Source: an uncultured Methanosarcinales archaeon
GTDB taxonomy: Archaea; Nanobdellota; Nanobdellia; Woesearchaeales; DSVV01
Assembly: GCA_964593285.1 (NCBI GenBank)
Contig: CAZQHZ010000008.1
Span: 1-58,741 of the forward strand
DNA: 58,741 nt
Direction of reading: 5' to 3'
Shown: in pieces, positions 1-58,741 of the stretch
How positions within the stretch are numbered: position 1 is the first letter of the stretch
How the letters are laid out: each line of letters opens with the position of its first letter
Notes under the pieces: model-generated
Told to the model about the DNA's origin: nothing
What the model saw: the letters and a program-made list of their open reading frames with translations, nothing else
The model's database searches: none
Position numbers and translations under genes: made by a program

Positions 1-131
1 AAGTTATTTAGCTTTATATATGGTTTTCATTTTTAATATAAGTAAAATGTAAGAAAGATTTTGGAAAGGTTTTTTAATCTTTCCTTTCACATAACAATAA
101 TTTTATAAACATTATTCTTTATAAAAATTCT

Positions 132-363
132 ATGGAAATAATATTGAGTCCAGAGAAAGAACTTGAATATCAAGAAAATAAATATTATCTTGAAGTAGTA
201 AAAAGAATGTTAGGCGTTGAAGAAAGAAATAACGATAACCCAGTAAAAAAAAGTGATAAAACAACTCATATAGAGTTATTACGAGATGACTTATATCTAG
301 CAACGCAAGAGTTAATGAGTATTAATCAAGAGTTAGGAAATATTTTAGACGGTATAGATGAAA

Positions 364-389
<26 letters not shown>
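132..389 (+). CDS. hypothetical protein (85 aa)
   Basis: ATG-started ORF with normal composition; no family recognised. Confidence 0.6.
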
Positions 390-1473
<1,084 letters not shown>

Positions 1474-1549
1474 ATATTAAAATATTTTATTATTTTAATT
1501 TACACAACAATTTATTTCATAAACTAATTTACAAATATAATTATTAAAA

Positions 1550-2440
1550 ATGGATAATTCAACAAATGAATGGATAAAAGCTGGAATAATTGCAAAAAAT
1601 GTTAAAGATTATGCAAGACACATAATAAAACCAGATATGAGTTTATATGATGTTTCAGAGCGTATTGAAGCTAAAATACGTGAATTTAATGCAGTGCCTG
1701 CATTTCCAGTGAATTTATCACTAAATTCAACAGCAGCACATTATACACCAATAAAAAATGATAATTTATTTTTTGAAAATAATGTTGTAAAAATTGACAT
1801 AGGTGTATGTTATAATGGAGCAATTGGTGATACGGCATTTACTCTTGATTTTACAGGAAAATATTCAAAATTAGTTGAAGCATCAAATGAAGCATTAAAA
1901 AATGCATCTAAAATATTAGCTATTGGTACAACTTTAGGAGAAATTGGTAAAACAATTCAAGAAACAATAAATAGCTATGGTTATGTGCCAATAAAAAATT
2001 TATCAGGGCATGGATTAGATTATTATAAAGTTCATACATCTCCTCAAATTCCAAATTATAATACAAATGATTCTACAGAATTAAAAAAAGGTATGAAAAT
2101 AGCAATAGAACCATTTGCAACAGATGGTGCTGGTTTAATAAAAGAATCTGGTGAAGCAGTTATTTTTTCTCAAATTGGAAAAAATCCAGTAAGAGATATT
2201 GCTGCAAGAAAAGTATTAAAAGAAATTAATGAATTTAAAAATTTACCTTTTGCTTTTAGATATTTTAAAGATAAATATAGTGTTCCAAGATTAAAATTTG
2301 CTTTAAAAATGCTTAAAATGGCAAATAATATTAAAGAATATCCACCACTTGTTGAAGAAAAAAGAGGCATTGTAACACAAGCGGAAAATTCATTTTTAAT
2401 TGATGATAAAGTAATTAATTTAACTGAAAACAAAAATTAA
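1550..2440 (+). CDS. map: type II methionine aminopeptidase
   Basis: AFPVNLSLN..AAHYTP, KIDIGV..GAIGDTAFT, NLSGHGL, AIEPFAT motifs with archaeal helical insert. Confidence 0.96.
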   Translation: MDNSTNEWIKAGIIAKNVKDYARHIIKPDMSLYDVSERIEAKIREFNAVPAFPVNLSLNSTAAHYTPIKNDNLFFENNVVKIDIGVCYNGAIGDTAFTLDFTGKYSKLVEASNEALKNASKILAIGTTLGEIGKTIQETINSYGYVPIKNLSGHGLDYYKVHTSPQIPNYNTNDSTELKKGMKIAIEPFATDGAGLIKESGEAVIFSQIGKNPVRDIAARKVLKEINEFKNLPFAFRYFKDKYSVPRLKFALKMLKMANNIKEYPPLVEEKRGIVTQAENSFLIDDKVINLTENKN

Positions 2441-3681
2441 ATTTCATCTAATTTTTTAAATTCTGTTTTTTTAGTATTTAAATCTAAAATTTTATATTTT
2501 TTAGTTTTTATTTCATCCTCACCAACAAAAATTATTTTTTTTGCATTCACTTTTGATGCAAATTTTAGTTGTTTTTGAATTGTCTTATTAGTTAAATCAA
2601 ATAAAACATCATACTTTTTTCTCAATTTATTTGCAATCAAAAAAACATCACTTACAAAATCTTCATTGATTAGCACAATAAAATAATCAATATTTTGTTC
2701 ATATTTTGGAATTAATTTTTTTGATTCTAAAAGTAAATTTAAGGTAGAATAACCAATTGCAAACCCTGTAGCACAAGTATCAGTGCCACCAAATTCCCCA
2801 ATAACATTATCATACCTACCACCACCACAAATTGCCCTAAATTTTTTTTTAATATCAAATATTTCAAAAACAGTCCCTGTATAATAATCTAATCCCCTAA
2901 CAATACTCATGTCAAACATAACATTACTATATCCAACTTTTCTAATATTTTCAAATATTTTTATTAAAGAATTAAATCCTTCTTTTGCAACTGAATTTAA
3001 ATTATAATTTTTAAAATTTTCTAATTTTAACTCAAATAAATTTTCTATTTTTTCTATTTGTTTTATATCTAAAAAATTTAATTCATTATAAAAATCTTCT
3101 TTTGATATTTTTTCCTTTTTATCAATAACCCTAAGTACCTTATCAATACAATCTTCATCAATAATATCTGTCAATAAACCCATTAATAATTTTCTATTAT
3201 TAATCCTAACAACAAAATCATTTTCTCTTAATTTCAATGATTTTAAGCATTCAACTGCTAAAATAATTAACTCAGAATCTGATTTAGAACTGCTTGATCC
3301 ATAAATTTCACAATTAAATTGAAAAAATTCTCTTTCTCTTCCAGCTTGAGGTCTTTCATAGCGCCATAAACGATTAAAAGAATACCATTTAACTGGTTTT
3401 ATTAGTGCTTTTTGTTTTTCTGCAAACATTCGTGCAACTGATGCAGTAAATTCAAATCTAAGGCCCAAAGCTTCCTTACCTTTTTTTTCAATAGTAAATA
3501 TTTGATTTTTTATTTCATCTCCAGATTTTGCAGTTAATAATTCAATAGATTCAATCATTGGTGGTTCAACCCGCTGAAAACAAAATTTTTCTGCAACAGA
3601 TTTTAAATTATAATAAATATAATCACAAATAAATTGATCTTCTGGATAAAAATCTGTAGTTCCTTTAATTTTTTGAATCAT
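2437..3681 (-). CDS. hisS: histidyl-tRNA synthetase
   Basis: KGTTDF, LRFEFTAS, WRYERPQAGREREFFQ, VRGLDYYTG, GGGRYD motifs. Confidence 0.97.
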   Translation of the reverse strand: MIQKIKGTTDFYPEDQFICDYIYYNLKSVAEKFCFQRVEPPMIESIELLTAKSGDEIKNQIFTIEKKGKEALGLRFEFTASVARMFAEKQKALIKPVKWYSFNRLWRYERPQAGREREFFQFNCEIYGSSSSKSDSELIILAVECLKSLKLRENDFVVRINNRKLLMGLLTDIIDEDCIDKVLRVIDKKEKISKEDFYNELNFLDIKQIEKIENLFELKLENFKNYNLNSVAKEGFNSLIKIFENIRKVGYSNVMFDMSIVRGLDYYTGTVFEIFDIKKKFRAICGGGRYDNVIGEFGGTDTCATGFAIGYSTLNLLLESKKLIPKYEQNIDYFIVLINEDFVSDVFLIANKLRKKYDVLFDLTNKTIQKQLKFASKVNAKKIIFVGEDEIKTKKYKILDLNTKKTEFKKLDEI

Positions 3682-3793
3682 TTTTAATATATTAAAATAA
3701 TATTTATTTATAAATATTTATATTTTATTTTTATTTACTTTTAAAATAATTTAAAAATTTTTAATAAAAAATAGTTTATTTAAAAATAAATTA

Positions 3794-3810
3794 CGAAACA
3801 TTTAAATATA
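3794..3810 (+). promoter_or_regulatory. archaeal BRE/TATA promoter of archaellin 1
   Basis: CGAAA-CA-TTTAAATATA about 80 nt upstream of the start; RBS GTGAGGT at 3876-3882. Confidence 0.55.
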
Positions 3811-3866
3811 AGTTTATTCTTAGTATAGTAATAAGTATATTTTTAGTTGTTTATGGCTATTAAAAT

Positions 3867-4550
3867 ATAAAAAAAGTGAGGTTGATAAAAAATGGTTTTA
3901 AAACAAAAAAAAGCTGAAATGGGCGTTGGTACATTAATTGTATTTATCGCTATGCTTTTAGTTGCAGCAGTTGCTGCAGGTGTATTAATACAAACAGTAG
4001 GATCCTTGCAGGAAAAATCTCTTGCAACAGGACAGCAAGCAAGAACACAAATTTCAACAAATGCTAGAGTAATTGAAGTTTCTGCAACAGATGGAAGAGC
4101 AGGCAATTTAAGTGATTTTGAGCAGTTAATGAAATTATCACCAGGATCTGATCCAATTAAATTAGATCAAGTAATTTTCACATTTAATACTCAAAATACT
4201 TCATCTACACTAAAATATAGAGAAGGTGCAAATTGTTCAAGAAATAACGAAACAGATGAAGCTAATAATCTAACAGGTTATTATACAGATCAAACAACTG
4301 GCGAAGGTTTTTTCACAGTAATTTATGAACAAGAAGGAAGTAATCATGTTCCTGGTAATTTACAAAGAGGAGACATTATAAGATTATGTTATGCAGGTGT
4401 TGGAAATATTGGAGAAGATGAAATGGTTAGATTAAACTTTATTCCAAGAATTGGAACTCCAACACTAACACAATTTGCAACTCCAGATGTAATTACAACA
4501 CAAAGAGTTTATTTATATCCATAAATTATAAATAACCTCACTTTTTTTAT
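3867..4550. repeat. perfect 17-bp inverted repeat enclosing archaellin 1
   Basis: ATAAAAAAAGTGAGGTT (3867-3883) and AACCTCACTTTTTTTAT (4534-4550) are exact reverse complements. Confidence 0.85.
3892..4524 (+). CDS. flaB: archaellin (archaeal flagellin) 1
   Basis: class III signal KKA/EMGVGTLIVFIAMLLVAAVAAGVLIQT; LSPGSDPIKL motif; C-terminal TPDVITTQRVYLYP. Confidence 0.93.
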   Translation: MVLKQKKAEMGVGTLIVFIAMLLVAAVAAGVLIQTVGSLQEKSLATGQQARTQISTNARVIEVSATDGRAGNLSDFEQLMKLSPGSDPIKLDQVIFTFNTQNTSSTLKYREGANCSRNNETDEANNLTGYYTDQTTGEGFFTVIYEQEGSNHVPGNLQRGDIIRLCYAGVGNIGEDEMVRLNFIPRIGTPTLTQFATPDVITTQRVYLYP

Positions 4551-4624
4551 TTTTTATATCTTTTTTCTAAAATTGTTTTAAATATTAAAAATATTTATAT
4601 AGATATTTAACCTATCATAAAAAT

Positions 4625-5098
4625 ATGTACAGATATGAAAAATTATTAGAAGATGCAAAAAAAGATTTAAAAATAGCCGATCATATGATTAATATTACTT
4701 ATAAACTAGTAAACGATCCAAAAATGTTATTGTCAATAACACATAGATTACTAAATACATTAACTAACATAATGACTTCAATACTTTTATATGAAAGACA
4801 CTACAAAAAGATACCAAAATTCAATGAAACTTTTGATTCGATTTTTAATCTTTTCAAAGCAAGATGTGAACGAAGATACAATATAGACAAAGAATATTTA
4901 CAAATAATTCAAGAAATTAAAAACATTATAAATGAACATAAAAAAAGTCCGATTGTATTTTCAAAAGAAAATAAATTAATAATTTGCTCAGATGATTATA
5001 GATTAAAAAAAATTTCAATTGAAAATATCAAAAAGTATATAAATAAAATAAAATTATTTCATAATGAAGCTGAACGGATGGTGAAAATTAATGGATGA
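4625..5098 (+). CDS. hypothetical helical protein (HEPN-like N-terminus)
   Basis: 157 aa ORF overlapping the next gene; EDAKKDLKIADHM resembles the next ORF's N-terminus. Confidence 0.75.
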   Translation: MYRYEKLLEDAKKDLKIADHMINITYKLVNDPKMLLSITHRLLNTLTNIMTSILLYERHYKKIPKFNETFDSIFNLFKARCERRYNIDKEYLQIIQEIKNIINEHKKSPIVFSKENKLIICSDDYRLKKISIENIKKYINKIKLFHNEAERMVKING

Positions 5099-5555
5099 AT
5101 CAATATTTGATGCAAAACAAGAACTAAAAAGAGTAGATCACTTAATATTTGTTAGTTTAAAATATACAAGAACAGTAGATGTTTTAAAAAATGTTGTAGA
5201 AAGACTTATTTCTTCATTAGATTTTGTGCTAAATGCAATTTTAGAAAATTTACATGAAAATGAAAAAATTGAAGAAATTCCAACTGCATTTGTTTTAAAA
5301 TGTGATTTAATTATTGAAAAATACCCAAATGATGAAAAAATTAAAGAATTAATCGATTTTTTTATATTACTAAAAAAATTAAATAAATTGGATTATGAAA
5401 AAGAAAACGAATACAGGCGCCATGTTGGAATGATTTTTAATATAGATGGAAAAGAAATTAAAATAAATATTGATAGTGTAACTGCATATTATAAAAAAGT
5501 TAAAGAATTAATATCCCATATAGAATTAAACATATTAAATAATAATAATAATTAA
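5091..5555 (+). CDS. hypothetical helical protein, probable paralog of upstream gene
   Basis: 154 aa; DAKQELKRVDHL; coupled between the previous gene and minD. Confidence 0.75.
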   Translation: MDESIFDAKQELKRVDHLIFVSLKYTRTVDVLKNVVERLISSLDFVLNAILENLHENEKIEEIPTAFVLKCDLIIEKYPNDEKIKELIDFFILLKKLNKLDYEKENEYRRHVGMIFNIDGKEIKINIDSVTAYYKKVKELISHIELNILNNNNN

Positions 5556-5558
5556 AAA

Positions 5559-6338
5559 ATGACTAAATTTATTGCAATTGTTTCTGCAAAAGGAGGTGTT
5601 GGTAAAACTACATCTACAATCAATCTAGCTTCTGCCCTAGATTGGTATAGACGTGATATAATTATATTAGATGCAAATTTTAATAATCCTGACGTTGCAT
5701 TATATCTTGGAATAAATTTTAAAGAAAAAACACTTCATGGTGCATTAAAAGGAAATCACCATATAAATGAAGGAATCTATCGCCATGCTAGTGGTCTTAA
5801 AATAATACCTGGCAGTATTTCATATAACGATGCAATGAAAGTACAAAAAAGAAATTTTGTTGATACTATATATGGATTAACTAATAAATCTGAAGCAGTA
5901 ATTATTGATTGCGCACCAGGTATTGGTGAAAATGCAAGAACTATTATAAAAGCTGTTGATTATTTAATTATTGTAACTACTCCTGATTTATACTCTGTTA
6001 GTAACTCATTAAAAATTGTACAACTTGCAAAAGAATATAACAAAAAAATATTAGGTATTTTAGTAAATAAAGTTAAAGGAGATTACTATGAACTTGCATT
6101 AGATAACATTGAATCTTTAATTGGTAAGAAAATTATTGGAATTATCCCAAATGATGAAAACATTAATAATGCTCATTATAATAAAAAGCCACTTGTAAAA
6201 ATGCACCCAGAAACAGAGGCATCAATTGGCTTTAAAAAACTTGCATGTGAATTAATAGGAGAAAAATATGTTGAAAATTTAAAAAAAGAAGAAGAAAATT
6301 CTTTACTTAAAAAAACACTTAAAAAAATTGGATTTTAA
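5559..6338 (+). CDS. minD: MinD/ParA family ATPase (archaeal MinD)
   Basis: deviant Walker A KGGVGKTT, IIDCAPG, VTTPD, C-terminal amphipathic LLKKTLKKIGF. Confidence 0.88.
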   Translation: MTKFIAIVSAKGGVGKTTSTINLASALDWYRRDIIILDANFNNPDVALYLGINFKEKTLHGALKGNHHINEGIYRHASGLKIIPGSISYNDAMKVQKRNFVDTIYGLTNKSEAVIIDCAPGIGENARTIIKAVDYLIIVTTPDLYSVSNSLKIVQLAKEYNKKILGILVNKVKGDYYELALDNIESLIGKKIIGIIPNDENINNAHYNKKPLVKMHPETEASIGFKKLACELIGEKYVENLKKEEENSLLKKTLKKIGF

Positions 6339-6434
6339 TTTTTAAATAATATAACATTGTAAATTATTTTTATAAAAATTTTATTTAATTAAACATTTTT
6401 TCATAATATCAATTTTAATTAAATTTAATAACAA

Positions 6435-7913
6435 TCAATCAACAACTTCACCAGTTATACTTCTTAGCATATGTGATGTAATTTTTATATTATAAAACTT
6501 ATTTAATTCTAACCTTTTTTTAACCCCAATAATTAATGGATATGTAGCAATTTGCCTACAAAATGTATTATTACCATCATAAATTTCTGCATAAACATCT
6601 CTTATTATTTGATTTTTTGGAACTAGTAATTTTAAAAATTCATGGTCTATTTCTTTTCGTATTTTATCTCGCCATTTCCAGTAATATTTCCAATTTTTTT
6701 TTAAAGTTTTACCTCTATCTTCTGTATGCATTTTAGTATTTGGTAAAATTGTAACTTTTCTAATATTAATCCTTCTAATTAATAATTTTTCATCAAGAAT
6801 TTTTTTTAAAAAATTATAATTTTCATTAAATGTATTTTTAGTCTCGCCAGATAGGCCAAAAAGCAAATTAATTCCTGGAAGTAAATGATGCATTCCATTA
6901 TAACTTCTTTTGCCACCAATTTTATTTATTATTTTAATTGCATTATATGTTGTTTCATTATCTGAATTTAAATTATTTTTTTTTTGAACTAACTTATCAA
7001 AACTTTCAGCTCCAAATGCGCAAACATTTCCTGGAGTTGTATATTTAACAATTAATTTTGTTTTAATTTCATCAACCATTTTAGGATTTGCATTATCAAT
7101 ATGTAAAACTTTTGGATTTAATTTTGAAATTGGCTTTAATAATTTTAAAATTTCACTAGCTTTTCCATCTTTATAAGAATAAAAACAACTCTGTTTTCCA
7201 AGTCTAAAATATTTTGTATAATTAGTTAATAATTTAATTTCATTGTAAATATCTTTTTGATTCCTATATTCAACATCATGCTTTAATGGCTCACTACAAA
7301 AACTACATCCCTCTTTTCCTCGATTGCATCCTCTACCAGTTTCAATTTCAACAATTCTTTGGCTAGGAATTTGTTTTAATAAATCAGCAGAAAATAAAGC
7401 AAATTTATTTATTTTTGAATAATCTAAAACATAATTTGAAACAATTTCATCAAAAACTAATAAACTTTCTTTTTCTTTTTTTTTAGAATTAATTTCACCA
7501 GAACCATACTCTGTTGCAGCAGGACCTGTCAAAATTTTTTGCGCATTAAAATTTTTAATATAACTGCTAACTTCATTAATAGTTCCAGGTACTGCACTTA
7601 AATATTTTCCAGGAACATGCATTCCTAAAATTACGATAATTTTTGTTGCTTTAGATAAAATTTTTAATACATTATCTGAATTAATTGTTAAATTATAAAT
7701 TGAAATATTTGTTTTTTGTGTTTTTTTTCTATCTTTTAATTTAGAATTGTATTTAAATACATATCTTAAATCATCGATAGTTAAATAATATGGATCTTTT
7801 TTTTCTTCAAATTTTAATTTACCAAAAATATACCTAGGATATGTTCCAATATAAGGTGGTACCCCAAGGCCAGATGGCTCATCAGTATAACAATCTATAA
7901 TTACATTTACCAT
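6435..7913 (-). CDS. radical SAM protein (archaeal COG1031-like)
   Basis: IIDCYTDEPSGLGVPPYIGTYPRY N-terminus; ETGRGC-x6-CSFC cluster motif; PGINLLFGL, RRINIR. Confidence 0.85.
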   Translation of the reverse strand: MVNVIIDCYTDEPSGLGVPPYIGTYPRYIFGKLKFEEKKDPYYLTIDDLRYVFKYNSKLKDRKKTQKTNISIYNLTINSDNVLKILSKATKIIVILGMHVPGKYLSAVPGTINEVSSYIKNFNAQKILTGPAATEYGSGEINSKKKEKESLLVFDEIVSNYVLDYSKINKFALFSADLLKQIPSQRIVEIETGRGCNRGKEGCSFCSEPLKHDVEYRNQKDIYNEIKLLTNYTKYFRLGKQSCFYSYKDGKASEILKLLKPISKLNPKVLHIDNANPKMVDEIKTKLIVKYTTPGNVCAFGAESFDKLVQKKNNLNSDNETTYNAIKIINKIGGKRSYNGMHHLLPGINLLFGLSGETKNTFNENYNFLKKILDEKLLIRRINIRKVTILPNTKMHTEDRGKTLKKNWKYYWKWRDKIRKEIDHEFLKLLVPKNQIIRDVYAEIYDGNNTFCRQIATYPLIIGVKKRLELNKFYNIKITSHMLRSITGEVVD

Positions 7914-7929
7914 TTTTTTAATATAAAAA

Positions 7930-8631
7930 CTATTTAGTATTTAAATTACATTTGATTTTTGAATTTTTTTTTAAATGATGAAATAATAATACGCCAAACA
8001 CCACAATAAATAAAACAAACGAGATTGCAACAATTAATTCAAAACCAACTGTATGTAAAGCAATAGCTGAACCAAAATAACTAAGAATTAATAAATTTGG
8101 AACATATGCAATCATTACAATAAACATAAAATTTTTAAGCTTTATATTACTAAATCCTGCAATAAAACTTATAATATCTGTTGGAAATACTGGAAAGATA
8201 AATGAAATCCAAAGAAATGTTTTTCCTTTTTCTTTAAAAAAACAATCATATAATTTTAATTTTTTTTCATTAATTATTCTTTTAACAAATGGTCTTCCAA
8301 ATCGTCTAGCTAATAAAAATGCAATTAAAGTTCCAAAGATATTTCCAATATATGCATAAAGTGTACCAAAAACGGGACCAAATAAATAACCAGATGCAAT
8401 AATTATAATAAATCCAGGAATTGGTGCAATTACAACTTCTAAAATAATAATTAAAATAACAATAATAGGACCATATATACCAAAATCACTAACAAAATTT
8501 TCAGTTTGATTTATATCATTAAAAGAAATTGGAAACAAAAGAAAAAATAAAGAAATAATACCAATAACCACAAGCAGAATAATAAAATTTCTAATATCTT
8601 TAAATGCTTTTGATGTTAATTTAAATTTCAT
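7930..8631 (-). CDS. TVP38/TMEM64 (DedA/VTT domain) membrane protein
   Basis: VIAPIPG, GYLFGPVFG, LARRFGR, PVFPTDIISFIAG. Confidence 0.9.
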   Translation of the reverse strand: MKFKLTSKAFKDIRNFIILLVVIGIISLFFLLFPISFNDINQTENFVSDFGIYGPIIVILIIILEVVIAPIPGFIIIIASGYLFGPVFGTLYAYIGNIFGTLIAFLLARRFGRPFVKRIINEKKLKLYDCFFKEKGKTFLWISFIFPVFPTDIISFIAGFSNIKLKNFMFIVMIAYVPNLLILSYFGSAIALHTVGFELIVAISFVLFIVVFGVLLFHHLKKNSKIKCNLNTK

Positions 8632-8699
8632 TTTTTAAAATAAATTAATTCTTTAATTTTTAAATATTGTGAAAATCATAGAAAATAAAAAACGAAATG

Positions 8700-8987
8700 T
8701 AACTTATTCTTATTAAAAAATAAAAAACATAATTGTATAATATTAAAAAAGATTATAAAAGATTGCTTTAAAATTTAGTATTTATTAAATTAAAAAGAAG
8801 GAAAAAAGAAAAAAATGAATTTGATTTTGTAACAAAAAAGATATATGATTCAAAAAAAAGAAATAAATGGTTTTAGGGATTAGATAAATTTAATCTAAAA
8901 AGAGGTGTATTAACTTTTAATAATGAGCAATATTTTACTATTAATAATAAAAAAATAAAGATAATACCTGTTTGGAAATAGTTCTAA
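8700..8987 (+). pseudogene. degraded C-terminal remnant of AAA_14/DUF4143 ATP-binding protein
   Basis: frameshifted fragments NLVFIKLKRR..NEFDFVTK, KEING, DKFNLKRG, KIKIIPVWK* match the typical C-terminus of this family; left boundary approximate. Confidence 0.6.
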
Positions 8988-9153
8988 TTTATAGAAATAA
9001 TAGAAAGTTTTAACTTAATTAAAAAATATATTTCATTATTAATTCATTTATTCTAATTGTATTATACCATCTTATTTTATATAACAATTCTCATTGCTTC
9101 ACTAGACATTTACACATAGAATATTTAAATGAAAAAGGTTTATCTAAAAAATA

Positions 9154-9987
9154 ATGGATAAAAAAAATAAATTAGTTGTTTTTGAAGACAAAAAAATCAG
9201 ACGAATTTGGCATGATGATGAATGGTATTTTTCTATAGTTGATATAATTGCAGTTTTAACTGAAAGCGATAATCCTCAAATATATTGGAGAGTTCTTAAA
9301 AAAAGATTAAAAGACGAAGGAAATGAAACCGTTACAAAATGTAACGCTTTGAAAATGTCTGCACCAGATGGGAAAATGAGGCTTACAGATGTAGGGACCA
9401 CTAAAGAAATATTTAGATTAATTCAGTCCATTCCTTCGCCAAAAGCAGAACCATTCAAACAATGGCTTGCACAAGTTGGATATGAAAGAATTGAAGAAAT
9501 AGAAAATCCAGAAATAGGACAAGATAGAATAAAAGAATATTATGAAATGAAAGGTTATCCTAAAAACTGGATTGACAAAAGACTAAGAGGTATTGCTATA
9601 AGACAAGAATTAACTGAACAATGGAAAAACAGAGATATAAAATCAGAAAAAGAATTTGCAATATTAACAAATGAAATTAGTAAAGCAACATTTGGAAAAA
9701 CTATAGTGGAATACAAAAAATTTAAACAACTCAAAAATAAAAAACAAAACTTGAGAGATCATATGACTGATTTAGAATTAATATTTAATATGCTTGGAGA
9801 AAAGACTACCACAGAGATTACAAAAGAGAGAAATTCTCAAGGATTTGAAGAATGTAAAAATTCTGCTAAAGAAGGTGGGGAAGTTGCAGGCAATGCAAGA
9901 CAAGATGTAGAAAAACGTTTAGGCAAATCAACTATTTCTAAAGAAAACTTTTTACCAAAGAAAAAAAAGAAGAAAAAATTAAAGTAA
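9154..9987 (+). CDS. Bro-N domain protein (phage antirepressor-like DNA-binding protein)
   Basis: KIRRIW..EWYFSIVDII, APDGKMRLTD, FRLIQSIPSPKAEPFKQWLA, QNLRDHMTDLELIF. Confidence 0.9.
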   Translation: MDKKNKLVVFEDKKIRRIWHDDEWYFSIVDIIAVLTESDNPQIYWRVLKKRLKDEGNETVTKCNALKMSAPDGKMRLTDVGTTKEIFRLIQSIPSPKAEPFKQWLAQVGYERIEEIENPEIGQDRIKEYYEMKGYPKNWIDKRLRGIAIRQELTEQWKNRDIKSEKEFAILTNEISKATFGKTIVEYKKFKQLKNKKQNLRDHMTDLELIFNMLGEKTTTEITKERNSQGFEECKNSAKEGGEVAGNARQDVEKRLGKSTISKENFLPKKKKKKKLK

Positions 9988-10043
9988 TAGTATTAATAAT
10001 AATAAAATAAAAAAGATAAGAGAATTTTATATTTATTTTAAAT

Positions 10044-10198
10044 CTACTAAAGGAAGATAATATCATAATTCAAAACTTTATTAAAGTAAAAACATGATTC
10101 TTTGCGAGGAGCTAGTCCATGCGAAAGCGCAAGAACCTTTAAAACAATCATAGAAAGTTTCAAAGATATTACTTTTTTATGTCTAACTTTATACTTTC
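10044..10198 (-). repeat. fold-back non-coding element, copy A
   Basis: reverse complement aligns with 29517-29730 (AAGTATAAAGT..AATATCTT..AAACTTT.TATGATT..TTAAAGGTTCT.GCG..ATGGA..CTAGC..CCTCGCAA..AAAGTTTTGA..TTATGATATT). Confidence 0.75.
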
Positions 10199-10214
10199 TA
10201 TTTAAAAATAACAA

Positions 10215-10877
10215 CTAACCCTTAATTGCAATTGTTGATGGAGATTTTCGTTTAACAATTGGCCCATCAATTACATTAAATCCGACATTAATTAAATTAT
10301 TTCTAACTTTTCTAGAACAACTATATGTAAATAATCTTCCACTATTAACCATTTTTTCCAAAACTTTTAAAAAAAAATCTTCATTCCATAATAAAAATTG
10401 TTTTGATGGCGAGAATGGATCGTGAAATACTAAATCCACTTTAAAATCAACTAAATCAATTGTTTTAAATGCATCTCCAATTAATAATTTTATAAAAATT
10501 TTTCCATCATCATATTCTTTATCAATTGCTAATTTTTTAATAATCTCATAATTTTTAAAATCTGGATTTAATTTATTTATTTTATCAATTATTAAATTAT
10601 CAATTTCTAAAGCTATTATTTTAATTTTTACATTATTAAATTTTTCTTTAATTAAATCAATAATAGCACATGAATTATAACCCAAACCAAAACAAATATC
10701 TAATATTTTTATTTCTTCAATTTCTTTTATATTATTTTTTTCTAATAAGTACTCAACTGAAGGAATTGCATATTTTTTCATTGATTCTTCAATTGCTCCT
10801 GTTTTTGAATGATAAATATCTTTAAATTCATCATTAAAAAAAGTAATTGATCCATCATCTGTAATAATTTCTTTCAT
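10215..10877 (-). CDS. MnmC/MnmD-type SAM methyltransferase (tRNA U34 modification family)
   Basis: TDDGSITF..YHSKTGAIEES, ILDICFGLGYN, VFHDPFSP, LFTYSC. Confidence 0.85.
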   Translation of the reverse strand: MKEIITDDGSITFFNDEFKDIYHSKTGAIEESMKKYAIPSVEYLLEKNNIKEIEEIKILDICFGLGYNSCAIIDLIKEKFNNVKIKIIALEIDNLIIDKINKLNPDFKNYEIIKKLAIDKEYDDGKIFIKLLIGDAFKTIDLVDFKVDLVFHDPFSPSKQFLLWNEDFFLKVLEKMVNSGRLFTYSCSRKVRNNLINVGFNVIDGPIVKRKSPSTIAIKG

Positions 10878-11012
10878 TTTTTTTATAAAATTTAGATTAA
10901 TTTAAAAATATAATTGAAAAAATTAATTATTTATAAATAGTAAAAATTATAAATAGAAAAATTATACAAAAAGATATTGAAAAAAAATTAAATTATTAAA
11001 AAATGATTAAAT

Positions 11013-12224
11013 ATGACTAAAACAAATGAAAATTATATCAAAGAAATTTTAAAAGAACATTCTGGTTATTATGGAATAAATAGAGGAGAATTTGCATTAG
11101 TTTCTTGTAGAAATGGAAGAATTACTGAATCAAAAATTAAAAAACATCTAGAAGATATTTGCACCGATAGAAAAGAAAATATTATCAAAAAATATGATGA
11201 AACTAAAAAAATTTCTGATTATGAATATAGACAATTACAATTAATTAACTATATTGACAGAAACGGTGTTAAAATTATTGATTCAGAAATAAGAGATTTT
11301 AAAGATGGTGAAATCAAATTAAAAATTGATGATTCAATTACTGGAAAAGATGTATATGTAATACAAAATACACTAAATCCACGAATGCCACAATACACAA
11401 GTCATAATATTTTAGAATTAGAATTGATGGTTGATGCACTTTTAAGATCAGAATCTGCACATGTCAACTTAATTTTACCATACATGAGTTATTCTAAACA
11501 AGAGAGAAGACAAGGACGTGAACCTATATCTGCAAAAAGATTAATAGACAAAATTGTTGATTGTGGAGCTGAAAGAATTACTACAATGGACTTACATGCT
11601 GATGCAATTGAAGGATTTACTAGTTCAAAAAACTGTAGAATCCAAAATTTATATGCATCAAGCATTCTTTTAAATTATTTTATAGATGATTTAAATTTAG
11701 ATTGTATCTGGATTGCACCAGACCCTGGTGCTGGAAAAAAAGTAAAGCATTATTCAAAAGTTACAGGCTACCCAATGGCTCTTGGATATAAATATCGAGA
11801 TCCTGAAAAAATGCATGAAATAGAAGAACAAAAATTACTTGGAAAAATTAAAGGGAAAAATGTTGCAATAATTGATGATCAAACTGCAGGTAGTTCAACA
11901 ATGTTAGAAATGGCTAAAACTGCAAAAAATTTTGGTGCAAATAAAATTTATTGTGGTGTAACTCATGGAATGCTTTTAGAAGATGGTGAATACAAATTTA
12001 AAGAAGCTAAAAAAAATAATATAATAGAGAGTTTAGTAATGACGGACACATTAATTCAACCGCAAGATTTTCTTGAAAGAAATAAAGATTGGCTTGTTGT
12101 AAAAGATGCACTGCACATGTTTGCAGATGCCATATTTGAAACCCATGTAAATGGAAGCATCAGTAGACTTTACAAATTAAGTTTAAGACGCTCAATGTAT
12201 GGAAAAAGACATAAATCTTTATAA
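11013..12224 (+). CDS. prs: ribose-phosphate pyrophosphokinase with N-terminal extension
   Basis: FKDGEI, LPYMSYSKQER, REPISAK, TMDLHA, APDPGA, IIDD, THG. Confidence 0.88.
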   Translation: MTKTNENYIKEILKEHSGYYGINRGEFALVSCRNGRITESKIKKHLEDICTDRKENIIKKYDETKKISDYEYRQLQLINYIDRNGVKIIDSEIRDFKDGEIKLKIDDSITGKDVYVIQNTLNPRMPQYTSHNILELELMVDALLRSESAHVNLILPYMSYSKQERRQGREPISAKRLIDKIVDCGAERITTMDLHADAIEGFTSSKNCRIQNLYASSILLNYFIDDLNLDCIWIAPDPGAGKKVKHYSKVTGYPMALGYKYRDPEKMHEIEEQKLLGKIKGKNVAIIDDQTAGSSTMLEMAKTAKNFGANKIYCGVTHGMLLEDGEYKFKEAKKNNIIESLVMTDTLIQPQDFLERNKDWLVVKDALHMFADAIFETHVNGSISRLYKLSLRRSMYGKRHKSL

Positions 12225-13823
12225 TTAAAAATTGTTTATAGATAATTGACCCTTTCGTTTATTTTTTAAAACAACATTAATTTTCTCTCCAACTTGTTCT
12301 TTTAAATCTTTTGCAATTCTTGGACCAATTAATGATGATAAAGAAGAATAATCAATAGTTTTTATGTCTTTAATATCTTTAATACGATTATTAAATAATT
12401 TTCTAGCTCTATTTCTACCAATATTTTTAAATCTAAGTAATAATAGTAATTCTTCTTTTACTCCATATTTTATTCTAATTCTTAATTTATTTAATTTATT
12501 TAATAATTCAGTTATATTAAGTAATTTTGCAATTTCAATACATGAATATAAAAGCCAATCACAAATATTAATTTTATAATTAATTTCTCCTGGTCTAATA
12601 TTATATTTTTCAAGTATTTCATCTTCATTCATCTCATCAACCCAATCTAAAAAAAAACAACTAGTTTTAACTGTATCTAAAAAAATATCAAAATCATAAC
12701 TATAACTATCAGAAATTTTAGTTATAATAGAGTTTTCATTTTTCATAAGAAAATTATTATAAAAATCATATTCTTTATTTTTTACTCTAAGTAATGGTCT
12801 TATTTCATTAGAATTACAAATCATTTGGATAAAAGAGAAATCATTAATAGTTTTATTTTTTTGATTTTTCATAGCTAAAATAAAATTATTTGCAGTTAAT
12901 GGATCAATGTATAATTGTGAAATTCTTTTTCCAATCTTTGTTGAATAAAAATTTTCATCTTCAATTTCATTTGCATCTACAAAATCATTATCAAAATCCC
13001 CATCACTTGATGAATTTATAAAATTATAATCTTTTAATAATTTTAGCATTTTATTAATTATTTTCTCAAGTTCATTCATGTCTTCATATTGGTATGCCCA
13101 AAATGTTTTTGAAAAAAAATTAATAATTTGTTTTTTATTTTTAACAAAATTATTTGAAATTAAAGATAAAAGATAAAATCTAAGTGCAGGTTCAACTGCA
13201 ATTTTTGAATAAATTTTTTCAGGTTTTCCATTAATATAATTATCAATTAAAAATTCTTTTTCATTTTCATTTTTACATATAATTATCGCTTGTCCTATTT
13301 TATCAAAATTAGGCCTACCAGCTCTACCAGACATCTGCATAAATTCTAAAACAGGTATATAATCCATCCCATTTTTAGTATATCTTTTAGTATCTTTAAT
13401 AATTGATCTAAATGCAGGTAAATCAACACCTGCTGCAAGTGTTGGTGTTGCACAAATTATTTTTATTGTTCCTTTTAAAAAATTATCTTGAATTAAATCT
13501 TTTTGTTTTTGAGTTAAACCAGAATGATGAAAAGCAATACCTTTTTTTACACATAAAGAAAGTCGTTTACATTGTTTTGTTGGTTTTGAAATACTATCTA
13601 AAATATCATTTGATAAAACCATTAAATTATCTTTATTAATTAATTTTATATTTTTTTTAGAAATTTCTTCAGCTGTTTTTTCTGCAGAATTTTTAGTATT
13701 TACAAAAATTATTGCTTGTTTATTTAAATTAATTGTATCAATTCCAATATTTATAGATTGATCTTTATGAATATCATCAATATCAATTTTTAACAAATCT
13801 TTATTTACATCAGAATTAACCAT
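12225..13823 (-). CDS. hel308: Hel308/Ski2-like helicase lacking the N-terminal RecA1 domain
   Basis: IIFVNTK, GIAFHHSGL, ATPTLAAGVDLPA, QMSGRAGRP, LYIDP, RIKYGVKEEL, GRNRAR HhH; no Walker A or DExH. Confidence 0.8.
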   Translation of the reverse strand: MVNSDVNKDLLKIDIDDIHKDQSINIGIDTINLNKQAIIFVNTKNSAEKTAEEISKKNIKLINKDNLMVLSNDILDSISKPTKQCKRLSLCVKKGIAFHHSGLTQKQKDLIQDNFLKGTIKIICATPTLAAGVDLPAFRSIIKDTKRYTKNGMDYIPVLEFMQMSGRAGRPNFDKIGQAIIICKNENEKEFLIDNYINGKPEKIYSKIAVEPALRFYLLSLISNNFVKNKKQIINFFSKTFWAYQYEDMNELEKIINKMLKLLKDYNFINSSSDGDFDNDFVDANEIEDENFYSTKIGKRISQLYIDPLTANNFILAMKNQKNKTINDFSFIQMICNSNEIRPLLRVKNKEYDFYNNFLMKNENSIITKISDSYSYDFDIFLDTVKTSCFFLDWVDEMNEDEILEKYNIRPGEINYKINICDWLLYSCIEIAKLLNITELLNKLNKLRIRIKYGVKEELLLLLRFKNIGRNRARKLFNNRIKDIKDIKTIDYSSLSSLIGPRIAKDLKEQVGEKINVVLKNKRKGQLSINNF

Positions 13824-13870
13824 GTTAAATATAAAATAACTAATTATTTAAATTAGTTTAGAAAAAATTA

Positions 13871-15369
13871 TCAAAGTTTTTTCAAATTTTCAATAAATTC
13901 ATTTAAATCATTAATTTTTTCGAATCTTTCTGAAACATCTTTTCCTTTAACAAAATGAAGCCATTGTGCAAAATCATTTTGATTTTCATTAACATACTCT
14001 GAAAATGTGTCTTCATTCATTTCTTTTAATGCATCTATTAAATTTCTAATGCTTTTAATAACAGTCCCATCATGCAAAGAAAAATGATAATCAGGATTTA
14101 CTTCCTCATCAATTGAGCTTTCATTATCTACATCTTCTTTTGCTTCTTCTTTTGCATCTTTTTTTACTTCTTGTGAAGTATCACTTGTATTACCAATTTT
14201 TTCTGATAAATCTTTCATAGTTGAATTTATTTGATCGTCAGTTATTTTTGTATGTTTTTTAATAGATTCAACTACCAATTTATTTACTAATTTTGTTAAA
14301 TTTTCAGTAATTGATTTTTGAAATTTTTCATCTATTTTTTCTTCAACTAACGAAGGTATTTTTTTTAATTCATCTAATACAATTTGAATTTGATCATCAC
14401 TAATTTTTCCACGAATTCCAGATTTATTTATTATTTCTGAAAAATTGTCTTTTTCCTTATTTTCTTCATTTTTAGATTCTGCTTCTTTTTGCTGTTCTTC
14501 TTTTTGGTGTTCTTCTTTTTGTTTTTCTAACTCTTTTTGTTTTTCTAATTCTTTTTGCTTCTCTGCTTCTTTTTGTTTTTCTAATTNNNNNNNNNNNNNN
14601 NNNNNNNNNNNNNNNNNNNNNNNNNNNNNNNNNNNNNNNNNNNNNNNNNNNNNNNNNNNNNNNNNNNNNNNNNNNNNNNNNNNNNNTCTTTTTGTTTTTC
14701 TAATTCTTTTTGCTTCTCTGCTTCTTTTTGTTTTTCTAATTCTTTTTGCTGTTCTTCTTCTTTTTGTTTTTCTTCTTCTTTTTGCTTTTCTAACTCTTTT
14801 TGTTTTTCTTCTTCTTTTTGTTTTTCTAACTCTTTTTGTTTTTCTTCTTCTTTTTCATCGCTTTCAATTGATGATAAATCTGGAATATTCACGTTACCAT
14901 CATTTTTTTGATTTTGATCTAAAGCTGATTGTTCATCATTTTCAATAAATGGATTAAATCTATTTGTCACAACTTCATACAAACCCATAAATTTCTCCAT
15001 ATTTTTTTCAATAAATTCAAGTCTAGAATTAAACTTATCTACAACATTTTTAATATCTGAAATTGAAGAAATATTTGTTTTTAATTTTGTCTCAATTTGT
15101 TTGATTTTTACATTAAGATTATTATCAATTTCAATTAGTTCCTTAATTTGCTGCATTATCAAATTAGTTATTCTTTCATTTTCTTCAACTCTTTCAGGAT
15201 CAACATATACTTCATTTTGAGAATCTTGTTTTGAATTGTTTTTTTGCATAGAATCATCTTTATTTTGTGTGTTTGTAGAATGATTTTCTGAAGCAATTTC
15301 TTTAAATTTATTTCGTAATTTTTTTAACTCTTCATCATCAATTTCTTTTTTTTTATCAAAAAAACCCAT
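13871..15369 (-). CDS. flaC: ArlC/FlaC-domain protein with EKQK repeat linker and C-terminal DUF5752-like domain (one gene across the N gap)
   Basis: IEKNMEKFMGLYEVVTNRFNPF matches the FlaC signature; frame of ORF 13871..14278 stays open upstream to the gap; C-terminal FSLHDG..IKSIRNL..YVNENQNDFAQW. Confidence 0.7.
14480..14855 (-). repeat. coding tandem repeats (EKQKELEKQKEEE) with N gap 14587-14686
   Basis: repeated 18-nt units on both sides of the gap. Confidence 0.85.
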
Positions 15370-15480
15370 TTTTAAACCATATCTATCTAAATGTTTTATC
15401 TTTTATTTTTACAATCATTTATAGCTTTAAATAATTTATTCACTATTATCAAATAAAAAATAAAGAAATAAACTGTTTTA

Positions 15481-16473
15481 TTAACCAACAGGCCACAAAG
15501 TAATTCTTCGAGTTTGGATAGTATTTGGTGTTTTAGCTTGAATTCTAGACATTCTTCCATGTTCAGAAGTTATTATAAAACTAAAATCTTGGCCAATGAA
15601 TAATTTATTATCATCTTTTAATTTAAATTTCAATAATAATACTTCTCCACTACCTAAAACCACATCATTATTTCCATGTAATACTTCAAAGCAAAAAAAT
15701 TCTTCAGTTGGCAATGTATCAAAATTACATTTACCCATGTGGTGTTTTGATAATTCTAAATAATTTTCAGATTTAGTTAAATCAATTGTACTATTTTCTG
15801 TTATATTCAAATATCCATGAAAATAACCATAATAAAATCCATCTTGTCCAATTATTGGTTCATCATACAATTCAATAATTCTTGATTGTGACAAATCTTC
15901 TAAATTATAACCTAAATTTATTTTTGCATGATCAACATCATTGTCTGTAAAATTTACAATAAGATATGTTAAATCATCAATTGTTTTAAAACTTAATGTT
16001 TCAACTTTATTATCTTCATTTAAATCCCATAAATCTATTGCACTTGTATTAGTTATAACAACAGATGAAACATTATCATAAAAGGTATCACTACTAAAAG
16101 AATATTCATCATATAATTCATAATTCAATGTAGGATGTGTTAATTTTGCACCTGCATGTTGCTCTGGACCAATAAACGATAAATCTAAACCCTTCATCTG
16201 TATTGGATCAGATCCTGCATCTAATCTAATCATTATTTCTATGTTATTTAATGATTCTTCAACTTTATCACCATAAGCAACAACCGATACAACTTCAACA
16301 GCATTAGTAATTTTTTGTCTTGCTTCTTGACCTGTAATTAAAGCTCTTTGTTGTAGAACTCCTGAAGTTGAAATCAAAACTCCTGCAGCAACCGCTGCGA
16401 CAAGAATAGTAGCAATAAAAATTATTAATGTCCCTATTCCCATAATAGCCTTCTTTCGTTTACTTAGTGACAT
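15481..16473 (-). CDS. flaB: archaellin 2, long form (330 aa)
   Basis: KKA/IMGIGTLIIFIATILVAAVAAGVLI; RLDAGSDPI; C-terminal TPNTIQTRRITLWP. Confidence 0.88.
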   Translation of the reverse strand: MSLSKRKKAIMGIGTLIIFIATILVAAVAAGVLISTSGVLQQRALITGQEARQKITNAVEVVSVVAYGDKVEESLNNIEIMIRLDAGSDPIQMKGLDLSFIGPEQHAGAKLTHPTLNYELYDEYSFSSDTFYDNVSSVVITNTSAIDLWDLNEDNKVETLSFKTIDDLTYLIVNFTDNDVDHAKINLGYNLEDLSQSRIIELYDEPIIGQDGFYYGYFHGYLNITENSTIDLTKSENYLELSKHHMGKCNFDTLPTEEFFCFEVLHGNNDVVLGSGEVLLLKFKLKDDNKLFIGQDFSFIITSEHGRMSRIQAKTPNTIQTRRITLWPVG

Positions 16474-16499
16474 ATTAATAAATAATCTTCACAAATAAC

Positions 16500-16515
16500 T
16501 ATATAAATCTTTCGG
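16500..16515 (-). promoter_or_regulatory. BRE/TATA promoter of archaellin 2 (probably near-leaderless transcript)
   Basis: minus strand CCGAAAGATTTATATA about 27 nt upstream of the ATG. Confidence 0.55.
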
Positions 16516-16851
16516 TTATAATTCAAAAAAAAGACTTTTTTTTAGGAATTTTCTCAATTTCACCATCAATTATGGACGAAATTTTAATTAATAATTAAAA
16601 TAAATTTTCATATAAAAATTTATTATATTAAAATATTAAATAAATAATTTAATTATCTATATTACTTCATAAAAATAATATTAATAATATTATTATATAT
16701 AAAAAATATAAATTAACAAAAAAACATATTAAAAAAATTTCATCAACAACNNNNNNNNNNNNNNNNNNNNNNNNNNNNNNNNNNNNNNNNNNNNNNNNNN
16801 NNNNNNNNNNNNNNNNNNNNNNNNNNNNNNNNNNNNNNNNNNNNNNNNNNA

Positions 16852-17314
16852 ATTGATATAAATGATTTACTTCTTCATTTGCAGCACTTTCATGCTTTGA
16901 TGTATTAATAGGATAAATCCATTTATCAAAAACAGCTCTTAAGAAAAAAAACCAAGGTTTACCTTCCCATCGTCCAGCATAATCAGTAATATAATAACCA
17001 GTTAAACTAACAACTACTTTTCCTTGATTCATTAAAACATCTAAATTATCTTGCTTAATCATCACATCTTTCATATTTTTTACAATAATATTAATTTTTA
17101 TATTTACTCTATCATAATCTGTAAATGCTTTTGTTGGCTGTGTTTCAACAAAAATTTCTCTCCCCGTTTTTAAAATTTGTTCATGATTAATTTTTTCTTG
17201 TTTATCATAACCTCTCTCTTTAGTCCAATGTTCAATAACATCATATAAGTCATTCAATCTAAACAAACCTTCATACTTTATTTTCAAAGTTGCTATAGTT
17301 CTTCTTTCTGGCAT
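16852..17314 (-). CDS. conserved hypothetical protein (paralog family), 3' end lost in N gap 16751-16850
   Basis: KIKYEGLF..DLYDVIEHW..RGY..E; similar to 17340..17831 and 50562..51143. Confidence 0.75.
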
Positions 17315-17339
17315 TTTTTTTACAATATTATTTTTTTAT

Positions 17340-17831
17340 TTAAAAATATTTTCCAACAGTATTAAAATTTAAAAAATCTTTAAGATAATTTGCAAGCCCT
17401 TGCAATCGATAATGCATATCATCTTCCCATATTACATCATATCGCTGTTTTATTACTTTACTTTCCATAAACTCTTGTAATTTTTTTGTAAATGTTGATT
17501 GATTAAATTGACCCGCAAAATCTTTTTCTATCTTACCATCCACTGTAATATGAATTGCTCCTTTAATCATCTGTTTTTTTTCACTATTTTCTTCAACTTC
17601 AACAACATTAGCATCATAAATATGTAAATATACATCAACATTTACTCGATGATATTCAGTTTCATTATACCATCCACGAATACCATATTCTTCTTCAGCT
17701 CCAAAATCTGTACTTTTTGATTTAGTTAAATAAAAATAATGTTCATAGTCACCTGCACTAAACCAATCTAAAACAGCTTGAACCAATTTTTTTTGATCAA
17801 ATACACCTTTATGTCTAATATGTATGACCAT
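17340..17831 (-). CDS. conserved hypothetical protein (paralog family)
   Basis: HIRHKGVF..LVQAVLDWF..GDY; tandem with its paralog. Confidence 0.78.
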   Translation of the reverse strand: MVIHIRHKGVFDQKKLVQAVLDWFSAGDYEHYFYLTKSKSTDFGAEEEYGIRGWYNETEYHRVNVDVYLHIYDANVVEVEENSEKKQMIKGAIHITVDGKIEKDFAGQFNQSTFTKKLQEFMESKVIKQRYDVIWEDDMHYRLQGLANYLKDFLNFNTVGKYF

Positions 17832-18011
17832 TTTTTTATTTATTTAAAATAGTTTATTTAAAACTTTCGAAAAAATAAATTAATTTGTATCTTTTAAGAA
17901 AAAATAATGTAAAATACTAAATATTTAATTATTTAAAAATAATTTAATCTATATTTTATTTGAAATAGAACTAATATAAATATAATAATTTTATTTTAAA
18001 AATAAATACAA

Positions 18012-18140
18012 TTATTCTTCCATCATAAATTCATCTAATTCAAAACTTGAATAACTTTTTCTATTCAACATAGATTTTAAATCATCTTTATCTTTATTTT
18101 TATTATCTAATGTTTCAATAACTACTAACTCTTCATTCAT
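18012..18140 (-). CDS. small acidic protein (42 aa), not in ORF track
   Basis: MNEELVVIETLD...ELDEFMMEE preceded by RBS-like GGGGGTG. Confidence 0.45.
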   Translation of the reverse strand: MNEELVVIETLDNKNKDKDDLKSMLNRKSYSSFELDEFMMEE

Positions 18141-18176
18141 TGCAAACACCCCCAAAATTGTTAAAATGAATAAAAT

Positions 18177-18302
18177 TTAACCAGCAAACCATGGATCCCG
18201 CCATTTATCGGTTTTTTTCCACTTTTTTGAATTATCCTTTTTTGCTATTTCAGGTATTATTATATCTGAAAAAAGTCTTGTATCTGTTTTGCTTCTTTTC
18301 AT
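18177..18302 (-). CDS. small basic Trp-rich protein (41 aa), not in ORF track
   Basis: MKRSKTDTRLFSDIIIPE...KWRDPWFAG; TATA-like TTTATAAA about 25 nt upstream. Confidence 0.45.
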   Translation of the reverse strand: MKRSKTDTRLFSDIIIPEIAKKDNSKKWKKTDKWRDPWFAG

Positions 18303-18564
18303 TTTATATATTAAAATTTATACTCCTTTATAAATCTTTTGTTTTTTTTTACTTTTAAGGAACAAAATTTGTAAATATTATTCTCAAAACAAAATAACTT
18401 TTAAAAAATTATAATATAAATTTAAACAAAAATATAATAATAAATTTTTTTTTAATACAATACAAATAAAAAAATACAAATAATTAATAAATTTACTACA
18501 AAATATTTATCATGTTGTGACAAAAAACAAATATTTTAATAATTTAATAGTTTTCATAATTGAT

Positions 18565-20493
18565 ATGAAAATTATACATTCATTTAATCATATAAAAATT
18601 GAAAAAATAACAAATGAAGAAAATATTGGATTTATAATTACAAACAAAATAGGTGGATTTTTTTCTTTAGGATTGATTGAAAATTTCACAAAATACAATG
18701 GATGTTTTATTTCATTTGAAAACAATGATGGTTTTGATTTAATTAAAACAATTGAATCAATAAAATTATCAAATATCAATTTAGAAAATATAGATAATAA
18801 TAAAATTTCATTAATAAATAATTACGGCAATTATACAAAAAAAACACAAGACATTACAGAATCATATAATTTTAAAGAAAATATTTTATTTTATGAAGTA
18901 AATAATTATAATGGATTTATAGATATTTTCTTTGATAAAAGAAAAATTTATGATTTTCATGATGAGGGTAGAATATATAAAATTTATAAAGAAAAAAATG
19001 CATTAATTGTAGAATATACAAAGTATGATAATAATTCATTAACAAATGAATGTTATAAAATATTTACTGTTATTTTAGGTTTTAATGAATATTCAATAAA
19101 CAATCAATGGATTGAAAAAATTTATGAATATGATAAATCTAGAGAAATTAATTTTAAACCAATGTACATTTACAATGCATTAAAATTAAAAGTGGATAAT
19201 AATTTAAAATTAATATTTTGCTCTTCTAAAAATAAAAATGAAGCTATATTAAAAGCAAAATTATATTATGAAAATTTTAATACATATATTTCTAAAATTG
19301 AACAAAAAAAAAAAAAATTTTTAGAAAATAAATTAAATAATTTAGAAAATAAAAATATAAAAAACAACTTAAATTTTAAAGATAATGAAGAACTAATGGC
19401 ATACATATGTGCACAAAATTCTCTTAGTTCATTAATTACTACAATTGATGAAAAAAAAGGAATTTTTGCAGGACTTGGTTGGTTTCATCAATTTTGGACA
19501 AGAGATGAAGCAATATCAACTAAAGCACTAATTATAAACAAAGAATACACATTAGCAAAAAAAATACTTCTCCGCCACCTCGATTATATTTTAGAGGATG
19601 GAAGAATAAGTAATAGATGGCCAAAATCAATGCTTGGAAGTGCAGACGGTGTTGGCTGGACTTTTAAAAGAATTCATGATTTAATTTACAAATTAAATTG
19701 TGAAAAATTATTACATAAATACATTGATAATAATGAATTTAATAAAATAAAAAAGTGCCTAAGAAAAAGTATAGTTTCAATTTTAAATAATTATTCAAAA
19801 GATGGCCTAATTTATAATCATAAGCTTGAAACCTGGATGGATACTGCTTATAATTTAGATTATCGAAGTGGTTTTAGAATAGAAATTCAAGCATTAATGC
19901 TTTCAATGTACAAATTAATGAGATTACTATGTTTAATCACAAAAAATACCAAAAAATATGAGTTATATGCAAAAAATGAATTAATTACTAAAGAAAAAAT
20001 AAAAAAATTATTTTTTAAAGATTCTATTTTATATGATGAATTAAATGATCCAACACAAAGACCAAATGTTTTTTTAACACACTACATATATCCTAAATTA
20101 TTTAAAAAAAATGAATGGAAAATTATTTTTAAAAATGCATTAAAAAAATTATGGCTTGATTTTGGTGGAATTGCAACAATTGATAAAAACCATAATTTAT
20201 TTTTTAAAGAGCATACTGGTGAAAACAATTTTAGTTACCATCGAGGAGATAGTTGGTATTTTATAAATAATATTACAGCAATTTCATTATATAAAATTGA
20301 TAAAAATTTATTTAAAGAAGAAATTGAAAAAATATTAAATGCATCTGTTAATGATATTTTATATAAAGGATTTATTGGAAATTCATCAGAACTTAGCAGT
20401 GCATCAAAACAAGAAGCAAAAGCGAGTTTAATGCAAGCATGGTCTGCATCTACTTTAATTGAGTTATTTAATAAAATTAGAAAAAATAATTAA
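18565..20493 (+). CDS. amylo-alpha-1,6-glucosidase (glycogen debranching enzyme family)
   Basis: IFAGLGWFHQFWTRDEAIS, ETWMD, RIEIQAL, RPN, YHRGDSW, SEL, QAWSA; ATG at 18565 preferred over GTG at 18517. Confidence 0.88.
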   Translation: MKIIHSFNHIKIEKITNEENIGFIITNKIGGFFSLGLIENFTKYNGCFISFENNDGFDLIKTIESIKLSNINLENIDNNKISLINNYGNYTKKTQDITESYNFKENILFYEVNNYNGFIDIFFDKRKIYDFHDEGRIYKIYKEKNALIVEYTKYDNNSLTNECYKIFTVILGFNEYSINNQWIEKIYEYDKSREINFKPMYIYNALKLKVDNNLKLIFCSSKNKNEAILKAKLYYENFNTYISKIEQKKKKFLENKLNNLENKNIKNNLNFKDNEELMAYICAQNSLSSLITTIDEKKGIFAGLGWFHQFWTRDEAISTKALIINKEYTLAKKILLRHLDYILEDGRISNRWPKSMLGSADGVGWTFKRIHDLIYKLNCEKLLHKYIDNNEFNKIKKCLRKSIVSILNNYSKDGLIYNHKLETWMDTAYNLDYRSGFRIEIQALMLSMYKLMRLLCLITKNTKKYELYAKNELITKEKIKKLFFKDSILYDELNDPTQRPNVFLTHYIYPKLFKKNEWKIIFKNALKKLWLDFGGIATIDKNHNLFFKEHTGENNFSYHRGDSWYFINNITAISLYKIDKNLFKEEIEKILNASVNDILYKGFIGNSSELSSASKQEAKASLMQAWSASTLIELFNKIRKNN

Positions 20494-20583
20494 TTTATTT
20501 TTAACTAAAATTAATTTTAAAAAACTAATAGTAATATAAAATTTTTAACAAATTATTTAAATGCAAAAATCTATTTACCAACA

Positions 20584-22377
20584 ATGTTAAAATATAGTAA
20601 AGAATTTTTAAAAAAAATAAAAAAAATTGAAGAAGAAATTATTTTAATTATAATTATTATTTTAAATATTTTAGATTTTGCAGGATTATTAAATCCAGAT
20701 TTTGATTATGGTAAAAAAATTTTATCATGGACTGCACTTGGATATCTTTTCTATAAAGCAAATTTAACAAAATTATTTTTTGGTTTTAAAAATAAAAAAA
20801 TTGACCTTTTAATTATTTTATCTTTCTTTATATTAAGTTTCAAAAATATTATTGGCCATGCTATTAGTACAATTAATTTTTTTAAAACCAAATCAATTGA
20901 ATATTGGGCAAATATTTATCATACAAATACTATTCCTAAAAACTCTGAAATTATTAATGTAAAATCTAATCTAAATAATGTTGATTTAACAGGAGTTAAT
21001 ACACTTGATCTAAATACTTCGATATCACATTTAGCTGATAAATTAACATTTACTGAATTTTTAAGCCCAAATAATTTAATTTTAAATGTTAGCAATAATA
21101 TAAGCAATACTTATATGTACATTGAACCAAAATTTCTAGTACATAGATGGTTTAATTTTATTTTAGAAAACATTGAATTTTTCGCAGATTTTAGCTTGAT
21201 TTTTGGTAGCTTATTATTATGTTTTATTTCTTTTTATTGTGCTTTAAAATTTAATATTAAATCACCAAGTTTTCTTAATATTTTTAATATTTCAAAAAAA
21301 CCAAAAAATAATTTTAAAATTATATTCACGCGATTTATTATCATTTATTTATGTTTAAATATGTTTTTCATTATAGTATTTAATTTAGTTATGGAATGGC
21401 TAGCAATTGCAATTGATGCACCATTATTAGTAATTGTTTTATTTTTTTATCTATTGTTTTGGATAAAACATCACAATAAATTTAATACAGAAAGTTTTAT
21501 TTTTAGGGTTGGTAATTTTGGAAATTCATTTTATAATAGATTTATAAATTTATTTAAAACAAAAAAAGGTATTATTATTGCAATCTCTGGAATGCTTGTA
21601 TTACATCTATTAACTGAAATTGGAATTTTTATAATACCATATTTAACAGGATTAATTAACCCATTATATTTTAATCAATTACAAGGAAGTCATACACCTA
21701 TTTTTAGTTTTTTTGATTTATTTAATAGTTCAAAAGAAAGTTTATTCATTATAGATTTTTTAACAGTAAATACATTAATTGATAAATTACTAATATCTTA
21801 CATATATTTAACTAACGTAATTTTTATATTATCAATACTAATTATTCCTGCATTGATATGGTATAATTTATTTAAAGATAAAGAAATTAAAATTAATTGT
21901 TTTTTTCCTGCTATTTTTTTTGCATCTTTTGCAAGTTTTATTTTAGCACCAATATTTTTTATAACTAGAATATCTAAAGAAGGATTAATAGGTGTTAGTA
22001 TACAAACACAACCTTTAACTCATGGAGCTATATTTAACTTGATGAGTATTTTTTTAATTTCAATTTCAATTGGATTTTTATTTTTTTATGTTATTTTTTC
22101 AGAAAATTTACTAAAAAAATCAATTTATTTAATTTATTTTATAGCATTAATATTTTTTTCATGGTATATGGTTTTATTTTTTTTAGATTTATTTATCTAC
22201 TACACCAATTTCTTAAAATTAAACTATTTACAACTTTTTACTATATTTAATTTAAGTAAATTATTTCTTTTTTTAATTATGCTATTATTTTTTACTTTAT
22301 CTATTATTTTTTATTTTTTAGGATATTTTTCCATGATATATTTATTTATTAAAAAAATTTTAAATAAAAATAAATAA
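20584..22377 (+). CDS. multi-pass membrane protein of unknown function
   Basis: 597 aa with many hydrophobic segments; VMEWLAIAIDAP, SGMLVLHLLTEIG. Confidence 0.8.
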   Translation: MLKYSKEFLKKIKKIEEEIILIIIIILNILDFAGLLNPDFDYGKKILSWTALGYLFYKANLTKLFFGFKNKKIDLLIILSFFILSFKNIIGHAISTINFFKTKSIEYWANIYHTNTIPKNSEIINVKSNLNNVDLTGVNTLDLNTSISHLADKLTFTEFLSPNNLILNVSNNISNTYMYIEPKFLVHRWFNFILENIEFFADFSLIFGSLLLCFISFYCALKFNIKSPSFLNIFNISKKPKNNFKIIFTRFIIIYLCLNMFFIIVFNLVMEWLAIAIDAPLLVIVLFFYLLFWIKHHNKFNTESFIFRVGNFGNSFYNRFINLFKTKKGIIIAISGMLVLHLLTEIGIFIIPYLTGLINPLYFNQLQGSHTPIFSFFDLFNSSKESLFIIDFLTVNTLIDKLLISYIYLTNVIFILSILIIPALIWYNLFKDKEIKINCFFPAIFFASFASFILAPIFFITRISKEGLIGVSIQTQPLTHGAIFNLMSIFLISISIGFLFFYVIFSENLLKKSIYLIYFIALIFFSWYMVLFFLDLFIYYTNFLKLNYLQLFTIFNLSKLFLFLIMLLFFTLSIIFYFLGYFSMIYLFIKKILNKNK

Positions 22378-22517
22378 TTTTAAAATAAAAACTTAAATAA
22401 AATCTATTCTAAATTAATCTTTCTTTTTTTACTTTCTTTTTTTTACTTTCTTTTTTATGAATATAAAAAGAAACTCTAACCAAAATATTTTTAATGATTT
22501 GTTTTTTCAAAAAATAT

Positions 22518-24275
22518 ATGGCAAGAATTGCAGTAATGCATAAAAATAAATGTAATTATGATGGATGTGGTAATTATTTATGTATAAAATTATGTCCAGT
22601 AAATAGAACAGGGCATGAATGCATAATTAAAGGTGACGATAATAAACCAATAATTGATGAAAATATTTGTACGGGCTGTGGTATATGTCAAAATAGATGT
22701 CCATTCGATGCAATTTCCATAATTAATCTACCACAAGAATTAAACACAACACCAATACACAGATACGGAAAAAATGGTTTTGCTTTATATTCCTTGCCAT
22801 CACCTGTATTTGGAAAAGTTACTGGAATTTTAGGTAAAAATGGTATTGGTAAATCAACTGCAATTAAAATTTTTGCAGATATAATAAAACCAAATTTTGG
22901 CAGAGAAGATAAAACCAGTAATATTGACGATCTAATTTCATTTTTTCGAGGAACTGAAAAACAAAATTTTTTTGAAAATTTAAAAAAAGGAAAAATTATT
23001 ACTAGTTACAAACCACAATCCGTTGATTTAATTCCAAAAACAGTTAAAGGAAAAGTTAAAGATTTATTATTAAAAGTTGATGAAATTAATTCTTTTGACA
23101 AAATCATAAATCAATTAGATTTAAATAAAATTTTAGATAAAAATATAGATACTATTTCTGGAGGAGAATTACAAAGGGTTGCAATAGCTGCAACTGTATT
23201 AAAAAAAGCAAATTTATATATTTTCGATGAACCAACTTCATACTTAGATATAAAACAAAGACTACTAATTTCTAAATTTATAAAAAATTTAGCTAATGAA
23301 AATACAAGTGTACTTGTAATTGAACACGATATTGTTGCATTAGATTATATGGCAGATATTATTAATATCATGTATGGAAAAGAAGATGCATATGGAGTTG
23401 TTAGTCATCCAAGAACTGCAAAAGAAGGAATAAATGTATTTTTAGAAGGAAACTTAAAAGAAGAAAATATAAGATTTAGAGATTATAAAATCAAATTTGA
23501 AATAAAAGCACCAATAATTAAAAAAAAAGAAAATATATTAACAAATTGGGACAATATTAAAAAAAAATTCTTTGATTTTTCATTGGAGCTAAAAAAAGGA
23601 GAAATTTTTTCTCAAGAAATTTTAGGTGTTGTTGGTGAAAATGGAATTGGAAAAACAACTTTTATGAAAATTTTATCAGGTATTGAAAAAACCGATAGTG
23701 GAAAAATCGATAAAAAAATTAAAATAAGTTATAAACCACAATACATTGATAACAATTCTGATGAATTAATCGCAAATATTTTACATAATGCAATTAAAAA
23801 AAACGAAACTGAATTAATTAAACCACTAAATCTACAAGGTTTATTAACAAGAAAATTAAATGAAATTTCTGGTGGACAATTACAAAGAGTTGCTATTGCA
23901 AAAGCCCTATCAGAAGATTGTGATGTGGTTTTATTAGATGAACCTTCAGCATACTTAGATATAGAACAACGTCTTGTTTTATCTAAAATAATTTTAAATA
24001 TATTATCTGTAAAAAATATTTCAATTGTTGTTGTTGATCACGATTTAGTTTTCATAGATAGTTTAGCAAATCGTATTATATTTTTTGATGGCACACCTGC
24101 AGTAAATGGAATTGCAAATGAACCGATTAATTTAGAAGAAGGCATGAATATGCTTTTAGAAAAAGTACAAATAACCCTACGTAGAGAAATGCATAGTGGT
24201 AGACCAAGAATTAATAAATACGATTCAACAAAAGATAAAGAACAAAAAAAAAGTGGTAAATACTATTACTCATAA
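22518..24275 (+). CDS. rli: ribosome recycling ATPase ABCE1/RLI
   Basis: N-terminal Fe-S domain (CPVNR, CTGCGICQNRCPF), two ABC domains, terminal RPRINK..KEQK..YYY. Confidence 0.97.
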   Translation: MARIAVMHKNKCNYDGCGNYLCIKLCPVNRTGHECIIKGDDNKPIIDENICTGCGICQNRCPFDAISIINLPQELNTTPIHRYGKNGFALYSLPSPVFGKVTGILGKNGIGKSTAIKIFADIIKPNFGREDKTSNIDDLISFFRGTEKQNFFENLKKGKIITSYKPQSVDLIPKTVKGKVKDLLLKVDEINSFDKIINQLDLNKILDKNIDTISGGELQRVAIAATVLKKANLYIFDEPTSYLDIKQRLLISKFIKNLANENTSVLVIEHDIVALDYMADIINIMYGKEDAYGVVSHPRTAKEGINVFLEGNLKEENIRFRDYKIKFEIKAPIIKKKENILTNWDNIKKKFFDFSLELKKGEIFSQEILGVVGENGIGKTTFMKILSGIEKTDSGKIDKKIKISYKPQYIDNNSDELIANILHNAIKKNETELIKPLNLQGLLTRKLNEISGGQLQRVAIAKALSEDCDVVLLDEPSAYLDIEQRLVLSKIILNILSVKNISIVVVDHDLVFIDSLANRIIFFDGTPAVNGIANEPINLEEGMNMLLEKVQITLRREMHSGRPRINKYDSTKDKEQKKSGKYYYS

Positions 24276-25014
24276 AAAAAAGAAAAAAAGTATTTATTTT
24301 AAATTTATTAAAAAAAATATATATCTATTTATTATTTCATTTTTAATTTTTATTTTAATTCTTTTAACTAACACACTTTTAATTTTTTATGATAATAAAT
24401 TTACAACTAATCAATTTAAACTAAATAATGCATATTATACAATAGAAAATGTTTCACTAATAGACAAAGAAATACGTGAATATTTAACATTTAAAAAAAA
24501 CAATTTAACAACTAATTTTTTAAATGAAAAAGAAAAAAAACATTTATATGATGTAAAAATATTATTTTTACTAGGGATGATTTTATCCATTATTTTGCTA
24601 ATCAGTATAATTTATTCATTTTTTAAATTATATAAGAAAATCAAAACCAATAATAATAAAATAAATAAAATTTATCAAAAAGAAATAAATTTTAAAAAGT
24701 TCATTAAAAAATTATCAAACATTTTTTTAATTTCATTTTTTATTTCACTAATTTTTGGATTAATATGTTATTTATTAAAAAACATGTTTAATTTCTTTTT
24801 TATACTATTTCACAAAATATTTTTTTTTAATGATTTATGGATTATGGATATAAATGATAAAATTACATTATTATACTCTAATTCATTTTTTTTAAATTCA
24901 ATTATAGCTATTATCTTTAGAACTATTTTAATATTATTTTCTTTATCTATTATCATTTATTTATTTTATTACATTTTATTTAATTTATTATCATTAAATA
25001 AGTACAAAAAATAA
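24196..25014 (+). CDS. DUF1461/TIGR01906 membrane protein (Lit-like)
   Basis: EKKHLYDVK and FFILFHKIFFFNDLW motifs, four TM segments; true start may be GTG at 24253. Confidence 0.72.
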   Translation: MVDQELINTIQQKIKNKKKVVNTITHKKKKKSIYFKFIKKNIYLFIISFLIFILILLTNTLLIFYDNKFTTNQFKLNNAYYTIENVSLIDKEIREYLTFKKNNLTTNFLNEKEKKHLYDVKILFLLGMILSIILLISIIYSFFKLYKKIKTNNNKINKIYQKEINFKKFIKKLSNIFLISFFISLIFGLICYLLKNMFNFFFILFHKIFFFNDLWIMDINDKITLLYSNSFFLNSIIAIIFRTILILFSLSIIIYLFYYILFNLLSLNKYKK

Positions 25015-25149
25015 ATAATTATTCGATAAAAACACAACATTTATATATTATTTATAACAAAATAAATAATGGGGTTAATATTAATTAATTTAATTTTTAA
25101 AATAAAATAGAAATAATTATTTTATTATTGAAATTTGGTGGGATTTCAT

Positions 25150-25752
25150 ATGTATAAAAAAGCTGAAATGGGTGTTGGAACATTAATTGTATTTATTGCA
25201 ATGCTCTTAGTTGCTGCAATTGCTGCAGGTGTATTAATACAAACAGTAGGATCCTTGCAAGAAAAATCTCTTGCAACAGGACAGCAAGCAAAAACACAGA
25301 TTTCAACTAATGTTGATACAATTGAAGTTTCTGCAACAGATGGTAGAAATTCTAAATTAACAGAATTTGAACAAAGAATGAAATTATCTTCTGGATCAGA
25401 TCCAATAAAACTTGCTGAAGTAATTATAACTTTAACTACACATAATTCTTCACTAATTTTAAAATATTCAAACAATACATTATGTCAAAGAAATAAAACA
25501 CATGGATATAGTGTAAATGAAACAACTAATGAAGGTGTTTTTACAGTAATTTATGAACAAGAAGGAAGTAATTATGTTCCGGGTAATTTACAGCGAGGAG
25601 ATGGAATTAGAATTTGTTATGGTGTAGCTACAAGTGTTGGACCTGATGAATTAATTAGAATTAATTTTATTCCAAAAACAGGTTCATCAATTCCAAGGGA
25701 ATTTATAACTCCTACTGTTATTTCAACACAAAGAGTTTATCTATACCCTTAA
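25150..25752 (+). CDS. flaB: archaellin 3
   Basis: MYKKA/EMGVGTLIVFIAMLLVAAIAAGVL; N-terminus nearly identical to archaellin 1. Confidence 0.93.
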   Translation: MYKKAEMGVGTLIVFIAMLLVAAIAAGVLIQTVGSLQEKSLATGQQAKTQISTNVDTIEVSATDGRNSKLTEFEQRMKLSSGSDPIKLAEVIITLTTHNSSLILKYSNNTLCQRNKTHGYSVNETTNEGVFTVIYEQEGSNYVPGNLQRGDGIRICYGVATSVGPDELIRINFIPKTGSSIPREFITPTVISTQRVYLYP

Positions 25753-25787
25753 ATATTGTTTTTAATAAAATAAAGGAGGCGATTAAA

Positions 25788-26015
25788 ATAGTTATTACAA
25801 AAAAAAGAGTACAATCCCATATATTAGAAAAAGTTATTTTTGGTCTAATGGGTCTATTTGGTCTTGCAGCAATATTTATTTTTATAATGTCAATAAATAT
25901 TGGTGTACTAGCACAAGATGTTGCAATGATTTTAATATTGCTTATAGTAGTAATAGCAATATTAGCTCAAACTGTAGTTTTAATAAAAATTTATGAGCAA
26001 ACTTTAAAAAAATAA
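25788..26015 (+). CDS. small two-TM membrane protein, not in ORF track
   Basis: strong RBS AAGGAGG at 25773-25779; open frame with two hydrophobic helices; start ATA at 25788 or ATG at 25848. Confidence 0.55.
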   Translation: MVITKKRVQSHILEKVIFGLMGLFGLAAIFIFIMSINIGVLAQDVAMILILLIVVIAILAQTVVLIKIYEQTLKK

Positions 26016-26088
26016 TTTTTATTTTTTTATATTTTTCACTGGACATTGTTAGATAACATTTTTATATATTCTAATAAATCTAAAGTAA

Positions 26089-28374
26089 ATGATTAAAGAT
26101 TTTTCTCCAAGATTATATCAAGAAACAATTTTTGCAAATTCTATTAGTCAAAATACTCTAATTGTACTACCAACTGGACTTGGAAAAACAAATATTTTTT
26201 TAATGATTGCAGCACATAGATTAAAATTATATCCAAAGTCAAAAATTTTATTTCTTGGTCCAACAAGACCTTTAATAAATCAATATTTTGAAGTTTTTAG
26301 TAAATACTTTGAGATTGAAAAAGAAAAAATGTGTATTTTAACAGGAATGGTTAAACCACAAAAAAGAATTGAATTATGGAATAATTCAACGATTATTTTT
26401 TCAACACCACAAGGTTTAGAAAATGATATAATAAGTGAAAAAATAAAATTAGATAATGTTTCATTACTTGGAATTGATGAAGCTCACCGTGCTGTTGGTG
26501 ATTATTCATATGTATATATTGCAAAAAATTACCATGAAAAATCAATGTATGAATTAATAATTGCATTAACTGCATCACCTGGTAGCGATATTGAAAAAAT
26601 TGAAGAAGTTATTAAAAATTTATATATTGAAAATATTGAAGCTAAAAGTGATGATGATTTAGATGTTAAAGAATATATTAAAAAAGTTTCAACTACATGG
26701 ATTGGTGTAGATTTTCCTAATAAATTAAATAGAATTTACACATATTTAAAAGAATGCTTAAAATCAAAACTTTTGCTTATAAAAGAACAAGGTTTTTTAG
26801 ATGTAATTAACATAAATAATGTTTCAAGAAGAGAAATGTTATTAATTCAAGCAACATTACAAGGAGAATTAGCTAGAGGAAATAAAGATTTTAGCGTATT
26901 AAAAAGTTTATCTTATGCTGCTGAAGCGATGAAAATTCAACATGCAATAGAATTAATTGAAACACAAGGACTCTATTCATTAAAATTATATCTTGAAAGC
27001 ATAATTGAGCAATCTTATAAAACTAAAACAAAAGCTATATTAAATTTAGTTAACGATATCAATTTTAAATCAGCTTTAATTTTATCACAAAAAATTAATG
27101 CAGATGGATTTTTACATCCAAAAATTAGCAAATTAATTGAAATTTTAAAAAATAAAATTACCAACAAAAATAAAAAAGCAATAATTTTTACTCAATTTAG
27201 AGATACTGGAAAAAATTTAGTTGAAATTCTAAATAAAAATAAAAACATAAAAGCTGAATTATTTGTTGGACAAGCAAAAAAAAATAATAATACTGGTTTA
27301 ACACAAAAAAAACAAATAGAATTAATTAATGATTTTAAAGAAAATAAATTTAATGTTTTAATTTCAAGTTCTGTTGGTGAAGAAGGTTTAGATGTTCCTC
27401 AAGTTGATTTAGTTGTTTTTTATGAACCAATCCCATCTGCTATTAGACATATTCAACGAAGAGGAAGAACAGGAAGACAAGAATCTGGTGAAGTTATTAT
27501 CTTATTTACAAAAAAAACAAGAGATGAAATTTATAGATGGGCAGCTCCAAGAAAAGAAAAAAAAATGTTTTCTTTAATTGAAAAAGTTAAAAAAAAAATA
27601 CAATTTAAATTAATAGATAATGGATTTAATAGTAAATTTAATTACAACAATGTAAATAATAAACTTACAAATTATTTAACTGATAATCAACATTTAACTG
27701 AAAATGAAGATGAAATAAAAGAAACAAGAATTTTAATATATGCAGATTATCGAGAAAAAGGAAATAAAATTATAAAAGAATTGATAAATAATAAAATACA
27801 AATCAAACTTGAAAAATTAGAATATGGAGATTATTTATTAAGTGATGATTGTTGCATAGAATTTAAAACAAAAATAGATTTTGTTGACTCAATACTTGAT
27901 GGTAGATTACTTGAACAAGTTAAAAATTTAAAATTTAGATATAATAAACCAATAATTATTCTTCAAGGTGAAGAAGATTTATATTCTCTAAGAAATATAC
28001 ATCCAAATGCAATAAGAGGAATGATTGCAACAATTACAGTCTCTTTTAATGTGCCTATAATTTACACAAAAAATAATATTGATACATCGCTAATGTTAAT
28101 GTTTATTGCAAAAAAAGAACAAACCAATAATGATAAAGAATTTATGCCACATTTTGAAAAAAACATTACTTCAAATAAAGCTACACAAGAATACATTATT
28201 TCTTCATTTCCAGGTATTGGAGGATTACTATCAAAATCAATTTTAAAAGAATTTAATACGATAAAAAATTTTGTTAATTCTGATATTGATAAATTAAAAA
28301 ATGTTGAAAAAATAGGAAATAAAAAAGCAAAACAAATAATAGATATAATTAATAATTCATACAAAGATAATTAG
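26089..28374 (+). CDS. hef: Hef helicase/nuclease (DEAH helicase plus ERCC4 and HhH)
   Basis: PTGLGKT, DEAHRAVG, TASPG, GEEGLD, QRRGRTGR; C-terminal ADYRE, GDY, EFKT..D nuclease. Confidence 0.95.
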   Translation: MIKDFSPRLYQETIFANSISQNTLIVLPTGLGKTNIFLMIAAHRLKLYPKSKILFLGPTRPLINQYFEVFSKYFEIEKEKMCILTGMVKPQKRIELWNNSTIIFSTPQGLENDIISEKIKLDNVSLLGIDEAHRAVGDYSYVYIAKNYHEKSMYELIIALTASPGSDIEKIEEVIKNLYIENIEAKSDDDLDVKEYIKKVSTTWIGVDFPNKLNRIYTYLKECLKSKLLLIKEQGFLDVININNVSRREMLLIQATLQGELARGNKDFSVLKSLSYAAEAMKIQHAIELIETQGLYSLKLYLESIIEQSYKTKTKAILNLVNDINFKSALILSQKINADGFLHPKISKLIEILKNKITNKNKKAIIFTQFRDTGKNLVEILNKNKNIKAELFVGQAKKNNNTGLTQKKQIELINDFKENKFNVLISSSVGEEGLDVPQVDLVVFYEPIPSAIRHIQRRGRTGRQESGEVIILFTKKTRDEIYRWAAPRKEKKMFSLIEKVKKKIQFKLIDNGFNSKFNYNNVNNKLTNYLTDNQHLTENEDEIKETRILIYADYREKGNKIIKELINNKIQIKLEKLEYGDYLLSDDCCIEFKTKIDFVDSILDGRLLEQVKNLKFRYNKPIIILQGEEDLYSLRNIHPNAIRGMIATITVSFNVPIIYTKNNIDTSLMLMFIAKKEQTNNDKEFMPHFEKNITSNKATQEYIISSFPGIGGLLSKSILKEFNTIKNFVNSDIDKLKNVEKIGNKKAKQIIDIINNSYKDN

Positions 28375-28388
28375 TAATTTTATAAAAA

Positions 28389-28739
28389 ATGGAAAATTTT
28401 ATTGAATGGATAGATGAAATAAATTCTTCAAATAAATTAATTATAGTTGAAGGCAAAAAGGATTTAATCTCATTAAAAAAATTAGATATTAAAAATAACA
28501 TTATTATGCTTAGTAAAAAACCATTATATTTAATTTGTGAAGAAATTTCAAATACTACAAAAGATGTAATTATATTAACAGATTTTGATAAAAAAGGAAT
28601 TGAATTATATAAAAAATTAAATGTTAATTTACAAAATCTTGGTGTTAAAATTGATAAAAAATACAGAATTTGGCTTAAAAAAAATACTAAAATTAGCCAT
28701 ATAGAAGGAATTTCAAAATTACTAAAATATTATAAATAA
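28389..28739 (+). CDS. small TOPRIM domain protein
   Basis: IIVEGKKD and ILTDFDKKG motifs. Confidence 0.88.
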   Translation: MENFIEWIDEINSSNKLIIVEGKKDLISLKKLDIKNNIIMLSKKPLYLICEEISNTTKDVIILTDFDKKGIELYKKLNVNLQNLGVKIDKKYRIWLKKNTKISHIEGISKLLKYYK

Positions 28740-28754
28740 ATAAATAAATAAATA
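28733..28754. repeat. (TAAA)n microsatellite
   Basis: about five units overlapping the toprim stop codon. Confidence 0.7.
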
Positions 28755-28910
28755 GTTAAGCCAGAAAATCTTAACAATCAAAGCGAAAAAATCTTTATTC
28801 ATTTCTAATTAAAAAAATGTATCCAAATTATAACAAAGATTATTGCCATTGAAAACAGCTTGTAATAAAATAAAAAATTTAATAAATGATTAAATTTTTA
28901 GAATAAAAAA

Positions 28911-29447
28911 ATGATTATAACTCTATCAGGAACACCAGCCTCTGGAAAAAGCAGTATTGCAAAATTATTGGCAAAAAAACTAAGCTATAAGCATTATTCT
29001 ATGGGTGATTTGCAAAGAGATATTGCAAAACAAAAAGGCATTACTATCACTGAACTTGGAATTTTACAATCAAAAGATAAATCTATTGATTTAATGATTG
29101 ATGAAAAACAAAAAAATCTTGGATTAAATGAAGACAATTTTGTTTTAGATTCAAGATTATCAGCAAAATTTATCAATAACTCAATTAAAATATTTGTTGA
29201 TGCAGACCCAATTATTAGAGCACAAAGGCGATTTAATGAAAAGCGTGATGGTGAAAATTTTGATGATTTAGATAAAACCATTGAAAATATGGCATTAAGA
29301 GAAAAAATAAACCAAGAAAGATTTATTAAATTTTATGATTTTGATTTTTTAGATTTAACAAATTATGACTTAATTATCGATAGTTCGTCTTTAAATATTA
29401 ATGAATGTGTTGACAAAATTGTTGATTATTGTAATTTAATTTCTTAA
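28911..29447 (+). CDS. cmk: cytidylate kinase (archaeal type)
   Basis: ITLSGTPASGKSS, SMGD, DSRL, YDLIIDS. Confidence 0.9.
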   Translation: MIITLSGTPASGKSSIAKLLAKKLSYKHYSMGDLQRDIAKQKGITITELGILQSKDKSIDLMIDEKQKNLGLNEDNFVLDSRLSAKFINNSIKIFVDADPIIRAQRRFNEKRDGENFDDLDKTIENMALREKINQERFIKFYDFDFLDLTNYDLIIDSSSLNINECVDKIVDYCNLIS

Positions 29448-29516
29448 AATTAAATTTAAAATTATTAAAAATTTTAAAAAATTAAGATTTTTTAATTTTA
29501 TAATAGTTAATTTTTC

Positions 29517-29738
29517 GTAAGTATAAAGTCAGGTATAAAAAAAGGCAATATCTTCAAAACTTTTTATGATTTTATTAAAGGTTCTGCGTTCCCGTATGGA
29601 GTTCTATCACTAGCGTTCAAAAGTTTATAATCTTACGAGATTATAAACCAACCCCTCGCAAGCGAACTATATTTTTTGTTATAACAAAGTTTTGACCTTA
29701 TGATATTGCCTTTTTTCAAATATAGACTTTATACTTAC
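29517..29738 (+). repeat. fold-back non-coding element, copy B (MITE-like or structured nucleic acid)
   Basis: nested inverted repeats: GTAAGTATAAAGTC 29517-29530/29725-29738, AAAAAAGGCAATATC 29538-29552/29702-29716, TCAAAACTTT 29554-29563/29686-29695; internal hairpin 29623-29648. Confidence 0.85.
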
Positions 29739-29893
29739 AATTTTTCAAAAGATTTAAATATATAATTAACTATATATACCTTATTTGAGTAAAAATTACA
29801 TCAATTAATATATTTTATAAAAAATATTAAATAATTTTATCTATCTATATAAATTGAATACTTACATTATTAAAAAAATATTAAAAAATAAAA

Positions 29894-30085
29894 ATGGCAA
29901 TAAATTTTTTTAATTCAGTTGATTTTTTAGAACCAAAATGCAAAAATTGTGGTTTTAAAATTGATTATGGTGTTACAACTAGATGGGATGATAAAATTAA
30001 TGGGCATATTTGCATAAAATGTAACAAGCCTCTTGAAACAGAAGAAAAAAATATACAAATAGATAATGAAACTTATGTTGATTAA
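29894..30085 (+). CDS. small zinc-ribbon protein
   Basis: CKNC...CIKC in 63 aa. Confidence 0.7.
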   Translation: MAINFFNSVDFLEPKCKNCGFKIDYGVTTRWDDKINGHICIKCNKPLETEEKNIQIDNETYVD

Positions 30086-30382
30086 TTTTTTTATAAAAAA
30101 CACAAAAAATCTTATTTTGACTTTTTTTTCCATAAAGAGAAGTATTTAAGCTTTTTTTTAATTAAAAAAGTTAATTTGCCCTTATTTTACATTGTAATAG
30201 TTTTAAATTGATTGTTTATTTATTTTTTATATTTTATATAATATAAATATTTAAAAAGGGTAGAAACAAAAAATATACTAGGTCTGTTGGGGGATGGGTC
30301 TAATGGCATAATAAACAAATAGATTAATTTATGCAAAAAGAACCTTCTCAAATTAATAGAAAATAGTTGGGGGTATTTTAAA

Positions 30383-30889
30383 ATGAGATTAACAAATAAA
30401 ATTATTAATGAAACAATTATTGAAGCGGTTGGCGAAGAAGCTTTACCTATTGTTGAATTTTTAAAAAATAAAACAAACATATCTGAATTTATAATTGCAG
30501 AAAAAACAGGTATTGAAGTACATGGTGTAAGAAACATATTGTATAAATTACAAAGATTTAATCTTGCAACATATAGAAGAAAAAAAGATTCAAAAAAAGG
30601 ATATTATATTAGTTATTGGACTTTTTTTCCAAAGCGAGTTAAAGACGTAATTGAAGAAATTAGATTACAAAAATTAGAAAGATTAAAAGAAAGATTAATT
30701 AAAGAAGAATCTAATAAAAATTGTTTTTTTATATGTCGAAATACTTGCGTTAGACTTGATTTTGAACAAGCAACAAACGTAGAATACAAATGTCCTGAAT
30801 GTGGTGCATTGATGATTCAACAAGACAATACACGAACAATAGATCATTTAAAAGAACAAATAAAAGAAATAGAAACAGTAACTGTTTAA
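30383..30889 (+). CDS. tfe: transcription factor E (TFIIE alpha)
   Basis: wHTH SEFIIAEKTG..VRNILYKL, GYYISYW, zinc ribbon C..C / YKCPECG. Confidence 0.93.
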   Translation: MRLTNKIINETIIEAVGEEALPIVEFLKNKTNISEFIIAEKTGIEVHGVRNILYKLQRFNLATYRRKKDSKKGYYISYWTFFPKRVKDVIEEIRLQKLERLKERLIKEESNKNCFFICRNTCVRLDFEQATNVEYKCPECGALMIQQDNTRTIDHLKEQIKEIETVTV

Positions 30890-30944
30890 TTTTTTTATTT
30901 CTATTTTATCTAATTTTTTTTAGTAAAAATAAAAGGTGATAATA

Positions 30945-31106
30945 ATGTTGATAGTAAAATCTAAAATAAAAGAAATTGTTGGAAATTTTAATGTTTCATC
31001 TGATTTTGCAGATGCTTTAGATAACGAAGTTTTAAAATTAGTAAAAAAAGCAATAACTCGAGCAGAATCTAATGGAAGAAAAACAATAATGGCAAAAGAT
31101 TTATAA
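30945..31106 (+). CDS. minimal histone-fold protein (DUF1931-like), not in ORF track
   Basis: MLIVKSKIKE..NVSSDFADAL...AITRAESNGRKTIMAKDL; RBS AGGTGA at 30934-30939. Confidence 0.88.
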   Translation: MLIVKSKIKEIVGNFNVSSDFADALDNEVLKLVKKAITRAESNGRKTIMAKDL

Positions 31107-31225
31107 TTATTTTATCTTTTCTTTATTCTACATAAAATAAAATTTTACAAAATATCTTTATAAAACAAAAAAATTGTTTAATTAAACATAATCTTTATAA
31201 ACAAAATATTTTTACAGATTAAAAA

Positions 31226-33013
31226 ATGGTATTTACATTAAAAAGAACAAAAAATTGCAATGAATTAAGGCAAAAAGATATTGATAATGAAGTTATTTTA
31301 AATGGATGGGTTCATTCTAGAAGAGATCATGGTGGAATAATATTTATTGATTTACGAGATAGATTTGGTTTAACTCAAATAGTATTTGATCCAAAATTTG
31401 ATGAAAAAAGTCATATTGAAGCTGAAAATTTACGAAGAGAAGATGTTATTGCAGTTAAAGGCAAAGTTTTTAATAGAACAAAAGGCATGGAAAATGAAAA
31501 ATTAGATACTGGTAAAATTGAAGTTTATATTAATTCTTTAGAAATTGTAAGCAAAGCACAAACACCACCAATTGAAATAGATGATAGAATTATTGCAGGA
31601 GATGAATTAAGATTAAAATATAGATACTTGGATTTACGAAGACCAGTTATGCAAAATAATTTATTATTTAGACATAATGCATTAAAGATTACAAGGGATT
31701 TTTTTAATAATAATAATTTTTTAGAAATTGATACACCTCTTTTAATTAAATCAACACCTGAAGGTGCACGTGATTATATTGTTCCAAGTAGAGTTAATGC
31801 AGGTAAATTTTATGCACTCCCACAATCTCCTCAATTATATAAACAAATTTTAATGATTTCTGGTGTTGATAAATATTACCAAATTGCAAAATGTCTTCGA
31901 GATGAAGATTTAAGAGCAGATAGACAGCCAGAGCATTCACAAGTTGACTTTGAAATGAGTTTTGTTGATAGCCAAGATATTATGAATTATGTTGAAGAAT
32001 ATTTATGCCATTTATTTAAAAAATTAAAAAATATTGAATTAAAAAGACCTTTTAAAAAATTAACATATGAAGAATCAATGGATAAATATGGAACAGATAA
32101 GCCAGATTTAAGATATGGCTTAGAAATGTTTGATGTTACAGAAATTGTAAAAAATTCTACTTTTCAAGTTTTTAATAATGTTATAAAAAATAATGGTATA
32201 ATTAAATGTATAAATCCAGAATATGAATTTAAAAGAAAAGAAATTGATTCATTAATTGATTTTTGTATAAAAAATGGTTCAAAAGGTATGGCGTGGATGC
32301 GCTTTACTGATAAAGGCTTAGAATCAAATATTGAAAAATTTTTTAGTAATGAAATTAAACAAGAATTACTAAAAAAAATAAATCCAAAACCAAATTCAAT
32401 ATTAATGTTTATTGCTGATGAAAAAAATAAAGCAAATAAAATTATTAGTGATTTAAGATGTGAATTAGCAAAAAGAATGAATTTAATTGATGATAATAAA
32501 TTTGAGTTTTGCTTTATTACAGATTTCCCATTATTTACATGGAATAATGATGATGAAAAATGGGAGCCAGAACACAATATGTTTTCAATGCCAAAAAAAG
32601 AGCATTTAAAATATCTTGACACAAATCCAAAATTAGTTAAAGGAGATCTATTTGATATTGCACTAAATGGTATTGAAATAGCATCGGGTGCAATTCGTGT
32701 TCATGACCCAAAAATTCAAAAAAAAATTATGAATATTATTGGAATAAATGAAAATGAAGCACGAGATAAATTTGGATTTTTATTAGAGGCATATAAATAT
32801 GGTGCACCTGTTCATGGTGGCATGGGTATTGGTTTTGATAGATTAATTGCATTAATGCTAAAAACTAATGATATTAGAGAAGTAATAGCATTTCCAAAAA
32901 ATAAAAATGCACAATGTCCAATGGATAACTCCCCTGGTAGTGTTAGTGAAGCACAATTAAAAGAACTACATATAAAAAAACAATTTATTAAAAAAGAAAT
33001 AAATAAAAATTAA
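31226..33013 (+). CDS. aspS: aspartyl-tRNA synthetase, bacterial type, probably non-discriminating
   Basis: RRDHGG, STPEGARDY, ALPQSPQLYKQ, RDEDLRADRQPE, GAD insertion, HGGMGIGFDR, VIAFPK. Confidence 0.96.
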   Translation: MVFTLKRTKNCNELRQKDIDNEVILNGWVHSRRDHGGIIFIDLRDRFGLTQIVFDPKFDEKSHIEAENLRREDVIAVKGKVFNRTKGMENEKLDTGKIEVYINSLEIVSKAQTPPIEIDDRIIAGDELRLKYRYLDLRRPVMQNNLLFRHNALKITRDFFNNNNFLEIDTPLLIKSTPEGARDYIVPSRVNAGKFYALPQSPQLYKQILMISGVDKYYQIAKCLRDEDLRADRQPEHSQVDFEMSFVDSQDIMNYVEEYLCHLFKKLKNIELKRPFKKLTYEESMDKYGTDKPDLRYGLEMFDVTEIVKNSTFQVFNNVIKNNGIIKCINPEYEFKRKEIDSLIDFCIKNGSKGMAWMRFTDKGLESNIEKFFSNEIKQELLKKINPKPNSILMFIADEKNKANKIISDLRCELAKRMNLIDDNKFEFCFITDFPLFTWNNDDEKWEPEHNMFSMPKKEHLKYLDTNPKLVKGDLFDIALNGIEIASGAIRVHDPKIQKKIMNIIGINENEARDKFGFLLEAYKYGAPVHGGMGIGFDRLIALMLKTNDIREVIAFPKNKNAQCPMDNSPGSVSEAQLKELHIKKQFIKKEINKN

Positions 33014-33072
33014 ATTTTTTTTAAGCTATAATTAGAAAAATTTATATGTTCTTCATTTTTTTAATTTTTTAA

Positions 33073-34623
33073 ATGTCATTAGAAGATTTATTAAAAAGAA
33101 AAAATATTTCTAAAAAAGATAAAAAAGAAATAAACGATTTAATTAATTTAAAAAATAAATATGAAAATTTAATTAATTTAATTCCAGAAACAATATATGA
33201 ATCTGATTTAAAAGGAAATTTAACTTTTGTTAACGACAAAGCTTATTCTATGTTTGGTTATTCTAAAAAAGACACAATAAATAATTTAAATATTTTAGAT
33301 ATGGTTTTAGATGAAGATAAAGAAAAGGTTAAACAAAATATTTCTAAAATTATCTTTAAGCATACTACTTCACTAAACGAATATCAATTAATTAAAAAGG
33401 ATAAAAATGTTTTTCCTGCACTAATTCATTCAATTTTAATTAAAGAAAATGAAAAACCAAAAGGTTTAATGGGTTTAATTATTGATATTAGTAATATAAA
33501 TAATTTAAAAGACGAATTAATAAATGAATTTAATTACAAAAATGCCATTATCAATACAATTCCAATATATATGGTTACTATTGATTCAAATAAAAATGTA
33601 ATAACAATGAATGATATTTTATTAGATAAACTTGGTTTTTCACTAGATGAAGTTATTGGTAAAGATTATATTGAAAATTTTATATTAGAATCAGATAAAA
33701 AAATAGTAGATAATATGTTTAATGAAATAATAATAAACAAAAAAGCAACAAATAATCAAAACTATATTTTAACAAAAAATAAAGATAAAATTTTTGTAGA
33801 TTGGTATGCAAAACCTGTTTTTAATTCAAAAAATAATTTAGATTTTTTTTTAGGGCTAGGCATAGATATTACTGAAAAAAATTTTTTGTATGAAAAAATT
33901 TCTGAAATTGATAAATTAGATTCAATTGGACATTTAGCTTCTGGAATTGCACATGATTTTAATAATATTTTAACTGGAATTAGTGGTTATAATGAATTAT
34001 TATTATCTAAAGAAAAAGATGAAAAAAAAATAAATTATCATAAAAAAATTTCTAAAATTTGTGATAAAGGTTCTAGTTTAACAAAAAAACTATTAACCTT
34101 TGGTAAAGGCAATAATTTAAAATTTGAAGAATTAAATTTAAATGAAATTGTTGAAGATGTTTATACTATCATAAAACCTTCAATTAAAGAAAATATAATT
34201 TTAAAAAAAGATTTATCTGAAAATATTTATAATATCAATGGTGATTATTCAAAATTAACACAGTTAGTTTTAAATTTATGTGTTAATGCAAATGAAGCGA
34301 TTAAAAATGAAGGCATTTTAAGTTTAAAAACTGATAATGTTTCACTAAATGAATATGATTTATTAAAATTACCTTTTGGTAAAACTGGAGATTATGTTTT
34401 ATTAAACGTTGAAGATACAGGAATTGGCATTTCAAAAGATTTACAAAAAAAAATTTTCAATCCTTTCTTTACAACAAAACAAAATTATGAAAAAAAAGGA
34501 ACAGGTCTTGGTCTTAGTGTTGTTTATGGTATTGTAAAATCACATAATGCAATTATCGATGTTAAGTCAGAAATTAATAAAGGAACTTCTTTTGATATAT
34601 ATTTTCCAAAAATAAATTATTAA
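33073..34623 (+). CDS. PAS-PAS sensor histidine kinase (no receiver domain)
   Basis: two PAS/PAC domains; H-box GIAHDFNNIL; NLCVNA, DTGIGI, FNPFFTTK, GTGLGL. Confidence 0.93.
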   Translation: MSLEDLLKRKNISKKDKKEINDLINLKNKYENLINLIPETIYESDLKGNLTFVNDKAYSMFGYSKKDTINNLNILDMVLDEDKEKVKQNISKIIFKHTTSLNEYQLIKKDKNVFPALIHSILIKENEKPKGLMGLIIDISNINNLKDELINEFNYKNAIINTIPIYMVTIDSNKNVITMNDILLDKLGFSLDEVIGKDYIENFILESDKKIVDNMFNEIIINKKATNNQNYILTKNKDKIFVDWYAKPVFNSKNNLDFFLGLGIDITEKNFLYEKISEIDKLDSIGHLASGIAHDFNNILTGISGYNELLLSKEKDEKKINYHKKISKICDKGSSLTKKLLTFGKGNNLKFEELNLNEIVEDVYTIIKPSIKENIILKKDLSENIYNINGDYSKLTQLVLNLCVNANEAIKNEGILSLKTDNVSLNEYDLLKLPFGKTGDYVLLNVEDTGIGISKDLQKKIFNPFFTTKQNYEKKGTGLGLSVVYGIVKSHNAIIDVKSEINKGTSFDIYFPKINY

Positions 34624-34795
34624 ATTTAAAAGTTGCAATAATTCAAAACAAAACATCTTAGTTCATTTACAATCAAAAAAATGTATTAAAATCCTAGCAG
34701 AAATCTTAGATATTATACCACTTTCAAAAAATACTGTGGCCTTACTTCAAACTATAATTATTATAACTTTAAAGCCATAAGATATTAAACCCTGT

Positions 34796-34812
34796 TTATA
34801 ATAACTTAAAAA
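34796..34812 (+). repeat. 17-bp direct repeat, left copy (right copy 40357-40373)
   Basis: TTATAATAACTTAAAAA at both flanks of the island, with weaker similarity extending on either side. Confidence 0.5.
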
Positions 34813-34880
34813 TTTTATTCTAAACCATATTAATATCACACTTTTTACTATATCTATAAAAGTTTTTGTAGTATTTTACG

Positions 34881-34908
34881 ATTTCAATTAATTTTTGTTA
34901 TACGCAAT
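34881..34908 (-). other. dif-like (Xer-type) recombination site 1
   Basis: minus strand ATTGCGTATAA-CAAAAA-TTAATTGAAAT; 11-6-11 layout resembling bacterial dif GGTGCGCATAA-TGTATA-TTATGTTAAAT. Confidence 0.6.
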
Positions 34909-35091
34909 TAAATTTTCACTAGTCTAAATCTCATTCTTCTTTTAGAAAAAGAAGCAAAAGAGGGGGAGTCCAGGTGCTACGCACATATTGCCTTTTACTT
35001 CGTAAAAGAAATTTATTAAGAGGGGGCTTTTAGTCCTTCGGACAGATAGTCTTTTTCTAAGAAAAAGAAATTTATTTTCACTAGACATTTA
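34908..35091. repeat. left structured end: inverted-repeat arms and modular hairpins
   Basis: TTAAATTTTCAC 34908-34919, GAGGGGGAGTCCAG 34960-34973 and AGAGGGGGCTTTTA 35019-35032 all pair with the right end. Confidence 0.85.
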
Positions 35092-35172
35092 TCAACACAG
35101 ATTATTTAAATAGGGTATTTTTCCAAAAAGTAAAAGCAAAACTTTAAATAGGGATTAGTCTACTTTGTATAT

Positions 35173-35316
35173 ATGCCTGTAACAAAGGATAGTACAACTA
35201 TTAGAATTCACAATAAAACAAAATCTAAGCTAGAGAAATTAGATTTTGTGAAAAAATAAACTTATGATGAGATCTTAAATTACCTAATAGAATACTATGA
35301 AAAAAGAGGGAAATAA
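35173..35316 (+). pseudogene. RHH-type small regulator/antitoxin-like gene with in-frame stop
   Basis: MPVTKDSTTIRIHNKTKSKLEKLDFVKK*TYDEILNYLIEYYEKRGK; TAA at 35257-35259; terminal TAA abuts the MTase ATG. Confidence 0.7.
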
Positions 35317-36549
35317 ATGAAACAAATTTTACAAACGCAGTTATTAGGCACATTTCAATTAAATGGTTCTCTAGATATTCATTCTTGGTATAATTATCTT
35401 GCTGGATACTCCGCAGAATTTGTTAAAAAAATCTTAGAGGAAGAAAATATTACTCCTGACAATATTGTTCTAGATCCTTTTTGTGGGGTTGCTACTACAA
35501 ATATCGTTTGCAAAAAAGCCAATATTCAAAGTGTAGGTATTGAAATAAATCCTTTTACTTCATTCGTAGCAAAAACAAAATTATTTTGGGATTTCACAGA
35601 AAAAGAATTAAGTAGTAATTATTCTAATTTTTTTAAACAAATTAATAAAATAAAGAAAACTAAAAAATTTAAATCGAATAATGATTTACTTAATAGAGCA
35701 TTTAGTCCAAAAATTTTAAATGAATTATTAAAAATAAAAGAGACCATTAATAATTTTAAATTAGTTGGTAAAAAAAAAAAATTAAGAAATTTATATTTGC
35801 TATGTCTTATTTCTATATTAAGAGAAGTTAGCAATTACGAAAGTTTTAGTCCTTATTTGAAAAGAAGAGAAACCATGCTAAAAAACGCACCAGTGATTGA
35901 GATATACCAAAATAAATTAAAAAAAATGATGGTTGATTTATATAAGGTTAAAGACAATAAAATAAATCCTGAAATATACAATACTAGTGCAAAATCCTTA
36001 GACTTTTTAAATCAGATTTTTGATGTAGTAATTACTTCTCCACCATATTTGAATAATTGGGATTATAGTTGGATTACAAAAATTGAATTATTTTTTCTTG
36101 ATTATGCTCAAACTAATGAAGATTTAAATAATGGTTTTAGAAAAAATTTAATTAAAAGTTCAACATACCTTTTAAATAATTCAGAACCAGAATTATTGTT
36201 ACCTGAATCTAAAATAAAAAAAGAAATTCTTTCAGTTGTTAAGAAATTAAAGAAAAAAAGATTAATGAAGAAGAATGGAAAAAAATATGATATTATGCTA
36301 ATTGAATATTTTAATGACATGTTTTTAATTTTGAGAGAGATTTATAAGAAAATGAATTATGGAAGCAAAAACATTTGGGTTGTTGGAGATTCAGGATTAT
36401 ATGATGAACATATTAAAACTGATGTTTGGATAGGAAATGTTTCAGAACTAGTGGGCTTTAAATTTTCTAAATGTGATGTTCTGAGGGAAAGAAAAGCATC
36501 AAGACATAAAATTAAATTAAGGGAAAGTGTAATTTATATGGAGAAATAA
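35317..36549 (+). CDS. DNA amino-methyltransferase 1 (probably N4-cytosine)
   Basis: IHSWYNYLAGYS, VLDPFCGVATT, VITSPPY, VVGDS. Confidence 0.9.
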   Translation: MKQILQTQLLGTFQLNGSLDIHSWYNYLAGYSAEFVKKILEEENITPDNIVLDPFCGVATTNIVCKKANIQSVGIEINPFTSFVAKTKLFWDFTEKELSSNYSNFFKQINKIKKTKKFKSNNDLLNRAFSPKILNELLKIKETINNFKLVGKKKKLRNLYLLCLISILREVSNYESFSPYLKRRETMLKNAPVIEIYQNKLKKMMVDLYKVKDNKINPEIYNTSAKSLDFLNQIFDVVITSPPYLNNWDYSWITKIELFFLDYAQTNEDLNNGFRKNLIKSSTYLLNNSEPELLLPESKIKKEILSVVKKLKKKRLMKKNGKKYDIMLIEYFNDMFLILREIYKKMNYGSKNIWVVGDSGLYDEHIKTDVWIGNVSELVGFKFSKCDVLRERKASRHKIKLRESVIYMEK

Positions 36550-36551
36550 AA

Positions 36552-38597
36552 ATGGTATTTCAGATTAATAAACAAAGAATGTATCATATGCCCCATAATA
36601 CAGCTTTATTAAACGAGTTTAAATTTTTATTAGAAGTTATAGACGAGGAAAAATCACAATATACTTTCAAAGAACTTGTAAAACTCCTACTTTTAGAGCA
36701 AATTAAACAAGATAGATTTAAGGAATTTCATGGGAATATGCCTTATAGAATTTTTACTCAAGAAATTCCTCCTGATAAAGATGACTTAATCAAGAAATTT
36801 AAGAAAATTCGTTCTAATCGAACAAAACCCAACGGAATGCCAGATTGGTTATTTAACCTAATTACTAAAAAAAGTGTTGAAGAAGCAACTAAGAAATTAA
36901 TTGAAAAAAGAAAAGAATCGTATAATAAGTTTGTTCAAGATCCTGAAAACAGAATTGATGATTTTTTGAATTGTCAGTATAAACCAACAAAAACATGGAA
37001 ACAAAATTGGGTTGAATTTGTTAGGGATTATGTTGATTTTGCCGCATATTGTGGTTTGATCCCTTGCTATTACAAATTACCTGGAGAAAGGAGTAGTGAA
37101 GAAGATGGTTATGTTGTATCAGAAAAATTGAAGGAATATAAAAGAGGGAATTTTGATTTAAAAGACATTATTTTTCATTTCAAGTATTCAAACTCTTCTA
37201 TTAATACAAGGAGATATACACAATTTAACATACGGGTAAGACCATTTTATTTAGTATTAAGATTATTAGATGGATTAGAAAAAAAGGGAGTTGCTAAAGT
37301 AGAAAGAAGACTTTTATTTGGAGCTATCAGTTGCTTTAAATCTGAAGATGAAATCGAAGATGCAATAAAATTTATTAGTAACTTTATTGATAAAAATGAT
37401 AATCTTCTTTCTGAGAAAAATTTCTCTTCTCAAATTTCTAAGGAAGCAAGCAGAGTAGCAACAGGAATGCTTCCTTTTTTAGAAGGTCTCAATCTAATTG
37501 AATGCATTAAAGATAGAGGTATTAGTTTTTTCAAAATTACAGACGAAGGAAAAAAGTTATTATCATCCTATCCTTCCAATAGTTTATTTTTTGGTCAATA
37601 TGTTAAAGGTATATTCTATTCTCCTTTATTGGCAAGATTGCTTAATATATTTGCTGATTGCGTAAAAAATGAGGAATCTAAAATAGAGATTAAGATTCTT
37701 AAAGAGAAACTTAAAATAAGTCAAACTGAAATTTTTGATCAAGTGTTATCTGATTTACTATCTTTAAAACCATGTCCGATTATAGAAATAAAGAAAGGGA
37801 TTGTTTACCTTAATGACTTGTCTTATCAATATTCAGTAACTCCATTTGTAGATTTTGCCTCATTAAAAGAAGCAGAATATGTTATTAAGGGGGGAATTCC
37901 CTTTAAGGCAACAAAATTAAAGAAAATAGAGTTACCAGATAGCGAATTATTAAAAGAGATTGAATCAAGAGCACTATCTGATGATGGATCAAAATACGAA
38001 GAAATTTTAGAAACAGCATTGAAAAAATTACCTGGATTAATAAAGAGATTTGGGCAATCATCTAGTTTTACTCGTTTAAGTGATGTGGTTTGGCTTGTGG
38101 ATGTTCCAATAGATGGGAAATTTAAGAAAGTACTTACAATAATTGAAGCAAAAGCAGGTAAAGCAATTAAATCATTCAAAGAGACAAAGGAGATAGAAGA
38201 TATAAAAAATACAATATTAGAATTTAAAGAACATTTTACAGATCTTTATGGCGTTTGGATTCTTATAGTTGATAGCGATCAAATGCCCTCAATTAATAAA
38301 CATGGAGGATATAGGGGAGCAGGAAAATATCAATTATCTTTTAGAGATAAGTTATTAAGAATACATCATAATATTTTAACCTCATTTGGTAAACCCGTAT
38401 TAGTTACTGGTTTTGATGTTTATTCTTTTATTGAATATTACAAATATCTTTATTCTAATTTGTATAGTTCTTCTGATACTACAATCCATGAACACGTGGA
38501 ACAGTTCTTTATGAGAGGAAATTTATTTTTTGATGATTATAGATATATAAAAGTAATAAATGATGCAAATGAAATAAAATCACAATTATTTATTTAA
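36552..38597 (+). CDS. putative restriction endonuclease (C-terminal PD-(D/E)xK)
   Basis: lies between two MTases; KYE...SDVVW..IIEAKAG nuclease-like motif; RPF and ITDEGKK wHTH-like features. Confidence 0.65.
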   Translation: MVFQINKQRMYHMPHNTALLNEFKFLLEVIDEEKSQYTFKELVKLLLLEQIKQDRFKEFHGNMPYRIFTQEIPPDKDDLIKKFKKIRSNRTKPNGMPDWLFNLITKKSVEEATKKLIEKRKESYNKFVQDPENRIDDFLNCQYKPTKTWKQNWVEFVRDYVDFAAYCGLIPCYYKLPGERSSEEDGYVVSEKLKEYKRGNFDLKDIIFHFKYSNSSINTRRYTQFNIRVRPFYLVLRLLDGLEKKGVAKVERRLLFGAISCFKSEDEIEDAIKFISNFIDKNDNLLSEKNFSSQISKEASRVATGMLPFLEGLNLIECIKDRGISFFKITDEGKKLLSSYPSNSLFFGQYVKGIFYSPLLARLLNIFADCVKNEESKIEIKILKEKLKISQTEIFDQVLSDLLSLKPCPIIEIKKGIVYLNDLSYQYSVTPFVDFASLKEAEYVIKGGIPFKATKLKKIELPDSELLKEIESRALSDDGSKYEEILETALKKLPGLIKRFGQSSSFTRLSDVVWLVDVPIDGKFKKVLTIIEAKAGKAIKSFKETKEIEDIKNTILEFKEHFTDLYGVWILIVDSDQMPSINKHGGYRGAGKYQLSFRDKLLRIHHNILTSFGKPVLVTGFDVYSFIEYYKYLYSNLYSSSDTTIHEHVEQFFMRGNLFFDDYRYIKVINDANEIKSQLFI

Positions 38598-38598
38598 A

Positions 38599-39408
38599 AT
38601 GGTAAACAACAAATTAAACGATATGACTGGAAAAGAGTGGATTAAATTTACTAAAACGTGGTTTGTTCATGATCCTCCTTCAAGAAAGAAAGATGAGATG
38701 TTACATCCTGCCAAATATCCTGAAACAATGATAGTAGATTTCATAAAATTTTTTACAAAAAAATCTGAAGTAGTTTTTGATCCCTTTCTTGGAACTGGTT
38801 CAACATTGGTAGCATGTAATATGACTGGTAGAAATGGAATAGGAATCGAAATAATGGAAAAATATGCTAAAATAGCAAAAGATAGATTAAAACAAAAATC
38901 TTTAATTGATCAAAAACATATAGTAATCGAAGGCAATTCAATGAATACAGAATCAATTTGGAAAGAAAAAAAACTTTCTGAAGTAGATTTTATTATTACA
39001 TCTCCACCTTATTGGAATATGCTTAAAAAAAGTAGGGGTAATGTTAAGACTACCCAAAAGATTAGAGCAGAAAATGGTTTAGATACCCATTATTCTGATA
39101 ATCCTGATGATTTAGGTAATATTGATTCTTATGAAGATTTCATTGAAAAGTTAGGAAGAATATTTGATAAGATATATAAGATACTGAAGAAAGGGAAATA
39201 TCTTGTTGTTATAATCCAAAATCTAAGGATAAATGGTGAGGTAAAACCTCTTGCATGGGATGTTCAAAAAAGAATATCCAAGAAATTCACATTTAAAGGT
39301 GAAAAGATTTGGTGTCAAGATAAAAAACAATTAGGTATTTGGGGTTATCCATCTGTATTTATACCTAATTATCACCACCATTATTGTTTAATTTTTAGAA
39401 AGGATTAG
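38599..39408 (+). CDS. DNA amino-methyltransferase 2 (probably N4-cytosine)
   Basis: HPAKYPE, VFDPFLGTGST, IITSPPYW, HHYCLIFRK. Confidence 0.92.
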   Translation: MVNNKLNDMTGKEWIKFTKTWFVHDPPSRKKDEMLHPAKYPETMIVDFIKFFTKKSEVVFDPFLGTGSTLVACNMTGRNGIGIEIMEKYAKIAKDRLKQKSLIDQKHIVIEGNSMNTESIWKEKKLSEVDFIITSPPYWNMLKKSRGNVKTTQKIRAENGLDTHYSDNPDDLGNIDSYEDFIEKLGRIFDKIYKILKKGKYLVVIIQNLRINGEVKPLAWDVQKRISKKFTFKGEKIWCQDKKQLGIWGYPSVFIPNYHHHYCLIFRKD

Positions 39409-39420
39409 GTTTTCTCACCC

Positions 39421-39626
39421 TAAATGTTCTTTTAGAAAAAGAACCAAAAGTAAAAGCCCCCTCTATTTTCTTTTTTTAGAAAAAAGAAACAAAAAATCTG
39501 GATTCCCCCTCAGTCCAACGGACATATAGTCTCCTACGGAGAAATTTATTAACGTGAAAATTTAACTCTTCGCCATTTTTTTGCTTCGCAAAAAACCGTC
39601 TTGCAGACTATGGCTCGGTCTTAGCA
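39421..39626. repeat. right structured end: inverted-repeat arms and modular hairpins
   Basis: TAAAAGCCCCCTCT 39451-39464, CTGGATTCCCCCTC 39498-39511, GTGAAAATTTAA 39554-39565; hairpins GTCC-AAC-GGAC, CTCC-TAC-GGAG, TTTTTTGC-TTC-GCAAAAAA. Confidence 0.85.
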
Positions 39627-39655
39627 GACGCGTATAACAGCGAGCGATGTTATAT
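39627..39655 (+). other. dif-like (Xer-type) recombination site 2
   Basis: GACGCGTATAA-CAGCGA-G-CGATGTTATAT; shares GCGTATAACA with site 1 in inverted orientation; one extra base. Confidence 0.55.
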
Positions 39656-39729
39656 CAATTTTTTGATTTGAAAACAAAAAGAAAAAGTACCAAAAAATTT
39701 AAATATATATTACCAAATTGTTTATATAA

Positions 39730-40146
39730 ATGGAAAAGAATAATAAATTTTTTAAGATTTATTTTATATTAGTACTAGTTTATGCAATTATCGGATTGTT
39801 AGATTCTTTTGTATTCTCCGGAATGAAAGAAACATTTGGACAAATTTCTACCATTTGGATGATTATTGGATCATTATTTGGACTTATCAAATTTATTTTA
39901 AGTATAATTGCATTAATAATTTTTATTAAAAAAAAGTTTTCAAAAATTACTTTAGTGATTCCTATTTATCATCTTGTAGCAACAGTGTTATTATTCATTT
40001 ACGGGTTTGCTTGGGGCATTTTATCTGCCGTGCAGGGGAATTCAATTAATGAACAATTAATACCTCCTGGAATGATTGCTATTGGAATAATATCTTCATT
40101 ATTTGAATTAATATTTTCAATTTATATTTTATCAAAATTTAAATAA
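39730..40146 (+). CDS. hypothetical four-TM membrane protein
   Basis: 138 aa with four hydrophobic helices. Confidence 0.75.
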   Translation: MEKNNKFFKIYFILVLVYAIIGLLDSFVFSGMKETFGQISTIWMIIGSLFGLIKFILSIIALIIFIKKKFSKITLVIPIYHLVATVLLFIYGFAWGILSAVQGNSINEQLIPPGMIAIGIISSLFELIFSIYILSKFK

Positions 40147-40339
40147 AGACCGTTTTTCGTAAATTTATTTTATGGATGCAAATTTTCAGAACTTTACTTC
40201 GCTTTTAGCTATAAACTAACTTAACAACAAGCAATTTTATTGATTGTGATTTTATTTTGGATTTGTTTTATACACATATTATTTTTAAGATGTATTTCAT
40301 ATTAATTCCTCAATATATAGCTATTAAGAATTTTTATAA

Positions 40340-40367
40340 CTCTGACATAATATAACTTATAATAACT
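40340..40367 (-). other. degenerate dif-like site 3
   Basis: + strand CTCTGACATAA-TATAAC-TTATAATAACT; 11-6-11 layout with ATAA/TTAT inner dyad. Confidence 0.35.
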
Positions 40368-40416
40368 TAAAAACTTTCTAAAATTTTATAAATACTTCTC
40401 TTTTTCTTACTTACTA

Positions 40417-41139
40417 ATGGTAAGAATCTTAGCAGTTTCTGATGAAGAAACATTATATAAAAAATCTTTCACTAACAAAAAATTCAAAAATATAGATATT
40501 TTAGTTAGTTGTGGCGATTTATCTCCAAGTTATCTTGAATATATTGTACACAAAACCATGCCAACCCATAGAATAATGATTCATGGTAATCATGATAATA
40601 TTTATTTTCCTCACAATTATGAACATAAATCAAAAGGATATTCAGATATTTTTAAGGGAATGCATGTTTTAAATAATGATTTTTATAAAATTGATAAAAA
40701 AGAATATAATCTAGATGAAAATTTGGTAATTGCAGGTTTTTATGGTGCAAATGCACACGGAAGTGAACCTTTTTTCTTAGATGAAAAAAAATTAAATTTC
40801 TTTGCTAAAAAAATGAAATTTAAAGATTTTTTTTTAAATTATAATTTACCCAAAATTATTTTATCTCATTGTGCACCAAATGTTAATAATTTATTTAAAA
40901 ATATAGATTCTTTCCATAAACCATCAAATGCACTAGGTGAAATTTATAATAACTTTCCCCCAAATTTATGGTTTTATGGTCATATTCATCCACGTTACAC
41001 TAAACAAAAACTTGATTTTAAAATTAATACAAATAATAAAAATACCTATATTTTAAATACTGTTCCATATAAAATAATTGATTATGATTTTAAATTAAAT
41101 AAAATAAAAATATTTCCAAAAAAAAACAAATATTTTTAA
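40417..41139 (+). CDS. calcineurin-like metallophosphoesterase
   Basis: AVSD, CGDL, HGNHD, SHCAP, GHIH. Confidence 0.9.
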   Translation: MVRILAVSDEETLYKKSFTNKKFKNIDILVSCGDLSPSYLEYIVHKTMPTHRIMIHGNHDNIYFPHNYEHKSKGYSDIFKGMHVLNNDFYKIDKKEYNLDENLVIAGFYGANAHGSEPFFLDEKKLNFFAKKMKFKDFFLNYNLPKIILSHCAPNVNNLFKNIDSFHKPSNALGEIYNNFPPNLWFYGHIHPRYTKQKLDFKINTNNKNTYILNTVPYKIIDYDFKLNKIKIFPKKNKYF

Positions 41140-41163
41140 AATAAATTTATTCCCAAAAAAAAA

Positions 41164-41976
41164 ATGTATGAGCAAATTTTAATAAAAGATCCAAAAGAGC
41201 CATATGAAAAGGCAAAAGCATTTGGAAAACAAGAAGTATTTTTAAAAAAATTATTTAGACAAAATTATATTCTTCCATCTCTTGAAAAAACTTTAAATAA
41301 TTATAATAACGATTTTGAAAAAAAATATTCATTTCAAGGTTTTATCGACCCAAAAATTTTATATGGTACTGTTTGCTCAAATAGAAGTTATGATTTCTCA
41401 AAAAATTTTTATCCAATAAAACCATTTAATCATGGTGATTTTGGTTGTAAATGGTTACATGTTTATAATAACATCCCAAAATGGATTGAATCTGGAAATA
41501 AAATTTTAGTTTATGAATTTTTGCATAAATTTTATGTAAAAGAAGGAAATAAACGTACAAGTGTTGCAAAATTCAAAAACCTTGCTGCAATTGATGCTTA
41601 TATCATAAGAATTATTCCAAAAAAATCAAATGATTGTAAAATTTTAGAATACAACAAATTTTTAGAATTTGAAAATAAAACAGGAATTAGTACCATTTGG
41701 TTTTCAAATGAGGATAAATATAATGAATTATATAAAATAATTAACTCATTTTCAAATAACACAAATACCACTAATAAAAATAAATATAACAATAAATACA
41801 ATTTTTTTGAAAAAGAAATTTACAATCCATTTTTAAAAAACTTTAGGAAATTAAAATTTCATGATTTTACATATGAAATTGGAGATATTTTTTTAGATTA
41901 TATAAATAAAATCGAAATAAATAACAAATTAAATGATAAAAAAATTACAAAAACAATTAAATCATGTTTAAAATAA
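41164..41976 (+). CDS. ParB/Srx-like domain protein
   Basis: GT...RSYDFSKNFYPI, KW, VYEF..KFYVKEGNKRTSVAK. Confidence 0.65.
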   Translation: MYEQILIKDPKEPYEKAKAFGKQEVFLKKLFRQNYILPSLEKTLNNYNNDFEKKYSFQGFIDPKILYGTVCSNRSYDFSKNFYPIKPFNHGDFGCKWLHVYNNIPKWIESGNKILVYEFLHKFYVKEGNKRTSVAKFKNLAAIDAYIIRIIPKKSNDCKILEYNKFLEFENKTGISTIWFSNEDKYNELYKIINSFSNNTNTTNKNKYNNKYNFFEKEIYNPFLKNFRKLKFHDFTYEIGDIFLDYINKIEINNKLNDKKITKTIKSCLK

Positions 41977-42174
41977 TTTTTTGCTTAAATTTCTATTTTT
42001 TTTACTTATGAGTTATTAATTTTATATTTATATTTTTCTCGTCGCTATTTTTTAAAAAAACACAAAAATTACTCTATTTTTCAAGCATTTCATTAATTGA
42101 GAATACAAATCTTTATATATAACTTACATCTAAGAATTTTAAATGAATTCTCAAAATGAGAGGGGTAGATAAAT

Positions 42175-42279
42175 TTGTTTGAAGAAGAATTTGAAGAACA
42201 ATATTTCTGTTGTGAAGAAGAAGATAAAGAAGTAGATAATTTTATGTACGATACATCTTTTGAAGATGTTGAAGAATAA
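42175..42279 (+). CDS. small acidic peptide (34 aa), not in ORF track
   Basis: RBS GAGGGGT, then TTG FEEEFEEQYFCCEEEDKEVDNFMYDTSFEDVEE. Confidence 0.4.
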   Translation: MFEEEFEEQYFCCEEEDKEVDNFMYDTSFEDVEE

Positions 42280-42298
42280 AATTTATGATTTATTTTTT

Positions 42299-42922
42299 TT
42301 ATTTTTTTATTTTTTTAATAATTTCATCAAAAATAATTTCTATTGCCCTTTCACCATCAACAACTATTGTTTTATTTTGTTCTTTATAATAATTTATAAC
42401 AGGTTTTGTTATTTCATGATATGTTTTAAGTCTTTCTTTAACAGTTTCTTCAACATCATCATCCCTTTGAATTAAATTTCCATCGCAAAACTTACATTTA
42501 TTATTAATATTATCAGTATTTACATTAAATATCTTACCACACTCTTCACATGTTCGTCTTCCAGAAATTCTTTTAATTGCTTCTTTATCAGAAATATCAA
42601 TTACAATCACACAATCAATATCAGTAAAAGCATCAAGTGATTTTGCTTGAATTAAATTTCGTGGAAAACCATCTAAAATAAAACCATTTTTACAAATATC
42701 TTCTTTAATTTTTGATTCAACTAATTTTACAGTTAATTCATCAGGAACAAGTTTTCCAAAATTAATATATTCTTGTGCTTTTTTCCCAAGTTCTGTTTCT
42801 TTTTTGATATTATCTCTAAAAATATCTCCAGTAGATATATGTAAAACATTTAATTTTTCAGAAAGCAATTTTGCTTGTGTTCCCTTGCCACTTCCCTGCG
42901 GTCCAATAATTATTAATTTCAT
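42299..42922 (-). CDS. adk: adenylate kinase (bacterial-type, zinc LID)
   Basis: GPQGSGKGTQA, HISTGD, LDGFPR, CEECG..CKFC, QRDDD; start at MKLIII. Confidence 0.95.
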   Translation of the reverse strand: MKLIIIGPQGSGKGTQAKLLSEKLNVLHISTGDIFRDNIKKETELGKKAQEYINFGKLVPDELTVKLVESKIKEDICKNGFILDGFPRNLIQAKSLDAFTDIDCVIVIDISDKEAIKRISGRRTCEECGKIFNVNTDNINNKCKFCDGNLIQRDDDVEETVKERLKTYHEITKPVINYYKEQNKTIVVDGERAIEIIFDEIIKKIKK

Positions 42923-42997
42923 AAAATGTAAAAAATAATTTTTCTTTAAATACTTTTTGCTATTCAAAATTAAATCTTTAAATCTAAATTAAAAATC

Positions 42998-43031
42998 TAT
43001 AATATAATATAATATAATATAATATAATATA
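42998..43031. repeat. (TATAA)n microsatellite
   Basis: about seven pentamer units in the intergenic region. Confidence 0.75.
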
Positions 43032-43089
43032 CTAAAAACAAATTTTATATGAAAATTATATCTAATAAAATTACTATTTTATAATGTGA

Positions 43090-43371
43090 TTATATTTTAT
43101 AATTTTTAAAGTAAGTAATATTATTTTTTTTATAACTTATTTTTTCTCTTTTAAAATCATCAATAAACTTATCTAAACATAATACATTATTTTCATAAAA
43201 ATCATTAATTTTAAAATCTTTTTTTAGTTTATTATCAGCCTTATAAACAAAATTTGAATTAATTGCATTAGAGTTGTTAATACAATAATCCTTAGATTTT
43301 TCATAGCCAAAATAAAATCCGGTACTAATTCCTAAAATAAAACCTAATATGAACTTACCCATTTTTTTCAC
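43090..43371 (-). CDS. small membrane-anchored hypothetical protein
   Basis: N-terminal TM FILGFILGISTGFYFG. Confidence 0.6.
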   Translation of the reverse strand: MKKMGKFILGFILGISTGFYFGYEKSKDYCINNSNAINSNFVYKADNKLKKDFKINDFYENNVLCLDKFIDDFKREKISYKKNNITYFKNYKI

Positions 43372-43374
43372 CCA

Positions 43375-43677
43375 CTATTTTCTATTATTTTTAAAATCAA
43401 GATAATAATCATACAATGTTTGCCTTCCTGTTTTTACTAATTTAGAATATATCTCCTCTGGAAATTCTTTTAATCCAATTATACATAAATCAGAAATTTC
43501 ATTTTTATATTTATTTGGATTTTCAATTAAATTTTCATCATTTAAATAAACTTTTTCTTCAATAAAATTTTCATTAACATACTTTGCTTGATATTTTTTA
43601 CCAGAATAAAAACCAAATAAAAAAGTTAATGATAATAATCCACTAACGCCAGCATATTTTAATTTATCATATTTCAT
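43375..43677 (-). CDS. small membrane-anchored hypothetical protein
   Basis: N-terminal TM GLLSLTFLFGFYSG; coupled to the previous gene. Confidence 0.6.
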   Translation of the reverse strand: MKYDKLKYAGVSGLLSLTFLFGFYSGKKYQAKYVNENFIEEKVYLNDENLIENPNKYKNEISDLCIIGLKEFPEEIYSKLVKTGRQTLYDYYLDFKNNRK

Positions 43678-43794
43678 AGAATAAATTAAGTAAATCTGCT
43701 TTATAAATTTATTTTAAAAATTATTGAAAATTTTTCATAAATTTTAGAAAAAATAACAAATAAATTAAAAAAAAATTAAAAAAATAAAAATATT

Positions 43795-44301
43795 TTAAAA
43801 AAACTTTAAAATTAATGAAACAGCACTTTTTGGTAAAATTTTTGCTACAGCACCTAAAATTTTTGATCCATCATTAATTATCACTTCAATTTCTTTTTCA
43901 TATGTTTTACTTATACCATTTTTTGTATAATCTATTTTAATATTTAAAATTGGTTTACCATTTGGTATCCAACCTTCAATTGGAATAGATATTTGTTCAA
44001 CAATTTCTGTATTTTTTTCATCAAATTTCAAATCATCTTCTAAGAATTTTTCAATCACAGCATTATATGATTTAACACTACTTTTAAGATCTATTTTTTC
44101 AATAGATGTGTTCTTTGGAATAATAAATTTAATGTTTAAATTTGTTTCTGGAACCAATTCTATCTGATTTGGTATTTCTTGTTCATTAATCAAAATTTTT
44201 AAATCGTTTGCAAAGCAAAATGGAATTAAAAACAAAACAAAGCTTAAAAGTAACACTAATTTTAAAAAATTATTTTTTTTCATTTTCACAAAAACCCCCA
44301 A
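43795..44301 (-). CDS. secreted hypothetical protein (beta-rich)
   Basis: signal peptide MKKNNFLKLVLLLSFVLFLIPFCFA; likely start at 44283. Confidence 0.7.
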   Translation of the reverse strand: MGVFVKMKKNNFLKLVLLLSFVLFLIPFCFANDLKILINEQEIPNQIELVPETNLNIKFIIPKNTSIEKIDLKSSVKSYNAVIEKFLEDDLKFDEKNTEIVEQISIPIEGWIPNGKPILNIKIDYTKNGISKTYEKEIEVIINDGSKILGAVAKILPKSAVSLILKFF

Positions 44302-44423
44302 AAAAATTATTTTATAAAATATATATTTTAGTTTATTTTAAAAATTTTTTTATTTTCTATTGTTTTTTAATAAATAATTATCAGTAAATTTTATAAACAA
44401 AGTATTCTTTTTAAATCTTTAAA

Positions 44424-45929
44424 ATGATATCGATTGAAGAACTATCAACTTTTTGTAAAAAAAAAGGTTTTGTATATCAAAGTTCAGAAATTTATGGTGG
44501 AATTTCTGGTTTTTTTGATTTTGGAAATTTGGGCGTTGAATTAAATAATAATATTAAATCATATTGGTGGAAAACCTTTGTTAAAAATAGAGATGACATT
44601 TTTGGAATGGATGGCTCAATTATAACAAATAGAAAAGTATGGGAAGCATCAGGCCATGTAGATAATTTTATGGATCTAATAATTACGTGCTCTAAATGCA
44701 ATGAAAAAATTAGGGCAGATCATTTTATTGAAGATACACTAAAAATTCCAACAGATGGGTTTAGTGCAGAAAAAATTAATGAACTAATTCTAAAAAATAA
44801 TTTAAAATGTTTTAAATGTGGTGGTAAATTTAAACAAGTAAATGATTTTAATTTAATGTTTAAAACAACAATTGGCCCAAAAAACAACAATGATAATATT
44901 TCATACCTACGGCCTGAAACTGCACAACTAATTTTCACAAATTTTAAATTAATTGCAGATAATAATAGAGCAAAACTTCCATTTGGAATCGCTCAAATCG
45001 GAAAAGCATTTAGAAACGAAATTTCACCAAGAGATTTTTTATTTAGAGCAAGAGAGTTTGAACAAATGGAAATAGAATATTTTATTCATCCAAATGACTT
45101 AGATAATTGCCCTTTTATTGAAGAATCTTTTAACACAACATTTAATGTGTTAACAGCAAAAATGCAATCTAATGATGAACATAATGCGGTTAAAATTTCT
45201 GCAAAAGATGCATTTTCAAAAAAATTAATAACACCTTGGCATATTTATTGGCTTCATCTAGCACTTTCTTTTTACACAAATCTTGGATGTAATCCAGACA
45301 ATTTTAGACTTAGGCAACATGTTGATAAAGAAAAAAGCCATTATGCTCTTGATACATGGGATGTTGAATATAAATTCCCATTTGGCTGGAAAGAATTAAC
45401 TGGTGCTGCAAATCGTACAGATTTTGATTTAAAACAACATATAAAACATTCAAAAAAAGATTTAAGTTTATTTGATGAAAATACGAAAAAAAAAATAATT
45501 CCATACGTTGTTGCAGAACCAAGTTTTGGTGTTGGAAGATGTATGACTGTTTTATTACTTGAAGCATATAATTATGATAAAGATAGAGATAATATTGTTT
45601 TAAAATTAGATCCATTAATTGCACCAATTAAATTTGCAGTATATCCTTTAGTAAATAAATTAAATGAAAATGCAAATAAATTATATAAAGAATTAAAAAC
45701 AATTGAAAATTGTATATATGATAAAAGTGGAAGTATTGGAAGGCGTTATGCAAGAGCTGATGAAATAGGAATTTTATATTGTATCACATATGATTTTGAT
45801 AGTATTAATGACAATTCTGTTACTATTCGATATAGAGATACTGGAGAACAAAAAAGGATAAAAATTAAAGATTTAAAAGAAAATTTAATAAAATTATTAA
45901 AAAAAGAAAAAAAATTTGATGAAATCTAA
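44424..45929 (+). CDS. glyS: glycyl-tRNA synthetase (alpha2 type)
   Basis: SEIYGG, WEASGH, YLRPETAQ, GKAFRNEISPR, REFEQME, EPSFG, SIGRRYAR. Confidence 0.97.
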   Translation: MISIEELSTFCKKKGFVYQSSEIYGGISGFFDFGNLGVELNNNIKSYWWKTFVKNRDDIFGMDGSIITNRKVWEASGHVDNFMDLIITCSKCNEKIRADHFIEDTLKIPTDGFSAEKINELILKNNLKCFKCGGKFKQVNDFNLMFKTTIGPKNNNDNISYLRPETAQLIFTNFKLIADNNRAKLPFGIAQIGKAFRNEISPRDFLFRAREFEQMEIEYFIHPNDLDNCPFIEESFNTTFNVLTAKMQSNDEHNAVKISAKDAFSKKLITPWHIYWLHLALSFYTNLGCNPDNFRLRQHVDKEKSHYALDTWDVEYKFPFGWKELTGAANRTDFDLKQHIKHSKKDLSLFDENTKKKIIPYVVAEPSFGVGRCMTVLLLEAYNYDKDRDNIVLKLDPLIAPIKFAVYPLVNKLNENANKLYKELKTIENCIYDKSGSIGRRYARADEIGILYCITYDFDSINDNSVTIRYRDTGEQKRIKIKDLKENLIKLLKKEKKFDEI

Positions 45930-46475
45930 TTAGTGAATTTTAGTTGAATTAACATAATTAATCAAATAATCAACTATTTTTATATTTCTTTCTGAATTAT
46001 CCTTTAATTGCCTTGCTCGTTTTAATAAATTAACTACTTTAAATTTATCATCATACTTTTTTGCAGTATAAGATTTTAAATCATCTATACATTTATCTGC
46101 AATCTTATAAGTGTCAACTATTTTTTCCTTGTTTTCTTTTGGAAAATTTAAATTAAATTGATATTCATCAAAAATTGAACAAATTTGTGATTCTCCATAA
46201 ATTAATTTTAAATGATTATGGTTTAATTTAACATCATCTTTATTAGAATTTTTATGTAAATAATTTGAGTACTCAAATAATGTATCTTCAACTATTTTTA
46301 ATGCACCATCATAATGTTTATCATTAAAAAATCTTTCTGCTTCACTAATGCACTGTTCAATTGAATTATTTGTTGCTTTAGAATAATTTTGATTATTTTT
46401 TAAAACATCTTTTTCTATTTTTTGATCAATTTTTTGTTTTAATTCAGGGTATTCCTCTAATACTAAAGTACACAT
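45930..46475 (-). CDS. hypothetical protein
   Basis: 181 aa ORF preceded by RBS GAGGTG. Confidence 0.7.
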   Translation of the reverse strand: MCTLVLEEYPELKQKIDQKIEKDVLKNNQNYSKATNNSIEQCISEAERFFNDKHYDGALKIVEDTLFEYSNYLHKNSNKDDVKLNHNHLKLIYGESQICSIFDEYQFNLNFPKENKEKIVDTYKIADKCIDDLKSYTAKKYDDKFKVVNLLKRARQLKDNSERNIKIVDYLINYVNSTKIH

Positions 46476-46652
46476 TTTTTTTACACCTCAAATTCTTATA
46501 TTTTAATATTTTAAAACTAAAAACTATATATATTTTTCTTATTTTAATAAGATATATTTAAACTTTTCGTTTATTTACTACTATACAGTGTTTAAAAACC
46601 ATAATACTTTAACACAACAAACTTTATAAAATATTTAATTTTCAAACATTTT

Positions 46653-46949
46653 ATGGAAATAAAAGACTTAAAACCAAAAACAGGAAATGTAACAATCGAG
46701 CTTGAGATTGTAAATAAAGAAGAACCACGAGAATTTGAAAAATTTGGAAGAGCTGGAAGGGTTTGTAATGCTATTGGAAAAGATGCTAATGATGCTCAAA
46801 TCAAAATAAGTTTATGGAATGACCAAATAGATCAAATCAAAGAAGGAGATAAAGTTTTATTTGAAAATGCTTATGTTAATGAATGGCAAGATCAATTACA
46901 ACTATCAACAGGTAAATTCGGCTCATTTAAAGTTGTTTCAAATCAATAA
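46653..46949 (+). CDS. single OB-fold ssDNA-binding protein (SSB/RPA-like)
   Basis: IKDLK, GRVCNA..KD, ISLWNDQ, ENAYVNEW..QLSTGKFG. Confidence 0.88.
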   Translation: MEIKDLKPKTGNVTIELEIVNKEEPREFEKFGRAGRVCNAIGKDANDAQIKISLWNDQIDQIKEGDKVLFENAYVNEWQDQLQLSTGKFGSFKVVSNQ

Positions 46950-46997
46950 TTTTTTTATTTATTTTTTAATTATTTAAAACTAATAGAGGTATTTAAA

Positions 46998-48407
46998 ATG
47001 CAAGAAAAAGAAGAATCTAAAAATAAAAATCTAGAAAAAAATTTATTTTACAAAAAAGAAAGTTCTTGGCTAAATTTTAGTGAAAATGAATTAAAAGAAA
47101 TTTTTGAATTAGCAACAGAATATAAATTATTTTTAGATAAATCAAAAACTGAAAGAACTTGTATTTTACATGTTGTTGATTATTTAAAAAAAAATAATTT
47201 CAAAGATTTAAATTCTTATAACTTAATAAAAAAAGGTGATAAATTCTATAAAATTATTAAAGATAAATGTGTAATTTGTGGCATTTGTGGTGAAAATTTA
47301 AATAATTTTAGATTAATTGGAAGCCATGTTGATTCACCAAGACTTGATTTAAAGCCAATGCCATTATATGAAGATTCAGAATTAGGATTACTTCAAAGCC
47401 ATTATTATGGTGGTATAAAAAAATATCATTGGGTTAATGTTCCATTATCATTAAATGGAGTGATTTTTACAAAAAATGGTCAAAAAATTACATTAAATAT
47501 AGGCGAAAATGAAAATGATCCAAAATTTATAATTCCAGATTTACTGCCACACTTAGCAAAAGAACAATTGAAAAAAGAAGCATCAAAAGTTATTGAAGGT
47601 GAAGAATTAAATATTATTTTTGGTCATATCCCAATTAAAGATGATGAAATAAAAGAAAAAATAAAATTAAACATTTTAAAAAAATTAAATGAAGAATATA
47701 ATTTAACTGAAGAAGATTTTGTCTTTGCAGAATTAGAATTTGTTCCAGCTCAAAAATCTTTTGATGTTGGTTTAGATAGAGGTTTAATTGGAGGATATGG
47801 TCATGATGATAGAAGCTGTGTATTTTCATCTCTAAAAGCAATATGTGATATTAATGAAGATCTAAAAAATACTGCAATTTCTCTATTTGTTGATAAAGAA
47901 GAAATAGGTTCAATTGGAGATACAGGTGCATCTAGTTTTATTTTATTAAATTTTGCTGATGAATATGTAAAAAAAGCAAATTTAGATATTAAACCAATTA
48001 CTATTTTAAAACAAACTAAATCTATTTCAGCAGATGTTACAGTTGCACTAGATCCAAATTTCTCATCAGTTAATGACCCAAAAAATTCATCTTATGTTGG
48101 AAGAGGAATTTCAATTGAAAAATATGGTGGTGCTGGTGGAAAATATCATACAAATGATGCACATGCTGAATATATGCAAGAAATTAGAGAAATTTTAGAT
48201 AAAAATAATATACAATGGCAAACTGGTGAACTTGGAAAAATAGATGTTGGTGGTGGTGGAACTATTGCCATGTTTATGTCAAGATATGGTATGGATTGTA
48301 TTGATGCAGGGCTTTGTGTTTTAGGTACACACTCGCCATGTGAAGTAATTTCAAAAGCAGATTTATATTCATCATACCAATTTTATAAAAAATTTTTTAA
48401 ATATTAA
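46998..48407 (+). CDS. M18 family aminopeptidase
   Basis: KTER, GSHVDSPRLDLKP, HYYGGIKKY, GHDDR, DKEEIGS, SADV, GGGGTIA, HSPCE. Confidence 0.93.
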   Translation: MQEKEESKNKNLEKNLFYKKESSWLNFSENELKEIFELATEYKLFLDKSKTERTCILHVVDYLKKNNFKDLNSYNLIKKGDKFYKIIKDKCVICGICGENLNNFRLIGSHVDSPRLDLKPMPLYEDSELGLLQSHYYGGIKKYHWVNVPLSLNGVIFTKNGQKITLNIGENENDPKFIIPDLLPHLAKEQLKKEASKVIEGEELNIIFGHIPIKDDEIKEKIKLNILKKLNEEYNLTEEDFVFAELEFVPAQKSFDVGLDRGLIGGYGHDDRSCVFSSLKAICDINEDLKNTAISLFVDKEEIGSIGDTGASSFILLNFADEYVKKANLDIKPITILKQTKSISADVTVALDPNFSSVNDPKNSSYVGRGISIEKYGGAGGKYHTNDAHAEYMQEIREILDKNNIQWQTGELGKIDVGGGGTIAMFMSRYGMDCIDAGLCVLGTHSPCEVISKADLYSSYQFYKKFFKY

Positions 48408-48925
48408 ATTTTTATAATACAATACATAAAATCTTCATTTGAATTTTCCCAATTTTTAATTTTTTTTTCATAAATAATATTGTATTTTTTAATAATTTTA
48501 TATGATGCATTTAATCTAAAATTTCCACTTACATATTCATATTTTTGTTCTATAGCTTTATTAACAAATTTTTCGAACAATTTATTTCCATATCCAAGGC
48601 CTTGAAAATATGGTAATACTAAAATATTATAAATATAAATTATTTTTTCTTTTTTAATTACACCATAATTATTTATTTTGATATCATTAATTGGGCTACA
48701 TCCAATAATATTTCCAACATAATTTTCATGATAAAATAAAATAAATGTAATTGAATTTTTTTCAAATATTATTTTTTTATAATCCGTAATTGAAGTTCTT
48801 AATTTTTTAGAATATATTTTTTCTGAATTTTTTATTAAATCTTTATATTCATTAAAATTTAACATATTAATTTGTATCAATTTTAAAGCATTATTCTCTT
48901 TTTTTTTTAAAATTAAATTTAACAT
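48404..48925 (-). CDS. GNAT family acetyltransferase
   Basis: YIYNILVLPYFQGLGYG acetyl-CoA binding motif. Confidence 0.82.
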   Translation of the reverse strand: MLNLILKKKENNALKLIQINMLNFNEYKDLIKNSEKIYSKKLRTSITDYKKIIFEKNSITFILFYHENYVGNIIGCSPINDIKINNYGVIKKEKIIYIYNILVLPYFQGLGYGNKLFEKFVNKAIEQKYEYVSGNFRLNASYKIIKKYNIIYEKKIKNWENSNEDFMYCIIKI

Positions 48926-48931
48926 ATTAAT

Positions 48932-50272
48932 TTATAATTCTCTTAAATATCCCCAGTTATGTAATTTATCTGAATCTTCAACCCATCTATCTCCAATATC
49001 ATATCTATAATACATGTGTGGTATATTTATCTGTTTAATTCTAGAATATGCTTGTTGTTTTGCTTGTTTCATAGTACTACCTATGCCACAAATAATTAAA
49101 ACAACACCAGATTCCCCAGTTACAACCCATTCCCCATTTACAAGTTTTACATCTTCAATATGTATTCCATGTGGTATTTTTCTTGTTTTAAAATAAATAA
49201 TTGAATCTTTTGATTTAACTTTAAAAGTTTCCGGGTCATTAAATGGAAATGGTGGAACTACTACTCTAACACCAATTTGAAATCCAGATCTTGTTTTTAA
49301 TTTAATTTTTTTTTTATTTGCAAGTTCATAAAAAAATTCCCCTATAGGGTTTATTATTCCTTCTTGCTGAATACTAATTGTTGGATATCCAAATCTTGCA
49401 GTAAATTCTAATGGATAAATCCCATTAGCATTAACAATACAATTAACATCAATATAACCAACATATTCTTCTTCTGCAAGTTTTTTTTCTAATTTTTTTA
49501 ATGTTAAATTAAATATTTTATTTGGATTAGACCAAAACATACTAGTTCCCATCTCCCCTGTTGACGGTCCAAGGTTTCCTGGAAACAATTTTTTATGTTC
49601 AAAATTTATATTAATTGGATAAATAAATTCATTACCATTAAAAAAAGCACCAACCGCAATCTCAACACCAGTTATTCTTTTTTGGAGTTGAATATCAACA
49701 ATTTTTTTAGGCCATGCAGATTTATAATCATTTAAAACTTGTATTACGTCTCTTCCATCATCTTCTTCACCAACAAATAAAAGACCCTTAATATTTTGAG
49801 CTTCGCCACTTGGTTTTATAACATATTTTGTTGGATTATTTTTTACATAATTAATCGCTTCATCAAAAGAATCAAATTCACTATAAGGAATAATTGAAAT
49901 TCCATGCTTTTTTAATTCTTCTTGCCCAAATGCTCTATCATCTTCAAGTTTATCAGTATAAGGAGTTCCACCAATTACAGCTTTTCCTTTATCCCGCAGT
50001 TCTTTTGCAATTTTTCCCATACCTAAAACATCATCAAAAATTATAACATCTGCCCAATCTATTTCATTTTCCCAATTATCAGTTTTTTGAATAAATCCAT
50101 CACCAACATCTTTATCTTTTAAATTTTTGGTATATAATTTAACATTATGTCCTTCTTTAGAAATAATCCATGCAATATCTGTAATTAATGAATCAAAAGT
50201 TACAAATAAAAAATTTTTAAATTCTATTTTATTATTAATATTATTTGTGTTAATTTTTTTATGATTTTCCAT
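48932..50272 (-). CDS. purD: phosphoribosylamine-glycine ligase-like ATP-grasp protein (divergent PurD)
   Basis: DKLEDDR, YVIKP, EHKKLFPGNLGPSTGEMG, LEFTARFGYP, YYRYDIG; canonical N-terminal GGREHA motif absent. Confidence 0.7.
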   Translation of the reverse strand: MENHKKINTNNINNKIEFKNFLFVTFDSLITDIAWIISKEGHNVKLYTKNLKDKDVGDGFIQKTDNWENEIDWADVIIFDDVLGMGKIAKELRDKGKAVIGGTPYTDKLEDDRAFGQEELKKHGISIIPYSEFDSFDEAINYVKNNPTKYVIKPSGEAQNIKGLLFVGEEDDGRDVIQVLNDYKSAWPKKIVDIQLQKRITGVEIAVGAFFNGNEFIYPININFEHKKLFPGNLGPSTGEMGTSMFWSNPNKIFNLTLKKLEKKLAEEEYVGYIDVNCIVNANGIYPLEFTARFGYPTISIQQEGIINPIGEFFYELANKKKIKLKTRSGFQIGVRVVVPPFPFNDPETFKVKSKDSIIYFKTRKIPHGIHIEDVKLVNGEWVVTGESGVVLIICGIGSTMKQAKQQAYSRIKQINIPHMYYRYDIGDRWVEDSDKLHNWGYLREL

Positions 50273-50561
50273 TTAAGTCAGAAAGGTCAATTATTTATTG
50301 ATATATTTAAATATTATGTTTTTTTATGACTTAGTATTCTTTAGTCATAATTTAGTTATATATTATTTTTATTATTATCATAAGTATTAGAACCAATAAT
50401 TCTAACAAAAATATTGCGATTACTTATAAGCATATAAAATTTTAAAAATGCTATACGCTTTATAAAATAAAAAACTAAATAATTTTAATTAAAATTTTTA
50501 ATAGTAATAAAATAAAAATAAGGGAAAGATATTTAAATGTAAAAGAATTAAATATATAAAA

Positions 50562-51143
50562 ATGGCAATAATGGAAATTGCAAGACTTGAAGTTAAATCA
50601 ACTACTACATTTAGCTTTCCAGACGTTTATACTGCATTACATGATTTTATGTATGAAAATGGTTTTTGTAATGATGCTGATGCAGGCTTTCCTGAAAAAT
50701 TTTATAGTGAATCTAGAACCCAAACAAAAGGAAAAGAAATATGGGTATGGTGGAGATTTAAAAAACCATATTCTGGAACTGGTGGTAGCAGTTTTGTTAA
50801 TGTTTTAATAGATATAGATTTTCATGGTATTGGAATTCGTGATTTAGAAATTATGTATAATGATAAAAAAATTGGCGTAAATAAAGGAAAAATTGAAATT
50901 GTCATTAGAGGTAGATTTGAAATAGACCCAAATGATAAATTAAAAAAATCATTTATCGGATCATTCATGGATTCATTTATTAACAAATATTGGAGAAAAG
51001 AATTATTAGATTACAGACAAGATGTTGTAAATGATTTAAATAAAATAAGAAACTATGCAGCACAACTATTAGATAAACAAACAACAGATTTTCTCGCAAA
51101 ACCATTTCATCCAACCCTTGGATATAAAAGAGAAGATTTTTAA
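50562..51143 (+). CDS. conserved hypothetical protein (third member of paralog family)
   Basis: F.FPDVYTALHDFMYENGF..E..KEIWVWW...NKGKIEIVIRG; similar to the genes at 16852-17831. Confidence 0.75.
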   Translation: MAIMEIARLEVKSTTTFSFPDVYTALHDFMYENGFCNDADAGFPEKFYSESRTQTKGKEIWVWWRFKKPYSGTGGSSFVNVLIDIDFHGIGIRDLEIMYNDKKIGVNKGKIEIVIRGRFEIDPNDKLKKSFIGSFMDSFINKYWRKELLDYRQDVVNDLNKIRNYAAQLLDKQTTDFLAKPFHPTLGYKREDF

Positions 51144-51145
51144 AA

Positions 51146-52033
51146 ATGAATAAAAATATGGAATTAATAAAAAATAAAATAAAAATAAACAACAAATTTT
51201 TAATTTTTTTAATATTTTTATTTATAATTTTTCAAACTTTATTTTACTTAGATAATCAAAATCATATAACTATAGAAGATAATGCACTAAATATTATACA
51301 AATTATTTTTTTTAGTTTAATTAGTATATTAATAGTAAATATTATTTTAAAATTTACTGTTAAAAGAGTATTTTTTTTATTTGAAAAAGAACTTGAAATA
51401 GAACAAAGATTATTTTTAACAAAATTATATAGCTTCACTTTATACACAATTGCAATAACATTTATAATTTCTCAAATTGGTTTTACTCTAACAGATATTA
51501 CTATGTTTTTTAGTTTTATTGGAATTGGTATCGCATTTGCTATACGAGACATTATTTTATCTTTTTTTGCATGGTTAATTATTCTATCAAAAAAACCATT
51601 CAGAATAAATGATTATATTAAAATTGGTGATGATTATGGAATTGTTGATAGAATTGGAACTTTTTTTATCACATTAAAAACAAATTATACAGATAATGTA
51701 ATAAAAATACCAAATAAAACAATACTTGACAAAAATTTTAATAAGTTTAATAAAAATAAAACTCCAGATAGTATCAAAATAACACTATCGAAAATACCAA
51801 AAGACTTTAAAAAACGAAAAGAAACATTAACAAATGAAATCAAAAAAATATTAAATAATAGCGAAAATATTTCTATAGCAATAGAAATCAGGGGAGATAG
51901 TATTAATGTAAATAATATTAATTTAATTTTAAATTATTATACTTCTTTTGAAAAAATTTATGAAGTTAAAAATGAAATTTACACCAAATTCTATGAATTA
52001 AATAAAGATATAATTTTAATTAAAAAAAATTAA
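51146..52033 (+). CDS. mscS: MscS family mechanosensitive channel
   Basis: GIAFAIRDII..F, KPFRINDYIKIGD..GIV, IPNK. Confidence 0.88.
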   Translation: MNKNMELIKNKIKINNKFLIFLIFLFIIFQTLFYLDNQNHITIEDNALNIIQIIFFSLISILIVNIILKFTVKRVFFLFEKELEIEQRLFLTKLYSFTLYTIAITFIISQIGFTLTDITMFFSFIGIGIAFAIRDIILSFFAWLIILSKKPFRINDYIKIGDDYGIVDRIGTFFITLKTNYTDNVIKIPNKTILDKNFNKFNKNKTPDSIKITLSKIPKDFKKRKETLTNEIKKILNNSENISIAIEIRGDSINVNNINLILNYYTSFEKIYEVKNEIYTKFYELNKDIILIKKN

Positions 52034-52088
52034 AAATTTATTAATCCAAATAAAAAAAAATATATATAAGTTAAATTATTTTAAAAAT

Positions 52089-52436
52089 ATGAATCAAAAA
52101 ATTAATTTAATTATCTTTCTTGTATTTTTTTTTGGACTCTTTTTTACATTAGGTTTGCCAATGCTTAAAAATACAAAAGAAAATATTTCTGACTCAAAAA
52201 TTACAGCACATATAACAAAAAACAATTCAAATAATACAACAACAAACACTAAAACAATAGATTTAAGTGAAGATCCTATGTGTTTTGATGAAGTTTTAAA
52301 TGAAGTAAAACTTGAATGTTTAACTTTTGCAGGATGCCAACATGTTTGTAAAACAAAAGGATGTCTAAGTTACAATTTAGTATATAATGGAACAGATTTT
52401 AATGATAGAGTTTGTAAATGTAAATGCAAAATTTAA
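52089..52436 (+). CDS. membrane-anchored Cys-rich small protein
   Basis: N-terminal TM, Asn/Thr linker, eight Cys ending CKCKC. Confidence 0.7.
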   Translation: MNQKINLIIFLVFFFGLFFTLGLPMLKNTKENISDSKITAHITKNNSNNTTTNTKTIDLSEDPMCFDEVLNEVKLECLTFAGCQHVCKTKGCLSYNLVYNGTDFNDRVCKCKCKI

Positions 52437-52462
52437 ATAATAATAATAATAATAATAATAAT
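52436..52462. repeat. (AAT)n microsatellite
   Basis: about nine units between convergent genes. Confidence 0.75.
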
Positions 52463-52478
52463 GGTGATAATAATATAA

Positions 52479-55373
52479 TTATAATTTTTCCATTTTATTC
52501 AATAAATATGAAAATAATTCTTTACTCATTTGTTTTTCAAATTCTTTTTCTTTTAAAAAAAATAACTTTAAAACATCAGTTCTCAAATTTTTTTTACCAT
52601 CTATAAAATTAATTAATTCATCTTTTACATATAAAGGAATAAAATCTAATTTTGAGATTTCAATTTTAAAATTTTCAATAATTAATAATTTATCATCAAT
52701 TTCTTTTAATTCTTCATCTCGCCAATTTTTATAATAATCAAAATCATCCATAGTAGAAATAAATTCCTTTTTATCATCTGTTGATTTATTTTTATCTAAA
52801 GAAATTTTTGCTATAACTAAATTATGCATTTTTTTTAAAAAATCCATTTTATCTTCAATTTTAACAATTTCCATAATGCCTAAAAGAACTATATTAAATG
52901 AAAATGGACTTGGAATTTTGGTTTCAATTTCCTTAATTGTAATTTTATTTTCAAAAATAGATTTTAATATAAAATAAGCATTCTTAATATCCATTTGATC
53001 TTCTAAAACCTCTCTTCTAGCCTCTTTTAAAATAGAAAAATCATTTGAAATTCTTTTAACTGAATTAATTAATATAGATGAATTAATTTGTTGCTTGCCA
53101 ACTGTTTTTTTATTACCCTTATAATTTTTTAAAATCATCAAAGAACGAGATGCACAATGTCTAAACCTTCTTTTTAATATTTCTGAGTTATCAATTGCAT
53201 TGTCCATAATTTTTCTTAAATTATCAGGATTTATTATCGATAGTACTTTATTTATATTAATTGATTTGTTTATACCAATATAAAATCCATTATCATTAAT
53301 TGCGATTTCTAAATCTCTTTTTTCTAACTTAGTTATACTATAAGCAATAACTCTTGATAAAACATCATTAACCCTTCGTCCAAAAAGACAATGAAAAATA
53401 ATTTTCCTATTTTGATTAAAATCCATATAATTTTCAATTAAAATCTTTTTATCATTTGGAATATGATTTACATAATTAAATTGCTCATAAAAATATAAAT
53501 AAATTGCATTTGCTGAATTATTATCTAAATACAAATACTTTTTAATAAAATCTAAAATTTCATTTTTTGATTTATTCAAAATAAATTTTTCTTCAATATT
53601 TCTTCTAAATTTTCCAATTTCAATTGCTAAATCAAAACTCAATGGAAGCATTTCTGAAATCCATGAAGGAACTGTTGGTGGTCTGTCAACTGTTGTTGAA
53701 ACAAAAGCACTCATACCCCTTGAATATTTAAATAAATATCTATTTCCACCTAAGATAAAAACATCACCAGGTCTTAATCTTTCAAGAAAAGCTTCATCTA
53801 TAATACCAACAATCTGGCTACCTAATTTAACACTAACACCGCTTTGATCAGGAATTGTACCTATATTAGTCATATAAATGACTCTTGCCATCTTTCCACG
53901 TTTTCCGATAAATCCATCCTTTCTCCAGATTTTTGCATAAACATATCTATCTTCCAATGATACATATTCACCAGATAAATAATCTAATAAATCATTAAAA
54001 TCACTTAAAAGTAAATCTTTATAACAATAACTTTTTTTAATTAAATTAAATAATTCTCGCTCATTCCAAACTTGATCAATAGCCATTCCAAAAATTTGTT
54101 GAGCTAAAACATCAAGTGCATTTTTTGGAATTTGTATTTTATCAATTTTTCTCTCTATTGCCGATTTTAATAAAATTGCACACTCAATTAAATCATCTCT
54201 ATCAAAAACAATTATTCTACCCTTTGTGATACTATCTAATTTGTGTCCACTTCTGCCAATTCTTTGAAGTGCTCGTGCAACAGATTTTGGCGAACCAATC
54301 GAAATTACTAAATCAATAAATCCAATATCTATCCCAAGCTCAAGACTTGTTGAACAAACAACAACTTTCATTTTACCAAGCTTTAAATTATTTTCAAGAA
54401 GTGTTCTATGTTCTTTTGATAAACTACCATGATGTGCACCAATGTTTTCCTGATAAAATTTAGGAAATTTTTCTTTTAAAAAGTCAACAACTCTTTCAGT
54501 TCCAGATCTAGTATTTGTAAAAATTAAAGTAGTTTTATGTTTTTGTATCAATTTATGTAATTTTGAATATAATTTTTCATGTATTTCTTCACTTGAAACA
54601 TTTATTAAATCAGGCATTGGTGATATTACTTTTAAATCCATTTTTTTAATAAAATCTACATTTACCATAATACAAGAATTATTAACACCAACCAAAAAAT
54701 TTGCAATTTCATGTATTGGAGCAATTGTTGCAGAAAGACCAATTCTAGTTATATGACTACTCAAATAAGCTAATCTTTCCATACTCAAACTTAAATGAAC
54801 TCCACGTTTATTATCAGCAAGTGCATGTATTTCATCAGCAATAAACCAATCAACACCAATTAAATGTTCACGAAATTTAATAGACGATAAAATTATACCT
54901 AAACTTTCAGGCGTTGTAATTAAAATATGAGGTGGATTTTTTAACATATCTGCTTTTTCTTTAACACTAGTATCTCCTGTTCTAACACCAACTCTTATAT
55001 TTAATTTTTTACCATAAACTTTTTCAATTTCATCTAATGGTTCAACTAAATTTTTTTGAATATCATTATTTAAAGCTTTTAATGGTGATACATAAACACA
55101 ATAAACTTTATTTTCTAAAATTCCTTTAATTGAAGAATCAACTAACTCATTTATTATTGCTAAAAATGCAGTTAAAGTTTTTGTTGCACCAGTTGGTGCA
55201 CTAATTAAAATATTTTTTCTTGAATGTATTTCTAAAACCGAAAATAATTGAGGTAATGAAAATTCACTAAATTTACTAAAAAACCATTTTTTAACAATTG
55301 GATTTAATATATTTAATAAATCTTTTTTTGAATTTGGTTTTTTTTTCTCAAAAATTAATCCAAAATTTTCCAT
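52479..55373 (-). CDS. lhr: Lhr-like SF2 helicase
   Basis: YVSPLKALNNDI, RTGDT, ITTPESL, DEIHAL, GLSAT, HHGSLS, TSLELGIDIG, QRIGRSGH. Confidence 0.94.
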   Translation of the reverse strand: MENFGLIFEKKKPNSKKDLLNILNPIVKKWFFSKFSEFSLPQLFSVLEIHSRKNILISAPTGATKTLTAFLAIINELVDSSIKGILENKVYCVYVSPLKALNNDIQKNLVEPLDEIEKVYGKKLNIRVGVRTGDTSVKEKADMLKNPPHILITTPESLGIILSSIKFREHLIGVDWFIADEIHALADNKRGVHLSLSMERLAYLSSHITRIGLSATIAPIHEIANFLVGVNNSCIMVNVDFIKKMDLKVISPMPDLINVSSEEIHEKLYSKLHKLIQKHKTTLIFTNTRSGTERVVDFLKEKFPKFYQENIGAHHGSLSKEHRTLLENNLKLGKMKVVVCSTSLELGIDIGFIDLVISIGSPKSVARALQRIGRSGHKLDSITKGRIIVFDRDDLIECAILLKSAIERKIDKIQIPKNALDVLAQQIFGMAIDQVWNERELFNLIKKSYCYKDLLLSDFNDLLDYLSGEYVSLEDRYVYAKIWRKDGFIGKRGKMARVIYMTNIGTIPDQSGVSVKLGSQIVGIIDEAFLERLRPGDVFILGGNRYLFKYSRGMSAFVSTTVDRPPTVPSWISEMLPLSFDLAIEIGKFRRNIEEKFILNKSKNEILDFIKKYLYLDNNSANAIYLYFYEQFNYVNHIPNDKKILIENYMDFNQNRKIIFHCLFGRRVNDVLSRVIAYSITKLEKRDLEIAINDNGFYIGINKSININKVLSIINPDNLRKIMDNAIDNSEILKRRFRHCASRSLMILKNYKGNKKTVGKQQINSSILINSVKRISNDFSILKEARREVLEDQMDIKNAYFILKSIFENKITIKEIETKIPSPFSFNIVLLGIMEIVKIEDKMDFLKKMHNLVIAKISLDKNKSTDDKKEFISTMDDFDYYKNWRDEELKEIDDKLLIIENFKIEISKLDFIPLYVKDELINFIDGKKNLRTDVLKLFFLKEKEFEKQMSKELFSYLLNKMEKL

Positions 55374-55417
55374 AAAAAACTAAAAACAAAAGAGTATTTT
55401 TAAATTATTTGAAAAAC

Positions 55418-56362
<945 letters not shown>

Positions 56363-56395
56363 TTAAATCATATAATAAAATTAAAAATAAAAAAA

Positions 56396-57268
56396 TTAAA
56401 CTGGAATTTGACAATTTGTAGCTTTAGCTAAATCATCAATTGTTCTTTGTCCTTCATAAAGTTCACCATCTAATTGAATTTCAGGAACGCCTCGTCCAAG
56501 CATTTCATCCATACACTTTTGTTGATTTTGTGTACATTCAACATAAACTGGTTTTACTGCATCAGTGCCACCTAAAAGTTCAACTAATTGACTACAATAT
56601 GGACATGTACTTGAACCATAAATTACAATTCCATTTTCAGCTAGACATTGATTAAACTCATATAATCCTTCTAAATTTACTTCAGAAGCAGATTCATCAC
56701 TAATAACATCTTGCTCTTGACTTTCAAAAGATCCTTCTGATTTTAATTTTTCAGCTTCACTACAAATTTCTTCTGAATTTGTAAATTTACATAATTCAGA
56801 TGCAAAAAGAAATTCTTCTTGAATCCCGCTTAAAACACTCATTTTATCATCAAGTAAAACAAAGTATCCTGGAATATCTATCTCATCAATTGGATAATTT
56901 ATAATTCTAAATGATAAACCAGATTTATTTGCAAAATCTTTTGCGATTGGAAGCATTTCATCACAATTTACAGTACACATTTTAGATTTTAAGAAAAATA
57001 AAGTATCTTCATTTGAATCATCAATTTTTTCAACAACCACTTCATCATTAATATTTAAATATCCATAAATAAAAACAATTCCTAAAAATGAAATAAAAAC
57101 CAAAAAACCTATTAATAAGCCTATTAGTAATAATGGCTTATTAGAACATTTAGAATGGATATTTTTAGTATCACTAACTTGATTATGAGTATTATGTCTT
57201 TCTCTTTTTTTTGTACTTTTAATAGAATTTTTAGTACTGCTTTTTTTTACCTTTTTTTTCATTAACAA
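56396..57268 (-). CDS. membrane-anchored thioredoxin-fold protein
   Basis: TM helix; C-terminal YGSSTCPYC..YVEC..C...GVP; additional CTVNC. Confidence 0.75.
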   Translation of the reverse strand: MLMKKKVKKSSTKNSIKSTKKRERHNTHNQVSDTKNIHSKCSNKPLLLIGLLIGFLVFISFLGIVFIYGYLNINDEVVVEKIDDSNEDTLFFLKSKMCTVNCDEMLPIAKDFANKSGLSFRIINYPIDEIDIPGYFVLLDDKMSVLSGIQEEFLFASELCKFTNSEEICSEAEKLKSEGSFESQEQDVISDESASEVNLEGLYEFNQCLAENGIVIYGSSTCPYCSQLVELLGGTDAVKPVYVECTQNQQKCMDEMLGRGVPEIQLDGELYEGQRTIDDLAKATNCQIPV

Positions 57269-57295
57269 AACACCTCTTTTTAAAAAATAAAATTA

Positions 57296-57649
57296 TTATC
57301 TTTGTTCTTTATTTTCATTTAAATAAATTATTGTTGCCGCAATATCATGATTATTAGCTTCAAGTGCTTCAAGAGCAATTTCACGAGAAACATTAGTTTG
57401 ATCAATTATTGTTTGTATATCTTCTTCATTAATTTCTGGTGCCATATCTATCTCTCGTTCAACAAAATCACCACTAACTTGAAAAACTTCCTGACCCATC
57501 ATATTAACTTTTGCAACTTGTGCAGGAGATACAATTATTTCTTTATCATGACACTTTATTATTACTTCTATTGCATCTATATCTTCCTGAGACATATTCA
57601 TACGCTTCATCGCTTGCTTCATCATTCTTGGATTCATTCCTGGAATCAT
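57296..57649 (-). CDS. nac: nascent polypeptide-associated complex protein
   Basis: MIPGMNPRMMKQAMKRM, NMMGQEVFQVSG, UBA-like EEDIQTI..DIAATI. Confidence 0.95.
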   Translation of the reverse strand: MIPGMNPRMMKQAMKRMNMSQEDIDAIEVIIKCHDKEIIVSPAQVAKVNMMGQEVFQVSGDFVEREIDMAPEINEEDIQTIIDQTNVSREIALEALEANNHDIAATIIYLNENKEQR

Positions 57650-57651
57650 TT

Positions 57652-57828
57652 TTAACCACCAAACCAAACATTACCATAAATATTTAAAAAACTAACAACA
57701 AAAATAACCAATATTATTAAAATTATAACATGCATTGGCTTTAATTGTATATTAGATTTATATTCATCAAAATATCTAGTAAGTCCTGCCCCACTATTGG
57801 GCATTGAGATTTTATTATTTCTTGCCAT
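57652..57828 (-). CDS. secG: preprotein translocase subunit Sec61beta, not in ORF track
   Basis: MARNNKISMPNSGAGLTRYFDEYKSNIQLKPMHVI followed by a TM helix. Confidence 0.92.
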   Translation of the reverse strand: MARNNKISMPNSGAGLTRYFDEYKSNIQLKPMHVIILIILVIFVVSFLNIYGNVWFGG

Positions 57829-57896
57829 TTTTATATAAGATAAATAATTTTATTTAAAAATTTATTGATATTTTTTAATAATCAATACAATTTATT

Positions 57897-58463
57897 TTAA
57901 TAATCAAGATCAATATTAAAATGATTTGTTTTTTGAACTTTTTCATTATGCTTTATTGATTTTTCTTCATTAAAACAATCATCTTGATTTTCATTATTTT
58001 TTAAATTTAAATCATTAATTTCACTATTAAAATTTTGATTAAAATTATTAAATAATTTATTTTCAACATTTTCTAGTTGGTTTTTAAAATTATTTTGGTT
58101 CATTGATAAATTATTTGTTTTTTCTTTAGAATTTAAATTGTTAGTTAAATTTTCATTAAAATTCTTTTTCAAACAATTATCATTCATAAAAGAGACAATG
58201 CTAGTATCATTTTCTATTTCTAATGCTAAATTATTATTTTGATTAAAATTATTAGCTAAATTAGAATTAATTAAATTATCATAATTTAGAGAATGTCGTT
58301 TAAAAGTTTCTTCAACATCTCGTAATAAAAATAATTTTGTTGCATTACTAACATCTAATAAAAATATTTTTTGTATCGATAATTTTATCGAATTTTTAAA
58401 TTCATCACTTGCATTATATTTTGTAAGCATTTGATTAAAAAAATTTTTCTCATCTAAACTCAA
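57897..58463 (-). CDS. Asn-rich hypothetical protein
   Basis: 188 aa; TTG start with RBS-like GGTGGG; low complexity. Confidence 0.55.
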   Translation of the reverse strand: MSLDEKNFFNQMLTKYNASDEFKNSIKLSIQKIFLLDVSNATKLFLLRDVEETFKRHSLNYDNLINSNLANNFNQNNNLALEIENDTSIVSFMNDNCLKKNFNENLTNNLNSKEKTNNLSMNQNNFKNQLENVENKLFNNFNQNFNSEINDLNLKNNENQDDCFNEEKSIKHNEKVQKTNHFNIDLDY

Positions 58464-58632
58464 TTTATCCCACCTTTTAATACAAAAATATAAATCATAT
58501 AAAAATATTTCTTTTATTTTCTTTTTTTATTGGCTTGTATTGAAAATTTATTAACAAAAATATTTTAATTTTAAAATAATTAGAAATATTTATAAATTAT
58601 TTATAAATCTTAAGTATTAAAAAATAGTTTTT

Positions 58633-58704
58633 GCCTCCGTGGCTTAGAGGTATAGCGCGGCCTTGGTAAGGCCGAGGTCACGGGTTCAATTCCCGTCGGA
58701 GGCT
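58633..58704 (+). tRNA. tRNA-Thr(GGT)
   Basis: acceptor GCCTCCG/CGGAGGC, anticodon arm CGGCC-TTGGTAA-GGCCG, T-loop GGTTCAATTCC; no intron, no encoded CCA; T-run follows. Confidence 0.97.
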
Positions 58705-58741
58705 TTTTTATTTAATATTATAATAAAAATTAATTTCTAAA

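What the first reader, a model, noticed from the sequence alone, without database searches (positions are those of the whole stretch)
3867..4550. Archaellin gene enclosed by a perfect 17-bp inverted repeat that covers its ribosome-binding site
Seen: ATAAAAAAAGTGAGGTT (containing the SD GTGAGGT, 8 nt before the ATG) is exactly complementary to AACCTCACTTTTTTTAT, 9 nt after the stop; the BRE/TATA (3794-3810) lies outside the repeat. Inference: either an invertible segment that flips the archaellin away from its promoter (ON/OFF phase variation), or 3'UTR-5'UTR pairing that closes the mRNA and masks the RBS once transcription ends. I know of neither mechanism for archaellins.
Basis: partly seen in the sequence, partly recalled or inferred. 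Interest (0 to 1): 0.75.

Follow-up and report, generated by a model that had tools for sequence, protein, structure and literature searches.

The report
Archaellin mRNA zips its ends shut
A surface-filament gene of a small-genome archaeon is flanked by two complementary 17-base stretches whose letters change together in related species, so the two ends of its messenger RNA likely pair up and would hide the ribosome landing site, a control known from a few bacterial genes that my searches did not find described in archaea.

Summary
The repeat is real: 3867-3883 and 4534-4550 are a perfect 17-bp complement, the strongest 5'/3' pairing of 1047 genes in this genome. It is conserved. The same hisS-divergent archaellin in four genomes of a second genus keeps a 15-22-bp helix over the Shine-Dalgarno (SD) with different letters. 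Over 16 core columns in five genomes, 75 of 80 cells are Watson-Crick, 4 are G-U, none A-C, and 5 columns change on both sides, while four-fold sites are only 36-58% identical. A sixth gene has a 13-bp helix of other sequence. The other 188 of 194 archaellin genes lack it. G-U wobbles, unconserved arm sequence and one orientation in 5 of 5 genomes favour RNA pairing over DNA inversion; reads did not cover the arms. Best reading: a long-range 5'UTR-3'UTR helix (about -23 kcal/mol against -10 for SD:16S) that likely closes the finished mRNA and limits initiation, like S. aureus icaR. No RNA data exist here, so function is inferred. The scan earlier noted a similar clamp on other DNA (e1-6606912). 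Verdict: new variant of a known kind, interest 0.6.

The parts
3794..3808 (+). BRE + TATA-box-like promoter element, outside the repeat
   Evidence: Sequence; conserved in the orthologous loci; archaeal consensus recalled
3823..3840 (+). Conserved GTATA-N7-GTATA motif over the predicted transcription start (about 3830); operator or core-promoter element, untested
   Evidence: Promoter+motif pattern found once each in 6 of 28 family genomes, always before an archaellin, 0 control hits; start site inferred from TATA spacing (recalled)
3867..3884 (+). 5' arm in the predicted 5' UTR: A-run plus the GAGGU half of the SD (3884 pairs as G-U)
3878..3886 (+). Shine-Dalgarno GAGG(U)UGAU, 8 bp with the genome's own 16S tail with one bulged base (-9.7 kcal/mol)
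3892..4524 (+). Archaellin-family gene, 210 aa, one of five paralogues; divergent from hisS
4533..4550 (+). 3' arm in the predicted 3' UTR: anti-SD (ACCUC) plus the first U7 tract (4542-4548)
4542..4566 (+). Terminator-like U tracts (U7 at 4542, U6 at 4550, U6 at 4561); predicted transcript end lies in or after them
   Evidence: U-tract termination from PMC8716108 (passages)

Best explanation
The two arms are a conserved, covarying complement that likely forms a long-range RNA helix between the 5' and 3' untranslated ends of this one archaellin mRNA, and the helix would bury the Shine-Dalgarno sequence and so limit translation initiation. Shown: complementarity, covariation, strand bias to G-U, position over the SD and over the first terminator U tract. 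Predicted by folding: the helix dominates once the transcript reaches about 4539-4541. Inferred: (1) ribosomes load while the gene is still being transcribed, because the 3' arm does not yet exist; (2) when the 3' arm is made, it outcompetes the 16S anti-SD and closes the mRNA; (3) a ribosome at the stop codon sits next to the 3' arm (it starts 7-12 nt after the stop), so traffic may hold the ends apart and a lull would let them close. The likely net effect is a cap on the output per mRNA, which sets the dose of this paralogue relative to the other four.
For: Best 5'/3' helix of 1047 genes; no other gene's ends pair as well with either arm (next -18.6 and -18.2). Six of 194 archaellin genes score -24.8 or lower, next -19.0, 0.06 expected. 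Five are the hisS-divergent locus sharing one promoter motif (G000, G022, G025, G018, G010). Core -11..+4: 75 WC, 4 G-U, 0 A-C, 1 terminal mismatch of 80 cells; 5 columns changed on both sides. Arms within the second genus are 81-100% identical while four-fold sites are 36-58%. Cross-pairing shows three sequence-specific types: G000 self -26.1 vs -9 to -12 with others; G021 self -25.1 vs -9 to -12. RNAalifold finds the helix unprompted on four full-length loci. Full-length fold has it in MFE and centroid; P(GAGG paired to 3' UTR) is 0.00 for ends up to 4536, 0.84 at 4539, 1.00 from 4541, and 1.00 at 20-70 C. Duplex -22 to -30 vs SD:16S -8.7 to -9.7 kcal/mol. Archaeal transcripts end after U tracts (PMC8716108 passages), which puts the anti-SD inside the transcript. 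Distal anti-SD sequences repress translation in B. subtilis (PMC12697547) and in icaR (PMC3868564).
Against: No RNA evidence: transcript ends, expression and in vivo pairing are all untested. The compensatory changes rest on few events: four of the five double changes separate G000 from one genus, so they may be one branch, and I registered the arms on GAGG/CCTY by hand (MAFFT misregistered G000's 3' arm by 3 columns). The G-U bias is 4 cells against 0. The feature is patchy: hisS-divergent archaellins of G014, G015, G021 and G024 (another promoter type) lack it, as do the G015 and G024 loci syntenic with the G021 helix gene and the G014 gene with the same promoter motif. Equilibrium folding ignores ribosomes. 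Archaellins are among the most expressed Woesearchaeota genes in one lake (PMC11606122 passages), which fits a repressive role poorly, though which paralogues is unknown. No RNase III was found in G000, so the icaR decay step is not transferable.
Confidence: 0.6

Rival explanations
1. The RNA helix is real but serves high output: it holds stop codon and start site together, a terminating ribosome opens it, and the released 30S reinitiates on the same message (closed-loop translation without proteins).
For: The 3' arm starts 7-12 nt after the stop in all six genes, near the edge of a terminating ribosome (footprint size recalled). In four genomes a hairpin over the last codons and stop abuts the long helix. 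Termination-reinitiation occurs in archaea (PMC6728339 abstract). Archaellins are highly expressed in Woesearchaeota.
Against: That distance is also where U-tract terminators lie. The stop-codon hairpin ranks only 3, 11, 20, 28 of 160 in those four and 73 and 112 in G021 and G000. A tether need not cover the SD, yet all six do. Distal anti-SDs were inhibitory where tested.
Confidence: 0.14
2. The RNA helix is real but acts mainly on mRNA stability or 3'-end formation, shielding the 3' end from the exosome or hiding the first U tract from the termination nuclease, as the hbs interaction modulates cleavage.
For: The 3' arm includes the first U tract in five of six genes. G000 has two RNase PH genes and a 635-aa beta-CASP protein of aCPSF1 size. 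B. subtilis hbs has a 14-bp 5'/3' helix that restricts cleavage.
Against: The helix is centred on the SD in all six cases, including one of independent sequence; the hbs helix lies elsewhere in the leader.
Confidence: 0.13
3. The arms are recombination sites: an invertible segment (phase variation) or split halves of an integron-type attC site.
For: Perfect inverted repeat in G000 with the promoter outside. Tyrosine recombinases exist elsewhere in the genome. Earlier scan notes report integron-like cassettes in this window. An archaellin switch is known in Haloarcula marismortui (passage; no DNA inversion named there).
Against: Arm sequence differs between genera; G-U cells are mismatches in DNA (3 of 5 genomes); same orientation to hisS in 5 of 5; no serine recombinase found (0 hits); none adjacent; GTTRRRY/RYYYAAC cores absent in 6 of 6 (consensus recalled); no target-site duplication.
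Confidence: 0.05
4. By-product: A-rich leaders and U-rich terminators pair by composition, and the match was inherited or is a protein-binding site present twice.
For: Nine of the 17 bases are A/T run; the genome is 22.8% GC; only one branch carries most double changes.
Against: 188 other archaellin genes with similar SDs and U tracts lack it; cross-pairing is sequence-specific; arms are far more conserved than four-fold sites; a protein site would not track base-for-base between two copies nor favour G-U.
Confidence: 0.08

Closest known systems
Staphylococcus aureus icaR mRNA 5'/3'-UTR pairing (PMC3868564; abstract and discussion section 14 read)
   Same: 3' UTR anti-SD pairs with the SD of the same mRNA, forms only after transcription of the 3' end, blocks initiation.
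   Different: icaR has a long 3' UTR (391 nt, PMC7821165 passage) with a short UCCCC core and RNase III cleavage; here a 13-22-bp unbroken helix starts 7-12 nt after the stop, overlaps the terminator U tract, is archaeal, RNase III was not found, and it covaries between genera (icaR's motif is not kept in S. epidermidis).
Bacillus subtilis hbs mRNA long-range interaction (PMC5737220; abstract and section 16 read)
   Same: Fully complementary 14-nt 5'/3' UTR helix just upstream of the terminator, confirmed by compensatory mutants.
   Different: It overlaps an RNase Y site and acts on decay; here the helix covers the SD itself.
Distal anti-SD sequences in B. subtilis (PMC12697547; abstract and discussion read)
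   Same: Anti-SD sequences hundreds of nt downstream pair with the RBS, inhibit initiation and promote decay.
   Different: Synthetic 8-mers, depleted in natural genes; here a long natural element under apparent selection to be kept.
Haloferax volcanii 5'/3'-UTR functional interaction (PMC2636863; abstract, passages, discussion read)
   Same: Archaeal translational control that needs both UTRs.
   Different: No base-pairing mechanism is given there (proteins were proposed); here direct pairing over an SD is visible in sequence.
Type I toxin mRNAs with 5'-3' fold-back (hok; named in PMC3868564, otherwise recalled)
   Same: Full-length mRNA is closed by end-to-end pairing.
   Different: No toxin or antisense RNA seen here; those RNAs are silent from birth and opened by 3' trimming.

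Membership tests
Archaellin family (PF01917) | Pfam score above cut-off with type-IV-pilin-like N-terminus | tested here: met
   94.4 bits vs 29.5; TIGR02537 29.8 vs 20; NF006325 127.5 is below its 210 cut-off
Subunit of a rotating archaellum | Motor genes (ArlI ATPase and partners) in the genome | tested here: inconclusive
   Three assembly ATPases score 139-270 bits against ArlI cut-off 550; no FlaD/E domain; ArlH and ArlJ not searched; genome 95.9% complete
cis 5'/3'-UTR SD-masking helix (icaR type) | 3' UTR sequence complementary to own SD | tested here: met
cis 5'/3'-UTR SD-masking helix (icaR type) | Pairing maintained by compensatory change | tested here: met
   5 double-change columns, 4 G-U, 0 A-C in 80 cells; RNAalifold
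cis 5'/3'-UTR SD-masking helix (icaR type) | Both arms inside one transcript | not testable with these tools
   No RNA run listed; inferred from promoter and U-tract positions
cis 5'/3'-UTR SD-masking helix (icaR type) | Pairing lowers translation | not testable with these tools
   Energies only
cis 5'/3'-UTR SD-masking helix (icaR type) | RNase III cleavage of the duplex | tested here: not met
   PF00636 not found in G000
Invertible DNA switch (hin/fim type) | Both orientations in populations | tested here: inconclusive
   One orientation in 5 of 5 assemblies; laid contigs do not span the arms
Invertible DNA switch (hin/fim type) | Conserved recombinase site and linked invertase | tested here: not met
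   Arms 56-69% identical between genera; no PF00239 hit; PF00589 genes on other contigs
Integron cassette with attC | GTTRRRY and RYYYAAC cores flanking the gene (recalled) | tested here: not met
   Absent in 6 of 6
Bulge-helix-bulge processing stem (circular RNA) | 3-nt bulge, 4-bp helix, 3-nt bulge (recalled) | tested here: not met
   No such motif in co-folds of the ends of six genes, by inspection
Described Rfam RNA family | Covariance-model match | tested here: not met
   0 matches at E up to 5 over 3770-4650

The most novel reading that the evidence does not exclude
A gene translationally coupled to itself: the end-to-end helix parks the SD beside the stop codon, each terminating ribosome unzips it and reinitiates on the same message, so each mRNA is either in a running closed loop or locked shut. 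This would be a protein-free prokaryotic closed-loop mRNA, evolved at least twice on archaellins of this family and perhaps also on ftsZ, i.e. on polymer-forming proteins.
Probability: 0.14. Interest if true: 0.88.

Novelty: new variant of a known kind. Interest (0 to 1): 0.6.

Why it matters
Few natural long-range 5'/3' mRNA pairings are reported even in bacteria (three cited in PMC12697547), and the archaeal case of UTR cooperation has no known mechanism (PMC2636863). This is a compact, covariation-backed candidate in archaea: two 17-nt arms that can be moved onto a reporter and tested by three mutants. It would also be a post-transcriptional control for one member of a multi-paralogue archaellin family, and it shows where to look for more (genome-wide self versus non-self end pairing). 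My paper searches for archaellin or archaeal UTR base pairing (open-access library only, two returned nothing probably because of how primes are printed) found no description of it.

Tried and rejected
Reads: no RNA holder listed. Logan contigs of four DNA runs laid on the gene gave no cover of the 5' arm and no contig spanning both arms; no strand-change joint was listed, which proves nothing. The upstream intergenic flank stayed unchecked in reads. Metagenome scan with the six-protein alignment returned 80 loci, mostly distant haloarchaeal-type genes; none of the 34 complete ones had the helix and the close ones were mostly cut before the stop. Genome-contig scan gave two loci, one identical to G018 and counted once (its record title says Methanosarcinales, at odds with its family placement). 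A stop-codon + anti-SD pattern over 401 genomes was too loose (145 hit, many control hits) and was not used. Protein tree was only the quick version and groups paralogues by genome, so orthology was taken from synteny and promoter. One search misregistered G010; corrected. Broken genes in G004, G008, G018 could not be matched end to end; no strong pairing among 15 combinations. htpX, a G000 hit at -16.5, is not conserved (0 of 11 scored orthologues reach -15). An antisense mini-ORF behind the minus-strand SD: its ATG is absent in G025 (sequence), rejected. Mobile element: single copy, no target duplication. Rfam and bacterial terminator scans: nothing. Two scripts died on limits and were rerun lighter. 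No look-alike earlier notes by place in relatives. No supplements were read.

Full report
Setting. The window is contig C8 of G000 (1.18 Mb, 38 contigs, 22.8% GC, 95.9% complete). No tool named the organism; size, an archaeal 16S and gene content suggest a DPANN archaeon, likely Woesearchaeota (my inference). ORF 3892-4524 is an archaellin-family protein, one of five paralogues. hisS is divergent upstream; the co-directional gene downstream starts at 4625.

Observation. 3867-3883 and 4534-4550 are exact complements over 17 bp, extended by one G-U inward. In a 23% GC genome length alone is weak evidence: 14 of 149,864 random upstream/downstream pairs reach 17. With stacking energies on 30-nt upstream and 35-nt downstream windows, this gene is the best of 1047 (-26.1; next -19.5), and 3 of 1,095,162 non-self pairs reach -24. 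The other four paralogues score -4 to -9.

Relatives. The protein matched 19 of 61 relatives, 11 of 28 family genomes at 1e-40 and 41 of 401 order genomes at 1e-38. I fetched loci for most listed matches and 80 metagenome loci. After dropping 16 genes without 5' end, 71 without 3' end, 24 without N-terminus, 4 short and 21 duplicates, 194 genes remained (159 from genomes, 34 metagenomic, 1 named record). Six score -24.8 to -33.8; the next is -19.0; 0.06 were expected at -24. Five are G000 and all four genomes of genus g11 (G022, G025, G018, G010): each divergent from hisS in the same orientation and sharing a promoter motif found in only 6 of 28 family genomes. The sixth, G021, is at another locus and has a 13-bp helix of unrelated sequence that runs up to the ATG. 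Against a universal role: hisS-divergent archaellins in G014, G015, G021 and G024 have another promoter type and no helix; the G014 gene with the shared promoter motif scores -9.2; the G015 and G024 genes syntenic with the G021 helix gene score -6.0 and -12.7.

Covariation. Registered on GAGG and CCTY, 16 core columns in five genomes give 75 Watson-Crick cells, 4 G-U, 0 A-C and one terminal mismatch; columns -11, -10, -4, -2 and -1 change on both sides. Arms are 56-69% identical between G000 and g11 and 81-100% within g11, while four-fold sites of the gene are 36-58% identical. Swapping ends between types drops the score to -9 to -12. RNAalifold on four full-length g11 loci returns the helix without guidance. 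Caveats: four double changes lie on one branch; the register was set by motif; G-U counts are small.

RNA or DNA. G-U cells inside the helix (G010 at -9, G018 at 0) pair in the sense RNA but are mismatches in DNA. A recombinase site should keep its sequence; these arms keep only complementarity. Orientation is the same in 5 of 5. No serine recombinase was found; tyrosine recombinases lie on other contigs. attC cores are absent. The read test failed for lack of cover at the arms, so inversion is unlikely but not directly excluded.

Is the helix in the transcript? A TATA-like box at 3801-3808 puts the start near 3830 (spacing recalled), 37 nt before the 5' arm. U tracts begin at 4542, 4550 and 4561, and archaeal 3' ends follow U tracts (PMC8716108, passages); G000 has a beta-CASP protein of aCPSF1 size. 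The anti-SD lies before the first tract. Folding 3833-4570 gives the helix in MFE and centroid. The SD is paired to the 3' end with probability 0.00 for ends up to 4536, 0.84 at 4539 and 1.00 from 4541. No RNA run was available.

Mechanism. The duplex (-22 to -30 kcal/mol) far exceeds SD:16S pairing (-8.7 to -9.7). It can form only after the last 20 nt are made. I infer that ribosomes load on the nascent RNA and that the finished RNA closes unless traffic at the stop codon, 7-12 nt from the 3' arm, keeps it open. Where distal anti-SDs were tested they repressed (icaR; synthetic 8-mers), so I take a cap on output as most likely (0.6). The same geometry allows closed-loop reinitiation (0.14; termination-reinitiation is shown in archaea, abstract) or a stability/termination role as in hbs (0.13). 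Together RNA pairing has about 0.87. A hairpin over the stop codon abuts the helix in g11 but ranks 3-28 of 160 there and 112 in G000: inconclusive.

Wider lead. ftsZ is G000's second hit. Among 19 of 30 fetched family ftsZ loci that have a GGGG SD and both ends, own ends pair better than other genera's (permutation, one per genus, p 0.004 and 0.0005 for two window sizes); with composition kept, 6 of 19 reach p below 0.05. Helices are short, G000's has a competing local hairpin, and kin are not independent. A lead only. htpX failed the same test.

Known systems. It works like icaR (SD masked by own 3' UTR) but fails the RNase III feature and is archaeal; it resembles hbs in length and position but covers the SD. 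Haloferax UTR cooperation is the only archaeal parallel found and names no base pairing. A review of bacterial 3' UTRs lists icaR, hbs and RNAIII-type cases and notes they are poorly conserved (passages). Whether the protein builds a rotating archaellum is open: no ATPase passes the ArlI cut-off. An earlier scan note (e1-6606912) reports a similar clamp on twin secreted-protein genes in another genome; I did not check it and do not count it as support.

Verdict. Observation confirmed; RNA reading supported, inversion not. New variant of a known kind; interest 0.6, held down by the lack of RNA data and the few independent changes.

Noticed in passing
G000:C11:20274-21341 and loci L301-L326: ftsZ orthologues of this family often carry a short anti-SD in the 3' UTR that matches their own SD flank (strongest in G021, G007, G013, G015); weak statistical support.
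   Followed up: partly
L301-L330, 30-70 nt after the ftsZ stop: A conserved non-coding element (pyrimidine-rich block followed by a C-run) downstream of ftsZ in many genera; in genus g13 a hairpin with a CCCU loop precedes it. No Rfam match at gathering score in three loci.
   Followed up: partly
window 3823-3840: GTATA-N7-GTATA motif over the predicted start site, conserved in many archaellin promoters of the family and order; candidate operator.
   Followed up: partly
G000:C1:47866, C4:9762, C14:10199: Five archaellin genes but no assembly ATPase above the ArlI cut-off and no FlaD/E domain; the filaments may be pilus-type rather than rotating.
   Followed up: partly
window about 29521; also C1, C3, C5, C9, C11: A dispersed intergenic repeat of at least 45 bases, six near-identical copies seen in the genome; may relate to the cassette ends in earlier notes.
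   Followed up: no
G000:C9:23767-45696: A 6581-aa ORF, a 193-aa tyrosine-recombinase-like gene and the 431-aa archaellin lie in a row on one strand.
   Followed up: no
window 3892-4524 vs L004, L005, L010, L032: G000's three short archaellins lack a roughly 100-aa central insert present in family relatives, and paralogues group by genome in the quick tree, suggesting gene conversion.
   Followed up: no
window 3878-3886: The SD has a one-base bulge (GAGG-N-UGAU) in all five syntenic loci; in g11 the UGAU half stays mostly outside the helix and could act as a toehold.
   Followed up: no
L001/L002: A record titled uncultured Methanosarcinales is identical at this locus to family genome G018; the title looks wrong.
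   Followed up: no
window 408-760: Poly-A-rich, 63-bp-periodic low-complexity region with Ns, likely a K/T-rich ORF with assembly trouble.
   Followed up: no

Follow-up and report, generated by a model that had tools for sequence, protein, structure and literature searches.

The R boxes of bacterial integron recombination sites follow the consensus RYYYAAC/GTTRRRY. Acinetobacter pdif sites are 28-bp duplexes in alternating orientation on plasmids, and in the cholera toxin phage CTX plain Xer acts on a single-stranded DNA hairpin, one strand pair being exchanged as the phage integrates at dif. In archaea, XerA/dif serves chromosome resolution, with dif as one 11-6-11 site per chromosome (PMC8371274). 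Integrons of Archaea, among them ones in DPANN Nanoarchaeota and ones with restriction/methylation cassettes, have been in print since 2022 (PMC9668308). The same paper describes clusters of attC sites without an integrase (CALIN; at least two attCs <4 kb apart), and the IntI-specific domain is held necessary for integron recombination (PMC9668308, citing Messier and Roy 2001).

Here, we report the analysis of a restriction-modification locus in 58,741 nt of DNA (the window; contig CAZQHZ010000008.1) from an uncultured DPANN archaeon with a 1.18-Mb genome in 38 contigs (G000); G and L codes denote DNA of its relatives. An earlier note on this DNA had placed the operon between inverted 28-bp Xer-type sites, in an arrangement that its author did not know to be described. 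Since archaeal integrons, DPANN ones included, were already in print (PMC9668308), the kind of element in the window was known. Positions 34898-39649 are probably an integron-type gene cassette carrying the operon, an assignment made because the window follows the cassette rule of its relatives. The best explanation of the two inverted "sites", which we hold with good confidence, is a single integron-style recombination site whose two halves have been separated. The features of the locus are as follows.

34796..34812 and 40357..40373, plus strand: 17-nt direct repeat TTATAATAACTTAAAAA (100% over 17 nt; E 0.04 versus the genome)
34821..34897, plus strand: E1, a genome-specific repeat of ~100 nt that ends in TTTTTG and occupies the place of the relatives' attC
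34897..34905, plus strand: R' box GTTATACGC, with crossover G(34897)|TT(34898) and the first cassette bases
34908..34919, plus strand: left arm of the outer inverted repeat, TTAAATTTTCAC, 12/12 complementary to 39554-39565
34935..35076, plus strand: 5' boundary modules, with hairpin CTTCTTTT-AGA-AAAAGAAG, G5 boxes, and two hairpin units
35173..35316, plus strand: small ribbon-helix-helix-like ORF, likely a controller, with an in-frame TAA at 35257-35259
35317..36549, plus strand: DNA methyltransferase-like protein, 410 aa (PF01555, 3.8e-8, partial)
36552..38597, plus strand: 681-aa protein, presumed restriction endonuclease from its place between two methylases
38599..39408, plus strand: N6/N4 DNA methyltransferase, 269 aa (PF01555, 1.9e-30)
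39425..39551, plus strand: boundary modules of the cassette 3' end, with two T/A hairpins, C5 boxes, and one hairpin unit ending in GAAATTTATT
39554..39565, plus strand: right arm of the outer inverted repeat, GTGAAAATTTAA, pairing with 34908-34919
39566..39629, plus strand: structured insert, rich in G+C, separating the outer repeat from R''
39630..39638, plus strand: R'' box GCGTATAAC, reverse complement of the R' box at 34897..34905
39639..39648, plus strand: collapsed attC centre AGCGA|GCGAT (spacers kept, L''-loop-L' gone)
39649..39655, plus strand: R' box GTTATAT, with crossover G(39649)|TT, where the next segment begins
39730..40146, plus strand: membrane protein of 138 aa, perhaps a second cassette
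40347..40355, plus strand: weak R''-like TAATATAAC within the third site of the earlier note, complementary at 5/6 variable positions to GTTATATCA at 39649

Other members of the family have arrays of attC hairpins (…TAAC-A-GCGATT…AATCGC-GAT-GTTA…), and sites matching model R1 were found in 14 of the 27 other family genomes. The G024 array consists of a recombinase gene and then defence cassettes set apart by attC-like sites. In an alignment of 12 attCs from three genera, the 16-bp stem had 95.3% of its cells paired, and nine pairs had changed on both sides; none of 500 shuffles scored as high, and slid controls were 29-45% paired. The stem forms a hairpin with a 2-nt bulge on the 3' side, and AAC and GTT are invariant in all 12 sites. 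A regular-expression attC finder returned 143 matches in the source genome, which are noise in A+T-rich DNA.

Cassettes in these arrays obey a simple rule: the bases after G|TT at the cassette start are the reverse complement of the R'' of the cassette's own attC. Eight of nine adjacent pairs followed it, the lone exception predicting a missed attC that was afterwards found, and with attI junctions added the count was 15/15 pairs, predicted site included (G024, G012, G017, and G011, the last taken from the sequence by eye). Inside one attC, R' and R'' match at only 1-4 of 6 positions. One junction, that after attC 8 in the tail of the G024 array (read by eye), breaks the rule.

At the window cassette, G|TTATACGC at 34897 and GCGTATAAC at 39630 are complementary at 6/6 variable positions (9/9 with GTT), and both ends recur in cassettes of other genera with different cargo. 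Starting at 34897, a 23-mer is shared without mismatch by G017 (another genus), where it lies directly 3' of an intact attC; in G016 it has three mismatches and follows a mini-attC located next to the recombinase. The R'' 9-mer is also the R'' of intact attCs in G021, G024, and G017; the 3' cassette end shares 94% identity over 184 nt with a G021 cassette end that has the same R'', an intact attC, and unrelated cargo, and at the point matching the collapsed centre G021 has a 135-nt hairpin. From 39649, 20/31 positions are identical to a G024 cassette start. The outer-inverted-repeat design is present in G017 and G024 cassettes as well, and counterparts of the structured insert (78-82% identity in G024 and G009) differ by compensatory changes (GCCA/TGGC versus GGAA/TTCC; GTCT/AGAC versus CAC/GTG and TTCC/GGAA). 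The 5' boundary modules, whose two units read hairpin-CAnATnG-hairpin-GAAATTTATT (34974-35017 and 35033-35076), have counterparts at cassette ends in G024, G012, G001, G006, and G011 and presumably have a function.

The site at the 3' end retains part of an attC. Its R boxes end in AAC and GTT with a G|TT crossover (GCGTATAAC, 39630-39638; GTTATAT, 39649-39655), and the L''/L' hairpin stem with unpaired bases is absent; collapsed sites of this sort also occur in the G024 array tail. GTATAAC and GTTATAT each depart from the strict RYYYAAC/GTTRRRY consensus at one position, and the relatives' R boxes stray from it in a similar manner. Model R1 matched 39628-39658 with 19.3 bits (E 0.17), its best match in the 166 kb searched locally, and gave 0 matches at E≤1 to an intact attC of the relatives' type in the source genome. 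With one weakly detectable site, and with E1 and the 40347 motif missed by the model, the window falls outside the CALIN definition because its attC is collapsed and isolated.

The left border of the cassette adjoins E1, in which no attC or attI is recognisable. Further copies of E1 in the source genome lie at C10:48800-48892, C4:48359-48450, and C36:2150-2252, and past the terminal G|TT the C36 and C4 copies are identical to G024 cassette starts at 37/41 and 25/32 positions, respectively. A search for the cassette rule at the copies on C4 and C10 gave nothing convincing.

The operon is accessory cargo, acquired horizontally as far as the comparisons support it, and the proposal of the earlier note that the inverted motifs bound such a defence operon is supported. 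G+C content across 35-40 kb is 0.25-0.29, versus ~0.22 for the genome. The ribbon-helix-helix fold class of the likely controller is our own reading of its sequence, without a database match; a comparable small ORF sits ahead of the homologous operon in L058. Homologs of the 410-aa methylase lie inside cassettes in G024 and G012 (33% and 26% identity). The 681-aa protein had zero matches in Pfam, NCBIfam, and PDB and was found in 0/400 other genomes of the order; a large protein database held 22 other relatives, and genome contigs held homologs at three loci, the closest being L058 (45%, same operon), where no attC-type sites were found. For the 138-aa membrane protein, there were zero family matches; it is patchy (2/27 other family genomes), with no cassette motif beside its homologs in those two genomes and no attC after the R''-like 40347..40355. 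Searches for an empty site with the kinase protein found one locus among metagenome contigs (24% identity, no close relative) and a top identity of 38% among 40 relatives; no empty site, circle, or polymorphism was seen. Two public sequencing runs contained fractions of 0.41 and 0.21 of the words sampled.

Several other candidates were discarded. ARAGORN called a split or intron-bearing tRNA-Arg at 39398-39473, but Rfam had no match there, either at the gathering threshold or with E≤10, and the supposed "anticodon arm" belongs to the T/A hairpins. The idea of a small RNA gene following the GAAATTTATT box was unsupported (four stretches folded; z-scores, −1.3 to −1.8) and gave way to the DNA-site reading when that fitted. 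The match GCGTATAA, taken as a dif site beside a short recombinase on C9, falls within coding sequence.

Chance likeness in A+T-rich intergenic DNA, or the ordinary terminator and operator palindromes of an operon, might in principle account for the inverted motifs. Their exact common part, TGTTATACGC (34896-34905) versus GCGTATAACA (39630-39639), is a 10-mer with two exact copies in the window and two in the whole 38-contig genome. Alone it is borderline, since 118/2000 (5.9%) Markov-1 resamples of the two intergenic regions yielded an exact inverted match of equal or greater information, and single-sequence folds are unremarkable (z-scores, −1.3 to −1.8). However, the two regions contain five inverted matches with information of at least 6.0, among them a 14-mer and a 12-mer adjoining the 10-mer, and 0/2000 resamples reached five. 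Moreover, conservation across genera of up to 94% with unrelated cargo, and the identical 23-mer in G017, already contradict this reading, to which we assign next to no probability; the 10-mer match is taken as real because relatives carry the identical cassette start after an intact attC.

The earlier note was right that the motifs are remnants of tyrosine-recombinase sites, as far as the comparisons support it, and the strings it listed exist at 34881-34908 (minus) and 39627-39655 (plus), but they are not 28-bp Xer/dif units. Double-stranded, dif-like 28-bp sites that alternate in orientation and bound modules swapped by XerA, on the model of Acinetobacter pdif, have in our judgment a very slight probability. 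The common arm ATTGCGTATAA may resemble a Xer-binding arm, the two motifs are inverted, and the family recombinase is XerA-like. On the enzyme family the note was partly right (the recombinase by the relatives' sites belongs to the Xer family, with XerA as its best PDB match), on the architecture wrong. Only the "left arms" are common to the two sites; the "right arms" (TTAATTGAAAT; CGATGTTATAT) show no relationship, that of site 1 belonging to the unrelated repeat E1, and site 2 is 29 nt long and needs a 7-nt spacer for the 11-6-11 format. Between the "arms" of site 2, relatives hold an 80-300-nt hairpin. Their sites are all directly oriented (one strand throughout the G024, G012, and G017 arrays), rather than alternating, and the 10-mer lies at no other accessory boundary in the source genome, where enrichment at such boundaries had been expected. 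What was taken for an inverted pair of sites is the complementarity between R' and R'' in one attC that was opened at G|TT. A third site proposed at 40340-40367 exists as a string but is weak, since it rests on the 7-nt ATATAAC (40349-40355), complementary to GTTATAT at 39649, a match for which chance is plausible in 22% G+C DNA. Modular exchange between dif-like sites is largely refuted by the intact homologous sites.

A further possibility is that a 5.6-kb island (about 34813-40373) entered in one piece, bounded by the 17-nt repeat, or that the locus is a composite of E1 elements, with the 10-mers internal. The exact direct repeat at 34796 and 40357 favours an island, and E1 on C10 has a MITE-like look, with an inverted copy of its 5' motif ~200 nt away. 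Against this, the bounding repeat TTATAATAACTTAAAAA consists of A+T only, the island encloses no integrase or transposase, and nothing in this reading explains why the inner junctions match cassette ends in other genera; we consider such an origin highly unlikely.

On the integron-type reading, the insertion can be described as follows. If the cassette existed as a free circle, GTTATACGC and GCGTATAAC would form opposite strands of the R box in a single attC, folded from single-stranded DNA. A tyrosine recombinase, presumably the family's XerA-like enzyme, would cut between G and TT, so that the circle is opened and joined to a chromosomal G|TT. The cassette would then begin with TTATACGC at its 5' end and close with the complementary R'' at its 3' end, which is exactly the inverted pair of the earlier note. 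Insertion was probably at the G|TTA ending an E1 repeat, which may be the lineage's stand-in for attC or a secondary target. The attC would later have lost L''-loop-L', leaving AGCGA|GCGAT, and with its central hairpin lost the cassette is probably fixed in place.

A profile search confirmed that no recombinase is encoded in the window, as the earlier note had stated. The XerA or IntI homolog that it had proposed to identify is a XerA-like gene at C5:138-915 of the source genome, a single copy whose A7T4 run seems to contain a frameshift, adjoining its own junction site. Arrays in the family begin at a conserved junction just upstream of such a gene: 100-250 nt separate the gene from TAATAnnTG|TTA, where the hairpin-attC cassettes start. 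The array-adjacent recombinase has XerA as its best PDB match (127 bits in one continuous stretch; 4a8e and 5hxy matched) and lacks the IntI-specific domain. Residues 187-236 of the IntI4 chain are skipped by the relatives' array-adjacent recombinases, the insertion at the IntI-specific domain is absent from 17/17 aligned recombinases, TIGR02249 stays under its cut-off in 5/5 genomes (matches split at profile positions about 180-235), and no canonical IntI was found in the five array-bearing genomes. Integrases are defined in surveys by the IntI-specific domain, and such arrays are therefore counted as integrase-less. In the one complete genome, no second recombinase of this kind was found besides the XerA-like enzyme, which may therefore both resolve the chromosome and capture cassettes; another possibility is that it represents a living intermediate between Xer and IntI. 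That a plain XerA-type recombinase, devoid of the extra domain of IntI, drives an integron-like platform in this DPANN family, with a stranded product in the window, we regard as an even proposition.

The family arrays resemble integron cassettes in a hairpin site whose inverted R boxes end in AAC/GTT, with crossover at G|TT, in the cassette start that complements its own R'', in the one-orientation arrays beside a divergent tyrosine recombinase gene and junction site, and in defence cargo with sites alike within a lineage. They differ in the neighbouring recombinase without an IntI-specific domain, in R boxes that are not strictly RYYYAAC, in an extra 12-18-bp outer inverted repeat with a 40-75-nt structured insert 5' of R'', and in cargo that is often antisense to the site (as in G024, unlike most integrons). 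With Acinetobacter pdif modules the system shares accessory genes between inverted short motifs like Xer arms and a recombinase of the Xer family, but the family's unit is a long hairpin with direct sites, and the window pair is one split site. The CTX mechanism is the one that would apply if a XerA-like enzyme drives the arrays, although CTX concerns single phage genomes at dif rather than cassette arrays. The family recombinase is most similar to XerA of archaeal XerA/dif, but its gene adjoins a conserved junction and then cassettes.

For the window, the cassette explains how a restriction-modification operon came to stand in a core region of this small genome and why it is probably fixed by now. 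The unexpected part lies outside the window, in arrays that start beside the gene of a XerA-like recombinase without the IntI domain. If such an enzyme does handle attCs, the origin of integrons from Xer systems would become testable with natural parts, and the exchange of defence genes in DPANN archaea would have a concrete mechanism.

The window is archaeal (G+C content, 22%) and carries an operon of two methylases and a 681-aa protein, along which G+C reaches up to 0.25 to 0.29.

Genes and previously proposed sites in the window
Encoded in the window: TFE
31226-33013: aspartyl-tRNA synthetase (AspRS) with a GAD domain (PF02938, 9.1e-18)
End at 34623: PAS histidine kinase, preceding the operon
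34881-34908, minus strand: site 1
35173-35316: small controller-like ORF preceding the first methylase, with an in-frame TAA (35257-35259)
Operon, after the controller-like ORF: methylase-like protein, 410 aa
Operon, between the two methylases: 681-aa protein
Operon, last gene: N6/N4 methylase, 269 aa
39627-39655, plus strand: site 2
3' of the operon: membrane protein, 138 aa, then a metallophosphoesterase
40340-40367: third site

The GAD domain in AspRS is of bacterial type and is notable in an archaeon. The 681-aa protein had no relatives in Pfam, NCBIfam, or PDB and was found nowhere among 400 other genomes from the same order; among 5.8 billion proteins it had 22 other relatives, none annotated. 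The operon cargo is accessory. Both halves of the controller-like ORF are plausible as a single 47-aa protein, and its in-frame TAA could mark a pseudogene, an assembly error, or readthrough. Two microbial-mat metagenome runs contained 0.97 of the sampled words of positions 34600-40500 and may be where this DNA came from; two runs from one of the same mat studies contained 0.41 and 0.21 and could represent strains lacking part of this region.

The earlier note had placed the operon between 28-bp Xer/dif-type sites, and the strings it gave are present at their coordinates. The core of that observation is real and its details were over-read: sites 1 and 2 share an exact inverted 10-mer (TGTTATACGC at 34896-34905, GCGTATAACA at 39630-39639), their right arms are unrelated, the 11-6-11 format fits site 2 only with a 7-nt spacer, and the third site is weak, being based on a 7-nt match. 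The window contains the 10-mer twice, and the entire genome (1,181,486 bases, 38 contigs) has no further copy. Of 2,000 resamples (Markov-1, two intergenic regions), 118 gave an exact inverted match of equal or higher information; on its own, the 10-mer is borderline. Five inverted matches with information of ≥6.0 connect the two intergenic regions, including a 14-mer (35019/39451) and a 12-mer adjoining the 10-mer (34908/39554); as many as five occurred in 0 of 2,000 Markov-1 resamples.

Both intergenic regions are dense with short G+C-rich hairpins and with modules common to both. Searched as DNA against 27 other genomes of the family (E ≤ 0.01), the left region matched 16 and the right region 22. 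One match, in G021 (a different genus), is 94% identical across 184 nt and terminates within site 2; the two halves that abut in the window as AACAGCGA|GCGATGTT are separated in G021 by a 135-nt hairpin. In the complete genome G024, matches are grouped within 30 kb (excerpted loci L048 and L049; G024:C1:836-866 kb), where the gene of a 286-aa tyrosine recombinase heads an array of cassettes. Their cargo comprises a type I restriction-modification system with GmrSD, a LemA-like gene, an AlwI-like endonuclease with two methylases, a gene of unknown type, an AAA ATPase with an Hsp70-like protein, a GNAT acetyltransferase, and others. Nearly all genes of the array are antisense to the attCs (hairpin recombination sites with boxes R''/L''-loop-L'/R'), and small controller-like ORFs stand at operon starts.

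The sites between these cassettes have the form …TAAC-A-GCGATT…(80-300 nt)…AATCGC-GAT-GTTA…. Twelve sites from three genera were aligned on a 16-bp stem with 95.3% of cells paired and 9 pairs changed on both sides; none of 500 shuffles paired as highly, and slid controls reached 29 to 45%. A covariance model of these attCs (R1) found sites in 14 of the 27 other family genomes. In integrons, the circle is opened within the R box, so that the bases after G|TT at a cassette's start are the complement of the R'' box belonging to its own attC. Eight of nine adjacent pairs in the relatives fit this rule perfectly, and R' and R'' of one and the same site match at just 1 to 4 of 6 positions. The misfit pair predicted an undetected site with specified R'' and R' boxes, which visual inspection and the R1 model each located at L049 12112-12419. 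With junctions beside recombinase genes included, 15 of 15 pairs obey the rule (G024, G012, G017, and G011; the G011 pair, read from the sequence, is GAACTTAAC versus GTTAAGTTC). The rule is broken, as read by eye, by one junction of the G024 array, in its decayed tail.

The window follows the same rule: between G|TTATACGC at 34897 and R'' GCGTATAAC at 39630, 9 of 9 positions match. In G017, a cassette directly after an intact attC begins with the very 23 nt found from 34897 on; this cassette closes with GTGAAAATTTAAC…GCGTATAAC and an intact attC, and carries two membrane proteins and no restriction-modification operon. In G016, a copy of the 23-mer with three mismatches comes after a mini-attC that adjoins the recombinase gene. 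The cargo of the G021 cassette whose end is 94% identical is unrelated to that of the window, whose first methylase has relatives within cassettes of G024 and G012. From the rule fit, these shared starts and ends, and the cassette-borne methylase relatives, positions 34898-39649 are read as a single, decayed integron-type cassette. Of its attC, R'', both spacers, and R' remain, and L''-loop-L' is missing. R1 scored it at 19.3 bits (E = 0.17), the top match in the 166 kb searched locally; a search of the whole genome gave no match at E ≤ 1. The tail of the G024 array contains three sites that have collapsed in a similar way, so collapse looks like the usual decay route of these sites, and the window cassette, without its hairpin, is probably immobile. 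Family cassettes have the extra feature of an outer inverted repeat (TTAAATTTTCAC at 34908 and GTGAAAATTTAA at 39554 in the window), and between it and R'' lies a 40- to 75-nt structured insert with compensatory changes across genomes.

Both cassette ends in this family bear hairpin modules with many T and A runs, in an orientation independent of the genes; conceivably these modules are putative bidirectional terminators or insulators, with a promoter-like GAAATTTATT box. ARAGORN called a tRNA-Arg(TCT) at 39398-39473 (minus strand), overlapping the methylase gene end, that the Rfam tRNA model did not see and that is likely a false positive from a T/A hairpin. A small-RNA reading of the intergenic regions was tried and dropped. 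Two inverted pairs of G5/C5 boxes flank the operon (34960-34973/39497-39510, 13 of 14 matching; 35019-35032/39451-39464, an exact 14-mer), and similar boxes of genome-specific sequence (GGGGAGTTC, GGGGCGTC) are scattered through the G024 arrays.

Directly upstream of G(34897) lies not a family-type attC but E1, a repeat of about 100 nt with four copies in this genome, on contigs C8 (that of the window), C10, C4, and C36, all ending TTTTG|TTA. Past that point, a G024 cassette start shares 37/41 positions with the C36 copy and another shares 25/32 with the C4 copy; thus, E1 occupies the place of the relatives' attC. It may be a diverged A+T-rich attC, a favored secondary target, or a MITE. At C10:48799-49023, the E1 5' motif (CTAAACCnnATTAATnTCAC) recurs inverted about 200 nt downstream, a MITE-like outline adjoining an RpoK-like gene. 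Contig C17 (1-100) starts a few bases inside cassette-start-like sequence (40/66 to G024), and the 3.5-kb C36 has its E1 copy and cassette start at 2150-2290; the assembly seems broken at such repeats. A 17-nt direct repeat occurs at 34796 and 40357.

The recombinase gene adjoins attC arrays, divergently, in G024, G011, G012, G017, and G016. The G024 protein best matched XerA of Pyrococcus abyssi (4a8e, 6.6e-36) in a single stretch; Vibrio IntI4 matched in two, skipping chain residues 187-236, the position of the IntI-specific domain. The nearest NCBIfam model was archaeal XerA (201 bits; cutoff, 220), and the integron-integrase model gave 163 bits, under its cutoff of 265. That cutoff was reached in none of the five array-bearing genomes and in none of 14 control genomes, leaving the comparison without a positive control; all integron-integrase matches in the five were split at profile positions of about 180 to 235. 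None of 17 family homologs (260 to 300 aa) has an insertion at the IntI-domain position. In 14 of the 17 upstream regions, cassette-type sequence comes after a conserved junction, TAATAnnTG|TTA, and in at least 12 draft genomes a contig ends 150 to 450 nt upstream of the gene, as expected from a repeat array. Single-contig G024 has one such recombinase only (E ≤ 1e-10). The window's genome has a single XerA-like recombinase gene (C5:138-915), counted among the 14 and split by an apparent frameshift in an A7T4 run, possibly from misassembly. This gene is 137 nt from the start of its contig and just behind a junction, ATTAATACATG|TTAGGCAAAATTT. Of the mechanism first proposed, the enzyme family and the mobility of the operon stand, and the site type and architecture do not.

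PMC9668308 describes archaeal integrons from nine phyla, in 75 genomes that include DPANN Nanoarchaeota; most are clusters without an integrase, and restriction and methylation are common functions of the cargo. The window cassette thus belongs to a kind already published. All six archaeal integrases described there have the IntI-specific domain, a requirement of the search tool. Full-text literature, covering few subscription journals and PMC9668308 without its supplements (which may list these genomes), yielded no attC arrays tied to an Xer-type recombinase lacking that domain. The interesting lead is a family-wide cassette platform built on an XerA-like recombinase.

Follow-up and report, generated by a model that had tools for sequence, protein, structure and literature searches.

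The classical attC fold is one in which the central spacer stays unpaired and the L box contributes extrahelical bases. A published screen lists six Woesearchaeales genomes that carry attC clusters and no IntI. Among the problems that Escudero et al. 2016 (PMC4792948) name as open are how the I2 domain and attC could each have arisen in the absence of the other and how cassettes come to be made. Excision drops for cassettes from 1.5 kb if a flanking site folds poorly, according to the data presented in PMC5371416. The DNA mini-hairpins described in PMC13037366 bind SSB poorly and resist nucleases, and those of the GNA type are reported there to be far less stable as RNA.

We analysed a window of 58,741 bp, contig CAZQHZ010000008.1 of a Woesearchaeales assembly (GCA_964593285.1), in which the initial annotation had described nested inverted repeats that fold the ends of a cassette together. 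The repeats lie at both ends of a 4,752-bp integron-like cassette (34898-39649), and we are fairly confident that the stretch bearing them is one gene cassette from an integron-like array system found in archaea of the Woesearchaeota type. All features are given on the forward (+) strand. The order of the modules was as first noted. On the left we found the t arm (34908..34919), X1, a hairpin with its tail (34937..34959), the G-rich a arm (34960..34973), Y1, composed of hairpin, linker, hairpin and tail (34974..35017), the G-rich b arm (35019..35032) and Y2 (35033..35076); on the right we found X3, the innermost X (39427..39449), b' (39451..39464), X2 (39468..39494), a' (39498..39511), Y3 (39513..39550) and t' (39554..39565). 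The three pairings that had been claimed were reproduced, t/t' with 12/12 bp, a/a' with 13/14 bp and b/b' with 14/14 bp, the single a/a' mismatch being a G.T on the top strand and an A.C on the bottom strand. We also detected an outer 10-bp pair that was absent from the first reading, formed by the private boxes R' (34896..34905) and R'' (39630-39639) with 10/10 bp. The chain of nested helices between the cassette's own ends scored 115, or about 91 minus one spurious helix between hairpin arms, and a modelled circle junction folded R''/R', t, a and b. When the left end was paired with 1,492 random 301-nt windows from the same genome the maximum score was 54, and three helices were formed in 0/1,492 of these pairings. 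The nested repeats are not due to chance. An Rfam scan of the window detected one tRNA and no match at the cassette ends.

Other parts of the initial annotation stood only in part. Of the three junctions proposed, this copy has two in closed form; the third is open and has no closing inner helix, and a c'-like arm at 39408..39421, which resembles the c' arm of relatives (L072 and L289), had no detectable partner on the left. The description of most loops as GAA or GTA applies to 5/7 of the triloops closed by C-G, whereas the three X loops are closed by T-A and are not GNA. Similarly, the first Y hairpin truly covaries, but the stems in second position differ from one another and are not compensatory variants. 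Between t' and R'' we identified a multi-hairpin branch, the W module (39566..39629), which is situated opposite a 2-nt bulge of the left end, and a similar branch recurs in the related cassettes that we parsed.

Both flanks had been regarded as dif-like. This is correct for the left site (34881..34908), which has an 11-6-11 layout and in which the crossover would fall between G34897 and T34898, but the right one (39630..39659), when compared with full and short sites, is a collapsed attC-like site that begins with the R'' box, has lost its inner arms and has a next arm one base short, the cassette ending at G39649. The pairing does set two recombination arms side by side, as had been suggested, but these belong to attI/attC-like sites of an integron-like array and not to a plain dif pair. 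By the strict pattern, an 11-6-11 dif-like site adjoins the recombinase in 15/23 loci. Cassette arrays, which were seen in genomes G024 and G012, begin at this attI-like site, and it lies upstream of the recombinase gene. The end family of the present cassette was found directly behind the recombinase-side site in L069, L095, L107 and L119; in L344, whose recombinase is site-linked, it follows an attI-like site. The left site studied here shares its layout with the sites beside the recombinase; since its left arm deviates from their pattern and an upstream attC half was not found, it is probably an attI-like target that is secondary or has decayed. Neither a full attC partner of the left site nor a second intact site was found in its own genome. 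The collapsed attC, the secondary left site and a frameshifted recombinase elsewhere indicate that this copy of the cassette is probably stranded, and it may be held in place by its own restriction-modification cargo. A 138-aa ORF at 39730, a candidate second cassette, had no relative among the fetched loci. An IS200-type transposase fragment is present elsewhere in the genome and is unlinked to the cassette.

The cargo is a type IIS-like restriction-modification system. It begins with a small regulator-like ORF of about 47 codons (35173..35316), presumably a ribbon-helix-helix protein, which has an in-frame stop inside and gave weak full-frame matches, spanning the stop, to small ORFs of other loci. 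This ORF is followed by a type II DNA methyltransferase of 410 aa (35317..36549; Pfam N6_N4_Mtase, PADLOC MTase_II with E 8e-51), a protein of 681 aa (36552..38597) and a second type II DNA methyltransferase of 269 aa (38599..39408; Pfam and PADLOC). The 681-aa protein had no match in Pfam, NCBIfam or PADLOC. Its atlas feature matches reached 0.95 to FokI clusters, with a structure match below the naming bar, and it sits between the two methyltransferases; it is a probable FokI-like type IIS restriction endonuclease.

Conserved pairing between left and right ends, as expected from the initial annotation, was observed in the relatives, where the same ends occur with varied cargo and the arms differ between cassettes yet stay complementary. 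The duplicated loci L056, L092, L093, L110 and L382 were excluded from the counts, and p-values overstate the significance because related end families are not independent. R' was within one mismatch of its own R'' in 38/50 site-to-site intervals; the other 12/50 had at least two mismatches, and several of these span a missed site. Two or more helices were formed by the own ends of 37/42 site-defined cassettes versus 51/3,142 swapped pairs, and in a set chosen without regard to X/Y at least two helices were found in 45/64 own ends versus 6/2,500 swapped ones. X faced Y in 39/42 junctions, in agreement with the earlier claim; a further hairpin (Z) or a plain purine linker can take the place of X. 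In the unselected set Y was present in 2/40 cassettes below 1.2 kb, in 9/13 of those of at least 2.5 kb (4/13 were without it) and in 2/11 between these lengths. Inside the end family of this cassette Y correlated with length with a rho of 0.86 (n = 10), while length and helix number in the unselected set gave a rho of 0.36 only. X and Y occur as paired left/right layers, and longer cassettes have more of them. The modules did not behave as scattered REP-like repeats: 105/159 Y modules were correctly oriented and lay no farther than the set distance from a cassette site, compared with 8/159 on the wrong strand near such a site and 226/3,000 in a random control. Eighteen of the remaining Y modules were at contig edges and 36 were unplaced, most of these resembling ends with damaged sites. 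Fifteen Gluconacetobacter-type matches were set aside as a different repeat. Scanning metagenomes with the recombinase profile gave mainly contigs that were short or distant, and one further parsed cassette.

The proposal that the ends fold as single-stranded DNA was supported for the bottom strand, to which two signatures are specific. C-GNA-G was read in 81/109 triloops on the bottom strand and in 0 on the top strand, and there were no UUCG tetraloops; an interior control gave 1 versus 1 of 75, and the unselected set gave 62/91 on the bottom versus 0 on the top. Tandem G.A pairs numbered 72 on the bottom strand versus 1 on the top strand, with 5 versus 5 in the interior. These two signatures point to folded bottom-strand DNA. 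The folding energy of the whole junction preferred neither strand (-86.4 top, -86.1 bottom), and the mismatches in long helices comprised 5 top-strand wobbles, 8 bottom-strand wobbles and 5 others. In 12 small natural cassettes, long-range R pairing won in 4 on the bottom strand (the local fold in 7) and in 7 on the top strand.

Judging from these sequence patterns, the best explanation as a whole is probably that the ends zip together and are secured by X/Y clamps. When the bottom strand becomes single-stranded, during replication or as incoming DNA, R'/R'', t, a and b would close the ends, zipper-like, into a single branched rod whose loop contains the cargo. In an excised circle the pairing would add to the folded attC and so produce a long dif-like duplex, which the recombinase would join to attI by a single strand exchange at G|TT; the second exchange would be blocked by the spacer mismatch and replication would resolve the product. 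Within an array, the same pairing could convert two adjacent sites into a four-way junction with its branch point at the crossover, where one exchange would free a circle. X and Y would most likely serve as fast-folding, SSB- and nuclease-resistant clamps, possibly with an accessory protein, that hold the distant ends in register for multi-gene cargo.

The layers could alternatively be tracks of cargo capture, a possibility that we consider rather unlikely. The G-rich helix between X and Y would then be an exchange point at which layers and inner cargo are swapped or nested together, so that the modules would record how the cassette was built and would not aid its excision. In several cassettes, by eye, the cargo starts just past the innermost Y tail and stops just before the innermost X head. 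One and the same b layer was seen beneath two different outer end families, the a, b and c arms of one cassette resemble one another, and the cargo of related cassettes occurs in either orientation. However, no enzyme for such an exchange was identified, ordinary homologous recombination between circles could swap end modules too, and L097, in which the left and right ends come from different families, is consistent with unconcerted exchange. A broader proposal, still a little more doubtful, is that of a living proto-integron, in which a dedicated I2-less Xer paralogue would shuffle single-stranded cassettes whose ends pre-form a Holliday junction, and the X-helix-Y junction would be the exchange point capturing multi-gene cargo, with layers added in left/right pairs. 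If this were true, it would provide a visible route of cassette genesis.

It is improbable, in our judgement, that Y is instead a priming signal, that is, a single-strand origin used by primase to begin second-strand synthesis on a single-stranded cassette that has been excised or has just come in, longer cassettes needing more of them. The fixed orientation of Y, its conserved unpaired linker and tail and the scaling of its number with length would fit this role, as would the mini-hairpins that PMC13037366 describes at the phage G4 and ssiA priming sites. Priming would be needed in short cassettes too, yet 38/40 of those below 1.2 kb are without Y, and the position of X opposite Y would be left unexplained.

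Still less probable is a reading in which the sites are double-stranded dif-type sites of the housekeeping XerA, as in pdif modules, and folding is secondary. The 11-6-11 layout is that defined for dif (in the description given by PMC2958812), one enzyme passes the XerA model, the array-linked enzyme of the closed genome G024 is the only strong XerA-like match there, and 17 of the 18 hairpin-less 11-6-11 junction matches look genuine. However, full hairpin sites are commoner (165 3' halves). Site-linked enzymes also mostly cluster apart: a quick tree required 8 label changes between site-linked and unlinked enzymes versus 27.2 when shuffled, and 28/38 site-linked enzymes grouped together, away from a cluster of 29 unlinked ones, with 10/38 outside the main cluster. 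Several genomes carry one enzyme of each kind, and strand-specific signatures would be senseless for a duplex substrate.

The full sites have fully paired arms and a paired spacer with a 2-nt bulge, a fold that is not that of the classical attC. The IntI-specific (I2) insertion is absent from the G024 enzyme, whose residues 194 to 203 span residues 186 to 237 of IntI4 (2A3V), about 42 residues being missing, and no I2-type insertion was found in 20 aligned enzymes. Two enzymes tested scored below the TIGR02249 cut-off, and the IntI model gave no match across 151 genomes at a threshold at which the control was also silent. On sequence grounds, the recombinase is a divergent Xer-type enzyme without the IntI insertion that mostly clusters apart from other XerA copies.

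A role of X and Y at the RNA level, where they would terminate or insulate cassette transcription, is very improbable in spite of the T-tracts in X and in the second Y hairpin, and we rejected it on loop type and strand, since the modules have triloops and lack UUCG tetraloops, mini-hairpins of the GNA type lose much of their stability in RNA form (PMC13037366), and the modules are oriented by the recombination boxes while the cargo runs either way. Nested insertion sequences or MITEs with terminal inverted repeats would also enclose cargo in nested repeats, but this reading is hardly credible, as neither the three long ORFs of the cassette nor 50 scanned cargo proteins included a transposase, and each cassette has repeats of its own, which lie inside the R boxes.

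The strict site pattern was detected in 98/401 genomes of the order, as against the six in the published screen, which suggests that DPANN archaea may have a common platform for capturing defence genes that has gone largely unannotated. An apparent folded-strand system with an I2-less enzyme would make the problem of the origin of I2 and attC testable with one protein and short oligonucleotides, and paired end layers that scale with cargo offer a handle on how cassettes are made.

A literature search did not find this cassette-end system described. Integrons (IntI, attI and attC), including the archaeal integrons and CALINs of Ghaly et al. 2022 (PMC9668308), share with it a recombinase gene, an adjacent attachment site and a cassette array, AAC...GTT boxes with a crossover at G|TT, cassette-private complementarity of R' and R'', a bottom-strand bias and defence cargo. 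They differ in that they possess the IntI-specific insertion, whereas here the complementarity extends, through nested arms and X/Y layers, far past the R box and multi-gene cassettes reach 9.8 kb; compared with the Nanoarchaeota attC tested in PMC9668308 (Data S9), the paired spacer with a 2-nt bulge is found only here. CTXphi-type IMEX, as presented in PMC5357621 and PMC4792948, use a folded single-stranded dif mimic, an Xer enzyme without the I2 domain, a single exchange and replicative resolution, as our system would do too in the explanation favoured above. Unlike these elements, the present system has its own recombinase gene and attachment site and arrays of excisable-looking cassettes, with no phage genes in the scanned cargo of related cassettes and 0 matches of the X-arm-Y end pattern in viral contigs. 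Archaeal XerA/dif, in the account of PMC2958812, shares the 11-6-11 site and the XerA-like sequence, and the plasmid cer and psi sites treated in PMC5357621 share extra core-adjacent sequence where accessory proteins could bind; in contrast to both, the array-linked paralogues here form a separate cluster and the accessory region would form only by single-strand folding. Finally, GNA mini-hairpins and sheared tandem G.A pairs, as described in PMC3201870, PMC13037366 and PMC8163305, are the same motifs as those found here, where they are confined to one strand and, unlike in those descriptions, are built into repeated, paired junction modules at the ends of cassettes.

The long-range pairing that the initial annotation had proposed for the ends of the window cassette was present at the positions claimed. 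The nested arms t/t', a/a' and b/b' paired at 12 of 12, 13 of 14 and 14 of 14 positions, three X and three Y hairpin modules occurred in the order described, and the local hairpins, with z scores of -2.2 and -3.0, folded as proposed. For the chain of nested helices the score was 115, or about 91 once one spurious helix is left out; 1,492 random windows of the AT-rich, 1.18-Mb host genome reached 54 at most, and three helices occurred in none of them. The host probably belongs to a Woesearchaeota-type lineage, to judge by the named records with this end motif. The set of pairings was nevertheless incomplete, as it had missed an outer 10-bp pair (34896-34905 / 39630-39639), formed by the private recombination boxes R' and R'', and likewise a hairpin branch, W (39566-39629), between t' and R''. 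The innermost of the three proposed junctions is unclosed in the window copy; relatives shut it with a fourth helix.

The cassettes start with GTT-N6-AAT and end with their own complementary box, followed by a hairpin site. Such pairing of start and end boxes is the signature of integron cassettes and sets the limits of the window cassette at 34898-39649. Of 50 site-to-site intervals, 38 had boxes that agreed with no more than one mismatch and 12 did not, several of the latter spanning a missed site. The cargo consists of two type II methyltransferases around a probable FokI-like endonuclease, as judged from atlas feature hits only, and is headed by a regulator-like small ORF with an in-frame stop (35173-35316), immediately 5' of the first methyltransferase. 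The left end had matches in 10 of 40 relatives, and in two genomes (G024 and G012) such ends are arrayed behind a divergent tyrosine recombinase. A short motif at 35075-35086, shared with the restriction-modification cassettes of these two genomes, precedes the small regulator gene and is oriented with the cargo, not the cassette; there is an overlap with the end of t as well.

The pairing of ends was general and private to each cassette. From 57 cassettes, 15 chosen on t or X were counted apart; among the remaining 42, which were defined by their sites, at least two nested long-range helices were found in 37, versus 51 of 3,142 swapped pairs. The second set comprised 64 cassettes fetched by way of a recombinase or a site and without selection for X/Y; own ends formed at least two helices in 45 cases and at least three in 23, versus 6 and 0 of 2,500 swapped pairs. 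Nine cassettes were common to both sets, giving 112 distinct ones. In the comparison of homologous ends that the initial annotation had suggested, the arms covaried, a arms differing among cassettes while keeping complementarity (23 anchors, chosen by eye), and the cargo varied: it was often restriction-modification, with transporters, a decarboxylase cluster, a peptidase and a helicase also present (50 proteins), in both orientations. At one locus (L097) the left and right ends belong to different end families, and the b layer of the window cassette recurs beneath another outer family (G373:C18; L334, L335). At L009 (G034:C42) a near-identical left end starts exactly where the upstream open frame stops, without a hairpin site, which suggests insertion at a secondary site.

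The claim that every X faces a Y was largely borne out, with a Y or partial Y opposite X in 39 of 42 X-holding junctions, a count in which one cassette was entered twice and families are related. Two of the three exceptions resemble parsing errors and one a variant Y; X never stood opposite X. The converse rule fails: the partner of Y was frequently an unlabelled stretch (19 junctions, many of them with a purine linker) or a larger hairpin, Z (5). Compensatory stem variation was seen in the first hairpin of Y, whose third pair was C-G in 56, G-C in 39 and a mismatch in one of 98 distinct modules; this alternation could derive from two inherited variants. Scattered REP-like repeats are ruled out by the fixed orientation of Y at cassette ends (105/159, versus 8/159 on the wrong strand and 226/3,000 at random). 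Thirty of the 301 genomes from the phylum, one of these 30 unpublished, carried a strict Y pattern, and the reversed control had no hit. Some short contigs that bear X/Y ends belong to genomes labelled as bacteria or a halophile (L049, L066, L081, L086, L102, L122, L059), which may reflect either misbinning or genuine transfer. Gluconacetobacter loci (including L054, L057, L060 and L082) contain a multi-copy 57-bp sequence that matches the search pattern and looks like a different, unrelated repeat. In the source genome, a decayed X-arm-Y relic (L044; G000:C17:25-101) lies at a contig start, 5' of a 163-aa ORF, with no convincing partner arm in that genome.

A dif-like 11-6-11 site was found 72-333 nt upstream of the recombinase gene in 15 of 23 loci, its spacer ending in TG in 14 of the 15. 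The window end family lies immediately behind such a site in L069, L095, L107 and L119; in L344, a locus with a site-linked recombinase, it follows an attI-like site. The enzyme is nearest to XerA and about 42 residues short where IntI4 bears its insertion; none of 20 aligned copies had an IntI-type insertion. Within the order, 100 of 121 genomes (unpublished G122 and G141 included) had XerA-like genes. In a quick tree of 88 enzymes, a 33-row cluster held 28 site-linked, one unlinked and four unscorable enzymes and a 30-row cluster held 29 unlinked ones, 10 site-linked enzymes falling elsewhere (8 label changes, versus 27.2 when shuffled). Because several genomes carry one enzyme of each kind, we favour the site-linked enzyme being a dedicated paralogue. 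The hairpin-site pattern was detected in 98 of 401 genomes (unpublished ones included, G266 among the 98), with 2 hits in the reversed control. Hairpin-less junctions, in which the R'' arm, the 6-bp attC spacer and the next cassette's arm form a plain 11-6-11 site, gave 18 hits, 17 of them genuine-looking, versus 165 full 3' halves (L354, with four, L325, L120, L086, L102, L106, L112, L037, L126, L147, L157 and L171). Exchange at the spacer's other edge, which in true integrons is suppressed by the I2 domain, may have produced them.

In the unselected set, Y was present in 2 of the 40 cassettes shorter than 1.2 kb, 2 of the 11 between 1.2 and 2.5 kb and 9 of the 13 longer ones (Fisher p 1.4e-5, overstated because the nine Y cassettes represent about five end families). 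Y count followed length within the window cassette's own end family (rho 0.86, n=10); helix number correlated with length more weakly, both in the unselected set (rho 0.36, n=54) and at one cassette per family (0.43, n=24). Excision of long classical cassettes falls if a flanking site folds poorly (PMC5371416), which offers a reason for the extra layers.

The strand signatures were marked. The C-GNA-G loops read on the bottom strand in the initial annotation recurred in 81 of 109 G/C-closed triloops of cassette ends, with 0 on the top strand and 1 versus 1 of 75 in interiors; no UUCG tetraloop occurred in the ends. Tandem G.A/A.G mismatches, a signature new in the present analysis, numbered 72 on the bottom strand and 1 on the top (interiors, 5 versus 5). 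Both motifs are reported as unusually stable in DNA (PMC3201870, PMC8163305, PMC13037366). Other results speak against a simple picture: wobble pairs picked out neither strand, a modelled circle junction folded equally on both, and on the bottom strand of 12 small natural cassettes the local fold prevailed in 7 and long-range box pairing in 4. The local and long-range folds resemble the two states of a switch.

At the left flank of the window copy, the 11-6-11 site lacks a hairpin half and its left arm is atypical; on the right, the inner arms of the site are gone. The sole close recombinase match in the source genome is frameshifted, on another contig and behind its own site. Given this damage, the window cassette is probably stranded. 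The contig with the frameshifted XerA-like gene and its 11-6-11 site (L001; G000:C5:1-948) ends past a short inverted repeat that resembles an empty cassette. Collapsed attC-like sites recurred (window 39630-39659 and several loci; of 53 pattern hits, about 20 looked genuine) and may immobilise cassettes. A hydrophobic 138-aa ORF 3' of the collapsed site (39730-40260) may be a second, decayed cassette, for which neither a matching end pair nor a relative was found.

For this architecture, with its private pairing, strand signatures, length scaling and recombinase link, we propose that the substrate would be the single-stranded bottom strand of the cassette. A single exchange at G|TT would be followed by replicative resolution, as in CTXphi (PMC5357621, PMC4792948); arrays would form a four-way junction, and X/Y would act as a clamp. 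Live alternatives are that X/Y serves in cargo capture or that Y is a site of priming.

The repeats at the cassette ends are real, and a search of mainly open-access literature found no published description of such a system. In six Woesearchaeales genomes, Ghaly et al. (2022) record attC clusters without IntI (PMC9668308). The searched site motif is absent from the text of their supplement, and some of their clusters may overlap with the present sites; the Nanoarchaeota attC in their tests was a classical one. The cassette system works like that of an integron, yet its recombinase lacks the IntI-specific insertion, and we therefore do not class it as an integron.
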